A stretch of DNA of 64,000 bases from Actinomycetota bacterium (GCA_023379675.1 JAMCPL010000014.1:72185-136184); one strand, 5' to 3'. Counted from the first letter of the stretch, positions 1-64,000 are shown. The notes: a model not told the origin generated them from the sequence alone. Program-made: numbers and translations.

Positions 1-1165
1 TGGTCCGTCCCGATACCCTGTCTGGGGAGGCGATATCTGGAGCCTCCAGCATATCGAGCGCATGGCCGACCATCTCCTCAGTGGTGATCGTTGCTCCACC
101 TGCCTTGAGCAACGGTCTGAGAATGACGCTGCCTGCTGCAACCCGCTCCACCTCTCTGGCCCACTGGCCCCGGTTCATCTCGGCCACCACCACCATCTCC
201 GCATTTTGCAGAGCACCTCTCAACATTTCGTCCTGCGCTGGCCAGAGCAGCCGCGGACGCCACAGCCCAGCTCTTATACCCCTGCTGCGGAGTGTATCCA
301 CCGCCGCCTTGGCGGTTCGCCCGGTGATACCGTAAGCCACGAGCACCAAGGTGGCGTCATCCATCAGATAGGCCTCAGGCATGACCAGGTCCTTGGCCGC
401 CTGCGCCTTGTTCTCCAGCCTCTCCAGCAACGCAGCCACCACCGATGTGTCGGTGGTGGGAAACCCGCGCTCGTCGTGCATGAGCCCGGTTACGTGGAAC
501 CTGTAGCCTCTGCCAAAATCGGGTAATTCAGCCACGCCGGTGGCATTGGCCTTGTAAGGCCTGAAGGACGGCCCTGCGGGTTGGCTGGAACGAGGGCGTC
601 CGCCGAGGGTCATAGGATCAGGTATGGCCAGATCTACGCCCTCCCTCATATGCCCGACCACCTCGTCGTAGAGCAGGGTGACCGGCATACGCAGAGTCTC
701 TGACAGTCCGAATGCCTGTATGGTAAGGTCGTAGACCTCCTGGACGCCTACTGGTGCAAGCACCACCGCCGCCCGGTCCCCATGGGATCCCCATTGAGCC
801 TGCATGACATCCCCCTGTGAGGGTTGGGTAGGCAGTCCCGTGCTGGGCCCTCCTCTCATCACGTCTACCACTACGCAAGGTATCTCGGCTAGGTAACCGT
901 AGCCGATGTGCTCTTGCATAAGGGAAAACCCAGGGCCTGAAGTGGCGGTCATCGCTTTGGTCCCGCCAAGAGCCGCTCCAAGAACGGCTCCCAGGGAGGC
1001 CAACTCGTCCTCGGCCTGAAGGAAAACCCCTCCGTGCCTGGGGAGCATTCGAGCCATAGCCTCGGCAATCTCCGAGGACGGTGAGATCGGGTAACCGGCA
1101 AAGAACCGGCATCCTGCAGCTATGGCCCCTTCGGCACATGCCTCATTTCCTTGTATCAATCGCAC
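1..1165 (-). CDS. 2-oxoacid:ferredoxin oxidoreductase alpha subunit (KorA/PorA family); C-terminal end runs off the window
   Basis: My own minus-strand translation from GTG at 1165 (GGAG SD a few nt upstream) reads VRLIQGNEACAEGAIAAGCRFFAGYPISPSSEIAE...TATSGPGFSLMQEHIGY...VVAEMNRGQW. The frame stays open to position 1. It is absent from the ORF track because it has no in-window stop. Confidence 0.8.
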   Translation of the reverse strand, partial: MRLIQGNEACAEGAIAAGCRFFAGYPISPSSEIAEAMARMLPRHGGVFLQAEDELASLGAVLGAALGGTKAMTATSGPGFSLMQEHIGYGYLAEIPCVVVDVMRGGPSTGLPTQPSQGDVMQAQWGSHGDRAAVVLAPVGVQEVYDLTIQAFGLSETLRMPVTLLYDEVVGHMREGVDLAIPDPMTLGGRPRSSQPAGPSFRPYKANATGVAELPDFGRGYRFHVTGLMHDERGFPTTDTSVVAALLERLENKAQAAKDLVMPEAYLMDDATLVLVAYGITGRTAKAAVDTLRSRGIRAGLWRPRLLWPAQDEMLRGALQNAEMVVVAEMNRGQWAREVERVAAGSVILRPLLKAGGATITTEEMVGHALDMLEAPDIASPDRVSGRT

Positions 1166-1210
1166 GTTGTATCTCCTCAGCCCTTGTTCTTCCTCAGTCC
1201 TTGTCCTTCG

Positions 1211-2230
1211 CTATTCTCCGCCAGTACCGGCATGCGCCGGTGTATCCACCCAAATCTCTATGGCCATGTCCGGACAGAGCCGGGCGCAGAGGCCACACGC
1301 GGTACAGCGATCCGGCTCGGAAGCCACTACGATGTCAAAACGATCGAGGCTGAGAACCCTTTCCGGACATACGATCACGCAGATGTTGCACCCTTTGCAC
1401 CAATCTCGAAGCACTTCGATACGCGGCATGCCTCCACGCCAGTCTTTCACCGATACATCCGGCCCGTTGAAACCACCGGCGCGAAACGCTCCAGGAGAAA
1501 CCCCCTCCGGCCGTTGGATGTCGTTTGCCTTGATCGAAGATCCGGGCTTGGAACCCGTGGTTTTCTTCCATCGCTCGTACCAGGCACGGCCGTTCTCGAA
1601 CGCAATAAGATTCGCCTGCACTGCCTTCGGTGGTACCGTAGCCGCTATAGCCTCCCGCCAAGTCTCTTGGGACAGCCCCATATCCACAGACAGCGCTCCG
1701 AGCAGGACGGTCTGAGCAATGACCGGCCGCTCTGCTGCGGCCTCACCAGCCACGGCATAAGTATCCACAGGAACAACGCCTCGAGGTACTCCGGCCCCCA
1801 ATGCATAATCAATCTTGCCTCCCAAGCGGTCCGCAAATGCTGTAGGCGGTATCCGCCGTTCAGTACTCATAAAGGCCACCCCCCCTGGCTTCAGGTACTC
1901 GAGAAAACGCAATCCTTCCTCCCACTCGAGGCCGATGATCCACTCAGCCTGTTTGGGCTCCAGCATCACCGAGTGAACCTCGTGGCCGAAACGGACATGG
2001 CTCACCACCGTACCACCTCTCTGAGACATGCCGTGAACTTCTGACTTCTTCACATCCAACCCAGATTCGAGGCAAGCCAGGGAGATGATGTTACTGGCCA
2101 TTATGATCCCTTGACCACCTACGCCTGCCAGCACAAGGTTACCTTGGGATACGGCGGGTTCATTGGCCTCCTTCGAGTCTCCAGCCTGCTCGACTAGTTT
2201 GCCCGGTTGATCGATAGTCTTGACCGTCAC
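1211..2230 (-). CDS. 2-oxoacid:ferredoxin oxidoreductase gamma domain (IorB/PorG family) fused to a C-terminal 2x[4Fe-4S] delta/ferredoxin domain
   Basis: N-terminal LVLAGVGGQGIIMASN is a gamma-subunit motif. The C-terminus carries CKGCNICVIVCP and CTACGLCARLCP. The start was trimmed to GTG 2230, which forms a GTGA overlap with the iorA stop and has a GGGGGA SD upstream. Confidence 0.75.
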   Translation of the reverse strand: MTVKTIDQPGKLVEQAGDSKEANEPAVSQGNLVLAGVGGQGIIMASNIISLACLESGLDVKKSEVHGMSQRGGTVVSHVRFGHEVHSVMLEPKQAEWIIGLEWEEGLRFLEYLKPGGVAFMSTERRIPPTAFADRLGGKIDYALGAGVPRGVVPVDTYAVAGEAAAERPVIAQTVLLGALSVDMGLSQETWREAIAATVPPKAVQANLIAFENGRAWYERWKKTTGSKPGSSIKANDIQRPEGVSPGAFRAGGFNGPDVSVKDWRGGMPRIEVLRDWCKGCNICVIVCPERVLSLDRFDIVVASEPDRCTACGLCARLCPDMAIEIWVDTPAHAGTGGE

Positions 2231-4236
2231 TGCCGTCCCCCTTGGTTGGAAGAGACGGAGACACCCGTCGAGGCCGTAGAAGCTGTCACCAACTGGCTGC
2301 TGGAGGCAAATATCGCTCCTTGTGGACAGATCTGGGCGCAGACTGTGCATCCGGAACAGAGCGTTGCGTCTATGCGCACTCGCTTGGGCATGACGTCAAG
2401 GCTCAAGTCCCACACCAGAGCAGGGCACCCCAGGTTCATGCACAACTGGCAACCATCACAGCTGTCGATGTCCACGTAGTACACCGGCCCACGAATCTTC
2501 TCTGGTGACTCCGCGCACGCCCTGACGGTGACCACCACGGATACACCATCTTTGGAGATGGCGTTCTCTATGGCCCTTCTCGTGGCGCCCACGTCATAAG
2601 GATCCACCACCGCCAATGAAGCCACCCCGATGGCTTTGCAAATAGCCGGGATGTCCACCTTCGGAACTGATCCTCCACGGATATCCACGGCATTGGCCGG
2701 ATTCGGCTGTCCGCCGGTCATGGCCGTTGTTCCATTGTCAAGTATGACAACGGTCAGATTGGCCTCCCTGTGGACCGCATCAATCAGAGGCGGGATGCCC
2801 GCATGAAGGAAGGTAGAATCGCCGAGCACTGCCACTACCGGCCTTCCTCCGGTACTGCCTGCCTTGGCCAATCCTACGGCCATACCCACACTTGACCCCA
2901 TGGAAAGGCAGGTGTCCATAGCCGAGAGCGGATCGGTGGCTCCGAGTGTGTAGCAACCAATATCACCAGTCACTACTGCATCAAGCTCTCTCAACACAAA
3001 AAACGTGGTAGCATGCGAACACCCCGAACACAACAGGGGAAAGCGAGGACCGACCGGATCAATGGATGGACCGGCAACACTGCCGGCGGTCTCTCCGGCG
3101 GTCTCTCCAGAAGGTTCGAGTATCCCGGCCGCCTGGAATCCGACACGCACCAGGTGGGGGGAGAGTTCGCCATAACGGGGAAAGAACTCCTTACCCTCCA
3201 CCGGCACACCCAACAACTTCAAAGCTTCCTCGAGGTAAGGCTCCAGCTCTTCCACCACGAAAAGCCGATCGACCTTGGAGGCAAAATTTGTCAAACTCTC
3301 CTTGGGAAGGGGGAAGGTAAGTCCCAGCTTGAACACGCTGGCATGAGGCAACACGTCCCGTACATACTGGTAAGACATACCGGAGGCAATCACCCCTATG
3401 CTCTTGGAACGTAGCTCCTCACGGTTGAAGGGCGCCTCCTCCGCCCACCTCTCCATCCTGGACAGGCGCTCGAGATGCGCCACATGCCGGGGCCTGGCAT
3501 TGGCAGGAAGCATCACGTACTTGCGAGGATCGCGGCGGAACTCGCCCGAACGGTGCTGCTCCGCAGGCGAGGCGATCACTCTCGATAAAGCGTGAGAGGT
3601 ACGAGTGGTCGTACGCAGGATGACCGGAGTGTCCCACTGCTCGCTCACTCCAAACCCGGCCCGAGTGAAGTCATAGGCTTCCTGGCTGTCAGAGGGTTCG
3701 AGCAAAGGTATCCCTGCAAAACGGGCAATGTAACGGTTGTCCTGCTCGTTCTGGGAGCTGTGCATACCAGGGTCGTCGGCGTTGAACACGACCACACCAC
3801 CGTTCACCCCGATGAACGGGCTTGTCATCAGGGAGTCTAGGGCCACGTTGAGCCCAACGTGCTTGGTCGTGACTATCACCCGCTTCCCTGCCAAAGAAGC
3901 GCCCATGGCTACATCCATGGCCACTTTCTCGTTGGTGGACCACTCCACGTAGATATCTGATTCAGGCGTGATCTTTGCTATGTATTCCAAGACCTCTGTG
4001 CTCGGAGTCCCCGGGTACCCCACAGCCATGTCCGCTCCGGCATGCCACGCGGCCAACCCGATGGCCTCATTGCCGGAGAGCAGAGCCTGATGCCTGGAGT
4101 GGGCGATGGAACCGTTGCCAGCTGGCGCCACGGCCACCACCGGCGTACCACCTGACCTCTTGCGCCCATTGTCGCCATTGGCACCTGCTGATGCGCTCGA
4201 GCCGTTGCCAGGCTCGGTACCTGCCACCATCTTCAT
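2227..4236 (-). CDS. iorA: indolepyruvate:ferredoxin oxidoreductase alpha subunit
   Basis: 669 aa. It contains LLSGNEAIGLAAWHAGADMAVGYPGTPSTEVLEY, the TPP region GDSTFLHAGIPPLIDA, and C-terminal CDGCQLCMNLGCP / CSGCTVCAQICP clusters. Confidence 0.85.
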   Translation of the reverse strand: MKMVAGTEPGNGSSASAGANGDNGRKRSGGTPVVAVAPAGNGSIAHSRHQALLSGNEAIGLAAWHAGADMAVGYPGTPSTEVLEYIAKITPESDIYVEWSTNEKVAMDVAMGASLAGKRVIVTTKHVGLNVALDSLMTSPFIGVNGGVVVFNADDPGMHSSQNEQDNRYIARFAGIPLLEPSDSQEAYDFTRAGFGVSEQWDTPVILRTTTRTSHALSRVIASPAEQHRSGEFRRDPRKYVMLPANARPRHVAHLERLSRMERWAEEAPFNREELRSKSIGVIASGMSYQYVRDVLPHASVFKLGLTFPLPKESLTNFASKVDRLFVVEELEPYLEEALKLLGVPVEGKEFFPRYGELSPHLVRVGFQAAGILEPSGETAGETAGSVAGPSIDPVGPRFPLLCSGCSHATTFFVLRELDAVVTGDIGCYTLGATDPLSAMDTCLSMGSSVGMAVGLAKAGSTGGRPVVAVLGDSTFLHAGIPPLIDAVHREANLTVVILDNGTTAMTGGQPNPANAVDIRGGSVPKVDIPAICKAIGVASLAVVDPYDVGATRRAIENAISKDGVSVVVTVRACAESPEKIRGPVYYVDIDSCDGCQLCMNLGCPALVWDLSLDVMPKRVRIDATLCSGCTVCAQICPQGAIFASSSQLVTASTASTGVSVSSNQGGRQ

Positions 4237-5561
4237 ACGGATGTCTCCTTTCGCCCACCTGCTGGTACGGTTTCCTTCTCCATGGCCAGCTCCACTGCAA
4301 CTTTAGCCTCGTCATCGTGCAGCACGTGCGTAGAACGCTTCGCAACATCCAAGATAGCCGACACCAGCTCGGGCGACTCCTCGATACCATGTTGACGTAA
4401 CCAGAACAGTGCGTTCCAGCGCCCGCTCATCGGACCCACCAGTATGCGCTGCTCTCTGCCGACAAGTCCAGCCGGAACGGCGGAATAGATACGATCGGCG
4501 AGCCATGCCTCACCCATTTCATATGCCTTGGCCACCGCTGCTGCATGCACCCCTGTGCTGGTGGTGAACGCATCCTCACCGACCACCGGGTAGTTGCGTG
4601 CAATGGGAAAACCCGTCATCTCACTGGCCAACTCGCAATAGGCGGGCAACCCGGTCAGATCCGCTTCCATCCACCCCAGAAGGACGAGGTTGACCACCAG
4701 GGTATCCATAACCGCGTTGCCTACCCGTTCTCCTACGCCCAACGCGCAAGCGTGTACCCGAGTGGCGCCGGCCGACAACGCCATCAAGTTGTTGATCAAA
4801 TCAAGGCCTCGGTCTCTGTGCCCATGGTAATCGATCTCGATAGCGGGGAAACCGGCCTCGTCCAAGTCTTTACGCAAGAAACTGATGACACGCTGAACAC
4901 CCACAGGAGTGGCTTGCCCAACCGTATCCGACACGCATACCCGGGCGGCCCCAGCGTCAGCGGCTGCCCGGTAAAGACGTGACAGATCACCTGGCCGGGC
5001 TCTGGTGGTGTCCTCAGTGACGAACATGACCTCCACCCCCTGGCTCCTGGCATAGCCAATTGCCCTGGTCGCGGTTTCCACCAGGTAATCGAGATCCCAA
5101 CCCTCCACGAGCTGCCTGATCGGGCTCGAGCCGAGGAACAGTGCTGCCCGTATGGCCAAACCGGAGCGCTGGCAGGCCTCCAGGATGGGGTTGATATCAT
5201 CAATGTGAGTGCGCCCTGCGCAGTTCGCCTCGATGGACAGCCTCTCGTTACGGATCGTCTCGGCCAGCTTGACCACATCGGAAAGCGCAGCACTGCCTGC
5301 CCCCGCATATCCGATGTCTGCGGAATGGATGCCCAACGCGGGCAGCAAGCGCAGGAATACTTGTTTCTGCGCCAGCGTAGGCTGCAGCGTAGAGGGAGAC
5401 TGCAGACCGTCACGAAGCGTTTCATCGTTCAAGATGATCTTCGAAGGCGGTTCGAACGAGCAACTCGGTGGATCCACCTGATTCCAATCAAAGACAAGCT
5501 CCGAGAACTCGGGGAGGTTAGACGTCTGCGAACCAGAAGACAACTTAGCGGTCTCATCCAT
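4233..5561 (-). CDS. LeuA-like 2-isopropylmalate/homocitrate synthase family (HMGL-like aldolase domain) enzyme
   Basis: It contains ILNDETLRDGLQSP, EIDYHGHRDRGLDLINNL and ALGVGERVGNA motifs. Its stop overlaps the iorA start. Confidence 0.75.
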   Translation of the reverse strand: MDETAKLSSGSQTSNLPEFSELVFDWNQVDPPSCSFEPPSKIILNDETLRDGLQSPSTLQPTLAQKQVFLRLLPALGIHSADIGYAGAGSAALSDVVKLAETIRNERLSIEANCAGRTHIDDINPILEACQRSGLAIRAALFLGSSPIRQLVEGWDLDYLVETATRAIGYARSQGVEVMFVTEDTTRARPGDLSRLYRAAADAGAARVCVSDTVGQATPVGVQRVISFLRKDLDEAGFPAIEIDYHGHRDRGLDLINNLMALSAGATRVHACALGVGERVGNAVMDTLVVNLVLLGWMEADLTGLPAYCELASEMTGFPIARNYPVVGEDAFTTSTGVHAAAVAKAYEMGEAWLADRIYSAVPAGLVGREQRILVGPMSGRWNALFWLRQHGIEESPELVSAILDVAKRSTHVLHDDEAKVAVELAMEKETVPAGGRKETSV

Positions 5562-5727
5562 CGCTCCACCTCATCTTCCCTGCCGTACCGGCAGTTCGGC
5601 CACTCCTGAACGGAACATTCCGGACGGCGCACTTGATACGATCCACAATCTTCACCAGATCGTGACCACGTTCGAAACACCCCTTCATCGGCAGGACCCG
5701 CCACCCCTCTCGTATACCAACAACCAT
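5554..5727 (-). other. 57-codon upstream ORF whose N-terminus is paralogous to the BcrC/BzdN-like subunit (relic or leader ORF), translationally coupled to the leuA-like gene
   Basis: The context is gcgcGAGGtggctATG. The peptide MVVGIREGWRVLPMKG... compares with MVVRMLEGWQDLPIEG... at 19142. Its stop lies in ATGGATGA, overlapping the leuA-like ATG. Confidence 0.4.
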
Positions 5728-5852
5728 AGCCACCTCGCGCTCTCTTCGGCTCGCAGAATAGTTCTCTGAGCCATGTCCTCCACCTCTGGGCAGCCATTCA
5801 CAATCCAAGCCATCAAGCATCCGATCCCAGCTATCCGGCCACTCTCCAGCAG

Positions 5853-5921
5853 AGTTTAATCAACCAACCGTTCAATCAAACTATATGTATGTATCATATA
5901 CCTGTCCGTTGCAAATTGCAA
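5853..5921 (-). promoter_or_regulatory. Promoter (-35 TTGCAA 5916-5921, 17-bp spacer, -10 TATGAT 5893-5898) plus conserved 24-nt box ATTGAACGGTTGGTTGATTAAACT (5853-5876)
   Basis: Copy A of a four-copy cassette (the others are at 9093-9152, 19312-19370 and 22720-22779). It is read in the orientation of the downstream minus-strand operon. Confidence 0.6.
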
Positions 5922-6040
5922 TAGCTCCGAGTATGTATTACCGGAAGTTTTTGGCAGGGTTTGTTTTCCCGTGGTATTGTTCACCTAGTATCGTAATAGC
6001 ACTCAGACGACGATCATTGAGTGATAGCATGGGCTAAGTA

Positions 6041-6148
6041 TATCGTAACAGTACTGTAATATCGTAACAGTATTGTAAGATTGCTTGTATGTATACAAGC
6101 CGGTGCCCTGATATATACTCAGGAATCATACGTATACGTATACGTAAT
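6041..6148. repeat. Cluster of candidate operator repeats upstream of the aryl-CoA ligase gene
   Basis: A tandem 19-mer is present: tatcgtaacagtactgtaa (6041-6059) and tatcgtaacagtattgtaa (6060-6078), containing the ACAGTACTGT palindrome. An 8-2-8 inverted repeat gcttgtatGTatacaagc lies at 6083-6100. A (TACGTA)n palindromic run lies at 6128-6148. Confidence 0.5.
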
Positions 6149-6176
6149 ACACCAGTGGCAAGCATGAGGAGGCGCC

Positions 6177-7760
6177 ATGGCAGAGCCGTTCAATGCAAGC
6201 AGTTACTTAGTCGACACCAATGTCGAGAGGGGGCAGGGGGACGACACCGCCCTATACTGCAGGGGTGCGAAGCTCAGCTATGCAGAGCTGCTTGCCAATA
6301 TCTCCGATGCCGCCAGGGGTCTCAAGGAGCTGGGCGTAAGGCCTGAGGAGAGAGTGCTCCTGGTCATGGCCGACGAGCCGGAGTTCCTCGCCGCCTTCTT
6401 GGGTGCTATGCGGATAGGCGCCATACCCGTGCCGGTGAATACCATGCTCACCGCTGAAGAGCTCATTCACATAGCCAGAGACTCCCGGGCTCGTTGGGCC
6501 ATAGCCAGCGCTTCCTTTGCCCCAGAAGCCATCAAGATGGCATCTGGGTCCTCCGAAGTGGAGGCCATCCTGCTCACCGGTCATGTAGACATTCTTGCCC
6601 TGGCCGGCCGGGAATCGGCATCCCCGGCCCGTGCCGGCCTGCACATCCACCAGTGGAACAGCTTCATGGACGGCACGGGGGATTTCTTCCCTCCCCATGC
6701 CACCTGGGACGAGTCTCCAGGGTTCTGGCTGTACACCTCCGGCACCACCGGCAGGCCATATGCCGCCATGCACCGTCATATCGACCTCAAGGTAACCGTG
6801 GACACCTACATGCGCACAGTTCTTGCCATCTCCTCCTACGACCGATGCTTCTCCGTGGCAAAGCTCTTTTTCGCTTACGGTCTGGGCAATTCGATGACCT
6901 TCCCTCTGGCCGGCGGCGCATCCACCGTGCTCGACCCGGCAGCACCCACTCCCGCCTCGACGGCTGCTATCGTGTCTGAGTACAGACCAAGCCTCTTCTT
7001 CGGAGTACCTACCTTCTATGCAGCCTTGCTCGCATCGGATATCGCCCAGGACACATTCAGATCCGTGCGGTTCGGAGTGTCGGCAGGCGAGCCACTGCCT
7101 GCGAGCATCTTCCACCGCTTCCGCGATCGGTTCGGCGTGGAGATACTGGACGGCATAGGCTCGACTGAAGCTCTGCACATCTTCATATCCAACAAACCAG
7201 GTGACATACGGCCAGGCACCACCGGAACGGCGGTGGACGGTTACGAGTTGCGCCTGCTGGATGACGGGGGTAGCCCGTGTAAGCCCGGCGAACCGGGCAA
7301 CCTCGAGCTCAGAGGTGACTCCATAGCGACCGGCTACTGGTGCAATGCCGCCAGTAGCCGGTACAGCTTCAAAGGTGAGTGGCTGCACACCGGAGACATG
7401 TATTCCTGCTCCGACGATGGCTACTATACATACCTCTCTCGCTCGAACGACATGATCAAGGCCGGAGGCATTTGGGTTTCCCCGTCCGAAGTGGAGGCGA
7501 CCTTGATCGAACATCCTGACGTACTGGAGGTAGGGGTGGTCGGCTTCCCTGATGAAGAGGGCTTGGACAAGCCGGTAGCCTGCATAGTGCCCATGCCCGG
7601 GCACTCGATCTCAGAAGAAGAGATCATAGCTTTTGCTCGGCAGAAGTTGGCGCCATTCAAAAGACCTCGACGGATAATTGTCCTGGACACCCTTCCGAAG
7701 ACAGCTACCGGCAAGATACAGCGGTACAAACTGCGTCAAGCCCTCGCTGCCGGAGAATGA
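6177..7760 (+). CDS. aromatic acid-CoA ligase (benzoate / 4-hydroxybenzoate-CoA ligase family)
   Basis: GAGGAGG SD at 6166-6172. AMP-binding motifs are WLYTSGTTGRPYAAMHRH, GEWLHTGDMY and KTATGKIQRYKLR. Confidence 0.85.
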   Translation: MAEPFNASSYLVDTNVERGQGDDTALYCRGAKLSYAELLANISDAARGLKELGVRPEERVLLVMADEPEFLAAFLGAMRIGAIPVPVNTMLTAEELIHIARDSRARWAIASASFAPEAIKMASGSSEVEAILLTGHVDILALAGRESASPARAGLHIHQWNSFMDGTGDFFPPHATWDESPGFWLYTSGTTGRPYAAMHRHIDLKVTVDTYMRTVLAISSYDRCFSVAKLFFAYGLGNSMTFPLAGGASTVLDPAAPTPASTAAIVSEYRPSLFFGVPTFYAALLASDIAQDTFRSVRFGVSAGEPLPASIFHRFRDRFGVEILDGIGSTEALHIFISNKPGDIRPGTTGTAVDGYELRLLDDGGSPCKPGEPGNLELRGDSIATGYWCNAASSRYSFKGEWLHTGDMYSCSDDGYYTYLSRSNDMIKAGGIWVSPSEVEATLIEHPDVLEVGVVGFPDEEGLDKPVACIVPMPGHSISEEEIIAFARQKLAPFKRPRRIIVLDTLPKTATGKIQRYKLRQALAAGE

Positions 7761-8680
7761 CCCTGTCCGGCAAGTGGGCTGGATCCGCCAGCGGCAACCT
7801 CCCCCAACAGCGATGATGCAGTATCCACAAACAAATTGGCAAGCACTTCCGGAGAAAGACCCAGCTCGAGGATACCTTGCACCGTCCTGCTGATCGCTGG
7901 GGTGGACGGCCAGTCGCTCCCAAAGATCACCTTGTCCGAGATCCGTGGCAGGTCCGGCAGGTACTCGAGCAAGCGGTGCGGGGGGATACCTGATATCTCC
8001 AGGTACACCTTGTCGTGGGTACGAGCCAAGATGGTGGCCTCTGCAGTCCAGGCAGGACGCCCACAATGTGCGAGAACCACCGGCAACGAAGGAAAGTCGG
8101 CAGCTACATCGTCCAGGTGGATGGGAAGCGCGTACTTGAGACGCGAATTGGCAAAGACCGAGCTGCCTGTATGGAACACGACAGGCCAACCAAGCTCTTC
8201 GGCCAGCTCGTAGCAGCGGTAAAAGCGCCGGTCGTTAGGATAGATGAATTGGTAAGAAGGATAAAGCTTGAGACCCCTGGCTCCCCGGGCCGCCCAGGAT
8301 AAGAGCTTGCCCATGTAATCGTGTTCGGTCTGGATATTCAGGGAGACGAACGGCACCAGACGATCCGTCTGGGTGCAGTACTCCAGCACATAGTCGCTTG
8401 GTACATTGATGCCTATCCCGGGGGTTTCCTGGGCCAGCACTACCGCTCGCTCGACTCCTGCAGCATCCAGTTGCGCCAGCATCGTCTCGAACGGCACAAT
8501 CTCATCCCCGACACCAGGCGGAGGCTCTGCGCCGGTACCGTGGCCCATCTGTGGGTTGGAAGCTTCGATCAGATCCCTCACCACCGGAGAAGCGAGGCCT
8601 GACATCCTGAAAATGTGGACATGAAAGTCGATCCAACCCTTTCTCGATACCTCCCCATCCACCGCTTCTGTTCCTTCCAT
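7736..8680 (-). CDS. amidohydrolase_2 (ACMSD/LigW-like metal-dependent hydrolase or decarboxylase) family protein
   Basis: Motifs are WIDFHVHIF, VVFHTGSS, LAHCGRPAW and FGSDWP. The start was trimmed to ATG 8680 (GGAGA SD 5 nt upstream). The track start at 8737 is a GTG without an SD. Confidence 0.7.
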   Translation of the reverse strand: MEGTEAVDGEVSRKGWIDFHVHIFRMSGLASPVVRDLIEASNPQMGHGTGAEPPPGVGDEIVPFETMLAQLDAAGVERAVVLAQETPGIGINVPSDYVLEYCTQTDRLVPFVSLNIQTEHDYMGKLLSWAARGARGLKLYPSYQFIYPNDRRFYRCYELAEELGWPVVFHTGSSVFANSRLKYALPIHLDDVAADFPSLPVVLAHCGRPAWTAEATILARTHDKVYLEISGIPPHRLLEYLPDLPRISDKVIFGSDWPSTPAISRTVQGILELGLSPEVLANLFVDTASSLLGEVAAGGSSPLAGQGHSPAARA

Positions 8681-9018
8681 CCATTTCTCCGTGCTCTCTT
8701 TGCGCAGCCAAGAAGTCTCATCACTATCCAGTGGCACTACACGATTTCACCGGCCCTTCCCGACGGAACCAGTCTCGGGCCGGTCGCTTAAACCCAGGTC
8801 CACCCCATAGTACCAGCCACTGGCCATGCAAGGCCCGCGGCAACAAGTGGCGGGCATGCTATGGCCGGGGCCGGCCGGGGCCATACCGGTCATGATCCCG
8901 CCGTCGCCATAACATGCCGGCTTCTAAACCATGTGTTCAGGCACCGGCAGGCCTAGAAGGCAAGCACGGATAAATGTGGTAGCCCACCCCGTTTGATTCA
9001 ACGAATCACCAACCCTGA

Positions 9019-9081
9019 CCAAAATTACCGGTAATCAGATCTGCCAAGTCTGTCAAAATTACCGGTAATCAGATCTGCCAA
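9019..9081. repeat. Two tandem copies (34-bp period) of caaaATTACCGGTAATCAGATCTGccaa; candidate transcription-factor sites
   Basis: 9019-9047 and 9053-9081 are identical except for the first base. Each contains the perfect palindromes ATTACCGGTAAT and CAGATCTG. They lie immediately upstream of the -35 at 9093. Confidence 0.6.
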
Positions 9082-9092
9082 CCCTGGAACGG

Positions 9093-9152
9093 TTGCAACC
9101 TGTGACGAAATGATATACAGTGGTTTTTATTGAACGGTTAGTAGATTAAACT
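9093..9152 (+). promoter_or_regulatory. Promoter (-35 TTGCAA 9093-9098, 17 bp, -10 TACAGT 9116-9121) plus conserved box ATTGAACGGTTAGTAGATTAAACT (9129-9152)
   Basis: Copy B of the four-copy cassette. The box starts 7 nt after the -10. GGAGG at 9158-9162 and ATG at 9171 follow directly. Confidence 0.6.
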
Positions 9153-9170
9153 TGTTTGGAGGTAATTGTA

Positions 9171-10220
9171 ATGGGAGAGATCCGCCTGCCTGAAGTCGAA
9201 TTCACCGAAATCACTTATTCCAGGGATGGGTGGGTGGCAAGGGTGACCATCAACCGCCCGGAAGCATACAATGCCTACAGTACTCGTACGCTGATTGAAC
9301 TCGCTGCCGCTTTCCGGCAGGCTGCATTCGACGACGAGGTGGCTGTGATCGTATACACAGGTAGCGGCACCAACGCCTTCTGCACGGGCGGCGATGTCAA
9401 GGAGTACGAGAGCGTCTATACCAAGTCTCCTCATGACTACTGGAAGTACATGGGTCTTTTCAGCGCCTACATAGAGAGTATCGTAAAGACAGGCAAGCCG
9501 GTGATCGCTCGGCTGAACGGCATAGTTGTAGGTGGCGGCAACGAGAGCCACCTGGCCTGTGACCTGTCCGTGATTGCCGAACACGCCTACGTAGGTCAGG
9601 TCGGTACAGGCGTGGGAAGTGTGGCGGCAGGTGGAGCCACCCAGTGGCTCCCTATCGTAGTCGGCGATCGCCGTGCACGATGGATGCTCATGCTCAACCG
9701 GCGCATCCCTGCTTACCAGGCACTGGAGTGGGGCCTCGTCAACGAAGTGGTCCCTTCCGTGCGCCGCGACGGAGAGTTCATCGAGCGCGCGACACCCGAG
9801 CAGATCAAGCTGGCGCAGAAGGGACAGGATGGATACAGCATCGACCTCTCCAAGCTTGATGAGACTGTGGACGGCCTGTGCGAAGAGCTCATAGACAAGT
9901 TTGCCGAGTGCACCAGGTATACCAAGCAGCAGGCCAACTTCTGGAAGGATCTGTCCTGGTACCAGACTGTCGGCCATGCAGGCGAGTGGCTTGCTCTTCA
10001 TTATGCATCCTGGGAACCGCTGGAAGGCATGAGCGCCTTTGTGGAGAAGCGGCCGCCCCGGTACAGGATGCTGAGAGAACAGGCGGCTTTCGGGGGATCC
10101 TCGGAGTTCCCGTGGGGTCCCTACATGAATCATTGTCCCTCTTGCGGAGCCAGCAACCTTCCACGCAACTTCGAGTACTGCGGTCAGTGTGGCCATGCCC
10201 TTCAACCTCGAGAAAGCTGA
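9171..10220 (+). CDS. MenB-subfamily crotonase (candidate ring-opening hydrolase of the Oah/BamA or BadI type) with a C-terminal zinc-ribbon
   Basis: It contains RPEAYNAY...AFCTGGDV...GIVVGGGNESHLACDL...GQVGTGVGSVAAGG, which is MenB-like. An insertion follows VNEVVP. The C-terminus reads HCPSCGASNLPRNFEYCGQCGH. Confidence 0.65.
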   Translation: MGEIRLPEVEFTEITYSRDGWVARVTINRPEAYNAYSTRTLIELAAAFRQAAFDDEVAVIVYTGSGTNAFCTGGDVKEYESVYTKSPHDYWKYMGLFSAYIESIVKTGKPVIARLNGIVVGGGNESHLACDLSVIAEHAYVGQVGTGVGSVAAGGATQWLPIVVGDRRARWMLMLNRRIPAYQALEWGLVNEVVPSVRRDGEFIERATPEQIKLAQKGQDGYSIDLSKLDETVDGLCEELIDKFAECTRYTKQQANFWKDLSWYQTVGHAGEWLALHYASWEPLEGMSAFVEKRPPRYRMLREQAAFGGSSEFPWGPYMNHCPSCGASNLPRNFEYCGQCGHALQPRES

Positions 10221-10238
10221 TCGGGCCGGCAGCAACTG

Positions 10239-11141
10239 ATGGGAGCTTCCAAGGTGGTATCCATCTCTGATGCCGTCTCGAGCATAGTCGAAGACGGCTC
10301 TTTTGTGGTAGTCGGTGGCATGCACTTGCACAACAACCCGATGGCTCTGGTAAGGGAGATCATCCGCCAAGGTCGAAGGACAGGTAAGTTGCTGACCAGC
10401 CCCTGCGGTGCCATGAACGCAGACTTGCTGCTCGGAGCGGGGCTGGTCGACGAGCTGATCACCTCCTACGTCGGCTTCGAGCATCTCGGCTTGGCGCCCA
10501 ATTTCAGGCGCCTTGCCGAGCAGGGAAGTATCCGCATCCTCGAGTGCGACGAACCTTACATAGCCCATGGTCTCTATGCAGGAGCCGGCGGTCTGCCTTT
10601 CATCCCCTTGCCCAGGGGACTCGAGTACTCGGACATCCCCAAGGTGAACCCCGAAAGCTATACCTATACTGAGGATCCTTTCAGCGGTGAGCGCGTGCTT
10701 GTAGGGGCTCCCCTCTTGCCGGAGGTCGCTCTCCTGCATGCCCAGCTCTCGGATGCACAGGGGAATGCTGTCCTGCTGGGAGCTCACTTCCTGGACAGGC
10801 TGATAGCATTGGCGTCAAAGCATGTGATCCTCCAGGTGGAGCGTATCGTATCCACCGAGGAGATCAGCAGCCATCCGATGGGCACGACAATCCCTGCTTT
10901 CCTCGTTGACGCGGTGGTCGTAGCCACCGGAGGCTGCCACCCCACCTCCTCTCACGCTTTCTACACATACGACGAACAACATCTGCGCCAGTATCTCGAG
11001 ATGGCAAGAGATGAGCGTGGTACCGATGAGTACTTGACTCGTTATGTACGCCAGACTACAGAGGCACTGTACCAGCAGTCTATGGCCGATCGTATCGATA
11101 GCCTGCGCAATGAGGCCGTCCTGGAGCAAAGGGCACTATGA
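10239..11141 (+). CDS. CoA-transferase subunit A (glutaconate/3-oxoacid CoA-transferase family)
   Basis: It contains VVVGGMHLHNNPMALVREI and is followed by subunit B through an ATGA overlap. Confidence 0.75.
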   Translation: MGASKVVSISDAVSSIVEDGSFVVVGGMHLHNNPMALVREIIRQGRRTGKLLTSPCGAMNADLLLGAGLVDELITSYVGFEHLGLAPNFRRLAEQGSIRILECDEPYIAHGLYAGAGGLPFIPLPRGLEYSDIPKVNPESYTYTEDPFSGERVLVGAPLLPEVALLHAQLSDAQGNAVLLGAHFLDRLIALASKHVILQVERIVSTEEISSHPMGTTIPAFLVDAVVVATGGCHPTSSHAFYTYDEQHLRQYLEMARDERGTDEYLTRYVRQTTEALYQQSMADRIDSLRNEAVLEQRAL

Positions 11142-11917
11142 GCCTGGATCAACCAACGGATTGGAGTGCTTCAGAGCTGATGGCCACCGTGCTGGCCGGC
11201 CAGTTGCGTGACGGCGAAGTTGCCATAATGGGTACGGGCAGCGCTGTTCCGCAGGCTTCCTGCAGGCTGGCACAGCTGACACATGCTCCCAATTTCTCCT
11301 ACATAGCAGGCGGTACTTGCAGCGTCAATCCATACCAGCAGCCACTGGTCGCATCGTCTTGCGACTACCGGCTACTACGGGCAGAGACGGCGGTACCGCT
11401 TACCGATGTAGTCCTAATGGAGGGTCGCGGCGACGTGTTCGACATCTTCTTTGCCGGTGGCATCCAGATCGATGCCTACGGCAACTGCAATCTGGTGGCG
11501 GTAGGAAGCTGGAACCATCCTCACCCTCGGGGACCAGGCAGCGTAGGGCTTCCTTTCCTTTCCAGGGTGGGGAGAATACTCATTTACACCATGTCGCACA
11601 ACCGGCGCACCTTCGTCGAGAAGGTCGACTTCCGGAGCGGCCCTGGTTTCTTGGAGGGACCGGCGTCCTGGCGAGAAGCTGGACTCATGGGAGGGGGACC
11701 AGCCATGGTGGTCACCCCTCTGTGTACCATGACCTTCAACCCGGAAACCTTGCGGATGCAGATTGCCTCGCTCCACCCAGGCGTAGAACTCCAACAGGTG
11801 GTGGAAGCCACCGGTTTTGAGATCGAGATCGAACCACCCCTACCGTTCACACCCTCACCCTCTCCCGAACAGCTTGACATACTACGGGCAATGGATCCGA
11901 ATGGACTGCTCCGTTGA
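11138..11917 (+). CDS. CoA-transferase subunit B
   Basis: It contains AIMGTGSAVPQASCRLAQLTHAPN and has an ATGA overlap with subunit A. Confidence 0.75.
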   Translation: MSLDQPTDWSASELMATVLAGQLRDGEVAIMGTGSAVPQASCRLAQLTHAPNFSYIAGGTCSVNPYQQPLVASSCDYRLLRAETAVPLTDVVLMEGRGDVFDIFFAGGIQIDAYGNCNLVAVGSWNHPHPRGPGSVGLPFLSRVGRILIYTMSHNRRTFVEKVDFRSGPGFLEGPASWREAGLMGGGPAMVVTPLCTMTFNPETLRMQIASLHPGVELQQVVEATGFEIEIEPPLPFTPSPSPEQLDILRAMDPNGLLR

Positions 11918-12032
11918 CCGTATATCCGGCCGGCTCCTTTCTCCGCAAAGAAGCATCCCCATGCTGCAATACATGTCGGCATCCATCTGGCCATGACTCG
12001 CAATATAAGAATATATGGAGGTAGAAAGACTT

Positions 12033-12785
12033 ATGCGCTTCGAAGGCAAGACAGCTATCGTCACTGGTGGTGGCAGTGGCATCGGCAGGGCAGTTGCGCT
12101 GTTGCTCGCAGGCGAGGGTGCTGCCGTAGCAGTGGCGGATCTCGACGGAACCAGAGCATCTCAGGTGGCCGGCGAGATCGCATCCACTCCAGGTGAAGGA
12201 ATAGGCGTAGCCTGTGACGTCACATCCACCTCTGATGTCCGATCCATGATAATAAAGGTCTTGGATGCGTTCGGGCACCTGGACATCCTTGTTTCCAACG
12301 CAGGCTGGGACAAGGTCATGCCATTCGTTGACACCGACGAGGAACTCTGGGACAAGGTCATTGCGGTCAACTACCGCGGCCATCTCGCATGCGTGCATGC
12401 GGTTCTGCCTCACATGATCGAGCAAGAGCACGGCCGCATCGTGCTGGTGGCTTCAGACGCAGGAAGGGTCGGTTCCAGCGGGGAAACCGTCTATTCCGGG
12501 GCCAAAGGCGCCACGATCGCATTCTCCAAAGCCATTGCCAGAGAGGTGGCTCGCCACAGCATCAATGTGAACTGCGTGGCGCCGGGGCTCATCGACACTG
12601 CCATGCTTGCGGGAGTACGCGAGGGTAACGAACGGCTGATGGATGCGATCACGCGCTCGATCCCGTTTCGCCGGGTAGGTAAGCCGGAGGAAGTAGCCAG
12701 GGCCATCTGCTTCATGGCCTCTTCTGATGCCGATTACATCACTGGACAGACACTGAGCGTAGACGGTGGACTCACCATGTCCTGA
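12033..12785 (+). CDS. short-chain dehydrogenase/reductase (FabG/BadH-like)
   Basis: It contains MRFEGKTAIVTGGGSGIGRA and the catalytic motif YSGAKGA. The ATG at 12033 was preferred over 12015 because GGAGG lies at 12017-12021. Confidence 0.75.
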   Translation: MRFEGKTAIVTGGGSGIGRAVALLLAGEGAAVAVADLDGTRASQVAGEIASTPGEGIGVACDVTSTSDVRSMIIKVLDAFGHLDILVSNAGWDKVMPFVDTDEELWDKVIAVNYRGHLACVHAVLPHMIEQEHGRIVLVASDAGRVGSSGETVYSGAKGATIAFSKAIAREVARHSINVNCVAPGLIDTAMLAGVREGNERLMDAITRSIPFRRVGKPEEVARAICFMASSDADYITGQTLSVDGGLTMS

Positions 12786-12922
12786 GAAGCTGGCGTCGCG
12801 GTTCCAGGTCATGGCCGGCCACCGGCATCCGTAGCGTGCATGTTGTCCACGGGCAAATCGCCGGTGACTCGCTCTCCTGCTGCTTTCCCAGCCACCCCAG
12901 ATAAGAGGCTCAGCGGAGCCCG

Positions 12923-14098
12923 TCAATCCCACCAGATGTCGCCGTCCAGTAGACCTTTGGCAATCAAACCCAGTTGTACCTGGGTAGTTCCTTCTACGAT
13001 GGTAAGTTGCTTGGCATCCCTGTACCACAGCTCTGTGGGGTGATCTTTCATGTAACCGGCGGCGCCGAGCAACTGTAAAGCCACCCCTGAGGCATGGACA
13101 GCAAGCTCGGTTGCGTAGTATTTGGACATAGAGAGCAGGGGCACCCATTCCTTGGTGAACTTACCCTGATCGGCAAGGGCGGCTGCACGGTAAGTAAGCA
13201 GTCTGGCTGCTTCTATCTCGGTAGCCAACCTGGCCAGTTCCCACTGGATCCCCTGGAAGTCAGCTATGGTCCTGCCGAAGGCCTCGCGCTCTTTCACATA
13301 GTTGGTGGCGTACATGAGCGCTCCTTCCGCCAAGCCAATCCCCCGAGCAGCCACGACCGGCCTCATGGAGTTGAGGCCCAGCATAGCCAGCCTGAATCCT
13401 CCCACCTCTCCTATGACGCACTCTGGAGGAACGCTGACGTCCTTCAGAACCAGCTCACCGGTATCCACACCTCTGACGCCCATCTTTTCGTCAAGACGAC
13501 CCACGGATACACCTTTCCACCCACGTTCGACGATAAAAGCGGTGATCGAGTCGTGAGCACGGCTGGCCGGAGCCTCTGTCTTGGCAAAGACGGTAAACCA
13601 GTCAGCCTGAGCGACTCCTGACATCCAGCATTTCAAGCCGTTCAGTATCCAGGCGCCCTCATGACTGGGATCTCTCACGGCCCTGGTTCTCATACCCATA
13701 ACATCACTGCCCGCTTGCGGCTCGGATAGTCCAAATGCGGCGCGTTGAGTACCCTCGGCAATTCCCGGCAGATAGCGCTTCCTCTGATCCTCGGAACCGG
13801 CTATCATCACAGGTCCTGTCGGGAGACGGGTGAGCAACAGCATAAGCGCTGCCGTGCTCGAGTACTTAGCCACCTCCTCCACCGCCAAGACAAGGCCAAG
13901 TATCCCAGCTCCTGATCCGCCGTACTCCTCAGGTATGCACAGTCCCAGCAAACCCGCCTTGGCGAATGTCTCGAAGAGATCAGCTGGGTACTCGCCGGTG
14001 GTGTCGATCTCACGGGCTCTGGGCTGCACCTTATCTCTTGCAATTCTACGAACCGTATCTTGCAGCTCAGCCAGCTCAGATGAAAGCTCAAAATCCAT
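12923..14098 (-). CDS. acyl-CoA dehydrogenase
   Basis: It contains MDFELSSELAEL..., GLSEPQAGSD and YRDAKQLTIVEGTTQVQ. The start was trimmed to ATG 14098, with AAAGGGG upstream. Confidence 0.8.
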   Translation of the reverse strand: MDFELSSELAELQDTVRRIARDKVQPRAREIDTTGEYPADLFETFAKAGLLGLCIPEEYGGSGAGILGLVLAVEEVAKYSSTAALMLLLTRLPTGPVMIAGSEDQRKRYLPGIAEGTQRAAFGLSEPQAGSDVMGMRTRAVRDPSHEGAWILNGLKCWMSGVAQADWFTVFAKTEAPASRAHDSITAFIVERGWKGVSVGRLDEKMGVRGVDTGELVLKDVSVPPECVIGEVGGFRLAMLGLNSMRPVVAARGIGLAEGALMYATNYVKEREAFGRTIADFQGIQWELARLATEIEAARLLTYRAAALADQGKFTKEWVPLLSMSKYYATELAVHASGVALQLLGAAGYMKDHPTELWYRDAKQLTIVEGTTQVQLGLIAKGLLDGDIWWD

Positions 14099-14163
14099 AC
14101 CTACCCCTTTCTTGGTTCTGGCCCTCTTGCAGCCTTCGCTCCGGCCAATATCCTCCTCCCATC

Positions 14164-14865
14164 TCAACCTGCCATTATCATGTCCACGCAGGCATCGGCG
14201 AATGCCTGAGGATCATCACGGTCGGGGTCGAACCACTTGTATATCCAACTGGTCATGCCAAGGATGGCTTGGGCGCCGTAACGAGCCCTCATGGGCGCCA
14301 GTACTCCATTGTCCACGGCAGTAGCAACTGCTTCTTGATATACACGCAGGTACTGCTTCTCCTTGGCCAGTATCTCACTGTCATAGTTTCGAGCCAGCCT
14401 CGGTCGCTGGTCGAAGAAGACGGTGAAAAAGCTGGGTTCCGAAGCGACCATGACCACCTGATGACGTATCAGCGCCGCTAAGCGCTCTCTGGGATCCTGG
14501 ATGGACAGGCACTTCTCGATGCTATCCAGCGCTGAGGTGATGGTCTTGTCGAATATCAGGTAAAGCAGTTCGGCCTTGGAGCGCACATAGTAGTACAGGC
14601 TCGCTTTCCTCAAGTTCAACTCCGAGGCCACATCGTCCAACGACCCGGCATCATAGCCTCTCTCCCTGAACACCTTTGCAGCCACCTCTACGATCTCCGC
14701 CAAACGGGCCGTATATTCCGCGCTGGGCCCACGGTTCCGCGGCCTTCCCGGACGCCGTGCACCCACCTGCGCTCCGGCAGCACCGATCATCGCCCCCATG
14801 CCTCTCCTGACACTTGGATCAAGACTTGTGGCACTATCCTCAAGATCCTCAAGGCTGTCTTTCAT
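14164..14865 (-). CDS. TetR-family transcriptional regulator
   Basis: The HTH region is AAKVFRERGYDAGSLDDVASELNLRKASLYYYVRSKAEL. It lies co-directionally between the bcr-like genes and the acyl-CoA dehydrogenase. Confidence 0.8.
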   Translation of the reverse strand: MKDSLEDLEDSATSLDPSVRRGMGAMIGAAGAQVGARRPGRPRNRGPSAEYTARLAEIVEVAAKVFRERGYDAGSLDDVASELNLRKASLYYYVRSKAELLYLIFDKTITSALDSIEKCLSIQDPRERLAALIRHQVVMVASEPSFFTVFFDQRPRLARNYDSEILAKEKQYLRVYQEAVATAVDNGVLAPMRARYGAQAILGMTSWIYKWFDPDRDDPQAFADACVDMIMAG

Positions 14866-14973
14866 GCGCTATATGATCATCCCATGCATGGGCGGCGTGG
14901 ATCTTGTCCAACCAAGTATCCTCTCGCTGATCGGCACCCATACCCTGCAACTTCTCCCGTTCATCAGCTCAAT

Positions 14974-15786
14974 CTATACCAGCGCATCTTCCTTGGCAAG
15001 CTTTCTGGCTCGTTGCCGACCAAGAACTGCGGCTCCAAGAGCAAGGACAAACTGGGGCATGTCTCCTGATGGCAGGTTCATCTCCGCCTTCAGCTTTTCC
15101 TTGAGCACCTGCGCCATGCTCTCGAAACGCAGTATCCCACCGACCAGAGTGAACTCGGGCTCCATCTGCACTCTTTTCATCAGCTGGACCGACTTGGAGA
15201 CCAGAGAGACGATTGCGCCATGCATGATGTCGGCAGGAGCCACCCCTTGGGAAAGATGGTTGATGACTTCCGCCTCGGCAAAGACGGCACACACTCCAGA
15301 GATGGGCACATCCTCCTTCGATGTCGCTGCTGCCGGCCCGATCTCCTCGGTCTCGAAACCCATGTAACGGGCCGTCTTCTCCAGGAAGGCCCCAGTGCCA
15401 GCGGCACACTTGTCATTCAGGCGGAACGACTTCACCCTACCGTGCTCATCGAGCCGGGTGACCTTCATCGTCTGCCCACCCACATCCAGGATGGTGTGGG
15501 TGTCAGGATACAAGAATCGGGCCCCCCAGGCCGCTGCGGTAAGGTCAGTGATATTGATACTTCGCCCTCCCACTTGGAAGCGGCCATAGCCCGTTGCCGC
15601 CACGTAGGACAGGTCCCCCCGGTCCAGCCCAGCTTGAACGAGCGCCTTTCCCAGAGCCTCTTCTCCCACCTTGTCCAGCTTGAACCCGGTTCGGATCATG
15701 GCCTTGCCTGCAATCGAGTCGTCATCGGATAGGATAACCGCTTTGGTATAAGTCGAGCCTACGTCTATTCCCGCTACGTAGCTCAT
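14974..15786 (-). CDS. BcrAD_BadFG-family ATPase subunit (benzoyl-CoA reductase D/BzdP-like)
   Basis: It contains [12 protein letters not shown] and [13 protein letters not shown]. It is one of two distinct adjacent ATPase subunits. Confidence 0.75.
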
Positions 15787-16607
15787 GCCGTAACCTTCAT
15801 CAGCCTTGATGGAGCCTGACGGCTCTTCACATGATCCATGGCGAACAATGCTGCCCCCAGCGCTCCCATAAAGTGCGATTCCTCGCTCACGTATATCGGA
15901 AAACCCAGAAGCTCCTCCAGTGCCTTCACCATTCCTATATTCCTGGCCACCCCACCAGTGAATGCCACATCCTGCTCGATCCCTACTCGCCGTAGGAGAC
16001 CCAGGGCCCTCCCCGCCACTGACTGGTGGACCCCGAAGAGGATGTCCTCAACCTTCTTGCCCTTACCCAGCCAGGAAAGGATCTCTGACTCAGCAAAGAC
16101 TGTACAGGTGGTGGAGATCTTCACGGGCCTCTCCGAGCGAAGCGAGGTAGGACCAAGCTCATCGAGTGGTATCTCGAGCGCAGTCGAAGCCGCTCCCAGG
16201 AACCTCCCTGTACCAGCAGCACACTTGTCGTTCATGCTGAAGTCGAGGATCTCTCCATTGGGGTTCACCTTGATCGCCTTGGTGTCCTGACCGCCCATGT
16301 CCAGGACAGTCCTCGTGGCAGGGAACATGTGCACGGCTCCCCTGCCGTGGCAGGAAATTTCCGTAGTTTGGGTATCACCAAATGTCACCTTGTAGCGTCC
16401 GTACCCGGTACCCACGATGAAGCCAACGGCCTCCTTCTCCTCATGAATGTCGCCATCCCGAAGAGCCACCTCGTAAGCATGCTCGGCCGCTATGGTGACA
16501 TTGGCACCGGTATCTATCAGAGCTCGGCCCACTATTCGCTGGTCCTCGTCGATGATGATGGCTTTTGTTTGAGTGGACCCGACATCCACTCCTGCTGCAT
16601 ATGACAT
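15783..16607 (-). CDS. BcrAD_BadFG-family ATPase subunit (benzoyl-CoA reductase A/BzdQ-like)
   Basis: It contains [20 protein letters not shown] and [13 protein letters not shown]. It overlaps the downstream ATPase gene by 4 nt. Confidence 0.75.
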
Positions 16608-16616
16608 TTATACCTC

Positions 16617-17945
16617 CTAACTGGCTCGTGCCGCTATCAGCTTGCGAGTGGCCAGCCCTTCGAAAAAGGCATCCACCCGGTTTTTCAACTGCGCTTCCGA
16701 GACCACACGGGAGTCCATGTGATCAGACTCGAGTAGCAGCGTACCTACGTCGGCATCTTTCATGACTGCCAGCCTGTTGTCGGCCAAGCCCGTCGAAACC
16801 GTTCGGCAGGATTTGATGGAGTGATACACCACACCGTCGATCCCGTAGGGCTCCACCATGTCCACCAGCATTTTGTCCGAATAGAACATGGAATCCATTG
16901 CATTTCTCACTGTGACCAGCACCCCCTCGGCCAAGCTCTCCAAAGGATTGTCAAGGTCGTACTCGAACCCCGTGTTCATGCCACCCGAAGCAAACCATAG
17001 ATAGCTGGAGCCTACGAACTCCCCGCCCCACTTACTGAACATCTCTCCAAAACGCCGGAATATCGGGTAACAGGGTACTCCTACGAATACCAGGCGGTAC
17101 TTCTCCTCATGAAGAGTCCCGATTCCGTTGGCGGCTTTGTACTCGAGCTCTTCCACCAGATCCTCGAAGTACTTGGCTCCCTCTTCCCGGCCTCTGAACC
17201 CGTTGGCTACGCCAAGATACACTGTCCCGTCAGTTACCCCGTTGTAGAGAGCAGGTACAGCTTTGTTGACTTCGACCACTCGCTTGAAGCCAACGCTCAT
17301 CCTGTTGGCGTAACCCATGTGATCGCGTAGCTTGTCAATATCGAACTTCTTCCCGGTAACACCCTCCAAGACACCGATCAGCTCTTTCACCTGCCCTTCC
17401 ACATAGAGGCGATCATTGTCGAAATCGGCATCCCCTTTCCAGGTCCGCCTGCCTTCTGTCCTGGACCCGGGCACATCCAAGGTGAAGATAGGGACGTGGT
17501 ACATCCTCTCCCATATCTCCGCCCACTTTATGTAGGTATTGCAGGCATTGGTGTAGACAGCTACGGCGGGCGGAGGTATGCGCCCCATCGGGTGGTCTCC
17601 GCCGCGCATCTGCAATCCCACATCCGCTTTCACGTAGCCGCATACGTCGGATGCATACCCATAATCCTCTGCATCGGCTATGTAGGACTCCGAAGCATGC
17701 CTTACCGCTGTCTGCAGGCCATTGATCTCCGGAAATACCGTATGCAAATCGAACGATCGAAGCAACTCGGCCAAGCTTCCCATCACAAACACGTAGGCAG
17801 CCTTCTCGCCCCGCTCCGGAGCGGTGGTCAGCTCCTTATACCATTCACGGAACAGCTGGTTGCCGTCCCTGTTGCCCCGTCCTACCAATGTTTCAGCCCT
17901 GCCATCAGAACTGGGCGTTACTCTTGTAATTTGTTCGCTGCTCAT
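16617..17945 (-). CDS. benzoyl-CoA reductase / 2-hydroxyacyl-CoA dehydratase family subunit (BcrB/BadE/BzdO-like)
   Basis: It contains FPEINGLQTAV and SDVCGYVKADVG. The start was trimmed to ATG 17945, with GGAGG 5 nt upstream. Confidence 0.75.
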   Translation of the reverse strand: MSSEQITRVTPSSDGRAETLVGRGNRDGNQLFREWYKELTTAPERGEKAAYVFVMGSLAELLRSFDLHTVFPEINGLQTAVRHASESYIADAEDYGYASDVCGYVKADVGLQMRGGDHPMGRIPPPAVAVYTNACNTYIKWAEIWERMYHVPIFTLDVPGSRTEGRRTWKGDADFDNDRLYVEGQVKELIGVLEGVTGKKFDIDKLRDHMGYANRMSVGFKRVVEVNKAVPALYNGVTDGTVYLGVANGFRGREEGAKYFEDLVEELEYKAANGIGTLHEEKYRLVFVGVPCYPIFRRFGEMFSKWGGEFVGSSYLWFASGGMNTGFEYDLDNPLESLAEGVLVTVRNAMDSMFYSDKMLVDMVEPYGIDGVVYHSIKSCRTVSTGLADNRLAVMKDADVGTLLLESDHMDSRVVSEAQLKNRVDAFFEGLATRKLIAARAS

Positions 17946-17975
17946 TGCAACCTCCATTTACCAATCTCTCTCCGC

Positions 17976-19142
17976 TCACACGAAGAGAATATTCTCTATG
18001 AATGTCTCCAGCTGGATCTGCAGGCTGTCGAAGCTGGTCATCGATTCTTCGAACTCGCTCACGAAGTACGGCACGCCCTCTTCGTCAAGGGCCTTTATAT
18101 ACGCCACCTGCTCGTCCAGCCCGGGCTCACACATCTTGGCCGCGGTGATGATTGCCGCACTCGCGCCGGAGTCCTTGATCCGGTCCAAGAGCATCTTTTC
18201 CTTCGGCTTTCGCAAATCATGCTGGACAGCGCTGTAGCTGGAGTGTTCCAGATAGGCATCGGCCAGGTTGCCGAGTGGGTCCCCCTCGGTCGAGACATCC
18301 TCAGTGATCCAGCGCGACCCAATCAAAAGATCATCATCCACTACATAAGAGAACTGGCCGATGGTGTGCAGCAGATCCAATGGCGGTTGTTCGCAGAAAC
18401 CTCCCTCCAGCACAAGGCGCATCCTGTCCTGAGGCTGGAGATTTCGCTTGCCCACGAGGTCCAGGGCATATCTCAGCAACTCGTTGTGCTCCTGCCTCGG
18501 CACCATACCGCCAACTGCCATCAGCACGTATGCCTCGTCCACCGCCAGCAGCCAAGGGGAGTCCCGCCTTATGGCATACATCTCTCTCAACAGCCGTCTG
18601 TTCTCGTTGAAAATGACGATTGCTGCGCGCAGATCGTCATCACTGATCCGATGACCTGCAACATCCTCGACATCCCTCTTCAGGCGATCATACTCGCCCC
18701 GCAGGTACGTGATCGCGTGAGCGGAGTTGGCATTCTGGGGCAGGTAAAGAATCTCGCACGGATAATCAAAGTTCCGTCCGTATACCGCAGCCAGGTTTCT
18801 TGCCGAGTCGCAGATGGGATGCGAAACAAACATGTCCAGCACGATCTTCCGGGTCAGGGCAAGTTCGAGGGAGGTCTTGACAATCGAGCAAAGATACCCA
18901 CCAAAGTGCGCCCCCGCCTCGCTTACCTCAAAGGATCCTCCCCTTACGGACAGAGGCAACATCCCTGCTGCCGCGACAATCTCATCTGGAAAATAGACCT
19001 GAAAACGCCCAACCACCTTGCCGCCGTTTTCACGCCAACGTTTCACCGTCGGATAGTCCACGTCTTCCACCAGATCACGGCAGTACTCGACAACACCTTC
19101 TATCGGCAGGTCCTGCCACCCTTCCAGCATGCGAACAACCAT
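17976..19142 (-). CDS. benzoyl-CoA reductase / 2-hydroxyacyl-CoA dehydratase family subunit (BcrC/BadD/BzdN-like)
   Basis: It contains GRFQVYFPDEIVAAAGMLPLSVRGG and HPICDSARNL. The start was trimmed to ATG 19142 (context gtGAGGttgctATG). The track start at 19298 lies in the leader. Confidence 0.7.
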   Translation of the reverse strand: MVVRMLEGWQDLPIEGVVEYCRDLVEDVDYPTVKRWRENGGKVVGRFQVYFPDEIVAAAGMLPLSVRGGSFEVSEAGAHFGGYLCSIVKTSLELALTRKIVLDMFVSHPICDSARNLAAVYGRNFDYPCEILYLPQNANSAHAITYLRGEYDRLKRDVEDVAGHRISDDDLRAAIVIFNENRRLLREMYAIRRDSPWLLAVDEAYVLMAVGGMVPRQEHNELLRYALDLVGKRNLQPQDRMRLVLEGGFCEQPPLDLLHTIGQFSYVVDDDLLIGSRWITEDVSTEGDPLGNLADAYLEHSSYSAVQHDLRKPKEKMLLDRIKDSGASAAIITAAKMCEPGLDEQVAYIKALDEEGVPYFVSEFEESMTSFDSLQIQLETFIENILFV

Positions 19143-19311
19143 AGCAACCTCACGCTCTTTTCCTTTATCTGGCTGGAGTTCTCCAAGCCAAGTCCTCCAC
19201 CTCATGCACGCCGACCACTGCTCGAGGATGTCGCCTGGACATCCGGTCCCTGGAGTCCCTGGCGCGGAGTCCCTGACACCATGTCGTACAATCACCACAC
19301 GTTTCCAGTGG

Positions 19312-19370
19312 AGTTCAATCTACCAACTGTTCAATAAAACTATTGTACGCCACTCGACTGCAAATTGCAA
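19312..19370 (-). promoter_or_regulatory. Promoter (-35 TTGCAA 19365-19370, 17 bp, -10 TACAAT 19342-19347) plus conserved box ATTGAACAGTTGGTAGATTGAACT (19312-19335)
   Basis: Copy C of the four-copy cassette. The box starts 6 nt after the -10. A leader of about 170 nt precedes the ATG at 19142. Confidence 0.6.
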
Positions 19371-19517
19371 CTGTTCTGATGTGCTTCATCAAACAATTTT
19401 GAAAGATATTGGTTCTACGTTATATCACGTGGACTTATAGATAAAAAGCTTGCCCGCGAGGCTTTCAGTATCGCACTCGCCTGAACTGCTGGTACCTGCG
19501 ATACGCTATACTCAAGG

Positions 19518-19555
19518 TTGAATTGCGGATTGCCGCATTTGGAATTTCAATTCAA
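19518..19555. promoter_or_regulatory. Nested inverted repeats upstream of boxC (candidate operator)
   Basis: TTGAATT (19518-19524) pairs with AATTCAA (19549-19555). Inside lie GCGGattgCCGC (19525-19536) and GAATTtcAATTC (19542-19553). The site is 40 nt upstream of the GTG at 19595. Confidence 0.4.
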
Positions 19556-19594
19556 GCAACGATTTTTCTGATCGACTGAACGAGGAGAACGGCA

Positions 19595-21259
19595 GTGATC
19601 ACTCGGCACATAGACTTCGACACCGATCCCGGGGCCTACCGGCACTGGAAGCTCATTATCGAGCCACCGATAGCCACCGTCGTCATGGCAGTCGATCCGG
19701 CAGGGGGGTTGCATGACGGCTACGAGCTGAAACTCAATTCCTACGATCTCGCAGTCGACATCGAGTTCTACGACCTGACACAACGACTTCGTTTCGAACA
19801 TCCCGAGGTGAAGGCCGTCGTGATGACCAGCGGCCTCGATAAGGTCTTCTGCGCGGGAGCCAATATCCAGATGCTCGCTGGTTCTTCCCACCACCACAAG
19901 GTCAATTTCTGCAAGTTCACCAACGAGACACGTAACGGGGTCGAAGATGCCACGCGGTATTCCGGGCAGGTCTGGATCGCTGCAGTCAATGGCGCCGCAG
20001 CAGGTGGCGGCTACGAGCTTGCGCTCGCTTGCGATGAGATCATCCTGATTGATGATCGTGTCTCAGCGGTCTCGTTTCCGGAGGTACCACTCCTCGGCGT
20101 ACTCCCGGGCACTGGTGGACTCACCCGAGTCGTCGAGAAGCGTCATGTGCGGCGAGACCGCGCCGATGTCCTGGCAACCAAGGCCGAAGGCATAAAGGGC
20201 CACCAGGCAGTCGAGTGGGGGCTCGTCGACGAAATCGCACTGCACAGCCGTTTCGATGAGGCCGTGCGGCAACGGGCATTGGCACGCGCCGAGCAATCGG
20301 ACCGGCCTGCAGAAGAGCATGGCATCATCCTCTCCTCTATAGAGCGCAGAGAAGATACCGGCACGCTCAGCTATCCCCATCTCGAGATCCGCCTAGAACA
20401 TCATATCGGTGCAGCCTTCTTCAAGATCAAGGCTCCAACCCCCGCTCAAACCCTTTCATCATTGGACGAGATGCTTTCAGCAGGTGCAGCGTTCTGGCCC
20501 CTAGCGCTGTGCAGGGAACTCGATGACGCGGTGCTCCGCCTGCGCTTCAACGAGCCGGAACTCGGCACCTGGGTCTTTGAAACCGAGGGTCAGGCTTCAA
20601 ACGTACTGGCAGTCGGCGAGCTACTGCGCGAGCACGCCGGCCACTGGCTCGCCAGGGAAATCCGCCTGTATTGGGCGCGGACACTCCGCCGCATCGAGCT
20701 TTCGGCGCGCACGCTCGTTACTCTCATCAAGCCCGGAAGCTGCTTTGCGGGCATCCTTGCCGAGCTGGTACTGGTCGCGGATCGCTCCCTGATGCTTGAG
20801 GGCGTTGTGGGCCATTCCACGCTGCCCGCGGCATCCATCCTGCTGGACGAGATGAACGATGGCTGGTTCGTGATGACCAACGGGTTGAGCCGGCTCGAGT
20901 GCCGCTATCTCGGGCAACCGGATGACCTGCAAGCCGTGCGGGACCGGCTCGGCAAGGAGTTGCCGGCAGCAGATGCCGCCGAGCTGGGGTTGGTTACTTT
21001 CACCCCTGACGAAATCGACTTTGATGAGGAGGTACGGGTGATGCTGGAAGAGCGGAACAGCTTCTCGCCCGATGCGGTAACCGGCATGGAGGCGAACCTC
21101 CGCTTTGCTGGGCCGGAGACGATGGAAACGAAAATCTTCGCACGTCTCACCGCCTGGCAGAACTGGATATTCCAACGCCCTAATGCGTCAGGGCCCGAAG
21201 GTGCACTACGCAGCTACGGCACCGGGTCTCGTCCCAATTACGACCGGGAGCGAGTGTAA
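19595..21259 (+). CDS. boxC: benzoyl-CoA-dihydrodiol lyase (2,3-epoxybenzoyl-CoA dihydrolase)
   Basis: 554 aa double-crotonase architecture. The N-terminus is IDFDTDPGAYRHWKLIIEPPIATVVM. GTG start with a GAGGAG SD. Confidence 0.85.
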   Translation: MITRHIDFDTDPGAYRHWKLIIEPPIATVVMAVDPAGGLHDGYELKLNSYDLAVDIEFYDLTQRLRFEHPEVKAVVMTSGLDKVFCAGANIQMLAGSSHHHKVNFCKFTNETRNGVEDATRYSGQVWIAAVNGAAAGGGYELALACDEIILIDDRVSAVSFPEVPLLGVLPGTGGLTRVVEKRHVRRDRADVLATKAEGIKGHQAVEWGLVDEIALHSRFDEAVRQRALARAEQSDRPAEEHGIILSSIERREDTGTLSYPHLEIRLEHHIGAAFFKIKAPTPAQTLSSLDEMLSAGAAFWPLALCRELDDAVLRLRFNEPELGTWVFETEGQASNVLAVGELLREHAGHWLAREIRLYWARTLRRIELSARTLVTLIKPGSCFAGILAELVLVADRSLMLEGVVGHSTLPAASILLDEMNDGWFVMTNGLSRLECRYLGQPDDLQAVRDRLGKELPAADAAELGLVTFTPDEIDFDEEVRVMLEERNSFSPDAVTGMEANLRFAGPETMETKIFARLTAWQNWIFQRPNASGPEGALRSYGTGSRPNYDRERV

Positions 21260-21264
21260 TCGTC

Positions 21265-22677
21265 GTGGCGACCGCGGACTACAACACGCTGATCCCCAAT
21301 AATGTCGATCTGTCGAGCGACCGCCGGTTGCAGCGAGCACTGGAATCCTGGCAGCCTCGCTTTATTGAGTGGTGGAAGATGCTGGGACCAGTAGCATTCC
21401 AAGATCACGATGTCTACTTGCGAACGGCCATCTCTGTCGCCCAAGATGGATGGGCCAACTTCGGTTACGTCAAGATGCCGGAATATCGATGGGGCATCTT
21501 CTTGGCTGATGCGGTCCCTGGGCGGAAGATCGCTTTTGGCGATCACATGGGCATGGATGCCTGGCAAGAGGTTCCGGGTGAGTATAGGGCCGACCTCCGC
21601 CGGTTGATCGTTGTGCAAGGGGACACCGAGCCAGCCTCAGTCGAGCAACAACGGAGGCTATGCCTGACAGCACCGAGCGTATACGACCTGAGAAACCTGT
21701 TCCAGGTGAACGTGGAGGAGGGACGTCACCTGTGGGCTATGGTGTATCTCCTGCACCGGTATTTCGGCCGGGATGGTCGTGAGGAGGCGGACGACCTGCT
21801 GCAGCGCCACTCCGGCGATCAGGACAATCCGCGCATCTTGGGCGCGTTCAACCAAGCGACGCCTGACTGGCTGTCGTTCTACTTCTTCACCTACTTCACC
21901 GACCGGGACGGCAAGTTCCAACTCGCGTCCCTCAAGGAGAGCGCTTTCGACCCGCTTTCACGGACCTGCGAGTTCATGTTGAAAGAAGAAGCACATCACA
22001 TGTTCGTCGGTGCAAGCGGGGTGGCACGGGTGCTGCAACGCACCGTCGACCTCATGAAAGAGCACGACACCAGTGACGTTGCACAATTCGGTGGAATCGA
22101 CCTCGCGACTATTCAAAGATACCTCAACTTCCACTTCAGCGTTTCCCTCGATCTCTTCGGAGCCGAAACCTCCACCAATGCCGCCAATTACTTCGCGGCA
22201 GGACTCAAGGGTCGCTTCCACGAAGAGCAACGCGACGATGATCACCAGATGAAGGGCGAGAGGCGAATGGTACCCGCATTCGAAAGTGCGGCCATCACCG
22301 AGCACGAGCATGCATCACTCACGGCACTCAACGAGATGCTCCGCGAGGACTATATCGCCGACTGTGCAAAGGGCGTGGAGCGCTGGAATAGGATCCTGGC
22401 CGGAGTAGGCGCTGAACTCCGCCTGCCCCACATCGGCTTCAACCGCCATGTCGGTGTCTTCGCGGGACAACCCATCACACCCGATGGGAACGTGATAAGC
22501 GAAGGAGGCTGGAAGTCGGGGATGGCCTCTGAGTGGATCCCGATTGACTCGGACAAGGAACACGTGCAGGCGCTCATGTCTGGTATCCGTGAACCAGGAA
22601 AGATGGCAGGCTGGATCGCACCACCCGCCACCGGCATCCACGCAAAGCCCATCGAATTCGAGTACGTCCGTACATAG
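21265..22677 (+). CDS. boxB: benzoyl-CoA 2,3-epoxidase (oxygenase) subunit B
   Basis: 470 aa. It contains IPNNVDLSSDRRLQRALESWQP and the di-iron type motif MLKEEAHHMFVG. GTG start 5 nt after boxC. Confidence 0.85.
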   Translation: MATADYNTLIPNNVDLSSDRRLQRALESWQPRFIEWWKMLGPVAFQDHDVYLRTAISVAQDGWANFGYVKMPEYRWGIFLADAVPGRKIAFGDHMGMDAWQEVPGEYRADLRRLIVVQGDTEPASVEQQRRLCLTAPSVYDLRNLFQVNVEEGRHLWAMVYLLHRYFGRDGREEADDLLQRHSGDQDNPRILGAFNQATPDWLSFYFFTYFTDRDGKFQLASLKESAFDPLSRTCEFMLKEEAHHMFVGASGVARVLQRTVDLMKEHDTSDVAQFGGIDLATIQRYLNFHFSVSLDLFGAETSTNAANYFAAGLKGRFHEEQRDDDHQMKGERRMVPAFESAAITEHEHASLTALNEMLREDYIADCAKGVERWNRILAGVGAELRLPHIGFNRHVGVFAGQPITPDGNVISEGGWKSGMASEWIPIDSDKEHVQALMSGIREPGKMAGWIAPPATGIHAKPIEFEYVRT

Positions 22678-22719
22678 CGCCCCCCTTCAGTAATATCAGC
22701 AATATATGCATGCCGTCTG

Positions 22720-22779
22720 TTGCAATTTACGATGAAGTGGTATATAATATGTTCAATTGAACGGTTGGTAGATTGAACT
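22720..22779 (+). promoter_or_regulatory. Promoter (-35 TTGCAA 22720-22725, 17 bp, -10 TATAAT 22743-22748) plus conserved box ATTGAACGGTTGGTAGATTGAACT (22756-22779)
   Basis: Copy D and the best-consensus copy. The box starts 7 nt after the -10. A leader of about 105 nt contains the hairpin GCGCCTGGttagCCAGGCGT (22791-22810). Confidence 0.65.
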
Positions 22780-22885
22780 CTACTGAGAAGGCGCCTGGTT
22801 AGCCAGGCGTGGCTTCCGGTCGGTGCCGGGCTTTTCACAGCCGGAGGATTGCCAACCTGCAAAGGAAGAGGAGGTTTTTAGCAAA

Positions 22886-23173
22886 ATGACTTATGTGATT
22901 GGCGCCACCTGCATAGACGAGAAGGATCAGTCGTGTATCGATGCTTGTCCGGCGGAGTGTATCCACGCTGATGAGGGCGACCGGATGTTTTATATAGACC
23001 CGGATGAGTGCATAGACTGCGAAGCCTGTGTAGAGCCGTGCCCAGTGGACGCGATCTTCGCAGAAGAGGAGCTCCCTGCTGAGTGGAAGGAGTTCATCAC
23101 TGTAAACAGCATGTGGTACAAGGACAAGAACGCCGCGCGGGCAATGGTGGACTCGTGGATGGCGAGGAATTGA
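22886..23173 (+). CDS. fdxA: 7Fe-type (FdxA-like) ferredoxin
   Basis: It reads MTYVIGATCIDEKDQSCIDACPAECIH...CIDCEACVEPCPVDAI. The start was trimmed to ATG 22886, with a GAGGAGG SD. Confidence 0.8.
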   Translation: MTYVIGATCIDEKDQSCIDACPAECIHADEGDRMFYIDPDECIDCEACVEPCPVDAIFAEEELPAEWKEFITVNSMWYKDKNAARAMVDSWMARN

Positions 23174-23176
23174 TCT

Positions 23177-24484
23177 GTGGACAACCTTGCGGGGTCCAAG
23201 CAATTGACCGTAGCTGAGGAGATCCTGGCAAGGGCGGCAGGCAGGGAAGAGTCGAGCGCCGGCGAGTACGTGGTGGCACGGGTCGATGCCATGATGATGC
23301 ACGACATCTTTGCTGCAGATGTCCTGTCTATGCTGGAACAGGCGGGTATCCAGCACCTGCATGATCCCAGCAAGGTAACGGTGGTGTTCGACCATATGAT
23401 CCCCCCACCGTCGGTTTCCGCCGCTTCCCACCAGGCAAAGGCACGGGAGCTGATCTCGCATTTTGGTATAGATGCTTTTTTCGAGATCGGGCGCGGGATA
23501 TGCCATCAGGTGATGATCGAGGAACATCGAGTAGCGCCTGGACAGCTGGTGGTGGCTACGGATTCGCACACAACGACATACGGAGCACAAGGTGTCGCTG
23601 CAACGGGTATCGGGAGTTCGGAGATGGCTTACACCCTTGCCACTGGACAGCTGTGGTTCAAGGTGCCCGAGAGCATTAGCGTGGTCCTGGAGGGACAGTT
23701 CTCGTATGGCGTAACGGCCAAGGATCTGGTCCTGTACTTGATGAAGGCAATAGGCTCGGCAGGAGCTCAGTACCGGTCAATCGAGTTCGGCGGCGAGGGT
23801 GTGGACCAGCTGAGCTTGGCCGATCGCATGACCATCTCCAACATGGGGGTGGAGATAGGCGCCAAATTCGCTGTCTTCCCCGCCGGCTCTGTCCAGACCA
23901 TCAGGGAAAATGCCGGCTATGTGGCAAGCCATACCGTATCGCTTCGATCCTTGACTCCTCAGGTTGCTGTTCCCCATCACGTCGAGAATGTCGTAGACGT
24001 GGATGAGGTGGCAGGAACCCCCTTGGACCAGGTGTTCATAGGGTCTTGTACAAATGGAAGGCTGGAAGACCTGCGGCAGGCCGCCAGCATCCTCGAGGGA
24101 AGGCATATAGCCAAGGGATTGCGGCTGATCGTATTCCCTGCATCCTCTCATGTAATGGAAGCGGCGGCACAGGAGGGAATCATAGAGATACTTAACGAAG
24201 CAGGGGCTTATGTCGGTGGTCCCGGCTGTGGGCCCTGCTTTGGCGGGCATCTCGGGCTTCTGGCTCCCGGTGAACGTTGCTTGGGTACGCACAACCGTAA
24301 CTTTCGTGGAAGGATGGGCTCTGCAGATGCCGAGATATACCTGGGGTCTCCCATGACCGCCGCCGCATCGGCATTGGCGGGTGCTATCAGTAACCCGTGC
24401 CAGGTGGACCACATGACATCAGGAAGAGAGCCCTTTGGTGTAGTCACTGCAGGAGATCCTCTTGGCGGGAGAGGCGAGGCATGA
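23177..24484 (+). CDS. aconitase-family dehydratase large subunit (LeuC/HacA-like)
   Basis: It contains VATDSHTTTYGA, GSCTNGRLEDL and GPGCGPCFG (cluster cysteines). Confidence 0.8.
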   Translation: MDNLAGSKQLTVAEEILARAAGREESSAGEYVVARVDAMMMHDIFAADVLSMLEQAGIQHLHDPSKVTVVFDHMIPPPSVSAASHQAKARELISHFGIDAFFEIGRGICHQVMIEEHRVAPGQLVVATDSHTTTYGAQGVAATGIGSSEMAYTLATGQLWFKVPESISVVLEGQFSYGVTAKDLVLYLMKAIGSAGAQYRSIEFGGEGVDQLSLADRMTISNMGVEIGAKFAVFPAGSVQTIRENAGYVASHTVSLRSLTPQVAVPHHVENVVDVDEVAGTPLDQVFIGSCTNGRLEDLRQAASILEGRHIAKGLRLIVFPASSHVMEAAAQEGIIEILNEAGAYVGGPGCGPCFGGHLGLLAPGERCLGTHNRNFRGRMGSADAEIYLGSPMTAAASALAGAISNPCQVDHMTSGREPFGVVTAGDPLGGRGEA

Positions 24485-24996
24485 TGGCTGGTCTGCCGGC
24501 TATCCAGGGTAGAGCATGGCTATTCGGCTCCGGCATCTCTACTGATATGCTTTCACCGGGTCAGTACGTACACCACCCCATGGAGGAACGCCTGAAGCAC
24601 GTTCTGGAGTCGGCTCGTCCGGAGTTTGCCGGCGAAGTGAAGCCCGGCGACATCGTGGTGGCGGGAGCCAACTTCGGCTGCGGTTCCTCCAGGGAGTCAG
24701 CGCCCCAGCACTTGAAGGACTTGGGAGTTGCAGCTGTCGTAGCCGACTCGCTGGCGAGGATTTTCTCACGGAATGCCATTGCCATCGGTTTGGTGGCGAT
24801 TGCCTGTCCTTCGATATCCGAGGTCGTCAAGGATGGCGACACAGTTGAAATCGATGTGGTATCTGGCATAGTCAGTGTCGCAGAGCGGGGCATCGTGCTG
24901 GAAGGCGATCGGATTCCGGAGCCTATGCTCGATGTTCTGCGTCATGGCGGCATAGAGCCATTGCTCGCCTCCATAGCTGCGGAGCAGAACCGATGA
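24481..24996 (+). CDS. aconitase-family dehydratase small subunit (LeuD/HacB-like)
   Basis: It contains GANFGCGSSRESAPQHL. The start was trimmed to ATG 24481, which forms an ATGA overlap with the large subunit. Confidence 0.8.
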   Translation: MMAGLPAIQGRAWLFGSGISTDMLSPGQYVHHPMEERLKHVLESARPEFAGEVKPGDIVVAGANFGCGSSRESAPQHLKDLGVAAVVADSLARIFSRNAIAIGLVAIACPSISEVVKDGDTVEIDVVSGIVSVAERGIVLEGDRIPEPMLDVLRHGGIEPLLASIAAEQNR

Positions 24997-25469
24997 GTGA
25001 TTCTGTCATTGCGAACTTTGACGTGAACGGCCGTAGCCGGGAAGTACTGGTGAAACCCTACCACACGCTCCTCGAAATACTGAGAGAGGATCTTGGCCTT
25101 ACCGGTACCAAGCACGGCTGCGAGTTGGGCGAGTGCGGTGCTTGTACTGTGCTCGTTGACGGGTTGCCACAGCTCAGTTGCCTGCTCCTGCCACACCAGG
25201 TGGAAGGGAAAGAGATCACTACTATAGAGGGACTGGCCGAGGGCGATGAGCTGCACCCTCTCCAAGAGGCTTTTGTCGAGGCAGGGGCCGTTCAGTGTGG
25301 CTACTGCACCCCGAGCATGCTTCTTACTGCAAAAGCGCTTCTGGAGGGAGACCCCTCCCCTAGCCGTCAAGAAATAGCCGAGGCGCTCTCGGGCAATCTT
25401 TGCCGGTGCACGGGTTACGAGGCGATCACCCGGGCGGTCGAGTTGGCCGCAACGAGAATGGACACTTGA
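24993..25469 (+). CDS. [2Fe-2S] small subunit of a xanthine-dehydrogenase-family molybdoenzyme (HcrC/CoxS-like)
   Basis: It contains GCELGECGACTV and GYCTPSM...NLCRCTGY. ATGA overlap with the upstream gene. Confidence 0.85.
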   Translation: MSDSVIANFDVNGRSREVLVKPYHTLLEILREDLGLTGTKHGCELGECGACTVLVDGLPQLSCLLLPHQVEGKEITTIEGLAEGDELHPLQEAFVEAGAVQCGYCTPSMLLTAKALLEGDPSPSRQEIAEALSGNLCRCTGYEAITRAVELAATRMDT

Positions 25470-25472
25470 GCG

Positions 25473-27809
25473 ATGCGCGTGGTAGGAAAGCCCCTGGCAA
25501 AGGTCGATGCTCGAGCCAAGGTCACTGGAAGCACGCTTTACGCTGATGATCTCATCTTCTCTGATACTTTGTTCTGCAAGCTCTTGCGTAGCCCTCACCC
25601 GTACGCACGGATCAAGCACATGGACCTGAACGCCGCCAAGGCAGTTGAAGGCGTGGTGGCGGTCATCACCGGAAACGATCTGCCCGTCAAGTACGGGATA
25701 CTTCCGATCAGTCAGGACGAGCACGCGCTGGAGAGCGAAAAAGTGCGTTACGTAGGTGACCCGGTGGCAGCTGTAGCTGCTTTCGATGAAGAAACGGCAG
25801 CTCTGGCAGCTGAGAAGATCCGTGTCGAATATGAAGTGCTGGATCCGGTCACCAGTATAGAGGAAGCATTGTCCGAGCCGACCGATGAGCCGATACATGA
25901 CTATGGTGGGCCGGCGAATATCCATAAGATGGCGGCGCTCTCCTTTGGCGACCTGGAGGCCGGATTTGCCGAGGCTGATCACATCCGTGAGGACGTGTTC
26001 TTCTACGGGGGAAATACCCACCTCCCCATGGAACAACACTCTGCCATCGCCACCTACGTAAACGGCAAACTCACTTTATGGTCTTCCACCCAGACTCCGC
26101 ACTATGTACATCGAACGATTTCCAAAGTACTGGATCTGCCCATGCAGGCAATACGGGTAGTAGCCACACCTCATGGTGGTGGTTTTGGAGGGAAGACTGA
26201 CCCATTCTCCCACGAGTTGGCCGTATGCAAGCTGGCCATGGTCACCGGTAAGCCGGTCAAGTGCACTTTGACTCGTGAAGAGGTCTTCTACGCTCACAGG
26301 GGGCGCCATCCGGTCCTCATGTGGGTTCGCACGGGAATGAAGAGCAATGGCAGGATCACTGCCATGCACTTCAAGACCGCCCTGGATGGCGGAGCTTACG
26401 GCTCTTACGGGGTAGCCACCATGTTCTATACCGGAGCCCTTCAGACCACCACTTATGACATCCCCGCCTATCGTTTCGAGGGAGCGCGGGTCTTCACCAA
26501 CAAGGCTCCCTGTGGCCCGAAACGCGGGCACGGCACTCCCCAACCTCGTTTCGCCCTCGAGTTGCACCTCGACAAAATGGCCGAGGACCTGGGGCTCGAT
26601 CCGGTGGAAGTACGGCGCCGGAACTACGTGTCACCCAATACCACTACTGTGAACTGGCTCCGTATCACCTCCTGCGGGCTGGAGGAGATCACTGATCAGG
26701 TACTTCAAGCCTCCTCGTACGTGAACCGCCAGAGAGCGGTAGGTCATGGCATGGGCTTCGCCGTCGCCAGCTACCTGTGCGGCGCCGGACTTCCCATCTA
26801 CTGGAACAAACTTCCTCACAGTGAATGTCTTATCAAGCTCGACAGAGGAGGAGTAACCGTCTATTGCGGAGCGACCGACATCGGTCAAGGCTCTGACACG
26901 GTCATTGCCACCCTGGTTGCCGAGGAACTCGGACTCTGGCCATCAGATATTCGCCTGGTGACGGGCGATACTGGATTTGCTCCCGTCGATCTGGGCTCTT
27001 ACTCTTCAAGGGTTACCTTCATGGCAGGCAATGCCGCGCTGGACGCTGCCAGGAAGCTCCGGAATCTGCTCGCGGAGGTGGCCGCGGAGTCAATGGGGTG
27101 TTTGCCTGGGGAGATAGTGACAGGCGATGGCAAGTTTGGCACGCTCAGCTTCGAGGAAACCACCCAGCTGGCTCAGGAACGTTTTGGCGCCATCTCCACC
27201 GTCGGCAGCTACCGTCCCCCAGATCTGGCCGGCCCTTACAAGGGTTCGGGTGTCGGTCCCAGCCCTGCTTACAGCTACTCCGCCGCGGTGGTTGACATCG
27301 ACGTCGATCCTGAAACGGGAATAATCAAGGTGAACAAGGTCTGGCTGGCTCATGACATAGGCCGTTCCATCAACCCTGTTTCAGTAAGAGGGCAGGTGGA
27401 GGGGGGGGTCTACATGGGCTTGGGCGAAGCGCTCATGGAAGAGCAAGCGTATAGGAAAGCCATGCCCAAGCAGCCTTCCATGCTTGACTACAAGTCGCTC
27501 ACCTCTGTCGATATGCCCGAGGTAGAGACCATCCTGGTGGAAACCGATGACCCGGAGGGACCATATGGCGCCAAAGAAGTGGGGCAAGGTCCCCTCTTAC
27601 CAGTGGTTCCGGCGGTGGTCTCGGCGGTACACGACGCCCTGGGTGTATGGATCGATCAAGTACCAGTGACTCCGGACAAAATTATGAAGGCGCTGGATGC
27701 CAAGGCCAAGGGCCAGGCTCCGAGATTTGGCCCCAAGTCATTTCCCGACATCGCCTATCCTCAATACGTGAAGGTGGATACCCCCCATGTTGCGACTCAA
27801 GCCATTTAG
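25473..27809 (+). CDS. molybdopterin-binding large subunit (HcrA/XdhA/CoxL-like)
   Basis: 778 aa. It contains GKPLAKVDARAKVTGSTLYADD, GGGFGGK and GAKEVGQGPL. Confidence 0.85.
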   Translation: MRVVGKPLAKVDARAKVTGSTLYADDLIFSDTLFCKLLRSPHPYARIKHMDLNAAKAVEGVVAVITGNDLPVKYGILPISQDEHALESEKVRYVGDPVAAVAAFDEETAALAAEKIRVEYEVLDPVTSIEEALSEPTDEPIHDYGGPANIHKMAALSFGDLEAGFAEADHIREDVFFYGGNTHLPMEQHSAIATYVNGKLTLWSSTQTPHYVHRTISKVLDLPMQAIRVVATPHGGGFGGKTDPFSHELAVCKLAMVTGKPVKCTLTREEVFYAHRGRHPVLMWVRTGMKSNGRITAMHFKTALDGGAYGSYGVATMFYTGALQTTTYDIPAYRFEGARVFTNKAPCGPKRGHGTPQPRFALELHLDKMAEDLGLDPVEVRRRNYVSPNTTTVNWLRITSCGLEEITDQVLQASSYVNRQRAVGHGMGFAVASYLCGAGLPIYWNKLPHSECLIKLDRGGVTVYCGATDIGQGSDTVIATLVAEELGLWPSDIRLVTGDTGFAPVDLGSYSSRVTFMAGNAALDAARKLRNLLAEVAAESMGCLPGEIVTGDGKFGTLSFEETTQLAQERFGAISTVGSYRPPDLAGPYKGSGVGPSPAYSYSAAVVDIDVDPETGIIKVNKVWLAHDIGRSINPVSVRGQVEGGVYMGLGEALMEEQAYRKAMPKQPSMLDYKSLTSVDMPEVETILVETDDPEGPYGAKEVGQGPLLPVVPAVVSAVHDALGVWIDQVPVTPDKIMKALDAKAKGQAPRFGPKSFPDIAYPQYVKVDTPHVATQAI

Positions 27810-28767
27810 ATATCTACGCCCTGCGGGAGCGGAGGAAGCGGCTGCGATAGTCGCAGAGTTCGATGGCGAAGCGATGCTGGTAGCGGGAGGAACCGACTTG
27901 GTGCCCAAGCTGAAAAGGCGGCAGATGGAACCCTCCATATTGGTGGGAATCAGCCATCTCGAAGAACTGAGATCGCTTCGCTCCACGCCAGAGGGAGGGA
28001 TGGAAATCGGTGCAGCGATCACCCTGGCCGAGGTGACAAGAAACAAGGATCTGGAGATGCATTGGCCCGGATACGTCCAAGCGGCTTCTCTGGTGTCCTC
28101 GCCTCCGTTGAGGAACCTGGGAACCATAGGCGGCAATCTCATGGTGGACACCCGTTGCAACTACTACGACATGACCTACGAGTGGCGGCAGGCAGCAGGG
28201 TTCTGCCTCAAGAAAGACGGCGATGCCTGCCGAGTGGCTCCTGCCAGGCCACACTGCTGGGCAGTATCCTCCTCTGATACCGCTCCGGTAGCCATAGCCC
28301 TCGATGCCACCGCCGTCCTGGCCGGTCCCGAGGGACGCCGGGAGGTCCCAGTCGAATCCTTGTACCAAGACGATGGTATACACTACACAACCAAGCAGCC
28401 TTACGAGGTAGTGACCAGCCTGCACTTCCCTCCTCGAGCCGGGTGGCGGTCCTCTTACGTGAAGCTCCGTCGTCGTGGATCAATAGATTTCCCCATCGGC
28501 GGCGCCGCGGTGGCGCTGGTAATTGAAGGGGGTCGAATTATCGACTCGAGGATTGTCCTCTCCGGAGTCGCCTCACATCCAGTGGTAGCCGTCGAGGCGG
28601 CTTCATACCTGGTAGGCCACAGCCTCGATCCAGAATTGGTGGCAGAGGTTGCTGATCATGCCGCAAAGCCGGTAAAGCCGCTGGACAACGCCGATCTTGC
28701 CTACACCTGGCGAAAGAGAATGGTGAAATGGCTGGTCACCCAGGCCGTTCTCGAGGCGGGCAAATGA
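27787..28767 (+). CDS. FAD-binding medium subunit (HcrB/CoxM-like) with a four-cysteine insertion
   Basis: It contains AGGTDLVPKLK. The insertion is C124-X15-C140-X7-C148-X8-C157 (nt 28156-28257). Confidence 0.8.
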   Translation: MLRLKPFRYLRPAGAEEAAAIVAEFDGEAMLVAGGTDLVPKLKRRQMEPSILVGISHLEELRSLRSTPEGGMEIGAAITLAEVTRNKDLEMHWPGYVQAASLVSSPPLRNLGTIGGNLMVDTRCNYYDMTYEWRQAAGFCLKKDGDACRVAPARPHCWAVSSSDTAPVAIALDATAVLAGPEGRREVPVESLYQDDGIHYTTKQPYEVVTSLHFPPRAGWRSSYVKLRRRGSIDFPIGGAAVALVIEGGRIIDSRIVLSGVASHPVVAVEAASYLVGHSLDPELVAEVADHAAKPVKPLDNADLAYTWRKRMVKWLVTQAVLEAGK

Positions 28768-28814
28768 GCCTCGCGCTCAGCCTTATGTAACGCGCCTGTT
28801 CGCAAGACACTCCA

Positions 28815-29822
28815 CTAGCCCAACAGGCCGAGGGACACTACGGCGTCACGCTCCTCCTGCAACTCTCTCGTTGTCATTGCTATGCGTTCCTGAGCAAACG
28901 CGCTATGAGAGAAACCTTGCACCACCTCGCATCTCCGACCATCCGATCTCATCGGAAATCCGAAGATGAGCCCATCGGGAATGCCGTATTCCCCATGCGA
29001 TACGGCCGACAACGATACGCAGTCTCCTTCCGGAGTCGGATTCGTGATGCTCCTCACGGAGTCGATGATTGCATTCGCCGCCGAAGCAGCCGATGACGAC
29101 CCTCTGGCCTCTATAACCTTGGCCCCTCTCTGCTGGTTGGTGGTGATGAAGTCCCCCTGCAGCCAGGCATCGTCATTGATGACCTGCGGCGCCGGTCGTC
29201 CGGCTACCAGCGCGTTCTCGTAGTCAGGGAACTGCGTAGAGGAGTGGTTACCCCATATGGCGGTTCTGGTCACCTCCGTAATGGAAGCGCCGGCTTTCTT
29301 GGCAAGCTGGCTCTGCGCCCTGTTCTGGTCGAGCCTGGTCATCGAGAACCACCGCTCGTCGGGTATCTCCTTTGCGTGTGACCTTGCGATCAGGCAGTTG
29401 GTATTGCATGGATTGCCAACAACGAAAACCGTCACGTCCGGAGCGGCGTTCGCAGCTATCGCCTCCCCTTGTGGCTTGAATATGCCGCCATTCACGCCGA
29501 GAAGATCCTTTCGCTCCATGCCGGCCTTCCGAGGTATCGATCCCACCAGCAGTGCCCATGAAGTTCCATCAAAGGCAACCTTCAGGTCTGAGGTCAGTTC
29601 CATGCCGGCAAGCAGCGGAAATGCGCAATCATCCAATTCCATGGCTACACCCTCCAGGGCTTTCATGGCGGGTTCTATCTCGAGCATCCGCAAGTTCACT
29701 GGCTGATCAGGACCGAGCAAATCTCCTGCAGCTATGCGGAAAAGCAGGGAGTAGCAGATCTGCCCTGCTGCTCCTGTAACGGTGACATTTACTGGCGTAT
29801 TCGTAGTTGCATCTGGGGTCAT
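28815..29822 (-). CDS. mdh: malate dehydrogenase
   Basis: It contains [23 protein letters not shown] and [10 protein letters not shown]. The start was trimmed to ATG 29822; the track start at 29969 adds an unlikely 49-aa extension. Confidence 0.8.
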
Positions 29823-30025
29823 GATCACATGATACCGCTGGTGTCGAGATGCACGCCAACTCGGGATATGAGAAAGAGAGCAATCCGGATACGAGCCCAA
29901 GGGCGGGCATGGATACCGGCAGAATGAGCGACCGGCAGCATGCAACCACCCAGGGAAGCCATGGGGCAATGCCGGAGGAACGCCACGTTTGGCAAGTGCG
30001 CACCTGCCGGTGTAATGATATTACG

Positions 30026-31000
30026 ATGGACAGGAAAGGGCTGGGTATTCCCAGCGGACCGGTAGTACTTTTTCAGGGTCCGCGTGGCACCTCCGACGAG
30101 CGTGCCGCGCGGCTGTTGCTCACGGTTACGGCGCCTGATGTCCACCCAGTACCCTCCATAGAGACCATTCTCCATACGGTCGACCTGACTCCCGAATGCC
30201 TCGGGTTGCTCCCGGTGGAGAACCCCCTGGAAGGCGAGCTGGCGCCGGTACTGGATCGCATAGCATTCGAGACACAACACGTATACATCAGGGAAACCGT
30301 GGTCCTTGCCGAGCAGCTCGAAGCTTTCAGCCTGACCAAGAATGCACGCCCCCGCGTTGCAGTGTCTCATCCATTCGTGCTTGCTCTCTGTGCGCGATAC
30401 ATCTCGAGGGCAGGTTTGGCCAGCATGACCGCACCCTCCACCACTGAAGCGTGCAAGATGGTAATGACCGGCAACGACGACGGGCTGCTGGCGCTGGCGC
30501 CATCGGAAGTCGGTAGCTCGATAGACCTCCATACATACTCCGACATGGGGACAGACCTCCCTGAGGTAAGGACACGCTACGCGCTCATCGGGAGAGAAGT
30601 TGCCCCCGTAACCGGAAACGATCAGACCCTTGTAGTTGTCACCCCTATAGCGGACCGCCCCGGGTCTCTGGCCGCCATGCTTGACAAACTGTCAAAGCGT
30701 TCCATCAACTTGACATCTTTGCGCAGCAGGCCGATCATCGTGGACGAGAAGAGCATCCACTGCTTCTTCATGGAATTGAGCGGTCATATATCAGAGCCTG
30801 TCATACAGTCCGCGCTGGTGGACATCATGGAGGATGGGGCAAAGATCCGGGTACTCGGTTCATACCCCCAGTGGTCAGGAACACCCGTCGTCTCGCCATT
30901 CAATGAGTTGCCACTCCGCTCCATCGGGATATCCTCGGGAGAGCCTATGCCCCAAGATGCCCTTCTGCCGCCCATAGCGCACGAGCCCGATGACCCGTGA
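30026..31000 (+). CDS. pheA: prephenate dehydratase with a C-terminal ACT domain
   Basis: It contains LFQGPRGTSDE, LPVENPLEGE, TRYALIG and DRPGSLAAMLDKL. The start is uncertain (ATG 30026 chosen). Confidence 0.7.
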   Translation: MDRKGLGIPSGPVVLFQGPRGTSDERAARLLLTVTAPDVHPVPSIETILHTVDLTPECLGLLPVENPLEGELAPVLDRIAFETQHVYIRETVVLAEQLEAFSLTKNARPRVAVSHPFVLALCARYISRAGLASMTAPSTTEACKMVMTGNDDGLLALAPSEVGSSIDLHTYSDMGTDLPEVRTRYALIGREVAPVTGNDQTLVVVTPIADRPGSLAAMLDKLSKRSINLTSLRSRPIIVDEKSIHCFFMELSGHISEPVIQSALVDIMEDGAKIRVLGSYPQWSGTPVVSPFNELPLRSIGISSGEPMPQDALLPPIAHEPDDP

Positions 31001-32169
31001 CGATTGACTCAGAGTACGCACATCTTGGTCAAGACGCATCAGGTGGTACAGAAGATGATGTCTATGGTGTAGGTGGTATGACATCTACGGTGCGCAGAGT
31101 CGGCATTATCGGGTTGGGACTCATCGGTGGTTCCGTAGCGCTAAACCTCTTGGGAAATCTGGACCTGGTTGGGTACGATATCGATACAGAGACCATCAAT
31201 GCTGCTCAGGACTTGGGTATTCCTACGGTGTCGCACATTGATGCACTGGTATCGTTCGCCGATCTTATCATGATATGTACACCCATCGAAGCCTTTCAAT
31301 CTGTAGCCAACCTCGTCGCAGAGTCGTACCAGAAGCATGCATCCGCTGAAGGTCACCATTCGCTGGTGGTGGCTGACACGTGCTCGGTCAAAAGGGCTGT
31401 GCATAGTTGGGCGGGCCGTATGGAGGAGGTGGGCATATACTTTGTAGGCACCCATCCGATGGCAGGGAAGCACAACAGCGGTATACGTGCGGCGGATTCC
31501 ACTCTCTTCACGAATCATTCGTGGGCACTGAGCATTACGGATACGACTGACCTGGCTGCTCTGCTGGCGGTCGCGCAGATCATTACCGGGATGCAAGCTG
31601 AACTGGTACCGGTCGATCCAGCCATGCATGATCGTTCCGTAGCAATCGTGAGCCACCTGCCCCATGTCATTGCTTCCGTAATGGCAACGATGCTCGCAAA
31701 TGACACCTCCTCCGCTCTCGGTTCCTCGCTGGCGGCTGGATCGTTTGAAGATATGATCAGGGTGGCAGGCAGCCCGCCCAGCTTGAGTAGCCAGATGTGC
31801 AACGCCAACCTGGACTTGCTGCTGGATGCATTCCAGCACTTTCAGGCCGGACTCGAACCGGCTCGCGATGCTCTTGCGTCAGCCAACGATGTACCATCAA
31901 TTCTTAACAGCTTTTTCGCTGAAGGCAACAAGGCTTATGCGAGCATACACGCTTCCGGCGATCCTGCTTCGGTATATCCCGGCATGGATATTCACAGCAC
32001 GGTTTTTTCTCTCGATGATCGGCAAACATTGAGCAACTGGTTGCTGGGGCTCGGCCATGGCGGGGGTCGTATAGTCGAGATCAGCTACCCCAGTCCTGCT
32101 GAGGTAGCCATCTCTTTCATGCTGCCGCCCAAGCCCGCAGTGCCGCCCAAGCCCGCTTCCTCCGGCTGA
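30997..32169 (+). CDS. tyrA: prephenate dehydrogenase
   Basis: It contains VGIIGLGLIGGSVALNL and GTHPMAGK. The start is either GTG 30997 (GTGA overlap with pheA) or ATG 31078. Confidence 0.75.
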   Translation: MTIDSEYAHLGQDASGGTEDDVYGVGGMTSTVRRVGIIGLGLIGGSVALNLLGNLDLVGYDIDTETINAAQDLGIPTVSHIDALVSFADLIMICTPIEAFQSVANLVAESYQKHASAEGHHSLVVADTCSVKRAVHSWAGRMEEVGIYFVGTHPMAGKHNSGIRAADSTLFTNHSWALSITDTTDLAALLAVAQIITGMQAELVPVDPAMHDRSVAIVSHLPHVIASVMATMLANDTSSALGSSLAAGSFEDMIRVAGSPPSLSSQMCNANLDLLLDAFQHFQAGLEPARDALASANDVPSILNSFFAEGNKAYASIHASGDPASVYPGMDIHSTVFSLDDRQTLSNWLLGLGHGGGRIVEISYPSPAEVAISFMLPPKPAVPPKPASSG

Positions 32170-32342
32170 TCACACCGACGGTAAGGGCAAGCCACAGGCC
32201 AGTAACCGTGCCACTTGCCCACACCTCCTGCACATCCAACGACCAGCCGGTCGCGCTGCCTGCTTGCTGGTGATTCCACGTAATTTGCGCACGGCACCGG
32301 ACCTGAGCGCCGTTCCTCGGTTGCAATTCCCGGCCACACCGC

Positions 32343-32762
32343 CTACTCGCTTACCAGCCTGCCCTCGAGCAAGCTGAACAGGGATTCCAGCGCCTCTCCT
32401 TCACGATAGTGGCCAGACGACACTAGAGCATCTCCAGCCTCCGCTATAGAAGAACAGGCGTTGAATGCCTCCTGCTTGTCCAGCAGGATCATGCCGGCAA
32501 AGCGCACCCGGGTTGGCTCTTGCCTCATCGTTCCCTGCTCCGCTAGTTCTGGATCCGCTAGTTCTGGATCCGCCCCGATGTACTCGTGCACAATATCAGG
32601 ATGCTCCGGAGCGATATGGCGGCGGGCATGCGGCAGTAAGCCGTGCAACTCGGAAACAGCGATACTGGCAAATGGGACGTGCCGACGATCTTCCGCCGGC
32701 GAAGTTGCCAGATGCACATTGCAGGTATCCGATTGCGTCTCCGCCATACGTGAGGCGGTCAT
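32343..32762 (-). CDS. hypothetical acidic protein, translationally coupled to the ssb paralog
   Basis: ATGA overlap with the ssb stop at 32759-32762. It contains an in-frame perfect 2x15-bp tandem repeat (32541-32570) that encodes ADPELADPEL. Confidence 0.5.
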   Translation of the reverse strand: MTASRMAETQSDTCNVHLATSPAEDRRHVPFASIAVSELHGLLPHARRHIAPEHPDIVHEYIGADPELADPELAEQGTMRQEPTRVRFAGMILLDKQEAFNACSSIAEAGDALVSSGHYREGEALESLFSLLEGRLVSE

Positions 32763-33337
32763 CCCGCCACCTCCTCTATTTCGCACTCTTCAGCAGTAGC
32801 CGTCTGGCCGGTATCCCCTCCTGCTTCTCCTGATCGCGGCCCGATCGAGGACGACGACTTCCTGGTTTTGCGAGCCGATGGTTTTACATGGGTATCGCTA
32901 AGTGCACTTTCAGCGGAACCCTCTCGCTCGTCGCTACCCGCCTCCGTACCTTCGTCACTGTCCTGAGCCGGCTGTTCCAGCCTCTCTGTCCGCATCACCT
33001 CTGCCGTTGCAAACCGCAAGCTGGGACCTATCTCCTCTGCAATCACCTCCACCTTGTACCTACGCTCACCTTCGTCATTCTCCCATGTACGCTGTTCCAT
33101 CCTTCCGGTGACGATAACACGCATGCCTTTTGTCAAGCTCAGCGCTGCATTCTCCGCAAGTTCGCGCCAGCACACTATGTCGAAAAAGGACGTGGATTCC
33201 TCCCATTCGTCAGAGTTGCGTGACCGCCACCGCCTTGTAACCGCCAGACCGAAATTCACCGCCGCCTGTCCGTCACGCGTGTAGCGCACCTCAGGATCGT
33301 TGGTAAGGTTTCCTGTCAATGTAGTGCTATTTGTCAT
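32759..33337 (-). CDS. ssb: single-stranded DNA-binding protein paralog (non-canonical C-terminal tail)
   Basis: The OB-fold N-terminus is LTGNLTNDPEVRYTRDGQAAVNFGLAV...FFDIVCWRELAEN. The tail ends ...EECEIEEVAG rather than an acidic ...PF tip. Confidence 0.8.
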   Translation of the reverse strand: MTNSTTLTGNLTNDPEVRYTRDGQAAVNFGLAVTRRWRSRNSDEWEESTSFFDIVCWRELAENAALSLTKGMRVIVTGRMEQRTWENDEGERRYKVEVIAEEIGPSLRFATAEVMRTERLEQPAQDSDEGTEAGSDEREGSAESALSDTHVKPSARKTRKSSSSIGPRSGEAGGDTGQTATAEECEIEEVAG

Positions 33338-33614
33338 TGTAATGCTCCTTTGCTATCAAGCTATATTGTTGGTTGTCGTGTGTTTCTGGTGATTCTGCAA
33401 GCTACTTGCTCGTTGAAAACTGAACGCCGCAAGATGCACAGTGCCACCAGTTGCCGCCCGTGCCACTCCCCACCGGTTTTCACCCGCTGGATATCCGTGT
33501 TGCAAGCTGCACTGGTATTATCCGGCATCGACCTAGCTGAAAAGATTGTCAACAACCTTGCTGGATACTTCGCACCAGACAGTTGTGTGGTCTGTTATCT
33601 GCTGTAGTTACTTG

Positions 33615-34244
33615 TCACCCGTAACGCTCGAATCCACGCGCCAACCCCAGTACTTCACTGACATATCGTGACGAGTGATTATATGAATAGACAGCCAGCG
33701 CCGGCAATCCTGCCACAAACCCGTCCGTGCAAAGTAAACGGGCCGCCGCATACATAGCATCGACTGGATTGTAGGGACTCTGATTGGACATTCCGCCCAC
33801 GCCGATCCCGCCTGGAGCAGACCGGGTAGGCAGCTGGAAAGGCGTTAAAGATGTATCTGACGGAACCGGGTGGTCGTAGTAAGTGAACGTGGCCGGCAAA
33901 AATTGCATAGGCCCCTCTGCTCCAGCGCTGTTGTGCCCATGGTGCACGCCGGACAACTCTGAACTGCCGAACGACGACTCTACGTCTCCAATTGCCAGCA
34001 ACACCGGCGCCAGCGCCGGTGACGTACCAACCGGCACATGGCAAGTCAGTGCAGCAGCACGTGCCAAGGCAACCCATGACTGTGGAGGCTTCCCGGCTGA
34101 GGGGGGTGCAGGAGCGTAACCCCCGAAAGCGGCAAGCAGGACGGCCACTGGAAGAGCGAATGTTACACACACAACAGCACCAGCCACTATCGCAACTCGC
34201 ATAGCAAGCCCTCCATCCTGGGTCTTGCCAGCATAACCTTTCAT
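33615..34244 (-). CDS. lytic transglycosylase (SLT-domain) with an N-terminal membrane anchor
   Basis: It contains GDVESSFG (catalytic Glu context), GPMQFLPATF and YSYNHS. The start could instead be ATG 34202. Confidence 0.65.
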   Translation of the reverse strand: MKGYAGKTQDGGLAMRVAIVAGAVVCVTFALPVAVLLAAFGGYAPAPPSAGKPPQSWVALARAAALTCHVPVGTSPALAPVLLAIGDVESSFGSSELSGVHHGHNSAGAEGPMQFLPATFTYYDHPVPSDTSLTPFQLPTRSAPGGIGVGGMSNQSPYNPVDAMYAAARLLCTDGFVAGLPALAVYSYNHSSRYVSEVLGLARGFERYG

Positions 34245-34467
34245 CGTGGATCGCGGCTCTCTCCATGATCAGCCTGCTGGACAGCAGGAGCCCAAGCCAG
34301 CAACTGGCTGCCGGTGGAATTGCCTGCGACATTGCGCACCAAGGACATACGCCGGACAGCAGGCATGCCGGAGGGTATATCCCTGGACTGCATATTACGC
34401 GATGGCAGTATTGCCGTATACCGCACCAGCACGACCAATCCCTCAGTACCTTGGCCACATACACGCA

Positions 34468-37400
34468 TCATGCCATGGCGAGAAGGGACTGATGCCTCGA
34501 TAGTGAGCGGTAAAGCTCGATGGTTTCGGGATGTACCGCATCGTAGGGCTCTAAATCATCTGCCACCAAGTGAACCAGCTCGCGCATAACCCTTTCGACT
34601 CCAGCGGGATTGCCTGCCAGGTCAGCCGAACGCATTAGTATACGATATAATCGTTCGTCATAGGTGCTCACCAGCAGTCCTTTACGTGCCGCCCACTCGG
34701 CCCCCGGCGCATCGCCAGCTCCCAAGCAGTGCTCAGCATATTTCACTGCAAGGTCCACCACCTTCGACTCCACGTAAGCATATATACCTTCCAACAACGC
34801 CCAGTCGGTCGATCTCAATCCTTCAAATGGCCTTCCCCTGACCAGTTCGAGCCCGACCCTCCAACTGGCCGGGTACGAAGACTTGGACAACTCCACCAGC
34901 CTGTGTACGTCACTGTGAACCGTGGAGCGCAACGCCAGCCTGCCATGTGACCGGGGCAGGTAGTCCAAGCCATCTGGAGACTTTCCCAGCGCACGCCTCG
35001 CAGCAGACGCTGTCGAATGCAGGCTGGATGCAGCCAGGCGCTTGTCCGGCCATAAGGCAGCTGCCCATTGATCGCTGGTGGCACCTCGTGGATGCATTGC
35101 CAGGTAAGCTACAAGATCCACGGCCCAAGCCCTGGCAAATGCCCGTTCTGCGCCATGAATTTCCACTTGCCCGAGTACGCACACCTCCACCGTTCTGCCA
35201 GCGGCCTGCGCATCCTCGTCTGATTGCTCAACTTTACATGGGATTACCTCGCAACTTGACGTATTTACTGAACTGGCAACACTACATTGCCCCCCTGCTT
35301 CCTCCGGATCTGCACTACCTGCCGCACTACCTGCCAGGCAGTTGTCGTATATAGCCACATCCCTGTCGAGCATGGAACAGTCCTCGGTATCCTGCGCCAC
35401 CTCCAGAAGTGACTTGATGTTCATGCCGTCAGCACCAGACAAGGTGGCTATATCCTGCAGCACTATAGCGGCATCGCCAATGGTCAATGCCAGCAGGTTA
35501 TCCCCTGGTACGCGATAAAGTACGCTCTTGGCATTCGGCACGACGCCACCTATGACTGCAAGCAGTCCAGCGGAACCGTCTCCTGCCAGGGAAGCCAGTG
35601 CTATGGCGGACTCGGGATACCTCACCACTTCTTCTGGAGCGACCAGCACGATCGTCCTATCTGCTCCACGAACCCCCTCGGCTCCTCGCCCTGCCATATC
35701 CTGACTGGACACACCCTGAGCCTTAGCCGACTGCGAGACCCTCCTTGCCAGATGTGGCATGAGCAGTGGCAACGACTCCACCTCTTCGATACGACCATTC
35801 AGGCCGGCAATCTCGGGAAGCCCTATAGTAACCACCCGGCCGTTCCTGAGCCACGGAGAAGTTGCCAGTTCCACAGCTAATGCAGTCTCTAACGATATGC
35901 ACTTACCAGCCTCAATGTTCAGGCTGAGTGATACCAGTGCATCCAGATCGACCATAATCACACCCTCAGCATCACTGCCCAGCGTCACAACAGCAACATC
36001 CACATCGCGCACCTGGCCATACCAGGGATCGTTGACCAGCCGCTTCCGGACGCTGTCACTCCTCTCCAGCGCCCACCATTTCAACTTCATGGACCCTACG
36101 AATGGCGTGTCTCTCGAAGGGCTAATCCCGCACGTAGCGCTGTTCAGTTCAACAGGTTCAAGCAGTGACGATGCCATCTCTACGTGATGATCCACGGCTA
36201 CATCCAGCATGCCTGGTCGCAACCGCAGTGCGCGCGGCGTGCAGAACTGCTGGTGCTCCTTGAATGCCATGGATGCGACTACACTTATTCCGATACGTAC
36301 CCATCCAATGGCATCTGCATCGGCCGAAATCCGTAGCCGTCTCTCGAAATCAAGCAAGTCCCCTGATGGCAACTTAATTTCACGACCTGCTCCCCGGTAC
36401 CTCCCCTGAACCAGACGGCGCCGATCCACGGCGAACAGCACGCCGGCTCCCAGGGTACCAATACCCACACCTCCCAAGGGAAGCGAGGGAACGATGGGCG
36501 CGGCCGGTTCCCTGGATGGCTGCGCGACAGGCGCTGTCACATTGCTGCGATCTTGCTCTGGTACGATAGTAGCAGTGACACTGCCGGCGGTTCCAGGAGT
36601 TGTAGTGGCGGAAACAGTTACATCAGCATGCACGCGAGAACCCTGCCCGGCAACCAGATCATATCGTCCAGGCAGTGCTATTTTCCATCCAGGCAACAGC
36701 CATTTCGATTCCCCGAATACCAGCCCGCCCGGCTCGAGTCGACCGTCGTTGAGAAGAGCGATCTCCTTCCACCTGGTGCCAGAGCCAAATTCCCTAACGG
36801 CTATGGACCAGAGCGAGTCACCAGGTTGCACAGTGTACAGATCTGTCTCGTCGCCAGGGCTCAATACCGATGGCGCATCACCAGCCGGATATGCTATGCG
36901 AGGTTCCGAGACCAGTGATGCGTCTGGTGCGCCCTGCGTATGTACGGCCAATTCCACATGCTCTGCAGTAGGTCCACTCTCCAGGTGGAGCAGACTGCCA
37001 CTGCCGGTCGAAAACCTGTCCTTATGGTCGTCACCGTCAATTTCTGTATTGCTGAAATTATTCGTAACGGTGCCGTTCTGTCCTTCCGGTATGGGATCGT
37101 GAGGGGAAGTGAACGTGCCATCTCCCGTACGGAGACTGCCCCCCCTACCAGACCAAGTCCTGCTCACATAGCCGACCGCAATCTTGGCGATCTTCCTACC
37201 GTTCCTGTTCCCTGAACTTCTCGTAGTTTGTGATTCAGTGCCACTGGTAAGTTTTGCAATGACCGAACCGCGGGCGACCCTTAGGCTACCGCCGTGAGTA
37301 CTATTGATTGGTACGTGTCGTACCCGTGCGTCCTGTCCGGATTGGCTGTTCTGCAAGTCCTGAGCACCCCCTGCATCTCGTACACTGCATGCGTCTTGAC

Positions 37401-37914
37401 TTCGAGTGTCTTGAACACCGGTTGTGACTCGACCCTGCATATCTTGAACACCGTGGCCACCGGCACCGTCCTGGAAAAGGCATACCGCATCTGCAGATTG
37501 AAGCGCATGCAGGCGGATGGTACCTGCCGACGTATCCGTCCGTGCAAGCAGCAGCAATCCTACCGAAACACCGACCAGGCAAGCTACCACCGATTGCATC
37601 CTACGACTCCCTGGAATCTTGGAGGTAGGCTGGTGAGTAACCTCTGCAAACACTTCCGCAAGCACGCATACGGCGAACCAGAGCCATCCAAGCCAGGCCA
37701 CCGCCATTACTAGGTGAAGCGATGTCAGATTCGAGGCCGGCGAACTCAGATCATGGAAGATGCCGCTTGGATGCAGGAATACATGGACTATGCCAGCCGG
37801 ATCCGGAATTCCACCGCTCAGTATTAGAACTACCGGCACACCACACAAGAGACATATAAGCGCCAGCGCTGAAAGAACGGAAACTGGCCTGCTTGCTTTC
37901 CTGCGAACCATCAA
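34468..37914 (-). CDS. large membrane protein: N-terminal TM segments, extracytoplasmic LysM, a further TM, and a cytoplasmic C-terminal SARP-type winged-helix + BTAD regulator domain
   Basis: The LysM is YTVQPGDSLWSIAVREFGSGTRWKEIALLND (about nt 36670-36840). A TM segment LPLGGVGIGTLGAGVLFAV follows. The C-terminus reads VCVLGQVEIHG...ALWPDK...LELVRGRPFEGL...YDERLYRILMRSADLAGNPAGV. ATGA overlap with the upstream tadG-like gene. Confidence 0.7.
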   Translation of the reverse strand: MMVRRKASRPVSVLSALALICLLCGVPVVLILSGGIPDPAGIVHVFLHPSGIFHDLSSPASNLTSLHLVMAVAWLGWLWFAVCVLAEVFAEVTHQPTSKIPGSRRMQSVVACLVGVSVGLLLLARTDTSAGTIRLHALQSADAVCLFQDGAGGHGVQDMQGRVTTGVQDTRSQDACSVRDAGGAQDLQNSQSGQDARVRHVPINSTHGGSLRVARGSVIAKLTSGTESQTTRSSGNRNGRKIAKIAVGYVSRTWSGRGGSLRTGDGTFTSPHDPIPEGQNGTVTNNFSNTEIDGDDHKDRFSTGSGSLLHLESGPTAEHVELAVHTQGAPDASLVSEPRIAYPAGDAPSVLSPGDETDLYTVQPGDSLWSIAVREFGSGTRWKEIALLNDGRLEPGGLVFGESKWLLPGWKIALPGRYDLVAGQGSRVHADVTVSATTTPGTAGSVTATIVPEQDRSNVTAPVAQPSREPAAPIVPSLPLGGVGIGTLGAGVLFAVDRRRLVQGRYRGAGREIKLPSGDLLDFERRLRISADADAIGWVRIGISVVASMAFKEHQQFCTPRALRLRPGMLDVAVDHHVEMASSLLEPVELNSATCGISPSRDTPFVGSMKLKWWALERSDSVRKRLVNDPWYGQVRDVDVAVVTLGSDAEGVIMVDLDALVSLSLNIEAGKCISLETALAVELATSPWLRNGRVVTIGLPEIAGLNGRIEEVESLPLLMPHLARRVSQSAKAQGVSSQDMAGRGAEGVRGADRTIVLVAPEEVVRYPESAIALASLAGDGSAGLLAVIGGVVPNAKSVLYRVPGDNLLALTIGDAAIVLQDIATLSGADGMNIKSLLEVAQDTEDCSMLDRDVAIYDNCLAGSAAGSADPEEAGGQCSVASSVNTSSCEVIPCKVEQSDEDAQAAGRTVEVCVLGQVEIHGAERAFARAWAVDLVAYLAMHPRGATSDQWAAALWPDKRLAASSLHSTASAARRALGKSPDGLDYLPRSHGRLALRSTVHSDVHRLVELSKSSYPASWRVGLELVRGRPFEGLRSTDWALLEGIYAYVESKVVDLAVKYAEHCLGAGDAPGAEWAARKGLLVSTYDERLYRILMRSADLAGNPAGVERVMRELVHLVADDLEPYDAVHPETIELYRSLSRHQSLLAMA

Positions 37915-38327
37915 ACACCTCCCAATCCCTTGACGTTGGTGGCGCTCGCTGTTGCAGAGACATGTAGGCTATTAATCCCGATGAGAGAAATAATCACGGT
38001 CGGGTAATTATAGGATATGTTTACCGTTACCGTACTTCCGCTCACATAAGCAGTACCAGGGTGACCGGCAGCTGTGGCATATTCCTCGGCGGCGCGTATG
38101 GCTCGACCGGTATCCAGCGTAACCGCCCCTGTAGTCCGCAACTGGCTGACCGATATCTGTCCTGCACCAGCTCGCGCCGCCTGCTCGGCTATCCCGTAAG
38201 CCGCTCTGTCGGCAGCGATGGCCGCGCCACCATCCACCACCAGCCCAATAAGGACAAACAGAGCAAATGCGATTATGGCGACAAACGCCGTCAACGATCC
38301 TTCCTCGTGATGCAATCTCTTACCCAT
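37911..38327 (-). CDS. TadG/TadE-like pseudopilin (Tad_N type)
   Basis: It contains EEGSLTAFVAIIAFALFVLIGLVVDGGAAIAADRAA. The start was trimmed to ATG 38327. Confidence 0.65.
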   Translation of the reverse strand: MGKRLHHEEGSLTAFVAIIAFALFVLIGLVVDGGAAIAADRAAYGIAEQAARAGAGQISVSQLRTTGAVTLDTGRAIRAAEEYATAAGHPGTAYVSGSTVTVNISYNYPTVIISLIGINSLHVSATASATNVKGLGGV

Positions 38328-38850
38328 CCTGTACCGCACGATAAGGATCAATGGGCGCGCTCCTCGACTCGTCAATGTTGCCGGACCCGGGAAAACCAGG
38401 AATCAGTAGATCAGAGAGATGAACCGTACATGATACGTTCACCGTTACGACACCACCAGGCCTGAAGCCGGAAGTGTCCGCCTGTACGTTCAACGGTTGG
38501 CAGGTAAATTGCTGATTGAATACCGAGGGTACGGCCGCATCAGCAGCTGCAACTTGCGCTTGGCTCGCCGATGGCATTACCGAAGCCGCCTCTGCTCCTG
38601 CACGAGCGGCGGCTATTACCTCCTGCCGTGCCCTCTCCACCCTACCGAATGCCACTGCAAATAGCATGAACAGGATCAGTACGGGCACCAATACGACCAG
38701 TTCCACCGTCATGGATCCGCTTTCGCGATACGCCCCGCGCGGCACTCGAGGCACGCCAACTGCTGGAACATCCTCTACGGTAGCATGGTACGTAACGTAC
38801 GATACCGGCCTAGCCATTGGCACGCGCCGCCATGCAACTATTGATGGCAT
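38320..38850 (-). CDS. TadE-like pseudopilin
   Basis: It contains GSMTVELVVLVPVLILFMLFAVAFGR. The TGATG junction couples it to the upstream gene. Confidence 0.65.
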   Translation of the reverse strand: MPSIVAWRRVPMARPVSYVTYHATVEDVPAVGVPRVPRGAYRESGSMTVELVVLVPVLILFMLFAVAFGRVERARQEVIAAARAGAEAASVMPSASQAQVAAADAAVPSVFNQQFTCQPLNVQADTSGFRPGGVVTVNVSCTVHLSDLLIPGFPGSGNIDESRSAPIDPYRAVQDG

Positions 38851-39239
38851 CAGCCTGACATCCTGTAACGCTGCTCAGGGCCAATACGTACAGCACTAAC
38901 CGGGAAATGCATGCCTGGCACTATGGACTCCGCCATGCCGGTAACCTTGATTTCCGCCATGCTCGCCGGAAGCACCTCCCCGGTAACGGATTCATCAGCC
39001 ACGAGTCCTGTTGAATGGCTTGCCAGCATGGTGTCGGCTGCAGATATACCGCTCGACACACTACCGCTATAGCTGCATGCGATCTGATCGCCAAGCGCTG
39101 CGGCTGACTGTACTGACTGAGAGGCTTCCGCCCACAACACCGCTTGGCAAGCCAGCAATAAAACAAGCATGAATACCGGTACCACAATCACCGCCTCGAC
39201 CACTGTCGACCCATCCTCACCACGCAAGACATCCGGCAT
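38850..39239 (-). CDS. TadE-like pseudopilin
   Basis: It contains GEDGSTVVEAVIVVPVFMLVLLLACQ. The start was trimmed to ATG 39239, 7 nt after the flp stop. Confidence 0.6.
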   Translation of the reverse strand: MPDVLRGEDGSTVVEAVIVVPVFMLVLLLACQAVLWAEASQSVQSAAALGDQIACSYSGSVSSGISAADTMLASHSTGLVADESVTGEVLPASMAEIKVTGMAESIVPGMHFPVSAVRIGPEQRYRMSG

Positions 39240-39246
39240 GACATAT

Positions 39247-39438
39247 TCAATTGAGATTGATCGAATTGGCCTTGGCCGTGATTTTAGCAACTATGATCGC
39301 GCCAACCGCAAGGGCCAGCGCCGCGAAGATTGCCGTCAAGATGACTTTTTCGACCACGCTCCCCTCCTCGTCCGGCTGTATACGGGAATCGAGCATGACT
39401 TTCGCCATGATCCATATTGCACGTACGCTCTCAAGCAT
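39247..39438 (-). CDS. flp: Flp-family type IVb pilin
   Basis: 63 aa. It has a leader followed by DEEG/SVVEKVILTAIFAALALAVGAIIV. An AAAGGAGAAG SD lies upstream of the ATG at 39438. Confidence 0.7.
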   Translation of the reverse strand: MLESVRAIWIMAKVMLDSRIQPDEEGSVVEKVILTAIFAALALAVGAIIVAKITAKANSINLN

Positions 39439-39552
39439 TTAATTACTTCTCCTTTCTGTCTTTTTCCTTCTCTCTGCCACAGAGATCATGTACCACCTGG
39501 ACCATAATTGAATATGACCTGCCAGCACCACGGCTCCATCATCCGCAACCAG

Positions 39553-40551
39553 CTACAACCCGCCCAGTATCCGGGTGGTAGCGGGATAGCCGATGAAAAT
39601 CAAGAACCCGAGCAGCAAGAGCATGCTGGGCAGGAACAGCCGCTCAGTCGCACGATTCGCTCTCGTCTCGGCTTCTGCAAGCTCTCTTTTCCGCATGGAC
39701 GCAGCCTTGGCTGATAACGTCGTTCTGATACGTGCCCCCTCACTGCTTGCTAGACCGACAACCACCGAAAGCTCCACCAGCTCTGGTAGCTCCAGAACCT
39801 CGCCAAGATCACTCAGATGCTTCCACATCGACCCCCCGCTTCTTTTCGCTGTCTGAAGTGTCCGGCGGATTCGCGCATAAAACCAGCTATCTCCCACGTC
39901 TGCCGCTGCATGCAAGGCGCCTTCGATGCCCATCCCACCTGCCAGGCAAAGCACTACCAGGTCAATGTACGAACTCACGGTTCTCCTGGCCAGATCTCTC
40001 ATTTGCCGTGCGTCGGAAAGTAATGCAGCAACCGGGATAGACCCTCCAATCAATACGCTTACCAGTGCCAGAAACGACATAACGACGATCGGCAAATCAA
40101 TCCCGGCAACCATCAGGAGACCCATTACAACGGGCACTACGACAAGACATGCAAGCGCACTGGAAATGGACTCCATGCAGAGCGCTTCGATTGATGTTCC
40201 TGTAATAGCGAGTGACGGCCTGAGGTACGAAGTCGCCTTTTTGGACTCGTGAGTATACAACGCCACAGTATGTGCAGTATGCCGTAAAAAAGGAATACGC
40301 TCGGCAATATCGCTCAAGACGCTTTGCTCATGCGGCCCTCTAATCTTGCCACCGTAGCCGGTGGAGGTTCCAAATGTCCTCTTTCCTGGTTGCGATGATC
40401 CATGCCCCATGTCGTACTGGCTTGCATCCACCTTGATATTCGCAGGCAGACGAACAATCGGTCGTACCTTGGCAGTAGGAGAACGGAGCGATAGAGCAAC
40501 CAGCAACAGACCAGTTCCAGCGGCCATACCGAGCAGTAATGCAGCCGTCAT
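39553..40551 (-). CDS. tadC: Tad pilus inner-membrane platform protein (T2SS-F family)
   Basis: Polytopic T2SSF-like protein that overlaps tadB by 4 nt. Confidence 0.7.
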   Translation of the reverse strand: MTAALLLGMAAGTGLLLVALSLRSPTAKVRPIVRLPANIKVDASQYDMGHGSSQPGKRTFGTSTGYGGKIRGPHEQSVLSDIAERIPFLRHTAHTVALYTHESKKATSYLRPSLAITGTSIEALCMESISSALACLVVVPVVMGLLMVAGIDLPIVVMSFLALVSVLIGGSIPVAALLSDARQMRDLARRTVSSYIDLVVLCLAGGMGIEGALHAAADVGDSWFYARIRRTLQTAKRSGGSMWKHLSDLGEVLELPELVELSVVVGLASSEGARIRTTLSAKAASMRKRELAEAETRANRATERLFLPSMLLLLGFLIFIGYPATTRILGGL

Positions 40552-41501
40552 GGTCTCGTACCACGCCCATTGATCTGCAATGCACCAGGCCGGTCCCCGT
40601 CAACATCTTGGCCGATCAGCCTGACAGGAGTAGGCAACTTATCCATTTTCAGCATAAGCCACACGCCTAGCACGTAGCAGACCCCTACGAATAGCAACGC
40701 AAGCTGGCCAGCCGGAGATCCAAACGGTGCCAGGTAGGAATGAGCGAGTAGGAGAAGAGCCAGAAAAAAGAGGGCTGAAAAGATGACCACGGTCCTCACG
40801 CTGCTCTTTGCCGAAGCACGACTCGCCTCGATACGCATACGGGCGGCAACCTCCTCCCGCATGGAAGTTGCCAGCTCGCCCAATAGATCCGCCAGACGTT
40901 GAGTCTTGGTGCCCGCCGCAAGCAGCAGCGCACATACCAGCAAGTCGCCACTGGGATCATCAAGCTCTTCACCAAATTTTGTGATGGCATCCGCTATGGG
41001 CATGCCGTTGGCAAGCCGGGAAGCCATCCGTTCTACGGCCGAGCGTATCGTCTTCGGTGAAATCGTTGCGGTGGACACGATCGCCTGGAGCAAGCCCGAA
41101 GAAGATGCAAGGCTGTCACGCAACAGCTCGGTCCAACCGGCGATCGCCTCCACCTTGCCGCCATCAATCATGCTCTTTGTAGCATTGAGGACCGCCGGGA
41201 TACCCACGCATGCGCAGAATACCAGTAATCCTGCCACAGGCCAGCCAGTTATGGCCATGGTCACTACTGCAGCCACCACAGATGCAACAATCTTCACTGC
41301 GAGATCATGCGAACCTGCGTTTCCAGTACCGCCCTCTTCATCGCCTGGATGGGCAGTATTTCCCTTACGTACCAACGAGAAGCCACCGCCTTTCCCTGAG
41401 AACATGGCTGGAGCCGGCCCGTAGATCCCTGTGGCAAACACAATCACTCCCGCAACACCGACCAGCATGCCAATCACGCAAAGCAGTAAAAGTACCATCA
41501 T
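40548..41501 (-). CDS. tadB: Tad pilus inner-membrane platform protein (T2SS-F family)
   Basis: Polytopic T2SSF-like protein that overlaps tadA by 4 nt. Confidence 0.7.
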   Translation of the reverse strand: MMVLLLLCVIGMLVGVAGVIVFATGIYGPAPAMFSGKGGGFSLVRKGNTAHPGDEEGGTGNAGSHDLAVKIVASVVAAVVTMAITGWPVAGLLVFCACVGIPAVLNATKSMIDGGKVEAIAGWTELLRDSLASSSGLLQAIVSTATISPKTIRSAVERMASRLANGMPIADAITKFGEELDDPSGDLLVCALLLAAGTKTQRLADLLGELATSMREEVAARMRIEASRASAKSSVRTVVIFSALFFLALLLLAHSYLAPFGSPAGQLALLFVGVCYVLGVWLMLKMDKLPTPVRLIGQDVDGDRPGALQINGRGTRP

Positions 41502-42958
41502 TGATCAAACCTGCTGTTGAAGCCAAGCGACGGATCGTATCCATGTTCTACAAGCTCATCCAGGGTTTCAGTGCGCAACGGCGCACCTTCGACCGCCCGC
41601 CTGTCGGGGCCAGGTCTAAACACCTCGTTCGAGATCACTTGTACGCCTTCAGCGTCGACAACCTCGCGCACCGATGATATAAACCTGCTCCGTTTGGCAG
41701 CCTCGAAGCGAGGCTGGTCTTCATCGTACAAGCAACGTGGCTGTCCCTCGGAAGGATCAACTGCAACGCAAAGGTCTCCAGGTCCATCCTGTAGGCTGAG
41801 ATTGCTCATGTTGCCTGTACGCGTATCGGGTACTCCCATGGTCACATCAAGGAAGACCACGAAGTGAATGGCTCCGGCAATCAGTAAATTAGTGGCCTCA
41901 ACGGGAAGCCGCTCATCAGCCTGCACGGCATAGGACGCAATTCGCCGGAACACTCCTGCCGACGAATCTGCGTGTATGGTGCACATGGAGCCTGAGCGTC
42001 CTTGGCTCATTGCGTTCAGCATGGGTATTATCTCGTTCCCCAATACCTCTCCCACTATTACACGGTCAGCGTTCATCCTGAGTCCCCTTCGCACCAGCCT
42101 CCCCATGGAAATCTCCCCTGCTCCTTCAGCATTGGCTTGCCGCGCTTCCAGTGCAACAAGATCAGGGTATCGATCAGGCATCGTGTCCAATCCGAGTTCG
42201 AAAGCCTGTTCGATCGTGACTATCCTTTCTCGAGATGGTATCTCATTGCACAGGGCTCGCATCAGGGTTGTCTTGCCGGAGTTCATCGCTCCAGCGACAA
42301 TGATGTTCTTGCGCGCCCTTACGGCCGCCCCTAGAAAGGAGGCCAGGCCAGGGCTCATGGCGTCCAACCGGACAAGGTCATCCAGGCTCAGCCCCACAAA
42401 CCGGTGACGTCGGATTGACAGGACAGGGCGCCTTGCGACCGCCATCAGGGCCGACAACCTGCTGCCATCCGGTAGTCTGAGGTCCAGTTCGGGATGGGAA
42501 TGGTCAAACCTCCTTTCCGAATGCCCCAACCGTGCCGCTGCATTACGTATAAGATCCACCAGTTCCTCATCACTGGATGCTACGGGTGCACACAGGGTTT
42601 TGGTGCCATCAGCACGAGTCACCCAAACGACATCAAATCCGTTCACATCTATGTTTTCGATGCTCTGATCATCTATGAGTGTCTGCAACTTGCCTAGACC
42701 AAAAAGGGCATCCAGTACCTCTTGAGCAATTCGCTGCTCATCAGCCATATCAAGGGGTTCTGACCCGCCGGCCATTCTCTGCATTGATATGGCCTGCAAC
42801 CTGGTGAGTGCAAGGCTACGCGCCAACTCTCTACGATCATCCTCTTCCAGGCCGACGAGTCCTTCTCTGGCAAGATCTTCCGCCACTTCCGTCCTTACTG
42901 CGCGTACAATCCCGGGATCGTACACAGCCTCAATCCTGCTCTCCATCAAGTCTGTCAT
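41498..42958 (-). CDS. tadA: Tad pilus secretion ATPase (CpaF/TadA)
   Basis: Walker A is GAMNSGKTTLMRAL. It also contains IVGEVLGNE and CTIHADS motifs. Confidence 0.85.
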   Translation of the reverse strand: MTDLMESRIEAVYDPGIVRAVRTEVAEDLAREGLVGLEEDDRRELARSLALTRLQAISMQRMAGGSEPLDMADEQRIAQEVLDALFGLGKLQTLIDDQSIENIDVNGFDVVWVTRADGTKTLCAPVASSDEELVDLIRNAAARLGHSERRFDHSHPELDLRLPDGSRLSALMAVARRPVLSIRRHRFVGLSLDDLVRLDAMSPGLASFLGAAVRARKNIIVAGAMNSGKTTLMRALCNEIPSRERIVTIEQAFELGLDTMPDRYPDLVALEARQANAEGAGEISMGRLVRRGLRMNADRVIVGEVLGNEIIPMLNAMSQGRSGSMCTIHADSSAGVFRRIASYAVQADERLPVEATNLLIAGAIHFVVFLDVTMGVPDTRTGNMSNLSLQDGPGDLCVAVDPSEGQPRCLYDEDQPRFEAAKRSRFISSVREVVDAEGVQVISNEVFRPGPDRRAVEGAPLRTETLDELVEHGYDPSLGFNSRFDQ

Positions 42959-44001
42959 GCTGGTCCAGCCCCCTGAAGAATGCGTTTACCTTCGGCCGCC
43001 AGGGATTTGGACGGCATTATAGCGCCGGCGACGCCAACAGCTTCGTCTTGCAGGCACGACCCATCCCCTCCTCGGTTCCCGCTGGAATCACCGGCCTGGC
43101 TCGCTTCGCCCGCCTCGCATGAGGCATTTTCCGCCCCCCATCCGGTATCTCCGCCAGCACCCGTCACGGCACCAGTACCGCCTAGCGCATTGGTGCCCGC
43201 GGCTTTCGATGAATCGTACGCATCGTAATCTGTCGAAACAGGAGGCAGCAGCCTTCTGTCCACCATTTCAAGATCTCCGATGATATTCTCCACTACGGAC
43301 GCGGCTGATCTGATAATCGCGGATCTGGCAAACGCCGCTGTGCTGCCCGGCTGACCGCAAGCTATCGCAGCGCCTTTGTAATCATCCGGCACGGCGCCCA
43401 GTAACTCCATGTCGAGGACCGCTGCCAACTCCTCGGGCTTCACCTCTCCCCTACCACACACCACGAGCTTTACGGGATCCTCTCCCTGCCACCGGGAACG
43501 TGCTTTATCGATCCTGGTAACGACATGCTCTGCATGGGCTGCAGCACCGGCCTGGGGAGGTAATACCATAATGGCGACATCGGCTCGCTCCACAACCGCC
43601 ATCTGGCCAGGCAGCGCAGGGGAAAGCCGTCCGCAATCGGCGATGATGTCCACGTCTCCCGGAGAGAGGCCTATCAGCGAGCTCAATACCGCCACTTCCC
43701 TGTCCAGCGAGAGCGCCGAATCGCTGCTGGATGGCCCCACCAGCACCTCCAATCCTCCGGGAAGTTGCTGCACATGGGAATCGATCTCCACCGTACCGGT
43801 ATTGTTACTCCTCGCGGATAGTGCAAGGGACATGACCCCGGGCCCACTTGCCAGAAGGAATCTCGTGGATAGATCACCCCCGGCAGGATCCGCCTCCATA
43901 AGCACAACCCTTCTTTTTGAGGGCCAGACAGCACCGATACAGCACGCCAAGGTCGTCACGCCCGGCGAACCTTTTCCCGAAAAAAGCGCAATGGTCCTCA
44001 T
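42955..44001 (-). CDS. tadZ: TadZ/CpaE-like (ParA/MinD-fold, Ssd-like) localisation protein
   Basis: It contains IALFSGKGSPGVTTLACCIG and VVLMEADPAGGDL. It sits directly upstream of tadA. Confidence 0.65.
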   Translation of the reverse strand: MRTIALFSGKGSPGVTTLACCIGAVWPSKRRVVLMEADPAGGDLSTRFLLASGPGVMSLALSARSNNTGTVEIDSHVQQLPGGLEVLVGPSSSDSALSLDREVAVLSSLIGLSPGDVDIIADCGRLSPALPGQMAVVERADVAIMVLPPQAGAAAHAEHVVTRIDKARSRWQGEDPVKLVVCGRGEVKPEELAAVLDMELLGAVPDDYKGAAIACGQPGSTAAFARSAIIRSAASVVENIIGDLEMVDRRLLPPVSTDYDAYDSSKAAGTNALGGTGAVTGAGGDTGWGAENASCEAGEASQAGDSSGNRGGDGSCLQDEAVGVAGAIMPSKSLAAEGKRILQGAGPA

Positions 44002-44879
44002 GAATGCATCCTTGTGACCGCTACCGCCACTTGACCCGCCGACGACGCGGCAGCGATGACGGGTGCCAGTACCGATGGGACAAGCAGCGATACGAGCACT
44101 TTGTTGCTTTGCGAAGACTGCGACCCTGCCGTGACATCCGTTACCCGGACGCGCGACGCCAGTATGCTTCCTACCATTCCGCTGGACGGCTGAATTCCGG
44201 TCGGCGATCCTACTTGAGATGCAGCGCTGGTTTGCAATGACGGATTGATGGCCTGCCCTTTGTGTTGCAATGACGCCGCCCCGCCGGCCTGGGTGATATT
44301 CGAGCCTATGCCTGCTGGAGAAGCTGAGCCAGCGGCTGCCGTAGCCCCAATGCCGGTTTGCATCTGTTCCTGACTGGTACCTGCCATCTGAAAGGCCGCA
44401 CCCGGGGCGCCTGTAAATATTACATCGACATACTCACCTGGCTGTACACCCGATGCAGGTTCCTGGCTTTGTCTCAAGGCCACTCCCACAAGTGATTCAC
44501 CGGCCGGTGGCTGCCAACTCACCGTGACGTCTCCAGGAGCGAGTATGCCGCCGGCAGGTATCGTCACAGCAGCGCTCTTGCCGACAACCGACGCTGCCCG
44601 AGAAACGGGAATAGCGCTGCCAGGCGCACTCACCGAAATGTTCACACTCTTCAGATCCTTTACGGTAATGGCCGTGCCCGGCGCTACAGTACGAGACGCT
44701 TCCAGCACGGCAACCTTGCCGCTGGCGCTCGCATACAGTGACGCGAACAGCACCCCGCATACAATCACTAGGAGAGCCGACCCTATCGCCATCACCGGTC
44801 TCCTATTGCTCCGGGACGGTTTCAGTCTCAGCAAAGGCTGCTCTGATGACGTCTCACTCGCCTGCGCAGGTCTATACAT
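43998..44879 (-). CDS. cpaB: CpaB/RcpC-like (SAF-domain) pilus assembly protein
   Basis: It has a TM anchor followed by VAVLEASRTVAPGTAITVKDLKSV. The start was trimmed to ATG 44879. Confidence 0.6.
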   Translation of the reverse strand: MYRPAQASETSSEQPLLRLKPSRSNRRPVMAIGSALLVIVCGVLFASLYASASGKVAVLEASRTVAPGTAITVKDLKSVNISVSAPGSAIPVSRAASVVGKSAAVTIPAGGILAPGDVTVSWQPPAGESLVGVALRQSQEPASGVQPGEYVDVIFTGAPGAAFQMAGTSQEQMQTGIGATAAAGSASPAGIGSNITQAGGAASLQHKGQAINPSLQTSAASQVGSPTGIQPSSGMVGSILASRVRVTDVTAGSQSSQSNKVLVSLLVPSVLAPVIAAASSAGQVAVAVTRMHS

Positions 44880-44902
44880 AGTATCTCGTGCTACAGCCAC
44901 AG

Positions 44903-45793
44903 TCACCCACCTATAATCGATTCGATCTGTTGTACTTGGTATGCAACGGCGGCAGTGGTCTGAAGCGGGGAGAGCCGGCCGCCGCCGCTCGCGCCGCTCG
45001 ACGACCAGGAGACATCCCACTGTATCGTTGCCTCGATGCTGTAAGCGCCCGATAATGACGTACCTCCACCTAAAGAACCAGTATTCCCAGAGGGGGTGCG
45101 GTATGTATACGAGCAATAGGTGCTCTGGGACGAAGCAGGCAACTGTGAATCATACGGAGTACCCGGCCCGTCACATGTCACGGCCTGACCATCCCCCATC
45201 GTCCAGGTCACCGAAACCGGTATCGCGGTAGCAGTTGCACTTACACCGCCCGCACTGGCTGTGGCACTATAGGAATGCCAGATGGACGCTGAGATCCATA
45301 GCCATACCGGCAAGTTGACCACTCCGAATGATGAAGGGCTCAGATTGATCACTGGATCCGGCAACGCCATACTCGCCTCCGCGCTCTGCGCTACCTGCAC
45401 AGGCTGGACCGCCGGCTGCTGCGTCTCCTGCGGTGGCGGGTTCAGCGGGACAAACTGCGTGTAAGAGGTTTGCTCGCCGAAGGGCCCATTGCACACTACA
45501 AGTTCCCATGTGCCTTGAGCTCCCGTGGACGAGACTACCGGAGTATCCAGGTTGCTGTCCACGCTGCATTGCCAACCAGAGGGATTCGAAGCTGTGGTGG
45601 ATCCCGGGGATCCGGGCGTAGTGGTGGTGGACCCCGCATGCACAGTGAACGTACCTCCCCCGCCTTCCGAGGCGCCAGTCGAGCCCTGGGTGGTGCCGCC
45701 GGCAGCGGTCTGAGCCGATGCAAGAGGAGAGTGCAACGCCACCATCAGCACCACGAGTATCGTCGTAACCAGCCATCCTGTCATCTTTCGCAT
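44903..45793 (-). CDS. secreted hypothetical protein (Thr/Gly/Ser-rich linker, Cys pairs, VNLPVWLW motif)
   Basis: The signal peptide is MRKMTGWLVTTILVVLMVALHSPLASA. I recognise no family. Confidence 0.55.
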   Translation of the reverse strand: MRKMTGWLVTTILVVLMVALHSPLASAQTAAGGTTQGSTGASEGGGGTFTVHAGSTTTTPGSPGSTTASNPSGWQCSVDSNLDTPVVSSTGAQGTWELVVCNGPFGEQTSYTQFVPLNPPPQETQQPAVQPVQVAQSAEASMALPDPVINLSPSSFGVVNLPVWLWISASIWHSYSATASAGGVSATATAIPVSVTWTMGDGQAVTCDGPGTPYDSQLPASSQSTYCSYTYRTPSGNTGSLGGGTSLSGAYSIEATIQWDVSWSSSGASGGGRLSPLQTTAAVAYQVQQIESIIGG

Positions 45794-46734
45794 TTGCCTG
45801 CCTTCCTTTCTGTCATTTGATCCATTGAGTTCTTCCAATTACCAGCAATCTGCGTCATAGTGGAGGTAAAGTAATCGATTCCGCCTGACCAGAAACCCTG
45901 CATGACCTTGCCGGTGGCAGCACTGACCGGAACCTGATCACCAATGATGCAACCCTTCACTGTGGCCTGCCCGCCATCTATAGAGGTCACCATCGCATAA
46001 GACACATAATTATGCCCGCGTGAGATATAGCCACCTTCATAGGCACGCCTCATCCAGGCCTGGTCGTGAGCCAATTGGGCCGGAGCCTCGGTGGCGGCAA
46101 GCGCGGGGCTGTTCCAGTCCATCGTACGAAACGCAGCATCAGACGATACGAGCCATGCATGCCAGGCGGAGAGAACGGATACAGCCTCCGTACCTTTGAG
46201 CGCCACCAGATGACCGAATCCTGGCGGCGCAGTGGAGTTGGCAGATGGGGCAGGATAGTTGCCGAGAATATTGCTGTCGCTCGAGTTGCTCTGGGAACTC
46301 CCACCGCTGGTTCCGAGGGGTATCCCGCCGTGGGGGGTGGATCCTGACGGGCGGACCTGTGTCTTGTCCCGACCAGCGCTATGACGTGCCCCCACCGTGG
46401 GATTACCGATATTCCTGGAGAGACTCGATGATCGTACAGCCTGCCCGCACCCCGAAAGCAGAACCGCCACCAGTAGGCCCGATGCAATTACACCAAGCCT
46501 ATGTCGCAACGTAGCCTCTCCAGGAGACTTGCCAAAATACCGGCCTAACCGACCTGCCGCATGCCCGCCGGCACAAGCAGCGCCACTCGACGGTATACCT
46601 GCAGGATTGTTTACACCCGTAAGAGAACGGACGGCATCAGCACCGGACGGCGGGAGACCGTCCGGAAATAGATTATCTACACTCGTGAAAGGACGGACGG
46701 CAACGACACGCCCATCATGAGTAAGCACCCTCAT
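45781..46734 (-). CDS. hypothetical lipoprotein
   Basis: A GAGGGTG SD lies upstream of the ATG at 46734. The lipobox is LLVAVLLSGCGQ. I recognise no family. Confidence 0.55.
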   Translation of the reverse strand: MRVLTHDGRVVAVRPFTSVDNLFPDGLPPSGADAVRSLTGVNNPAGIPSSGAACAGGHAAGRLGRYFGKSPGEATLRHRLGVIASGLLVAVLLSGCGQAVRSSSLSRNIGNPTVGARHSAGRDKTQVRPSGSTPHGGIPLGTSGGSSQSNSSDSNILGNYPAPSANSTAPPGFGHLVALKGTEAVSVLSAWHAWLVSSDAAFRTMDWNSPALAATEAPAQLAHDQAWMRRAYEGGYISRGHNYVSYAMVTSIDGGQATVKGCIIGDQVPVSAATGKVMQGFWSGGIDYFTSTMTQIAGNWKNSMDQMTERKAGKCER

Positions 46735-46746
46735 AGTTGCACCCTC

Positions 46747-47037
46747 TTAAATTCCTTTCCGCCAGATTCCTCTGTAACGCACCAACAATGATTCCATGAT
46801 GCCAAGACCACTAAAGGTGGGCCTGCCGACCGGCATCGCCGTGCCGGCAAACCCATCCGGTCCCGCCACCACTATCTGTAGCGGATGTACGACCGTACTT
46901 CCGAAGACGCGCACCCCATATGGCAGTCTCCAAAATACGTGCACCCCGTAACAAGATGTGTATGTTATACGATTTACCGCAACGATGCAAATCGGCCAAT
47001 CCGGCTGGTCCCGCCGACCGAAGAACATGCTATGCAT
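46747..47037 (-). CDS. small hypothetical protein (first ORF of the tad block), weakly supported
   Basis: AGGGG lies 6 nt upstream of the ATG at 47037, and the stop is 12 nt before the next gene. I recognise no motifs. Confidence 0.3.
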   Translation of the reverse strand: MHSMFFGRRDQPDWPICIVAVNRITYTSCYGVHVFWRLPYGVRVFGSTVVHPLQIVVAGPDGFAGTAMPVGRPTFSGLGIMESLLVRYRGIWRKGI

Positions 47038-47489
47038 GTTGACCCCTACATATGCAATTTAGCTCAACGCCACCTTTTACCTGGGACTTCAGATAATTTG
47101 ATATGTAATACATGCCATGATAATGGCATACAAACCTTGCCGGAAACCTGGCTGGATCTCTTGCAAAGAGTGAAACTACAATTTTTTAGATCATCAACTT
47201 TTCTACACTCATCTCTAACATTACCACCACGTTTACTACAAACTGAATAAATGTCACCACTATTAGCACTAGTACTACTATAAGTAGCCATACTATCTGT
47301 ATTTGTACAGCTGGGTTAGACAGGCTGACGGTGCATATCAGAAACGGTGGCTGCCGCTTCTGCTCCTTACCGCACCTTCCAGTTGCCAGCACCTCCTCCG
47401 TTCACTTTCGTCGTCACTACCGGGTTCCAAGCCCGGCGACCCTTCTATTCTTTCGCGGGTAGAAACGGCCCGCCAAGCTATCGAGGCCG

Positions 47490-48671
47490 TTACGAGCGAG
47501 CGACCAGTGCGTTGCCATGACTGTCTACGGCCGCGCAGAAACTCGGTACCGGACATGACACGCTGTGCAGCCCTTGTGCTCCTGAAGGGAGGCTCTGGGC
47601 CGACCACGAAGCACCATTCCAGTCAAGCGCGACACCAGCACTATAGGAGGAGTTGTAGCCCACCAGCTCACATGAGTACACCAATGGGCACGACACGCCA
47701 TAGAGCCAGCCCACTCCCGATGGAAGGCTCTGGGTCGACCACGACGTACCATCCCAGCGATAAGCGACACCGTTGGAAGAAGTTTGGCCCACCGCCTCAC
47801 AGAACTCGGCGGAGGAACACGACACGCCGTTGAGGCTGCTCACTCCCAAAGGGAGGCTCTGAGCTGACCAAGACGTACCATCCCAGCGATAAGCGACACC
47901 GCTGGTGGAGTTGGAACCCACCGCCTCACAGAACTCGGCGGAGGAACACGACACGCCGTGGAGGATCCCCACTCCCGATGGAAGGCTCTGAGCTGACCAA
48001 GACGTACCATCCCAGCCAAGAGCAACACCGCTGGAAGAAGTTTGGCCCACCGCCTCACAGAACTTCGCGGAAGGACACGATATGCTACTAAGGCCCACTA
48101 TCCCCGAGGGGAAGCTCTGAGCTGACCAAGACGTACCATCCCAGCCGAGAACTCCGGTACCGAAGATACTGGAACTAATCACCGCCTCGCAGAACTTGGC
48201 GGAGGAACACGATACGCCGTCAAGGCGGCCTACCCTTGATGGGAGGGTCTGGCTCGACCACGAGGTACCGTTCCAACTATAAGCGATACCGGCATTGGAT
48301 GCCTTGCCGCCCACCGTCTCGCAGAACTTGACAGATGAACACGATACGCCGTCGAGCAGGCCATTCGGGACCAGGGGTTCCAGGCCGGACCAGGTAAGCG
48401 CACTCATGGACTGTACCGAACCGTTGATCGCCGGTGTAGAACGCGACAACGATGCTCTCGAGGTGGTGGCGCAACCGGTGGCTAGCAGGACCAAGGCGGC
48501 AAGCAAGATACCCGTCAGGAGTCGATGGCTTGCGGGAACTGGGCTGCCTACCAGGCTCCCGGTGCGAGACGTCTTTACAGCTAGGATCATTCCTGGATCG
48601 CTACCTGACCTGGCTATCGTATACCTCACCTCATGTACCGGTCCAAGGAAACACCCGGGACCACAGACCAC
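47490..48671 (-). CDS. lipoprotein built from about eight ~42-aa Cys-pair repeats (WDGTSWS...GVSCSSAxFCEAVG)
   Basis: The lipobox is LLATGC. The repeats are visible in the translation. The start may be ATG 48590. Confidence 0.65.
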   Translation of the reverse strand: MVCGPGCFLGPVHEVRYTIARSGSDPGMILAVKTSRTGSLVGSPVPASHRLLTGILLAALVLLATGCATTSRASLSRSTPAINGSVQSMSALTWSGLEPLVPNGLLDGVSCSSVKFCETVGGKASNAGIAYSWNGTSWSSQTLPSRVGRLDGVSCSSAKFCEAVISSSIFGTGVLGWDGTSWSAQSFPSGIVGLSSISCPSAKFCEAVGQTSSSGVALGWDGTSWSAQSLPSGVGILHGVSCSSAEFCEAVGSNSTSGVAYRWDGTSWSAQSLPLGVSSLNGVSCSSAEFCEAVGQTSSNGVAYRWDGTSWSTQSLPSGVGWLYGVSCPLVYSCELVGYNSSYSAGVALDWNGASWSAQSLPSGAQGLHSVSCPVPSFCAAVDSHGNALVARS

Positions 48672-48928
48672 AGACCAATATTGTTAACAATCATAACGAG
48701 ACTGCATTGTAGCGTCAAAGACGAGCAGGCCGGCCAGCGGCGGTGTGCGACACTTCCGGAGTTCGCAACTGTTACCAGTTCCGCAGGGGACAGATGGGAC
48801 AGTCAGCCTCATCCAGATTCAGGTGAAGCAACGTATGGGATTGCGCGGAGGCTGTCAACAAGCCAATGCGAACTTCCGGCGCGATGCCGGCAGTTCGGCT
48901 AGAATGACAACAACAAAGGAGAAAACAG

Positions 48929-49288
48929 ATGGGACTTATCGACAAGGTAAAGGCACAGGCCGGACAGGCCATGGTCAAAGCACAGCAGGGCATGGCTCAG
49001 GGCCAGGCGAAACTCGATAAAATACAGGCCAAACGTCATGCCGATATGCTGTTGCGGAATCTGGGCGCAGCCGTCTATGCCGAGCAACGTCAAGGAGGGG
49101 CGAACCAGGCGGTACTCGACGCGCTCAAAGCGATTGATGTATTCGTCTCCGAGCAGGGACCTATTGATCTGGCGCAAGGCACGCCAGCCGTACCGGATGA
49201 CGCAGGTACTCCGGCTCCAGGCGGATCCACCGCTCCTTCAGGGCAGGCCAGCATGCCTGGAAGCGACTCCACGCCCGGCAACGCATAG
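48929..49288 (+). CDS. small hypothetical protein (helical N-terminus, Pro/Gly-rich tail)
   Basis: An AAGGAG SD lies 7 nt upstream of the ATG. The protein begins MGLIDKVKAQAGQAMVKAQQGMAQGQAKLDKIQ. Confidence 0.6.
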   Translation: MGLIDKVKAQAGQAMVKAQQGMAQGQAKLDKIQAKRHADMLLRNLGAAVYAEQRQGGANQAVLDALKAIDVFVSEQGPIDLAQGTPAVPDDAGTPAPGGSTAPSGQASMPGSDSTPGNA

Positions 49289-49396
49289 ACCTTCGCAATC
49301 TCTGCGAAATACCGACCAACGGTTCTCCAACATGAGGTGATTTGTTTTACCGGCAAGAACGCCGGGGTCGATGGGACGTAAGCCCGGCCGGTAGGG

Positions 49397-49472
49397 CCAA
49401 CCTTACAAATGGGGAAGTTCACCGATGCTCGACAATGGAGAACTCCTTATAATCCGGTGCTATGACACATAG
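49397..49472 (+). promoter_or_regulatory. Copy 1 of a repeated ~76-nt 5' element containing a palindromic GGGGAAgTTCaCC core and a 15-codon mini-ORF (49425-49472)
   Basis: It is near-identical to 59803-59881, and its first ~25 nt also occur (reverse strand) at 56458-56482. The mini-ORF MLDNGELLIIRCYDT* overlaps the ATG at 49462. Confidence 0.5.
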
Positions 49473-52400
49473 CATTATAGCCTTAGGCACTCTACCGGTA
49501 GCTCCAGCTGACGCGTCGGCAGGAGTCGGCTGGAGCATGGAATCTGAGGACATGGGAACCAATAGGCTCTCGAGACCAGGCTGGACGACAAGAATCAGCG
49601 CAGGCGCCGGGTCATCGCAGTGGTCACGCAGGCGCGGCAACTCGAGGCCAGGCTGGACAATAAGAATCGCCGCGCGGGCAGCGGCCGTGGTGATGGTGGT
49701 GATAATGCTGGTAATATCCCTTGGGGTGGCTGGAAGCACGGCGGCTGCAGCGCCTATCTCCGCCTCCATCACCAATGCATCTGATTCAAGAGTTCCACTC
49801 CCGTATTCTCTTCCGGTACGGAGTTGGACCGCAGTCATCGCTGATCCATTCGGAGTCGTACCTGCCAACGTTGCCACCAGCACCGCGGGTACGCCTCAGG
49901 ATTTGAGTGGCGCCAGCACCAACGCGGCCGAACTCCCTCAGGTCGTGGCAATCACCCCGAACGGCCAGTACGCCTACGTCCTCGGCAACAGCAACGCCAT
50001 CTATCCCTACGACATCGCCACGAACACCTTCGGTAACCCGATCTCGTTGCCGATCCCCGCCAGCGCCGGCAGCGATGACCCCGTAGCGATCGCAATCACT
50101 CCGGATGGGCAGTACGCCTATGTCGCCGACTATTCGAACAACGTAGTCATACCGGTTGACCTGGCTACTGCGCAGGCGGGCAACGCGATTGTCCTGGGCA
50201 CGAGCCAGGGGTCGCCAATCAGCAATCCGATCGGCATCGCCATAACCCCCGACGGCAATACCGTGTGGGTGGACGCAAGTGGCAACGGAACACAAGTGTT
50301 GGTACCCATCGCCACGGCCACCAACGCCGCCGGTCCCTCCATCGTCATCGACGGATACCCGGGAGCCGAGGCCATAGCGATCGCCCCGGATGGGAAAACC
50401 GCTTATGCCGTTAACTCTCAGGACGGAGTGGTACCTGTGTCTCTCACCACCGGTACCGCCAGCACCGCAATCCCCCTGGGTAATACTGGGCCCATGGGCA
50501 TCGCCATAACCCCCGATGGCGCCACGGCCTGGGTGACTGAGTCCCAGGGCGGCAACGGCAATGGGGCGCTAGTGCCGATTGATCTCGCGACTGGCACTGC
50601 AGGCACCCCGATCACTGACCCATCCATGGCAACACCCATTGGAGTGACAGTGGCCCCGGATGGCCAGTCAGTCTACGTCGGAAATTACGGCGTCACTGCC
50701 GCCGGTAGCGGCGACAACTACATCACGATCATCTCCACGGCTACCAGGACTGTCACTGCAACCATCGACATAAGTTCTCTGGGAGAGAAAGAAGGATCGA
50801 GCATTGCCATCACTCCCGATCAGGCTCCGATTGCCAGGCTTGCAGCCAGCCCGGCGCCTGCGGGGCAAGCAACGAGCTTCGATGCCTCGGCGTCCACCGT
50901 GGCGGTCGGCAACATCGTCTCATATGCATGGAACTTCGGTGACGGGTCGGTAGCTATGACGACATCGCCCACTACAAGTCATGTCTATACGGTCGCCCAG
51001 ACTTACAAGGCCAGCGTCACGGAGACCGATTCGGCAGGTACCTCGACCACGCAGGTCTTCACGGGAACGACGGTTTCCCTGAACGGTGGCCCGTCCGCTG
51101 TCGCGAGCACATCATTCGCCGTTCCGGCAAGCGGACCAGACGTGAGCAGCGTGTCCCCGGACTTCGGTCCGACGGCCGGAGGTACAAGTGTCACGATCAG
51201 CGGTTCAGACTTTGCTTCCGGTGCCGCGGTGACGTTCGGCTCCACCCCGGCCGCCGCCGTGAACGCCGTGTCGACGACTGAGATTGCAGCGACATCGCCC
51301 GCGGGAACCGGTACCGTCGATATCAGGGTCAGCGTGTCCGGCCTGCAGAGCCCAGCAAATGCGGGTGACCGCTTCGCCTACGTGAGCCCGCCTGCTCCCT
51401 ACCACCCGCTTACCCCAGCACGCATATGCGACACCCGAGCAGGCAACCCATCGGGGCTCTCGGGTGGCACCGCCCAGTGCAATGGCAATAGTCTCGAGGG
51501 TGGAACACCCCGGAACATCGCGGTTGCCGGCTTGGGTGGCGTACCGGCCTCGGGTGCTACGGCTGCCGTGCTCAACGTGACGGTCACCGACCCGTCGAAC
51601 GCCGGTTACTTGACCGTATATCCTGCAGGCCAAAACCCGCCCACCGCCTCGAACCTGAACTTTACCCGTGGAGAGACCGTGCCCAACCTGGTTGAAGTGG
51701 TATTGCCCTCCTCGGGGCAGGTATCCATTGTCACCAACACGACCAGTGCTGATGCTATAGTCGATGTGGAAGGCTATGTAGGTCCAGCTTCGGGCGGCTC
51801 GACCGCTGGACTCTACAACCCTCTACCTCCATCACGCATATGCGACACCCGAGCAGGCAACCCATCGGGGCTCTCGGGTGGCACCGCCCAGTGCAATGGC
51901 CAGAGCATCCAGGGTGGAGTGGCGCGCGATGTGAACGTCGTGGGCTTGGGTGGGGTCCCCTCCGCAGGCGTCGAGGCCGTCGTGCTGAACGTCGCGGTAA
52001 CCGGTCCGTCCTCGGTGGGCTTCCTTACGGTGTATCCGGCGGGCCGGAACCGCCCCACTGCATCCAACCTTAACTTTACCCGTGGAGAGACCGTGCCCAA
52101 CCGGGTCATCGTTCCAGTCGGATCGGCAGGACAGGTCGCCCTCTATGCAAATACGGGCAGTCTCAACGTAGTGGTAGATGTAGGCGGCTGGTACACGGAT
52201 GGCTCCGGCTCGTCAAGTGGCTCCTTGCCCTTTACAGCTATGGCGCCGAGCCGTATATGCGATACCCGTACCGGGTCAGGTGAGCCGTACGCAGGAAACA
52301 CGCTTGGCCCCGGTGGTGTGCTGGCTGTTCAGGTGGCAGGTGTAGGTGGCGTACCGGCCGTAGGCTCGTCATCGCCTCCGACGGCCGTCGTGGTAAACAT

Positions 52401-52608
52401 CACAGCCACCAAGGTAAGCTCTGGAAGTTATCTCACCGCCTATCCCGACGGCACGTCACGGCCTACCGCCTCGGACCTGAACCTGTCAGCTGGCAGGACA
52501 GTGCCAAACCTGGTGGTCGTGAAGCTGGGCAGTGACGGCGCCATCGATGTCTACAACTTCGCAGGGTCGACCGACGTGATCATCGATGTGGTCGGCTGGT
52601 ACTCCTGA
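49462..52608 (+). CDS. giant secreted/surface protein: YVTN-type beta-propeller repeats, PKD, IPT/TIG, then three ~135-aa 'RICDTR' modules
   Basis: It has repeated IAITPDGxxAYV motifs, the PKD signature FDASAS...YAWNFGDGS, the IPT signature VSPDFGPTAGGTSVTISG, and three modules over 51399-52605. The true start is uncertain because 49462 lies inside the repeated element. An N-terminal ~40-nt direct repeat occurs at 49569 and 49641. Confidence 0.75.
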   Translation: MTHSIIALGTLPVAPADASAGVGWSMESEDMGTNRLSRPGWTTRISAGAGSSQWSRRRGNSRPGWTIRIAARAAAVVMVVIMLVISLGVAGSTAAAAPISASITNASDSRVPLPYSLPVRSWTAVIADPFGVVPANVATSTAGTPQDLSGASTNAAELPQVVAITPNGQYAYVLGNSNAIYPYDIATNTFGNPISLPIPASAGSDDPVAIAITPDGQYAYVADYSNNVVIPVDLATAQAGNAIVLGTSQGSPISNPIGIAITPDGNTVWVDASGNGTQVLVPIATATNAAGPSIVIDGYPGAEAIAIAPDGKTAYAVNSQDGVVPVSLTTGTASTAIPLGNTGPMGIAITPDGATAWVTESQGGNGNGALVPIDLATGTAGTPITDPSMATPIGVTVAPDGQSVYVGNYGVTAAGSGDNYITIISTATRTVTATIDISSLGEKEGSSIAITPDQAPIARLAASPAPAGQATSFDASASTVAVGNIVSYAWNFGDGSVAMTTSPTTSHVYTVAQTYKASVTETDSAGTSTTQVFTGTTVSLNGGPSAVASTSFAVPASGPDVSSVSPDFGPTAGGTSVTISGSDFASGAAVTFGSTPAAAVNAVSTTEIAATSPAGTGTVDIRVSVSGLQSPANAGDRFAYVSPPAPYHPLTPARICDTRAGNPSGLSGGTAQCNGNSLEGGTPRNIAVAGLGGVPASGATAAVLNVTVTDPSNAGYLTVYPAGQNPPTASNLNFTRGETVPNLVEVVLPSSGQVSIVTNTTSADAIVDVEGYVGPASGGSTAGLYNPLPPSRICDTRAGNPSGLSGGTAQCNGQSIQGGVARDVNVVGLGGVPSAGVEAVVLNVAVTGPSSVGFLTVYPAGRNRPTASNLNFTRGETVPNRVIVPVGSAGQVALYANTGSLNVVVDVGGWYTDGSGSSSGSLPFTAMAPSRICDTRTGSGEPYAGNTLGPGGVLAVQVAGVGGVPAVGSSSPPTAVVVNITATKVSSGSYLTAYPDGTSRPTASDLNLSAGRTVPNLVVVKLGSDGAIDVYNFAGSTDVIIDVVGWYS

Positions 52609-52618
52609 GACCGGTGAG

Positions 52619-53794
52619 TTATGAGGTGCCGGCCACACCCATGCCGTAAAGGGCCATGTCGTAGTAGGAGCTCGAGCCGTTAGTCACGATCGTCAGGTTC
52701 ACGTCAAGTGGCGTGACGGCCTTGGGAGCGAAGGCGACCTGGAACGTGGCGCTCTGGCCGACATCGAGTACCAAGTCGGTACTGCAACCCGACCAGTTGC
52801 CGGAAGCAGGCATGAAGCAGCCCTTAGAGATCGTGCTGCTGCTGAACACGTAGTCGGCGGCAGCTCCCGGCTCCCCGGCAACACCAATCCCGTCGATCAC
52901 CAGTGGCGCGTTCCCCGGAGGGGGGTTTGAGATCGTGACCGTCTGCGCAGCAGACGACTTTCCGACCTGCGTTTCTCCGAACTGCAGCTTAGAAGGGCTG
53001 ACCACGATATTCGGGGCGACGGTCACGGTCTCGAAGTCGACCTGGAGCGTTGCCGAGCCCGTCCCCGCGCACGAGTTGTGAAGACCGGTAGCGGGACCCA
53101 TGTGAAGGGGCGGGCAGTAGGTCAGATGGAAGGTCCCCGTGTACTTGTTCGACGTCTTGGGCGTACAGGAGACGTTCGGTCCACCCGGATTTCCCGGCGC
53201 CGTCTGGAGGGATGTGCTGCCCAGCGTGAAGCCCTTGCAGGAGAGAGCGCCCTTGCCAGACCGGAGGCCCTGGGCAGAGGTGAACACCCACTGCGGCGCT
53301 CCCTCGTACAGGAACGCCACCTGCGGTGGGGACGGGATGACCATGCTCGCGGGGTATGTCAGATTGACGAGCATGTCCCCGGTCCAGCTGCCGCCGGATG
53401 GTCCTGGGACGGAGAACTGGCCGATACAGGCTTGCTCGGAAGCTACTGGCTGCCTTTCCAGCGATACGCCACCCACCGCGAGCTGCCCTGTTCGTGGCGA
53501 GAAGGAGGCCGCCTGATCCTTCAGATCGAAGGTGTAGTCCTGTCGCCAAGAGAAAGTGCAATCGGGGAGCGTTGTGGTCTGGGTCAGGTTGAAAGACCCC
53601 GAGCCGGAGACCTTGGCGCCGATCAGCGTTTTGTTTGGTGCCGTTGTCGGTGGTGAAGGCAGGGTCGAGCTGGACCCAGAAGTCGTGGTCGTGGAGGCTG
53701 GTGGCTGAGGGCCGTCGCTGCACGCCGCAACGGAGGTGCCCAGTGCCAGCACGGTCATGCCCGCCGCCAGCATCCCTGCTCTCTGCACGTGCAT
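52619..53794 (-). CDS. hypothetical lipoprotein with a C-terminal ASH/choice-of-anchor-D-like Ig domain
   Basis: The lipobox is LALGTSVAAC. The C-terminus reads SPSKLQFGETQVGKSSAAQTVTISN...GQSATFQVAFAP. Confidence 0.6.
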   Translation of the reverse strand: MHVQRAGMLAAGMTVLALGTSVAACSDGPQPPASTTTTSGSSSTLPSPPTTAPNKTLIGAKVSGSGSFNLTQTTTLPDCTFSWRQDYTFDLKDQAASFSPRTGQLAVGGVSLERQPVASEQACIGQFSVPGPSGGSWTGDMLVNLTYPASMVIPSPPQVAFLYEGAPQWVFTSAQGLRSGKGALSCKGFTLGSTSLQTAPGNPGGPNVSCTPKTSNKYTGTFHLTYCPPLHMGPATGLHNSCAGTGSATLQVDFETVTVAPNIVVSPSKLQFGETQVGKSSAAQTVTISNPPPGNAPLVIDGIGVAGEPGAAADYVFSSSTISKGCFMPASGNWSGCSTDLVLDVGQSATFQVAFAPKAVTPLDVNLTIVTNGSSSYYDMALYGMGVAGTS

Positions 53795-53816
53795 GCCGAG
53801 ATCTGCCGGTGCTTTC

Positions 53817-56462
53817 CTACTGGTACCAGCCCACGACGTCCGCTACCACGTCGACGCTGCCTGCATTATTGAAGATTGACACCTGGCCGCTGGAACCGAT
53901 CTTCACGATTACGAGGTTCGGAACCGTCTCACCAAGCGCCCAGTTGAGATCGGAAGCCGTAGGGCGGTTTTGGCCTGTAGGCCATATGGTGAGATAGCTT
54001 GACGCCGTCGTGTGAGCAACCGTCACGTTCAGAACGACGGCGGTGGCTCCTGCCGGTACCCCGCCGACCCCTTGCACCTGAACTGCGAGAGAATCTCCTG
54101 GAGAGAGCGTCTGGCCTTCGTAGGGCTCTCCGGATCCCTGGCGGGTGTCGAGGATGCGGGCCGGGGTGATACCGGAGAACTGGGTAAGAGTGCTCCCCGT
54201 GCCGCCGGGAAGGGTGTACCAGCCCCCCACGTCCACTATCACGTTCGCCTGTCCTGAATTGTTGTAGATGGATACCTGGCCTTTGGGTCCGACCGGTACG
54301 GATACCCGGTTCGGTGTCGTCACGCCTTTCGTCCAGTTCAAGTTGGAAGCGGTAGGCCTTGGCGAACCTTGTGGCCACACGGTTAGGTAGCTCGATGCAG
54401 TAGTTCCGCTTACCGTCACGTTCAGAACTACCCCGGCCACCCCGCTTGCTGGCACGCCGCCCGCCCCCGCCGCCTGTATGGTCATGGTCTTTCCTCCGGA
54501 CAGCAGGCCGTCGGTGTTACACTGGGCTTCGGCGCCGGAGAGACCCGAGGGGTTGCCTGCCCTCGTGTCGCAAATGCGGGCAGGTGAGAGCGCATTGAAG
54601 AGGCCCGCTCCAGAAGTTGCCGGTCCTACATAGCCTTCTACGTCCACGATGACATCGGCGGAGCTGACGTTGTCGTAGATGGACACCTGCCCGGACGAGC
54701 CGAGAGCCACCTCCACGAGGTTCGGGACGGCCTCGCCTTTCGAGAAGTTCAGGTTGGAAGAAAGCGGCTCGGCGGTGCCGGACGGATAGATCGTGAAGAA
54801 TCCGGCTGCGCCGGCATTGTCTGCAGTCACATTCAGTACGGCAGCAGTGGCACCTGTGGAGGGGACCCCTCCCGAGGTCTGGCCGTTCGGGTCTGTTCCT
54901 GCCACTTGGATCGTAAGGGGGGTACCTCCCACAAGTGTCTTTCCTGCGCACTGAGCGTCTTGTCCTGACAGCCCCGAGGGGTTGCCTGCCCTCGTGTCGC
55001 AGATGCGGTAAGGGGTGAGCGGGTTGTATGGCGCTGGTACCGTCGGCTGGGAGGGGATCACCGGCTCAGAGGCCGCGGACCAGGGCCCGTTACCGTCGCA
55101 GTTGGTGGCCGCCACCATAAAGGTGTACTTCGTGCCGTTGGAAAGGCCAGTCACGCTGTAGCTGGTAGAGGTCGTGCCAGTAGCGGTGGAACTGACTAGG
55201 GTGGTGCCCGAGTAGACGGCGATGTCGTAGCTCGTGATCGGGCACTCGCCCTGCGAGGTTGGCGCCGTCCAAGAGAGGGCAGCCGTCGCGTTGGCCGGTG
55301 TTGCTATCACATTGTTCGGCTTGCCAGGCACGGTGTCGGCGTTGGTGTAGATGAAGAGGTAGCCGGTTGTGCTGTCGTCTCCTGCAGCACAGAAGGAGAT
55401 CGAAGGGCAAGAGATGGCCACGAGATTCCCGTTCGTGTCGACAGAGACCGCAGTGCTCCACGAAGTGCCGTCGAAGTAGAAGACATCCCCGAAGTAGGTT
55501 CCGTGTGCGCTCGAGGCACTCGCCACGCAGAACTTGGTGCTCGCGCAGGACACATCTTTGAGCTCCTCCTCGTTCTGGGGCACGACGGTTGTGGGTGAAG
55601 ACCATGTCGTCCCGTCGAAGGTGAGCGCTTGCCCTATCCAATCGACCGCTACACAGAACGACGGGGTGGGGCACGAGACGGACTCGATCTCACCGGTGTC
55701 GATCGGGTCGAGGGCGCTCCAAGCCGATCCGTCGTAGCTCGCGACGTCTCCCATGCCGTCGGTCGCGATGCACATGGTGGAGCTGGCGCACGATACCGAG
55801 ACCAGGGTCTTGGAGGTGGTACTGGTGTTGTCGACGAAAGTCGGCACTGTCCAGGTGGATCCGTCGTAGGTCATCGCGTAGCCGTTCGCGTCGACAGCTG
55901 CACAGAAGTTGGCGCTCGGGCACGACACGGACTCGAGAGAGACGGCATTCTGGCCCTGGTTTGCACTCCCCTGACCATCGATCAGAGTGGGTTTGCCCCA
56001 GGTGCCGTTCGAGTACTCGGTTGCGTAGCCCAAGCTGTCGACGACCATGCAGAAGGTGGTCGTCGGGCAGGAGATGTCCATAGCCCAGCTACCGTTGCCA
56101 TTCACCTCGGTATCGACGTGATTGCTGCTGGGATCGGTCCAGGCGGTGCCATTGTAGAAGACAGCGTCACCGGAACTGTCGACAGCCATACACCAGGTTG
56201 AACTCACGCACGACATCCCGGCAAACGACGGGGACTCCGGATAGATGTTGTTCTGGTGGGGATCGAGCGGCGCGCTCCAAGTTCCGGTCGAGGCCGCTGC
56301 GAGAGGGCTGACGGTGAGGACGCTTGTCATGACGTATACCACTAGGACGGATACCGCGAGGAAGGGCTGCCACCTGGACAAGAGCCGAACGACATAGACA
56401 TGCGTTTTTCCTGGAAATGATTGCATACCTCCAAGATTAGGGAGCGTCGCTGGCCATAGCAT
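53817..56462 (-). CDS. giant secreted/surface protein: Cys-pair ~42-aa repeats, FN3, then three 'RICDTR' modules
   Basis: It has repeats of the form YDGSTWT...VSCASSTMCIA, the FN3 signature PGKPNNVIATPANATAALSWTAP, and three modules over 53820-55040. The start is ATG 56462 or 56426. Confidence 0.75.
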   Translation of the reverse strand: MLWPATLPNLGGMQSFPGKTHVYVVRLLSRWQPFLAVSVLVVYVMTSVLTVSPLAAASTGTWSAPLDPHQNNIYPESPSFAGMSCVSSTWCMAVDSSGDAVFYNGTAWTDPSSNHVDTEVNGNGSWAMDISCPTTTFCMVVDSLGYATEYSNGTWGKPTLIDGQGSANQGQNAVSLESVSCPSANFCAAVDANGYAMTYDGSTWTVPTFVDNTSTTSKTLVSVSCASSTMCIATDGMGDVASYDGSAWSALDPIDTGEIESVSCPTPSFCVAVDWIGQALTFDGTTWSSPTTVVPQNEEELKDVSCASTKFCVASASSAHGTYFGDVFYFDGTSWSTAVSVDTNGNLVAISCPSISFCAAGDDSTTGYLFIYTNADTVPGKPNNVIATPANATAALSWTAPTSQGECPITSYDIAVYSGTTLVSSTATGTTSTSYSVTGLSNGTKYTFMVAATNCDGNGPWSAASEPVIPSQPTVPAPYNPLTPYRICDTRAGNPSGLSGQDAQCAGKTLVGGTPLTIQVAGTDPNGQTSGGVPSTGATAAVLNVTADNAGAAGFFTIYPSGTAEPLSSNLNFSKGEAVPNLVEVALGSSGQVSIYDNVSSADVIVDVEGYVGPATSGAGLFNALSPARICDTRAGNPSGLSGAEAQCNTDGLLSGGKTMTIQAAGAGGVPASGVAGVVLNVTVSGTTASSYLTVWPQGSPRPTASNLNWTKGVTTPNRVSVPVGPKGQVSIYNNSGQANVIVDVGGWYTLPGGTGSTLTQFSGITPARILDTRQGSGEPYEGQTLSPGDSLAVQVQGVGGVPAGATAVVLNVTVAHTTASSYLTIWPTGQNRPTASDLNWALGETVPNLVIVKIGSSGQVSIFNNAGSVDVVADVVGWYQ

Positions 56463-56482
56463 CGGGAAGTTCCCCTATTTTT
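56458..56482 (-). promoter_or_regulatory. Copy 3 (partial) of the repeated 5' element: aaaatAGGGGAACTTCCCGATGCT
   Basis: The reverse complement of 56458-56482 matches aaatGGGGAAGTTCACCGATGCT of copies 1 and 2. Here the ATG (56462) opens the long ORF. Confidence 0.45.
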
Positions 56483-56585
56483 AGGAGTAGACGGATAGGA
56501 GCGGGGCACAAGCCCGGCGCAGCACTACCAAGCACTCAACAGCATCCGACACGACTTCCTGACTTTCTGGCCTTCTGGATGACAG

Positions 56586-59441
56586 CTAGGACGCCCCGGC
56601 GCTCGGGTGGCACTCCTCGACCAGATCATCGCGCCAGGTGAGCATGAGTTCCCTTCTGGAGCCGATCCCGAGCTTCGCATACACACTTGACAGGTGGTGG
56701 TCGACGGTCTTCGGCGATATGAAGAGGCGCTCCGCCAGCTGCTTGTTCGTGAGGCCTCCCGCAGCCAGCGCTGCGACGCGCTTCTCCTGGGGACTGAGCA
56801 CCACACGTGAAGCGGACTTGCGACGGCGCCCTCCTGCGGCGGCGAGTTCCTGTTTGGCAATCCGTTGGATCCGCACCGCTCCCGCCGGTTCTGCAAGGTC
56901 GAGCGCCCGTCGCAACACACCCTTGGCCGGCACCGCTCGATCAGTCAAGCGCAGGAACCTACCGTACGCGACGAGCGTCTCTGCCTCTGCGAGCGGCATC
57001 CCAACCCCGCAGTGGTGACCGAGAGCCTCCTCGTAGAGCCTCTCGGCATCGTCAAGCTTTCCCAGACGCCATGCCAACGTTGCCCGACCGGCAGCGGCCA
57101 CAGCACGCGGAGTACGACACTCCAGCGGTTCGCAGCGCTCTTCGAGGGAATCGAGCAAGCCCTCGAGGCGATCGAGTTTCCGAGCGGACGCATAGGCCTC
57201 GATCGCCGCCGCATGCCAGGGCACGACGCAGGGCTCGAGTATGCCGGACTCCCCTGCCAGCGACCCGGCGCACTCGGCAGCAGCTACGGCCTCGGTAATC
57301 CGCCCCGCCTGCAAGTGGTCGCGGCACGTGACAAGCAACAGCCAGAGACGCAGGTAGGGCGGGTCGCCCATCACGGTAGCCGCGGCATCGACACGTTCGA
57401 GCCACATGGCGCTCTCCTCGTCGCGTCCGAGTTCCTGGCAGAGATGCGCCATTCCCACTGAGGCGTGCGTTCCCACCGCTCTCGCTATCTCGATCATCTC
57501 GGTGGCCGATCGGAGCAGGCCGTATGCCTCTTCGATACGCCCCACTCGCCACAGCGTGTCGGCGTGGTTCACTGCATAGCCCTCATAGGTGAGCATCGCG
57601 CCCTGGCTCATCGCCCGACTCGCGATCGAGGCGTGGGCGGCCGCCTCCTCCTCGAAGCGCTCCGCCAGCTTCGCCAGCAACGAGTACCCGAACCGCACGT
57701 CCCAGAACCACGGAGTTGGATCATTGGCGGCTTCCGCCTCGAGGGCTACACCGGCAGCTTCCGCTACGGCATCGATGCCGTACGCATCGCCCTGCAGGTA
57801 CGCGAGGTAGGCGTCCGCAGTTAAGGCTGACAGGTGAAGTCGCTCATCGACGATCCCATACTTATCGATCATGGACAACACGCGCTGGGTTGTGGCACGC
57901 GCTCTCCGCGGTCCTTCGAAGAGCCAACCGAAGAAGGTGTAGTCGAGCAATGTATCGCAGGCAAGCACGGGATCGAACTCGAGCGCGATCGACGATGCCT
58001 CCTCAGAGCACTTCTTCGCTCCGGCAAGGGAGACGGTGGCGAGCAGCACTTGGGCGAGCAGGCGTAGGACCGCGACGCGTTCAGGACCGGACAACGGCTC
58101 CCTGGTGGCGACACCTGTGTCGAGTACGGCCCGAAGCACCTCCTCCGCCTCCGTGGCGTGTCCTATCGCCAGTTCGGCTTGGGCCAGCTCGATCTGCAAG
58201 CCAAGCGGCGCGGAACCCTCGGCCATACCGACAGCGCTTTTCAGGTGCTCCACCGCGGTCGCGAGCGCCCCTGCCGCAACGCTGACGCGACCAGCTTCGG
58301 CGAGCGCGCCGATCGCCTCGGGGTCTCCTCGCATCCCTGCTGCGACCGCGTGGGAGGCAGCCGCCGGCGCGCCACGAGCGTGCAGCACGCGGAATGCCTG
58401 AGTGTGCATGGCGCGGCGTACCGGCTCGGGCATGTCCTCGTAGAGCGCTTCGCGGAACAGGGGATGGACAAACTCGGCGTCGTCACGGGGGGTACCCCGG
58501 ACGAGCCCAGCACGGCAGAGCGCGTCGAGTGCAGCGAGGGACACCGCCTCGCTCTGTCCGACCAGACCAGCTACAACAGACGTGCTGAAACGCGTACCGA
58601 GCACGCTCGCTCCTCGGGCAAAGTGCAGCGCGCTGGTCCCGACTCCGGCGAATCGGGCCAGGTAGATCCGCTCGGCCAATGCGCGGGCAGATTTGGTGGC
58701 GGCAATAGATGACCCCTCGCTCCGACGCCAAGTGGAGGCGAGCTCTCCAAGCAGGAGCGGGTTGCCCGCGCATACTCCCAACGCCCGAGTTGCCAGATCA
58801 TCAGGTACGTCGTTACCCAGGTGCTTGGCCAAGAGTGCTCGGCCGGCACCATCGGACAGTGGCGCAAGACGTTCGATGGTTGCATGCCCCTCAACGGCCA
58901 ACAGGCGCGCTTGACCGTACGCCAGGTCCGGCCACGGGCGCGCCGCGGCCACTACGGCGACCGGAATCCCCCCTATCCTCCTGCAAATGAGCGCCAGGAG
59001 TTCCGCTGAGTCGGTGTCCGCCCAGTGAAGATCGTCGATCGCAACCAACAATGGCTTTGGCGCACGCTCTCGTAGCCAATCGAGGAGATCCACGTAGTGC
59101 CTCGCCCGTGCCTCGCCCGATCCGATTCCGTCCCGCCCTCCCGCAAACACTCCGAGCCCACCGAACAGGCGGGTAAGCAACCCAAAAGGAAGCACCGACT
59201 CCGCCTCCGAGCAGCCGGCCGCCCTTATGGTGAAGTCCGTGGCGCGCGCGCAGGCATCCGCGAAGAGGGTCGTCTTGCCAAGACCTGCTTCACCGATCAA
59301 GAACAGCACGCCGCCCTCGCCTGCGCGCCCCCTTCTGAGGATCTCCGCCACGGCTTCAAGTGCCGCCTCGCGCTCAAGCAGGTCCGGGCCGGTCCCTAGC
59401 GAGGCCGAGGCTCCAAGGAACCGATCCTTCCCCACCATCAA
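56586..59441 (-). CDS. LAL-type (large ATP-binding LuxR family) transcriptional regulator
   Basis: It has an N-terminal Walker A GEAGLGKTTL, a long helical/TPR-like middle, and a C-terminal HTH LSPQEKRVAALAAGGLTNKQLAERLFISPKTVDHHLSSVYAKLG. Confidence 0.85.
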   Translation of the reverse strand: MMVGKDRFLGASASLGTGPDLLEREAALEAVAEILRRGRAGEGGVLFLIGEAGLGKTTLFADACARATDFTIRAAGCSEAESVLPFGLLTRLFGGLGVFAGGRDGIGSGEARARHYVDLLDWLRERAPKPLLVAIDDLHWADTDSAELLALICRRIGGIPVAVVAAARPWPDLAYGQARLLAVEGHATIERLAPLSDGAGRALLAKHLGNDVPDDLATRALGVCAGNPLLLGELASTWRRSEGSSIAATKSARALAERIYLARFAGVGTSALHFARGASVLGTRFSTSVVAGLVGQSEAVSLAALDALCRAGLVRGTPRDDAEFVHPLFREALYEDMPEPVRRAMHTQAFRVLHARGAPAAASHAVAAGMRGDPEAIGALAEAGRVSVAAGALATAVEHLKSAVGMAEGSAPLGLQIELAQAELAIGHATEAEEVLRAVLDTGVATREPLSGPERVAVLRLLAQVLLATVSLAGAKKCSEEASSIALEFDPVLACDTLLDYTFFGWLFEGPRRARATTQRVLSMIDKYGIVDERLHLSALTADAYLAYLQGDAYGIDAVAEAAGVALEAEAANDPTPWFWDVRFGYSLLAKLAERFEEEAAAHASIASRAMSQGAMLTYEGYAVNHADTLWRVGRIEEAYGLLRSATEMIEIARAVGTHASVGMAHLCQELGRDEESAMWLERVDAAATVMGDPPYLRLWLLLVTCRDHLQAGRITEAVAAAECAGSLAGESGILEPCVVPWHAAAIEAYASARKLDRLEGLLDSLEERCEPLECRTPRAVAAAGRATLAWRLGKLDDAERLYEEALGHHCGVGMPLAEAETLVAYGRFLRLTDRAVPAKGVLRRALDLAEPAGAVRIQRIAKQELAAAGGRRRKSASRVVLSPQEKRVAALAAGGLTNKQLAERLFISPKTVDHHLSSVYAKLGIGSRRELMLTWRDDLVEECHPSAGAS

Positions 59442-59802
59442 GAGCTCCTAAAGGGAAATGGCGACTGCAGCCATCTCGGAGATCACAGGCCGAACCTTTT
59501 TCTCGAGCCGGTGCCAAATTCGCGCAGTTGCCACTGCGCCGGCGAACACAACCACCGAGCGGTGGCCGGCGAAGCCCTCCTGGCCGACCCATGGCGACAT
59601 GACACTGTTCCGGCTCATATAATCAGTGGGCATTCCTGCCCTGCAACTTGGCGATGATATACATCTCATATTTAAGGTTACCATGGTCACCGGCAAAACG
59701 CAGGACTTTTACCTTGATAAACGTGCTAATCAAGGCGTTACCTCGAAAGAAGTTCACGGCCGCTTCGGAATCTGGCTTAGAGGCCGGCGTATCGACAAGG
59801 AA

Positions 59803-59881
59803 CCAACCTTACAAATGGGGAGGTTCCCCGATGCTCGACAATGGAGAACCCCTTATGATTCTGTTCTATGGCACATTGTGA
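59803..59881 (+). promoter_or_regulatory. Copy 2 of the repeated ~76-nt 5' element with a 16-codon mini-ORF (59831-59881)
   Basis: It reads ccaaccttacaaatGGGGAGGTTCCCCgATGctcgacaatggagaacccctt... The mini-ORF is MLDNGEPLMILFYGTL*. Confidence 0.5.
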
Positions 59882-59968
59882 GCTTCGTTTCCGGCATATC
59901 GGTACATCCATCGGTCATGCTTATGGTCCTTCAAGGCATTGCAGCTGATTCCTTGCAACGACCGCTGG

Positions 59969-60010
59969 AACTCGCCGTGCATGCAGGAAAACTCGCCGTG
60001 CATGCAGGAA
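59969..60010. repeat. Perfect 2x21-bp tandem repeat aactcgccgTGCATGCAggaa
   Basis: 59969-59989 equals 59990-60010. Each unit carries the palindrome TGCATGCA. It lies about 55 nt upstream of the ATG at 60066. Confidence 0.7.
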
Positions 60011-60065
60011 AGAGCCACAAGGCAATAGATTCGACAACACAACTATGACTACGGAGGTTTGGCAT

Positions 60066-60683
60066 ATGAGTACATTGAATAGAATCGAGGAACCGTTGAA
60101 TGGTCTTTTCGGCGATGAGGGTCCCGTTCAACTCCCAGATGCGGCAAAGGACTGGATTGCCCGTTATGCATGGATGTTGGCTCTTATCGGTGGAGTATCA
60201 TTGCTCTTGTCATCGTGGGCATTCTGGACGGCCGCCAATGCCCTCCACGCATTAAATGCATACTGCAATTCGTATGCCGGCAACCCTTATTTGAGGGGGA
60301 TTGCCCATGAGTGCATGGCGTCGTCGCCCGGAGTGTTCTTTTACGTGGCGTTTATAACCGTATTGGCAACTGGCATCTTGTATATAGTTGCTGCACTGAA
60401 ACTCAAGGAGATGTCCAAAGTTGGATGGGATCTTTTGTTCCTAGCTAGTTTGGTATACCTTGTTTACGGGATATTAACAATATTTGCTGGATATGGTATC
60501 AATATCGTCGCTGCTGTAATTGGAGCGGCTGTCACGTGGTTTTTCCTCTTTCAAATCCGGAGCCGCTTTACAGGAGAAGTTCCCCTACCACCTGCGATGC
60601 CGCATATGTCACCGCAGCCGCCATCGCAATATCCTCCTTCAAACCCTGGACCACCAGCGCCCCCATCACTTCCACAGGGATAA
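60066..60683 (+). CDS. hypothetical polytopic membrane protein with a Pro-rich C-terminus
   Basis: GGAGG lies 8 nt upstream of the ATG at 60066. It has four hydrophobic segments and the tail PPAMPHMSPQPPSQYPPSNPGPPAPPSLPQG. Confidence 0.6.
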   Translation: MSTLNRIEEPLNGLFGDEGPVQLPDAAKDWIARYAWMLALIGGVSLLLSSWAFWTAANALHALNAYCNSYAGNPYLRGIAHECMASSPGVFFYVAFITVLATGILYIVAALKLKEMSKVGWDLLFLASLVYLVYGILTIFAGYGINIVAAVIGAAVTWFFLFQIRSRFTGEVPLPPAMPHMSPQPPSQYPPSNPGPPAPPSLPQG

Positions 60684-60697
60684 ACAGGATAATCAAG

Positions 60698-60967
60698 GTG
60701 ATCGCTCGTAAGGCATTGCTCGCCTTCTTGGGTGCTGTAGGCATCACGGGCTCAGCTCACCCAAAGTTCCCCGTAGGCGCCGACCACTGCACCGGTGCGG
60801 CACTCCAACCAGGACGGAGTTGCACCTTCGCAGTGGCATTCGAGCCGGGATCAAGCGACCACGGTTATCAGGATGCCACCTTGAAGGTCATCACCGACGC
60901 AAAAGTGGGCACCTACACATCCGCTCTATGCGGCACCGCTGTTCCGTTGCCAGCAAAGTCGAGTTGA
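60698..60967 (+). CDS. small secreted protein with an ASH/choice-of-anchor-D-like motif
   Basis: The in-frame GTG at 60698 gives VIARKALLAFLGAVGITGSA (signal peptide) followed by CTGAALQPGRSCTFAVAFEP. The track start at 60536 overlaps the upstream gene. Confidence 0.45.
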   Translation: MIARKALLAFLGAVGITGSAHPKFPVGADHCTGAALQPGRSCTFAVAFEPGSSDHGYQDATLKVITDAKVGTYTSALCGTAVPLPAKSS

Positions 60968-61069
60968 CAAAGCTCCATTCAAACGCATTTCCTCGACCAA
61001 AGGCGATTACCCTTGTTATCCTGCCAAGCAATAGGGCATTAGCCGCTTGCCTGCAACGCCCCGACTGCG

Positions 61070-62908
61070 ATGAGCACCTATAATGAGGTGGTGTTTGAAT
61101 CCCTGCGTCGCCACAGTCCGGACACCCTTGCTCGAGCACGCGGTGATTCCCCGGTGGATCTCCTGCTTACCAACGCCAATCTATTCGTCCCGACCACCAA
61201 GGAATGGATAATGACCGACATCGCTATCGCAGGCGGGGTAGTGGCCGGTTGGGGACGCAGGGAGGCATCCCGGGAGATAGACCTGGATGGCGCCTGGGTT
61301 ACTCCAGGATTCATAGATGCTCACATGCACATCGAGTCCACCAAATTGTGGATACCCAACTTTGTCGGGGCTGTCCTGCCTTGGGGAACGGTTGCAGTTG
61401 CCAACGACCCTCATGAAATGGCCAATGTGGCTGGGATTGATGGGGTAAAAGCAATGATACAGGCGGCCATGGAAATGCCCTTTACGTTCGGATTCTCCGC
61501 CTCCTCATGCGTTCCTGCCTCCATATTCGAGAGTAACGGAGCGATATTTGACCTCGCTGAGATGGAGGAGGTCCTTGGATCCCCCTTGGGCATTGGTATT
61601 GCGGAAGTGATGAACTACCCTGGGGTCATCCATGGCGACGAGGCGCTGATGGCCAAGATTGCGGCAGCAGGCAACAAGCGAGTAGACGGTCATGCGCCCG
61701 GGGTAACGGGTCGCGATCTGGATGCCTATCTCTGTGCCGGAGTCGAATCGGACCATGAGATGGCCAGCTATGAAGAGGTGGTCGAAAAGCGGAGAAAGGG
61801 GATGTGGGTATTTCTCAGGCAAGGTTCGGCAAGCTGGAACATCCCCACGCTGGCAAGGACCGTCATCGAGTCAGGAACCTCCAGAGTGGCCCTATGCAGC
61901 GACGACAGGGAACCAGACCTTATCGAACAAAAAGGACATATGAACCACTGCATAGGTGTCGCTGTGGAGTCAGGCATCAGCCTGGAAGATGCGTTGGTAC
62001 TGGCCACCCTGAACCCGGCGGAGTATCATGGCTTCAAGCACCTGGGCATTGTCGCTCCCGGTTACCAGGCCGACTTGAATATCTTCACCTCCGTGGATCC
62101 ACTCGATCTCAGGCCTAATATGGTGTTCCAGAGGGGGAATCTGGTGGCTCAGGAAGGTAAACTCCTGGCAGTATTAAAACGTGTCAACCCTCCCGAATCG
62201 GTAAGGAGTTCGGTAAAACTCGCCTACAAGCTGGCTCCTGACTCGTTCACTCTGAACTGCAAAGAAGGCGACCCGGTACGGGTCATCGAAGTAACCACAC
62301 GCTCACTATGGACAGCGGCCAGTACGGCCACTTTCTCTCTAGCGGACCAGAAACTGAACCAGCTGGCCGTTGTGGAACGCCACACTGGCGGTGGGCGGAT
62401 GGCCAACGGGCTGGTAAGGGGCTTCGGGCTGAAATGTGGCGCCATGGCGTCCACGGTTGCACATGACGCTCACAATCTCATGATAGTTGGCGCCAACAGC
62501 GACCGGGGCAGAGCCGATATGGCAACTGCCGGCAACCGGATCGCAGAAATAGGCGGCGGTCAAGTGGTCTGCCTGGATGGCGAGATAATCGCCGAAATCC
62601 GGCTACCGATCGCCGGACTCATGAGCGACCAGGAAATCGGGGAACTGGCCCCCCAGGTGGTGTTTGCCCACGAAGCCGCCTCGGCCAGGCTCGGCTGTTC
62701 TCTCGATGCGCCATTCATGACTCTGTCATTTCTCGGTCTGTCTGTGATACCCGAGCTCAAGCTAACCGACAAGGGCCTAGTCGATGTAGACCGCTTCGAG
62801 CTGGTGGACCTGGTGGCCAGCGGGGACGGCTTCACGGTCGGCAATGCGCATGGGAGCTCGCACGGATCCTCGGCTGCCAGCTCAATTTCCGACTTGACTG
62901 CCGGCTAG
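61070..62908 (+). CDS. ade: adenine deaminase
   Basis: It contains GFIDAHMHIESTKL and NDPHEMANV. 612 aa, amidohydrolase fold. Confidence 0.8.
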   Translation: MSTYNEVVFESLRRHSPDTLARARGDSPVDLLLTNANLFVPTTKEWIMTDIAIAGGVVAGWGRREASREIDLDGAWVTPGFIDAHMHIESTKLWIPNFVGAVLPWGTVAVANDPHEMANVAGIDGVKAMIQAAMEMPFTFGFSASSCVPASIFESNGAIFDLAEMEEVLGSPLGIGIAEVMNYPGVIHGDEALMAKIAAAGNKRVDGHAPGVTGRDLDAYLCAGVESDHEMASYEEVVEKRRKGMWVFLRQGSASWNIPTLARTVIESGTSRVALCSDDREPDLIEQKGHMNHCIGVAVESGISLEDALVLATLNPAEYHGFKHLGIVAPGYQADLNIFTSVDPLDLRPNMVFQRGNLVAQEGKLLAVLKRVNPPESVRSSVKLAYKLAPDSFTLNCKEGDPVRVIEVTTRSLWTAASTATFSLADQKLNQLAVVERHTGGGRMANGLVRGFGLKCGAMASTVAHDAHNLMIVGANSDRGRADMATAGNRIAEIGGGQVVCLDGEIIAEIRLPIAGLMSDQEIGELAPQVVFAHEAASARLGCSLDAPFMTLSFLGLSVIPELKLTDKGLVDVDRFELVDLVASGDGFTVGNAHGSSHGSSAASSISDLTAG

Positions 62909-62978
62909 GACAGCAACTCACAGGCGCGAGGATATGCCTACCTGATCTCTTGGCGATATACTGCCATGCTTAGCTATT

Positions 62979-63006
62979 CTCGACGTTCCGGTCTCGACGT
63001 TCCGGT
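62979..63006. repeat. Perfect 2x14-bp tandem repeat ctcgacgttccggt upstream of the GT4 gene
   Basis: 62979-62992 equals 62993-63006. It lies 37 nt upstream of the ATG at 63043. Confidence 0.6.
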
Positions 63007-63042
63007 CTGCCGTGCACTATACTTTCGCGCCATGCAACACCT

Positions 63043-64000
63043 ATGGCGTACTCGCGCCTTGATCAGCTGGTGCACGATACGGTGCATATTCTCCTGACCA
63101 ACGACTTTCCCCCAAAGGTAGGAGGCATACAGTCGTACCTATGGGAGCTATGGTCGAGGATGGATCCAGACAGCTACGCAGTCGTTACCGCTTCCTCTCA
63201 CGCCTATGCATCCAGATTCGATGACGAGCAAGCATCCAGAGGCATCCGGATACACAGACTTCCCTCCAAGGTGCTCTATCCTTCAGCAACGCTTGTCCGT
63301 GAAGTTGACAGGTTCGCCCGCCATTACGGCGCCGGCACAGTCGTAATAGATCCTATCCTGCCCCTTGGGCTGATCGGGCCGAAGCTGTCCACCAGGTACG
63401 TACTGGTGGCTCACGGAGCGGAAGCTGCCATACCGGCCAAGCTCCCGCCGCTGGCCAGCATTATGCGCATGTGCGTAAGACGATCGCAGGGTATTGTCTG
63501 TGCGGGTAACTATCCTATGGAAGTAATCGGCAAGCTGATGAAGGACCCCACAACGCAGCGCTGCACTGTTCCACTCTACAACGTGCCTCCCGGGGTGGAT
63601 GTAAACAGATTCCATCCATTGACAGGAGTTGAAAAGGCCAGAGCCAGGGAAGGTCTCGGCATCGGCCCCCACGAACAGGTGGTGCTTTCCCTGTCAAGGC
63701 TGGTCCCCCGCAAGGGGATGGACGTCCTCATCAAGGCGGCAGGAGCCTTGAGAACATCCTTCCCTGAACTCAGGGTACTGGTAGGAGGTGAGGGCAGGGA
63801 CAGGGACCGGTTGGCCCGCATAGCCCGAACCAGTGAAGCCAGGGTCACCTTTCTCGGAAAAGTGCCTGACGACCAGGTAGCGACTCTGTATGGAGCGGCA
63901 GATGTGTTCGCCATGCTCTGCAGAGACAGATGGTTGGGACTCGAGCAGGAAGGATTTGGTATCGTATTCCTCGAGGCTGCCGCGTGCGGGATCCCCCAGA
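63043..64000 (+). CDS. GT4-family glycosyltransferase (PimB-like mannosyltransferase type); 3' end runs off the window
   Basis: My own translation reads MAYSRLDQLVHDTVHILLTNDFPPKVGGIQSYLWELW... and ...EQEGFGIVFLEAAACGIPQ, in frame to position 64000. It is absent from the ORF track because it has no in-window stop. Confidence 0.75.
   Translation, partial: MAYSRLDQLVHDTVHILLTNDFPPKVGGIQSYLWELWSRMDPDSYAVVTASSHAYASRFDDEQASRGIRIHRLPSKVLYPSATLVREVDRFARHYGAGTVVIDPILPLGLIGPKLSTRYVLVAHGAEAAIPAKLPPLASIMRMCVRRSQGIVCAGNYPMEVIGKLMKDPTTQRCTVPLYNVPPGVDVNRFHPLTGVEKARAREGLGIGPHEQVVLSLSRLVPRKGMDVLIKAAGALRTSFPELRVLVGGEGRDRDRLARIARTSEARVTFLGKVPDDQVATLYGAADVFAMLCRDRWLGLEQEGFGIVFLEAAACGIPQ

Follow-up and report, generated by a model that had tools for sequence, protein, structure and literature searches.

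A repeated element beside a LAL regulator gene in an uncultured actinobacterium, read as a set of putative activator-dependent promoters of surface and membrane protein genes

In a stretch of 64,000 nt of DNA from an uncultured actinobacterium (the window), a repeated element of about 75 bp with a palindromic core stands before genes of surface and membrane proteins that surround the gene of a large LAL regulator, and the question is what this element does. The first-pass annotation had offered both a dimeric-regulator site, belonging to a local LAL regulon, and an RNA element with a mini-ORF and a helix. Judging from its sequence and from that of its counterparts in related genomes, this element is best taken for a complete promoter and not for a small coding frame or a structured RNA. 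The copies were said to lie at the 5′ ends of three named genes, which is true of all three. The modules and the genes concerned are as follows.

49397..49475, plus strand: copy 1, a whole promoter module that spans about −65 to +14 with respect to the predicted start
59803..59881, plus strand: copy 2, a whole promoter module that points away from the LAL gene, at about 360 nt from the start of that gene
56412..56489, minus strand: copy 3, promoter module that resembles copies 1 and 2 in its box and its −10 alone
56586..59441, minus strand: LAL regulator, 951 aa, with P-loop AAA_16, TPR region and C-terminal GerE/LuxR HTH; proposed binder of the box
49462..52608, plus strand: target 1, 1048-aa beta-propeller/PKD/TIG surface protein (Pfam)
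60045..60683, plus strand: target 2, 205- or 212-aa membrane protein with a weak DUF4064-like match
53817..56426, minus strand: target 3, 869-aa protein (MQSF...) with signal anchor, Cys-pair repeats, fn3 and C-terminal cassette
52619..53794, minus strand: 391-aa Ig-like (ASH/Cep192-type) protein with weak Pfam matches

The repeat itself is real. Copies 1 and 2 have 67 identities over 79 positions in an ungapped alignment (89% over 74 nt by BLAST), while the 20 nt to their left match at 1 of 20 positions, meaning that the flanks are unrelated. The 2.34-Mb assembly has no other full copy. The full element is absent from the 60 related genomes that were searched, and the scan of metagenome contigs with an exact 22-mer gave no match. 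It could be argued from the sharp boundaries, the unrelated flanks and the 85–89% identity that copies 1 and 2 are the functionless relic of a duplication or a small mobile repeat. However, there are two copies only, no terminal inverted repeats were noticed when reading the module ends, and a box and a −10 at fixed spacing are also present in copy 3 and in other families, which makes this extremely improbable. The interspersed repeat or MITE, which is characterized by many copies and terminal inverted repeats, was likewise rejected. The shorter third copy on the minus strand is also real, though what it shares with the other two is limited to the box and a −10 hexamer. Its repeat core lies at about 56458–56484 (minus strand) and is the genome's best non-self match to the 36-nt core profile, with a genome-wide E-value of only 4.7; what makes it significant is that it lies within the 10 kb bounded by copies 1 and 2, that its PWM score is 30 bits vs at most 19 elsewhere, and that it has a −10 at the same spacing.

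The palindromic core is present as it had been described. The box is an imperfect inverted repeat ATGGGGA-N3-TCCC(C)GAT of 17–18 bp, and it is followed by a −10 hexamer in each of the three copies, as listed below.

49409..49426, unstranded: operator of copy 1, ATGGGGA-AGT-TCACCGAT, imperfect inverted repeat, centre −45 from ATG 49462
59815..59832, unstranded: operator of copy 2, ATGGGGA-GGT-TCCCCGAT, with perfect GGGGA/TCCCC arms
56461..56478, unstranded: operator of copy 3, ATAGGGGA-ACT-TCCCGAT, centre −43.5 from ATG 56426
49448..49453, plus strand: TATAAT, the −10 hexamer of copy 1, 24 nt past the G of GATG
59854..59859, plus strand: −10 hexamer TATGAT of copy 2, predicted start near 59868
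56434..56439, minus strand: TAATCT, the −10 hexamer of copy 3, 24 nt past the G of GATG and 7 nt ahead of ATG 56426

In the whole-genome PWM scan only copies 1, 2 and 3 are at 28–33 bits (28.5, 32.9 and 30.4 bits, respectively), each with a −10 at +24, and the next-best site has at most 19 bits and no −10. This spacing is kept in the related sites, where N-A-n-n-n-T is present at +24/25 from the G of GATG in 14 of 15 cases (P = 9e-16), vs 1 of 15 in the mirror-orientation control, with the strict TANNNT present in 9/15. The box centre is at about −44 and the 3′ end of the motif is 34–36 nt from the predicted start, a geometry that agrees with that of the MalT (Actinoplanes), DosR and PAS-LuxR promoters, which are defined by experiment. 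The length of the spacer implies that the ATGcyn with which the box ends on the right serves as the −35 hexamer; a TTGACA-like −35 is absent from all the promoters, which have aTGcyn only, and the sigma-70 scan did not call the module promoters. The lack of a usable −35 is typical of activator-dependent promoters. The modules thus have what defines this promoter class, namely a conserved repeat that lies at a fixed distance to the −10 and overlaps the −35. Moreover, the half-sites vary symmetrically, GGGGA..TCCCC being changed to GGGCA..TGCCC in L047b and L048b.

At the predicted transcription start an ATG or GTG is frequent (at +37 to +40 in 7 of the 15 sites, P = 9e-4), which implies leaderless mRNA. 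It is noted that TANNNT is enriched 2–4-fold genome-wide with the hexamer start 12–15 nt before ORF starts, implying that leaderless starts are common in this genome. As a point against the promoter reading proposed below, the ATG found at the predicted start in G012a and in copy 2 begins a frame of just 5 and 26 codons, respectively.

By contrast, the element might be proposed to act as RNA, that is, as a 5′ leader in which a translated mini-ORF and a hairpin control the downstream translation or termination. The mini-ORF strings MLDNGELLIIRCYDT and MLDNGEPLMILFYGTL, each ending with a stop codon, are indeed present, and so is the single paired difference between copies 1 and 2, A-T to G-C in the DNA and A-U to G-C in the RNA. 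In favour of this proposal are also the GGGGA that occurs 9 nt before the mini-ORF ATG, the overlap of the mini-ORF stop of copy 1 with ATG 49462, the folding of copy 1 that is better than that of shuffles (z = −2.97), and the fact that, in copies 1 and 2, the sequence preceding the −10 is better conserved than expected (3 differences in 51 nt from about −65 to −15 vs 9 in 28 nt from the −10 onward, Fisher p = 0.003). However, the ATG of the supposed Shine-Dalgarno and mini-ORF unit is the outer part of the right half-site of the box and of the weak −35, and the frame precedes the point where transcription is predicted to start; with a directional −10 downstream of the mini-ORF start in 14 of 15 sites, most of the element would not be transcribed. 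Coding constraint on the mini-ORF is not upheld either, as 5 of its 7 differences are at codon position 2, one difference converts the stop codon, and the homologous sites have an unrelated frame (G012) or a frame of two codons, ML followed by a stop (G023). For the RNA helix, the covariation check gave pairing in 51.6% of the cells over 13 homologous sites vs 37–48% in the slid controls. In addition, RNAalifold retains the palindrome only, as a 4-bp stem of −2.4 kcal/mol, the minimum-energy fold of copy 2 is a different one and is not better than shuffles (z = −0.83), and the Rfam search gave no match. A cis-regulatory RNA or a leader-peptide attenuator was rejected, neither a conserved structure with covariation nor a constrained upstream ORF having been found; action of the element as RNA is highly improbable, and the leader peptide or riboswitch-like RNA is removed as a false lead.

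If the element is a promoter, the protein that binds the box has to be found, and the nearest candidate is the LAL regulator. In its sequence AAA_16 is matched at residues 21–157 (E = 5e-14, Pfam), with the Walker A motif GEPGLGK that is invariant among the LAL orthologues, and GerE is matched at residues 881–933 (E = 3e-15, Pfam); the size of 951 aa is that of a LAL protein (about 900–1000 aa), and TPR_12 and TPR_19, below the Pfam cut-offs, are at the expected place in the middle region. The HTH has matches to DosR, ComA, GerE and NarL in the PDB, the closest structure being DosR/DevR (E = 1e-8), with the equivalents of K179 and T180 kept in the recognition helix. Within the window, there is no box directly before the LAL gene itself.

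The same box adjoins LAL orthologues in other Acidimicrobiia families. G012 has one box at each end of the LAL gene, G023 has one in the divergent intergenic region at the LAL gene, and in L047, L048 and L050 the boxes are 70–110 nt from the LAL start. Operator and regulator gene are accordingly found side by side in several genomes. Both in G012 and in G023 the exact 16-mer GGGGANNNTCCCGATG has a single genome-wide occurrence, which adjoins the LAL gene. Of the 21 pattern matches in 126 LAL-relative loci, 10 are within the LAL-proximal part, which makes up 5.2% of bases (binomial p = 3e-8), vs 0 of 2 for the reversed-pattern control. No box with at most 2 mismatches was found in L045, L049 and L051, loci of close LAL orthologues that are on short contigs or have the LAL gene at a contig edge. 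The box is also present away from the LAL gene. Among four unlinked orthologues of target 3 in G012 and G005, the sites of which were not part of model building, three have a box of 19.7–27.8 bits with TANNNT at +24 in the correct orientation, against a background of 10 matches of at least 18 bits per 1.37 Mb.

A real operator could also be bound by some other regulator, for example a response regulator of the NarL/DosR type, since the half-site resembles the GGGAC half-site of DosR and the exact 16-mer also occurs on contig C13, within the initial 45 nt of a gene that codes for a NarL-type response regulator. However, this C13 site is inside the coding sequence and has no −10 at the right spacing; LAL is the sole regulator consistently beside the box in G000, G012, G023, L047, L048 and L050; the only exact genome-wide match in G012 and in G023 adjoins the LAL gene; and in same-genus genomes without a LAL match (E ≤ 1e-20) the 84-nt element gave chance-level short matches only. 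Binding by another regulator is thus very unlikely, and the box is very probably, as far as sequence comparison can tell, the landing site of the adjacent LAL regulator. The suggestion that the palindrome is a dimeric-regulator site of a local LAL regulon is likewise backed, on the same kind of evidence, by the co-localisation, the symmetric half-sites and the unlinked orthologous targets.

Based on these data we propose the following mechanism, in which the transcription start, the binding of the LAL regulator and activation rather than repression are what we infer. The inverted repeat, centred about 44 bp upstream of the start, would overlap a degenerate −35, with the conserved ATG of the box supplying the TG of the −35; after a 17-bp spacer would come the TAnnnT −10, and transcription would start 7–8 nt further. 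In copies 1 and 3 transcription would begin with the A of the start codon, giving leaderless mRNAs, while in copy 2 a leader of about 200 nt would precede the membrane-protein gene. The adjacent LAL protein, a MalT-like STAND ATPase, would bind the repeat through its LuxR-type HTH as a dimer, and the signal-activated regulator would recruit RNA polymerase in the class-II manner, switching on two large surface proteins, a small membrane protein and probably also the downstream 391-aa protein. On balance, it is probable that the copies are activator-dependent promoters of this kind, bound by a LAL dimer and switching on the neighbouring surface and membrane genes.

With the same architecture, LAL could instead be a repressor, occupying the −35 and keeping RNA polymerase out for as long as no signal frees it. 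The box does overlap the −35 region, and the LAL protein SCO6993 is a repressor that acts on promoter palindromes, its own promoter included (PMC9628970). This is less consistent with the promoters considered here, in none of which a TTGACA-like −35 is usable or is called by the sigma-70 scan, and with the centres at −43.5 to −45 and the 34–36 nt to the start, which match the activators DosR and the MalT proteins of Actinoplanes and E. coli. Repression is therefore unlikely.

The activating design proposed here, with a LuxR-type dimer at about −44 over a poor −35, is already well known from MalT, DosR, PimM and LuxR, and the switch is of a familiar type, here in an uncultured actinobacterium. 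To our knowledge, LAL regulators with known binding sites are very few, and the analysis provides a precise operator, ATGGGGA-N3-TCCCGAT, together with a promoter design for a LAL subfamily of uncultured Acidimicrobiia. The closest parallel is MalT of Actinoplanes sp. SE50/110, also a LAL/MalT-like STAND ATPase with a LuxR HTH, where a 17-bp palindrome TCATCC-N5-GGATGA overlaps the −35 of 17 promoters, with 34.4 +/- 1 nt between its 3′ end and the TSS (PMC7567727), as compared with 34–36 nt to the predicted TSS here. In both cases the regulon is beside the regulator, the targets are poorly annotated and the phyletic distribution is patchy. Unlike there, the operator has the sequence given above, the regulon is far smaller (three promoters) with surface and membrane proteins as targets, leaderless transcripts are predicted for about half of the promoters, and the system is known from sequence alone. 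E. coli MalT, the archetypal LAL, the activation of which requires ligand and ATP, has boxes GGGGA[T/G]GAGG with core GGA[T/G]GA at about −35 (quoted in PMC7567727, PMC9628970), which also begin with GGGGA; these are asymmetric and occur in several direct or inverted copies, whereas here there is one symmetric 7-3-7 site per promoter.

DosR/DevR of Mycobacterium tuberculosis (PDB 1ZLK, 3C3W) likewise binds as a dimer to a palindrome with G-rich half-sites of GGGAC type (GGGACT/GTCCC), with the box centre at −43.5, a suboptimal −35 and a good −10 (DosR transcription activation complex, PMC13486717). It differs in being a response regulator rather than a STAND ATPase, in having K182, N183 and Y184 where the LAL protein here has D, H and H, and in half-site sequence and spacing. 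The PAS-LuxR regulators (PimM and relatives) share the LuxR-type HTH, the GGGA..TCCC palindrome in the −35 region and the activator role proposed here, with operator CTVGGGAWWTCCCBAG (PMC9774167). The spacer here, however, is of 3 nt (sometimes 4) with any sequence instead of the 2-nt W-W, the flanks are AT../..AT instead of CTV/BAG, and there is a STAND ATPase instead of a PAS domain with polyene biosynthesis targets. The box works like the operators of that family and, departing from their consensus, is not a member.

The excess conservation upstream of the −10 in copies 1 and 2 is not accounted for by a bare operator plus −10. Copies 1 and 2 are probably a recent duplication of the whole module of about 75 bp, placed before unrelated genes. 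It is possible, and we say so tentatively, that the regulons of this lineage grow by copying the whole promoter-operator cassette before new genes, in which case the excess conservation would be due to additional contacts that the oligomeric STAND regulator or RNA polymerase makes outside the 17-bp box. If such copying is general, it would amount to cut-and-paste promoter capture without a transposable element.

Two gene starts can be settled as predicted leaderless ATGs. For target 1 the ATG at 49462, 8 nt after the −10, is kept, the mRNA being predicted to be leaderless and the gene start being at the predicted TSS+1; for target 3 the ATG at 56426 is predicted to replace 56462. Target 2 lies behind a predicted leader of about 180–200 nt, and GGAGG precedes its ATG at 60066. 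The gene of the 391-aa protein is on the same strand as target 3 with a gap of 22 nt, and the two are probably co-transcribed. The C-terminal ~400 aa of target 1 are 61% identical to target 3, which in turn is 74% identical to the product of a gene in a box-led operon of G005. Surface proteins with Cys-pair repeats are downstream of boxes in G000, G005, G012 and G023, and the proposed LAL switch would thus tie this regulator to a large, uncharacterised family, with 23 matches in this genome and 78 in G023.

We propose that the repeated 5' element is a predicted operator-promoter of the LAL regulator, a 951-aa protein with AAA_16, TPR and GerE domains. The three copies of the element and the regulator gene are located as follows.

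49397-49475, plus strand: copy 1, long
59803-59881, plus strand: copy 2, long
about 56458-56484, minus strand: copy 3, short
56586-59441, minus strand: gene of the LuxR-type LAL regulator

The two long copies noticed in the first-pass annotation are real, with 67 of 79 positions identical in an ungapped alignment (89% over 74 nt by BLAST), the similarity stopping about 15 nt past the common ATG and the left flanks being identical at 1 of 20 positions. The assembly that holds them is from an uncultured actinobacterium (2.34 Mb, 33 contigs, 56.5% G+C), with the window at C14:72185-136184; the nearest LAL-bearing relatives are Acidimicrobiia MAGs. In the whole of it BLAST, mismatch scans and nhmmer concordantly give just copies 1 and 2 as full copies, and thus the element is not a generic repeat present at many loci. 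Copy 3, which had also been noticed, is present but short. Against the 36-nt core profile it scores better than any other non-self sequence of the genome, though its genome-wide E-value is just 4.7, and it is convincing only by its position, its position weight matrix (PWM) score and its geometry. Over the genome the PWM finds just the three copies, at 28-33 bits, with the next best scoring at most 19 bits and all others having no −10 hexamer. When the 84-nt element was compared by BLAST with 60 relatives, short matches alone were obtained, none better than E = 0.03, and these (e.g. ATGGGGAAGTTCACC) were set aside as chance, lying in unrelated, mostly coding-looking contexts. Moreover, the exact 22-mer of the spacer of copies 1 and 2 gave no matches in metagenome contigs, so that no extra full-length copies were available for covariation.

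The core of the element, termed the box, is a 7-3-7 inverted repeat, ATGGGGA-N3-TCCCGAT; in copies 1 and 2 the right arm is longer by one base. A −10-like hexamer (TATAAT, TATGAT and TAATCT in copies 1, 2 and 3, respectively) follows the box at a fixed distance, and 8, 8 and 7 nt after the hexamer there is an ATG, the distances from hexamer start to ATG being 14, 14 and 13 nt and the palindrome centre being at −45, −45 and −43.5 relative to the ATG. In this genome TANNNT is enriched 2-4-fold ahead of long ORFs when the hexamer starts 12-15 nt from the first start codon (79, 46, 38 and 54 occurrences at those four positions versus a background of about 18, in 1580 ORFs), which is the signature of leaderless transcripts, and such transcripts are common in Actinobacteria. 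The ATG of copy 1 (49462) starts the 1048-aa PKD/TIG protein. The ATG of copy 3, at 56426, is in frame, 12 codons into the longest ORF, and opens MQSFPGKTHVYVVRLLSRW..., a plausible signal anchor. The ATG of copy 2, at the predicted start, opens just a 26-codon frame (59868-59948, MAHCELRFRHIGTSIGHAYGPSRHCS and stop), with the membrane-protein gene about 180-200 nt further and GGAGG in front of it; this frame could be a small leaderless ORF, or else what is left of a duplication from copy 1. With a 17-bp spacer, the place of the −35 hexamer is filled by aTGcyn, which includes the ATG of the mini-ORF described in the first-pass annotation and is a poor −35; these promoters were not called in a sigma-70 consensus scan, being without a −35. 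Two other candidates were rejected. For an ECF-type reading (a GGAAC −35 with a CGTC-like −10), nothing suitable was found by eye at 16-17 nt, and for a second operator in the spacer, the ATGGAGA that copies 1 and 2 have 26 nt beyond ATGGGGA is a half-site only, on the opposite helical face.

Three further features around these genes are noted. Copy 1 alone has a perfect 7-bp hairpin, TGCTATG-ACA-CATAGCA (49456-49476), around the ATG at 49462, which probably lies outside the shared element, as it is not kept in copy 2, and could affect the 5' end of a leaderless mRNA. Within the predicted leader of about 200 nt that runs from the copy 2 promoter to the ATG at 60066 there is a perfect 21-bp tandem duplication (59969-60010, ACTCGCCGTGCATGCAGGAAA twice) with the palindrome TGCATGCA in each unit, which could be the site of a second regulator or an RNA feature. 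In the part of the gene that encodes the N-terminal region of the 1048-aa protein, a direct repeat of about 42 nt occurs twice, 72 nt apart (49569-49610 and 49641-49682, RPGWTTRISAGAG / RPGWTIRIAARAA), and minus-strand terminator-like matches fall within these repeats.

The box is also present beside LAL orthologues elsewhere. Four same-genus genomes gave no match to the LAL protein at E ≤ 1e-20; in the related genomes G012, G005, G019 and G023 the identity is 54%, 49%, 38% and about 33%, respectively, and more orthologues, at 46-50% identity, are on Acidimicrobiia MAG contigs. In G012 one box (GGGGAACCTCCCGATG) is directly 3' of the LAL gene, which is the arrangement of copy 3, and a second (GGAGAACCTCCCGATG) is divergent from the 5' end of the LAL gene; in G023 the box GGGGACTCTCCCGATG is in the divergent intergenic region at the LAL gene; in G005 a box is in front of a three-gene operon. 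A whole-genome scan of G012 (3.3 Mb) and of G023 (3.2 Mb) gave a single exact occurrence of the 16-mer GGGGANNNTCCCGATG in each, both times beside the LAL gene. On L047, L048 and L050, three contigs holding LAL relatives, the boxes are 70-110 nt from the LAL start, and since those on L048 and L050 are oriented as the LAL gene itself, autoregulation of the gene there is suggested by the sequence. With patterns taken from the three copies of the window alone, 10 of 21 matches at 126 LAL-relative loci fall within the LAL-proximal 5.2% of bases (binomial p = 3e-8), versus 0 of 2 for the reversed-pattern control. The matches are concentrated in close orthologues, being present at 4 of the 8 loci with ≥44% identity, and distant LAL relatives, at about 43% identity or less, are mostly without the box, from which the operator is predicted to be specific to the orthologous LAL subfamily.

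Two palindromic sites stand apart from these. On a soil metagenome contig with a LAL relative of 37% identity, a perfect 7-3-7 palindrome, TCGGGGA-CTT-TCCCCGA, is located just 3' of the gene (L126:5226-5246), with no −10 at the usual spacing. In the genome of the window, at C13:11694-11709 on another contig, an exact box 16-mer (GGGGAATCTCCCGATG) is 27 nt into the CDS of a 229-aa response regulator, which we take to be NarL/LuxR-type; having no −10 at +24/25 and lying inside a CDS, it is probably a chance match.

The boxes share a directional geometry. Counted from the G of GATG, N-A-n-n-n-T is present at +24 or +25 in 14 of the 15 LAL-associated boxes (P = 9e-16, with a background of 0.035 per position) and strict TANNNT in 9 of the 15 (P = 7e-16), the P values staying below 1e-11 without two non-independent pairs; on the opposite side of the palindrome such a hexamer is found in 1 of the 15. 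An ATG or GTG is at +37 to +40 in 7 of the 15 (P = 9e-4). The sequence evidence thus argues that the box belongs to a directional promoter and is not a palindrome standing by itself. Note also that in the individual boxes L047b and L048b both arms are altered together, to GGGCA..TGCCC, as would be expected if a symmetric dimer reads the site.

The target genes allow a prediction to be checked. The 869-aa product of the copy 3 target has 74% identity to a gene in the box-led operon of G005, and its N-terminal Cys-pair-repeat domain is also behind boxes in G012 (a 121-aa secreted protein) and G023 (655 aa). Regions upstream of the closest target 3 orthologues (G012 contigs C138 and C220, G005 contig C1), LAL-unlinked and outside the PWM training, were included in the test. 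In three of the four regions tested there is a box just upstream in the right orientation, at 19.7, 27.8 and 23.5 bits, with TANNNT at +24, and the start predicted on G012 C220 falls on the estimated start codon; no box was found upstream of the paralogue on G023 contig C23. With the PWM background at ≥18 bits being 10 per 1.37 Mb on both strands, about 0.007 matches would be expected in three 300-bp regions. The Cys-repeat domain (55299-56426 in the window) belongs to a large paralogous family, with 23 matches in the genome of the window, 78 in G023 and up to 24 in same-genus genomes having no LAL match, many in proteins of 1500-2700 aa, and just a subset of this family is predicted to be under the box promoter. 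At their C-termini the copy 1 and copy 3 targets have a common cassette of about 400 aa, with 61% identity. Boxes also precede genes for small membrane proteins and for a MauE/DoxX-headed protein; the last, of 657 aa (L047:1269-3242, minus strand), has its ATG at predicted TSS+3. Its N-terminal part is a MauE/DoxX membrane domain (E = 1e-23), and its long C-terminal part is without Pfam match.

It was proposed in the first-pass annotation that the element is a regulator site and, besides, has a mini-ORF and may form an RNA helix; the first part is supported by the present analysis and the other two are not. For the helix, 51.6% of cells pair over 13 homologous sites versus 37-48% for slid partners. 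The fold z-score is −2.97 for copy 1, −0.83 for copy 2, with a different fold, and +0.32 for copy 3; RNAalifold on the homologous sites gave a 4-bp palindrome stem and nothing else, and Rfam gave nothing relevant for the whole window at gathering thresholds or for the element at E ≤ 10. For the mini-ORF, 5 of the 7 internal differences between copies 1 and 2 are at codon position 2 and 1 converts the stop codon, and the corresponding frames are ML and a stop in G023 and 17 unrelated codons in G012. By the 7-3-7 layout, the ATG of the mini-ORF is the outer part of the right half-site, and under the promoter model the mini-ORF would start at about −37 and would not be transcribed from this promoter.

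By analogy with known regulators, the mechanism is most likely class-II-type activation, in which an activated LAL dimer or oligomer would bind the 7-3-7 repeat, whose centre is at about −44, and would replace the missing −35 contact. Actinoplanes MalT, a LAL, activates 17 promoters via TCATCC-N5-GGATGA overlapping the −35, with the motif 3' end 34.4 ± 1 nt from mapped starts, and the boxes of E. coli MalT are at −34.5 to −35.5 (PMC7567727); here the box 3' end is 34-36 nt from the predicted start. DosR, which has the closest solved HTH to that of the LAL protein, has a box centred at −43.5 in a promoter with a suboptimal −35, its GGGACT/GTCCC being read by K179, K182 and N183 (PMC13486717); the recognition helix is K-T-V-D-H-H in the LAL protein and K-T-V-K-N-Y in DosR. 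PAS-LuxR regulators bind CTVGGGAWWTCCCBAG in the −35 region (PMC9774167). Repression by the LAL protein at the box remains a rival to activation, since SCO6993, also a LAL, binds promoter palindromes and represses (PMC9628970). The operator sequence here matches none of these families; the design is the same.

Finally, conservation between copies 1 and 2 is uneven, with 3 differences in the 51 nt upstream of the −10 (about −65 to −15) and 9 in the 28 nt from the −10 onward (Fisher p = 0.003). Recent duplication alone would give an even spread of differences, contrary to what is observed; the unevenness could be due to gene conversion or to additional contacts in the spacer and on the upstream side of the box, and the copying of whole promoter cassettes in this lineage is suggested.
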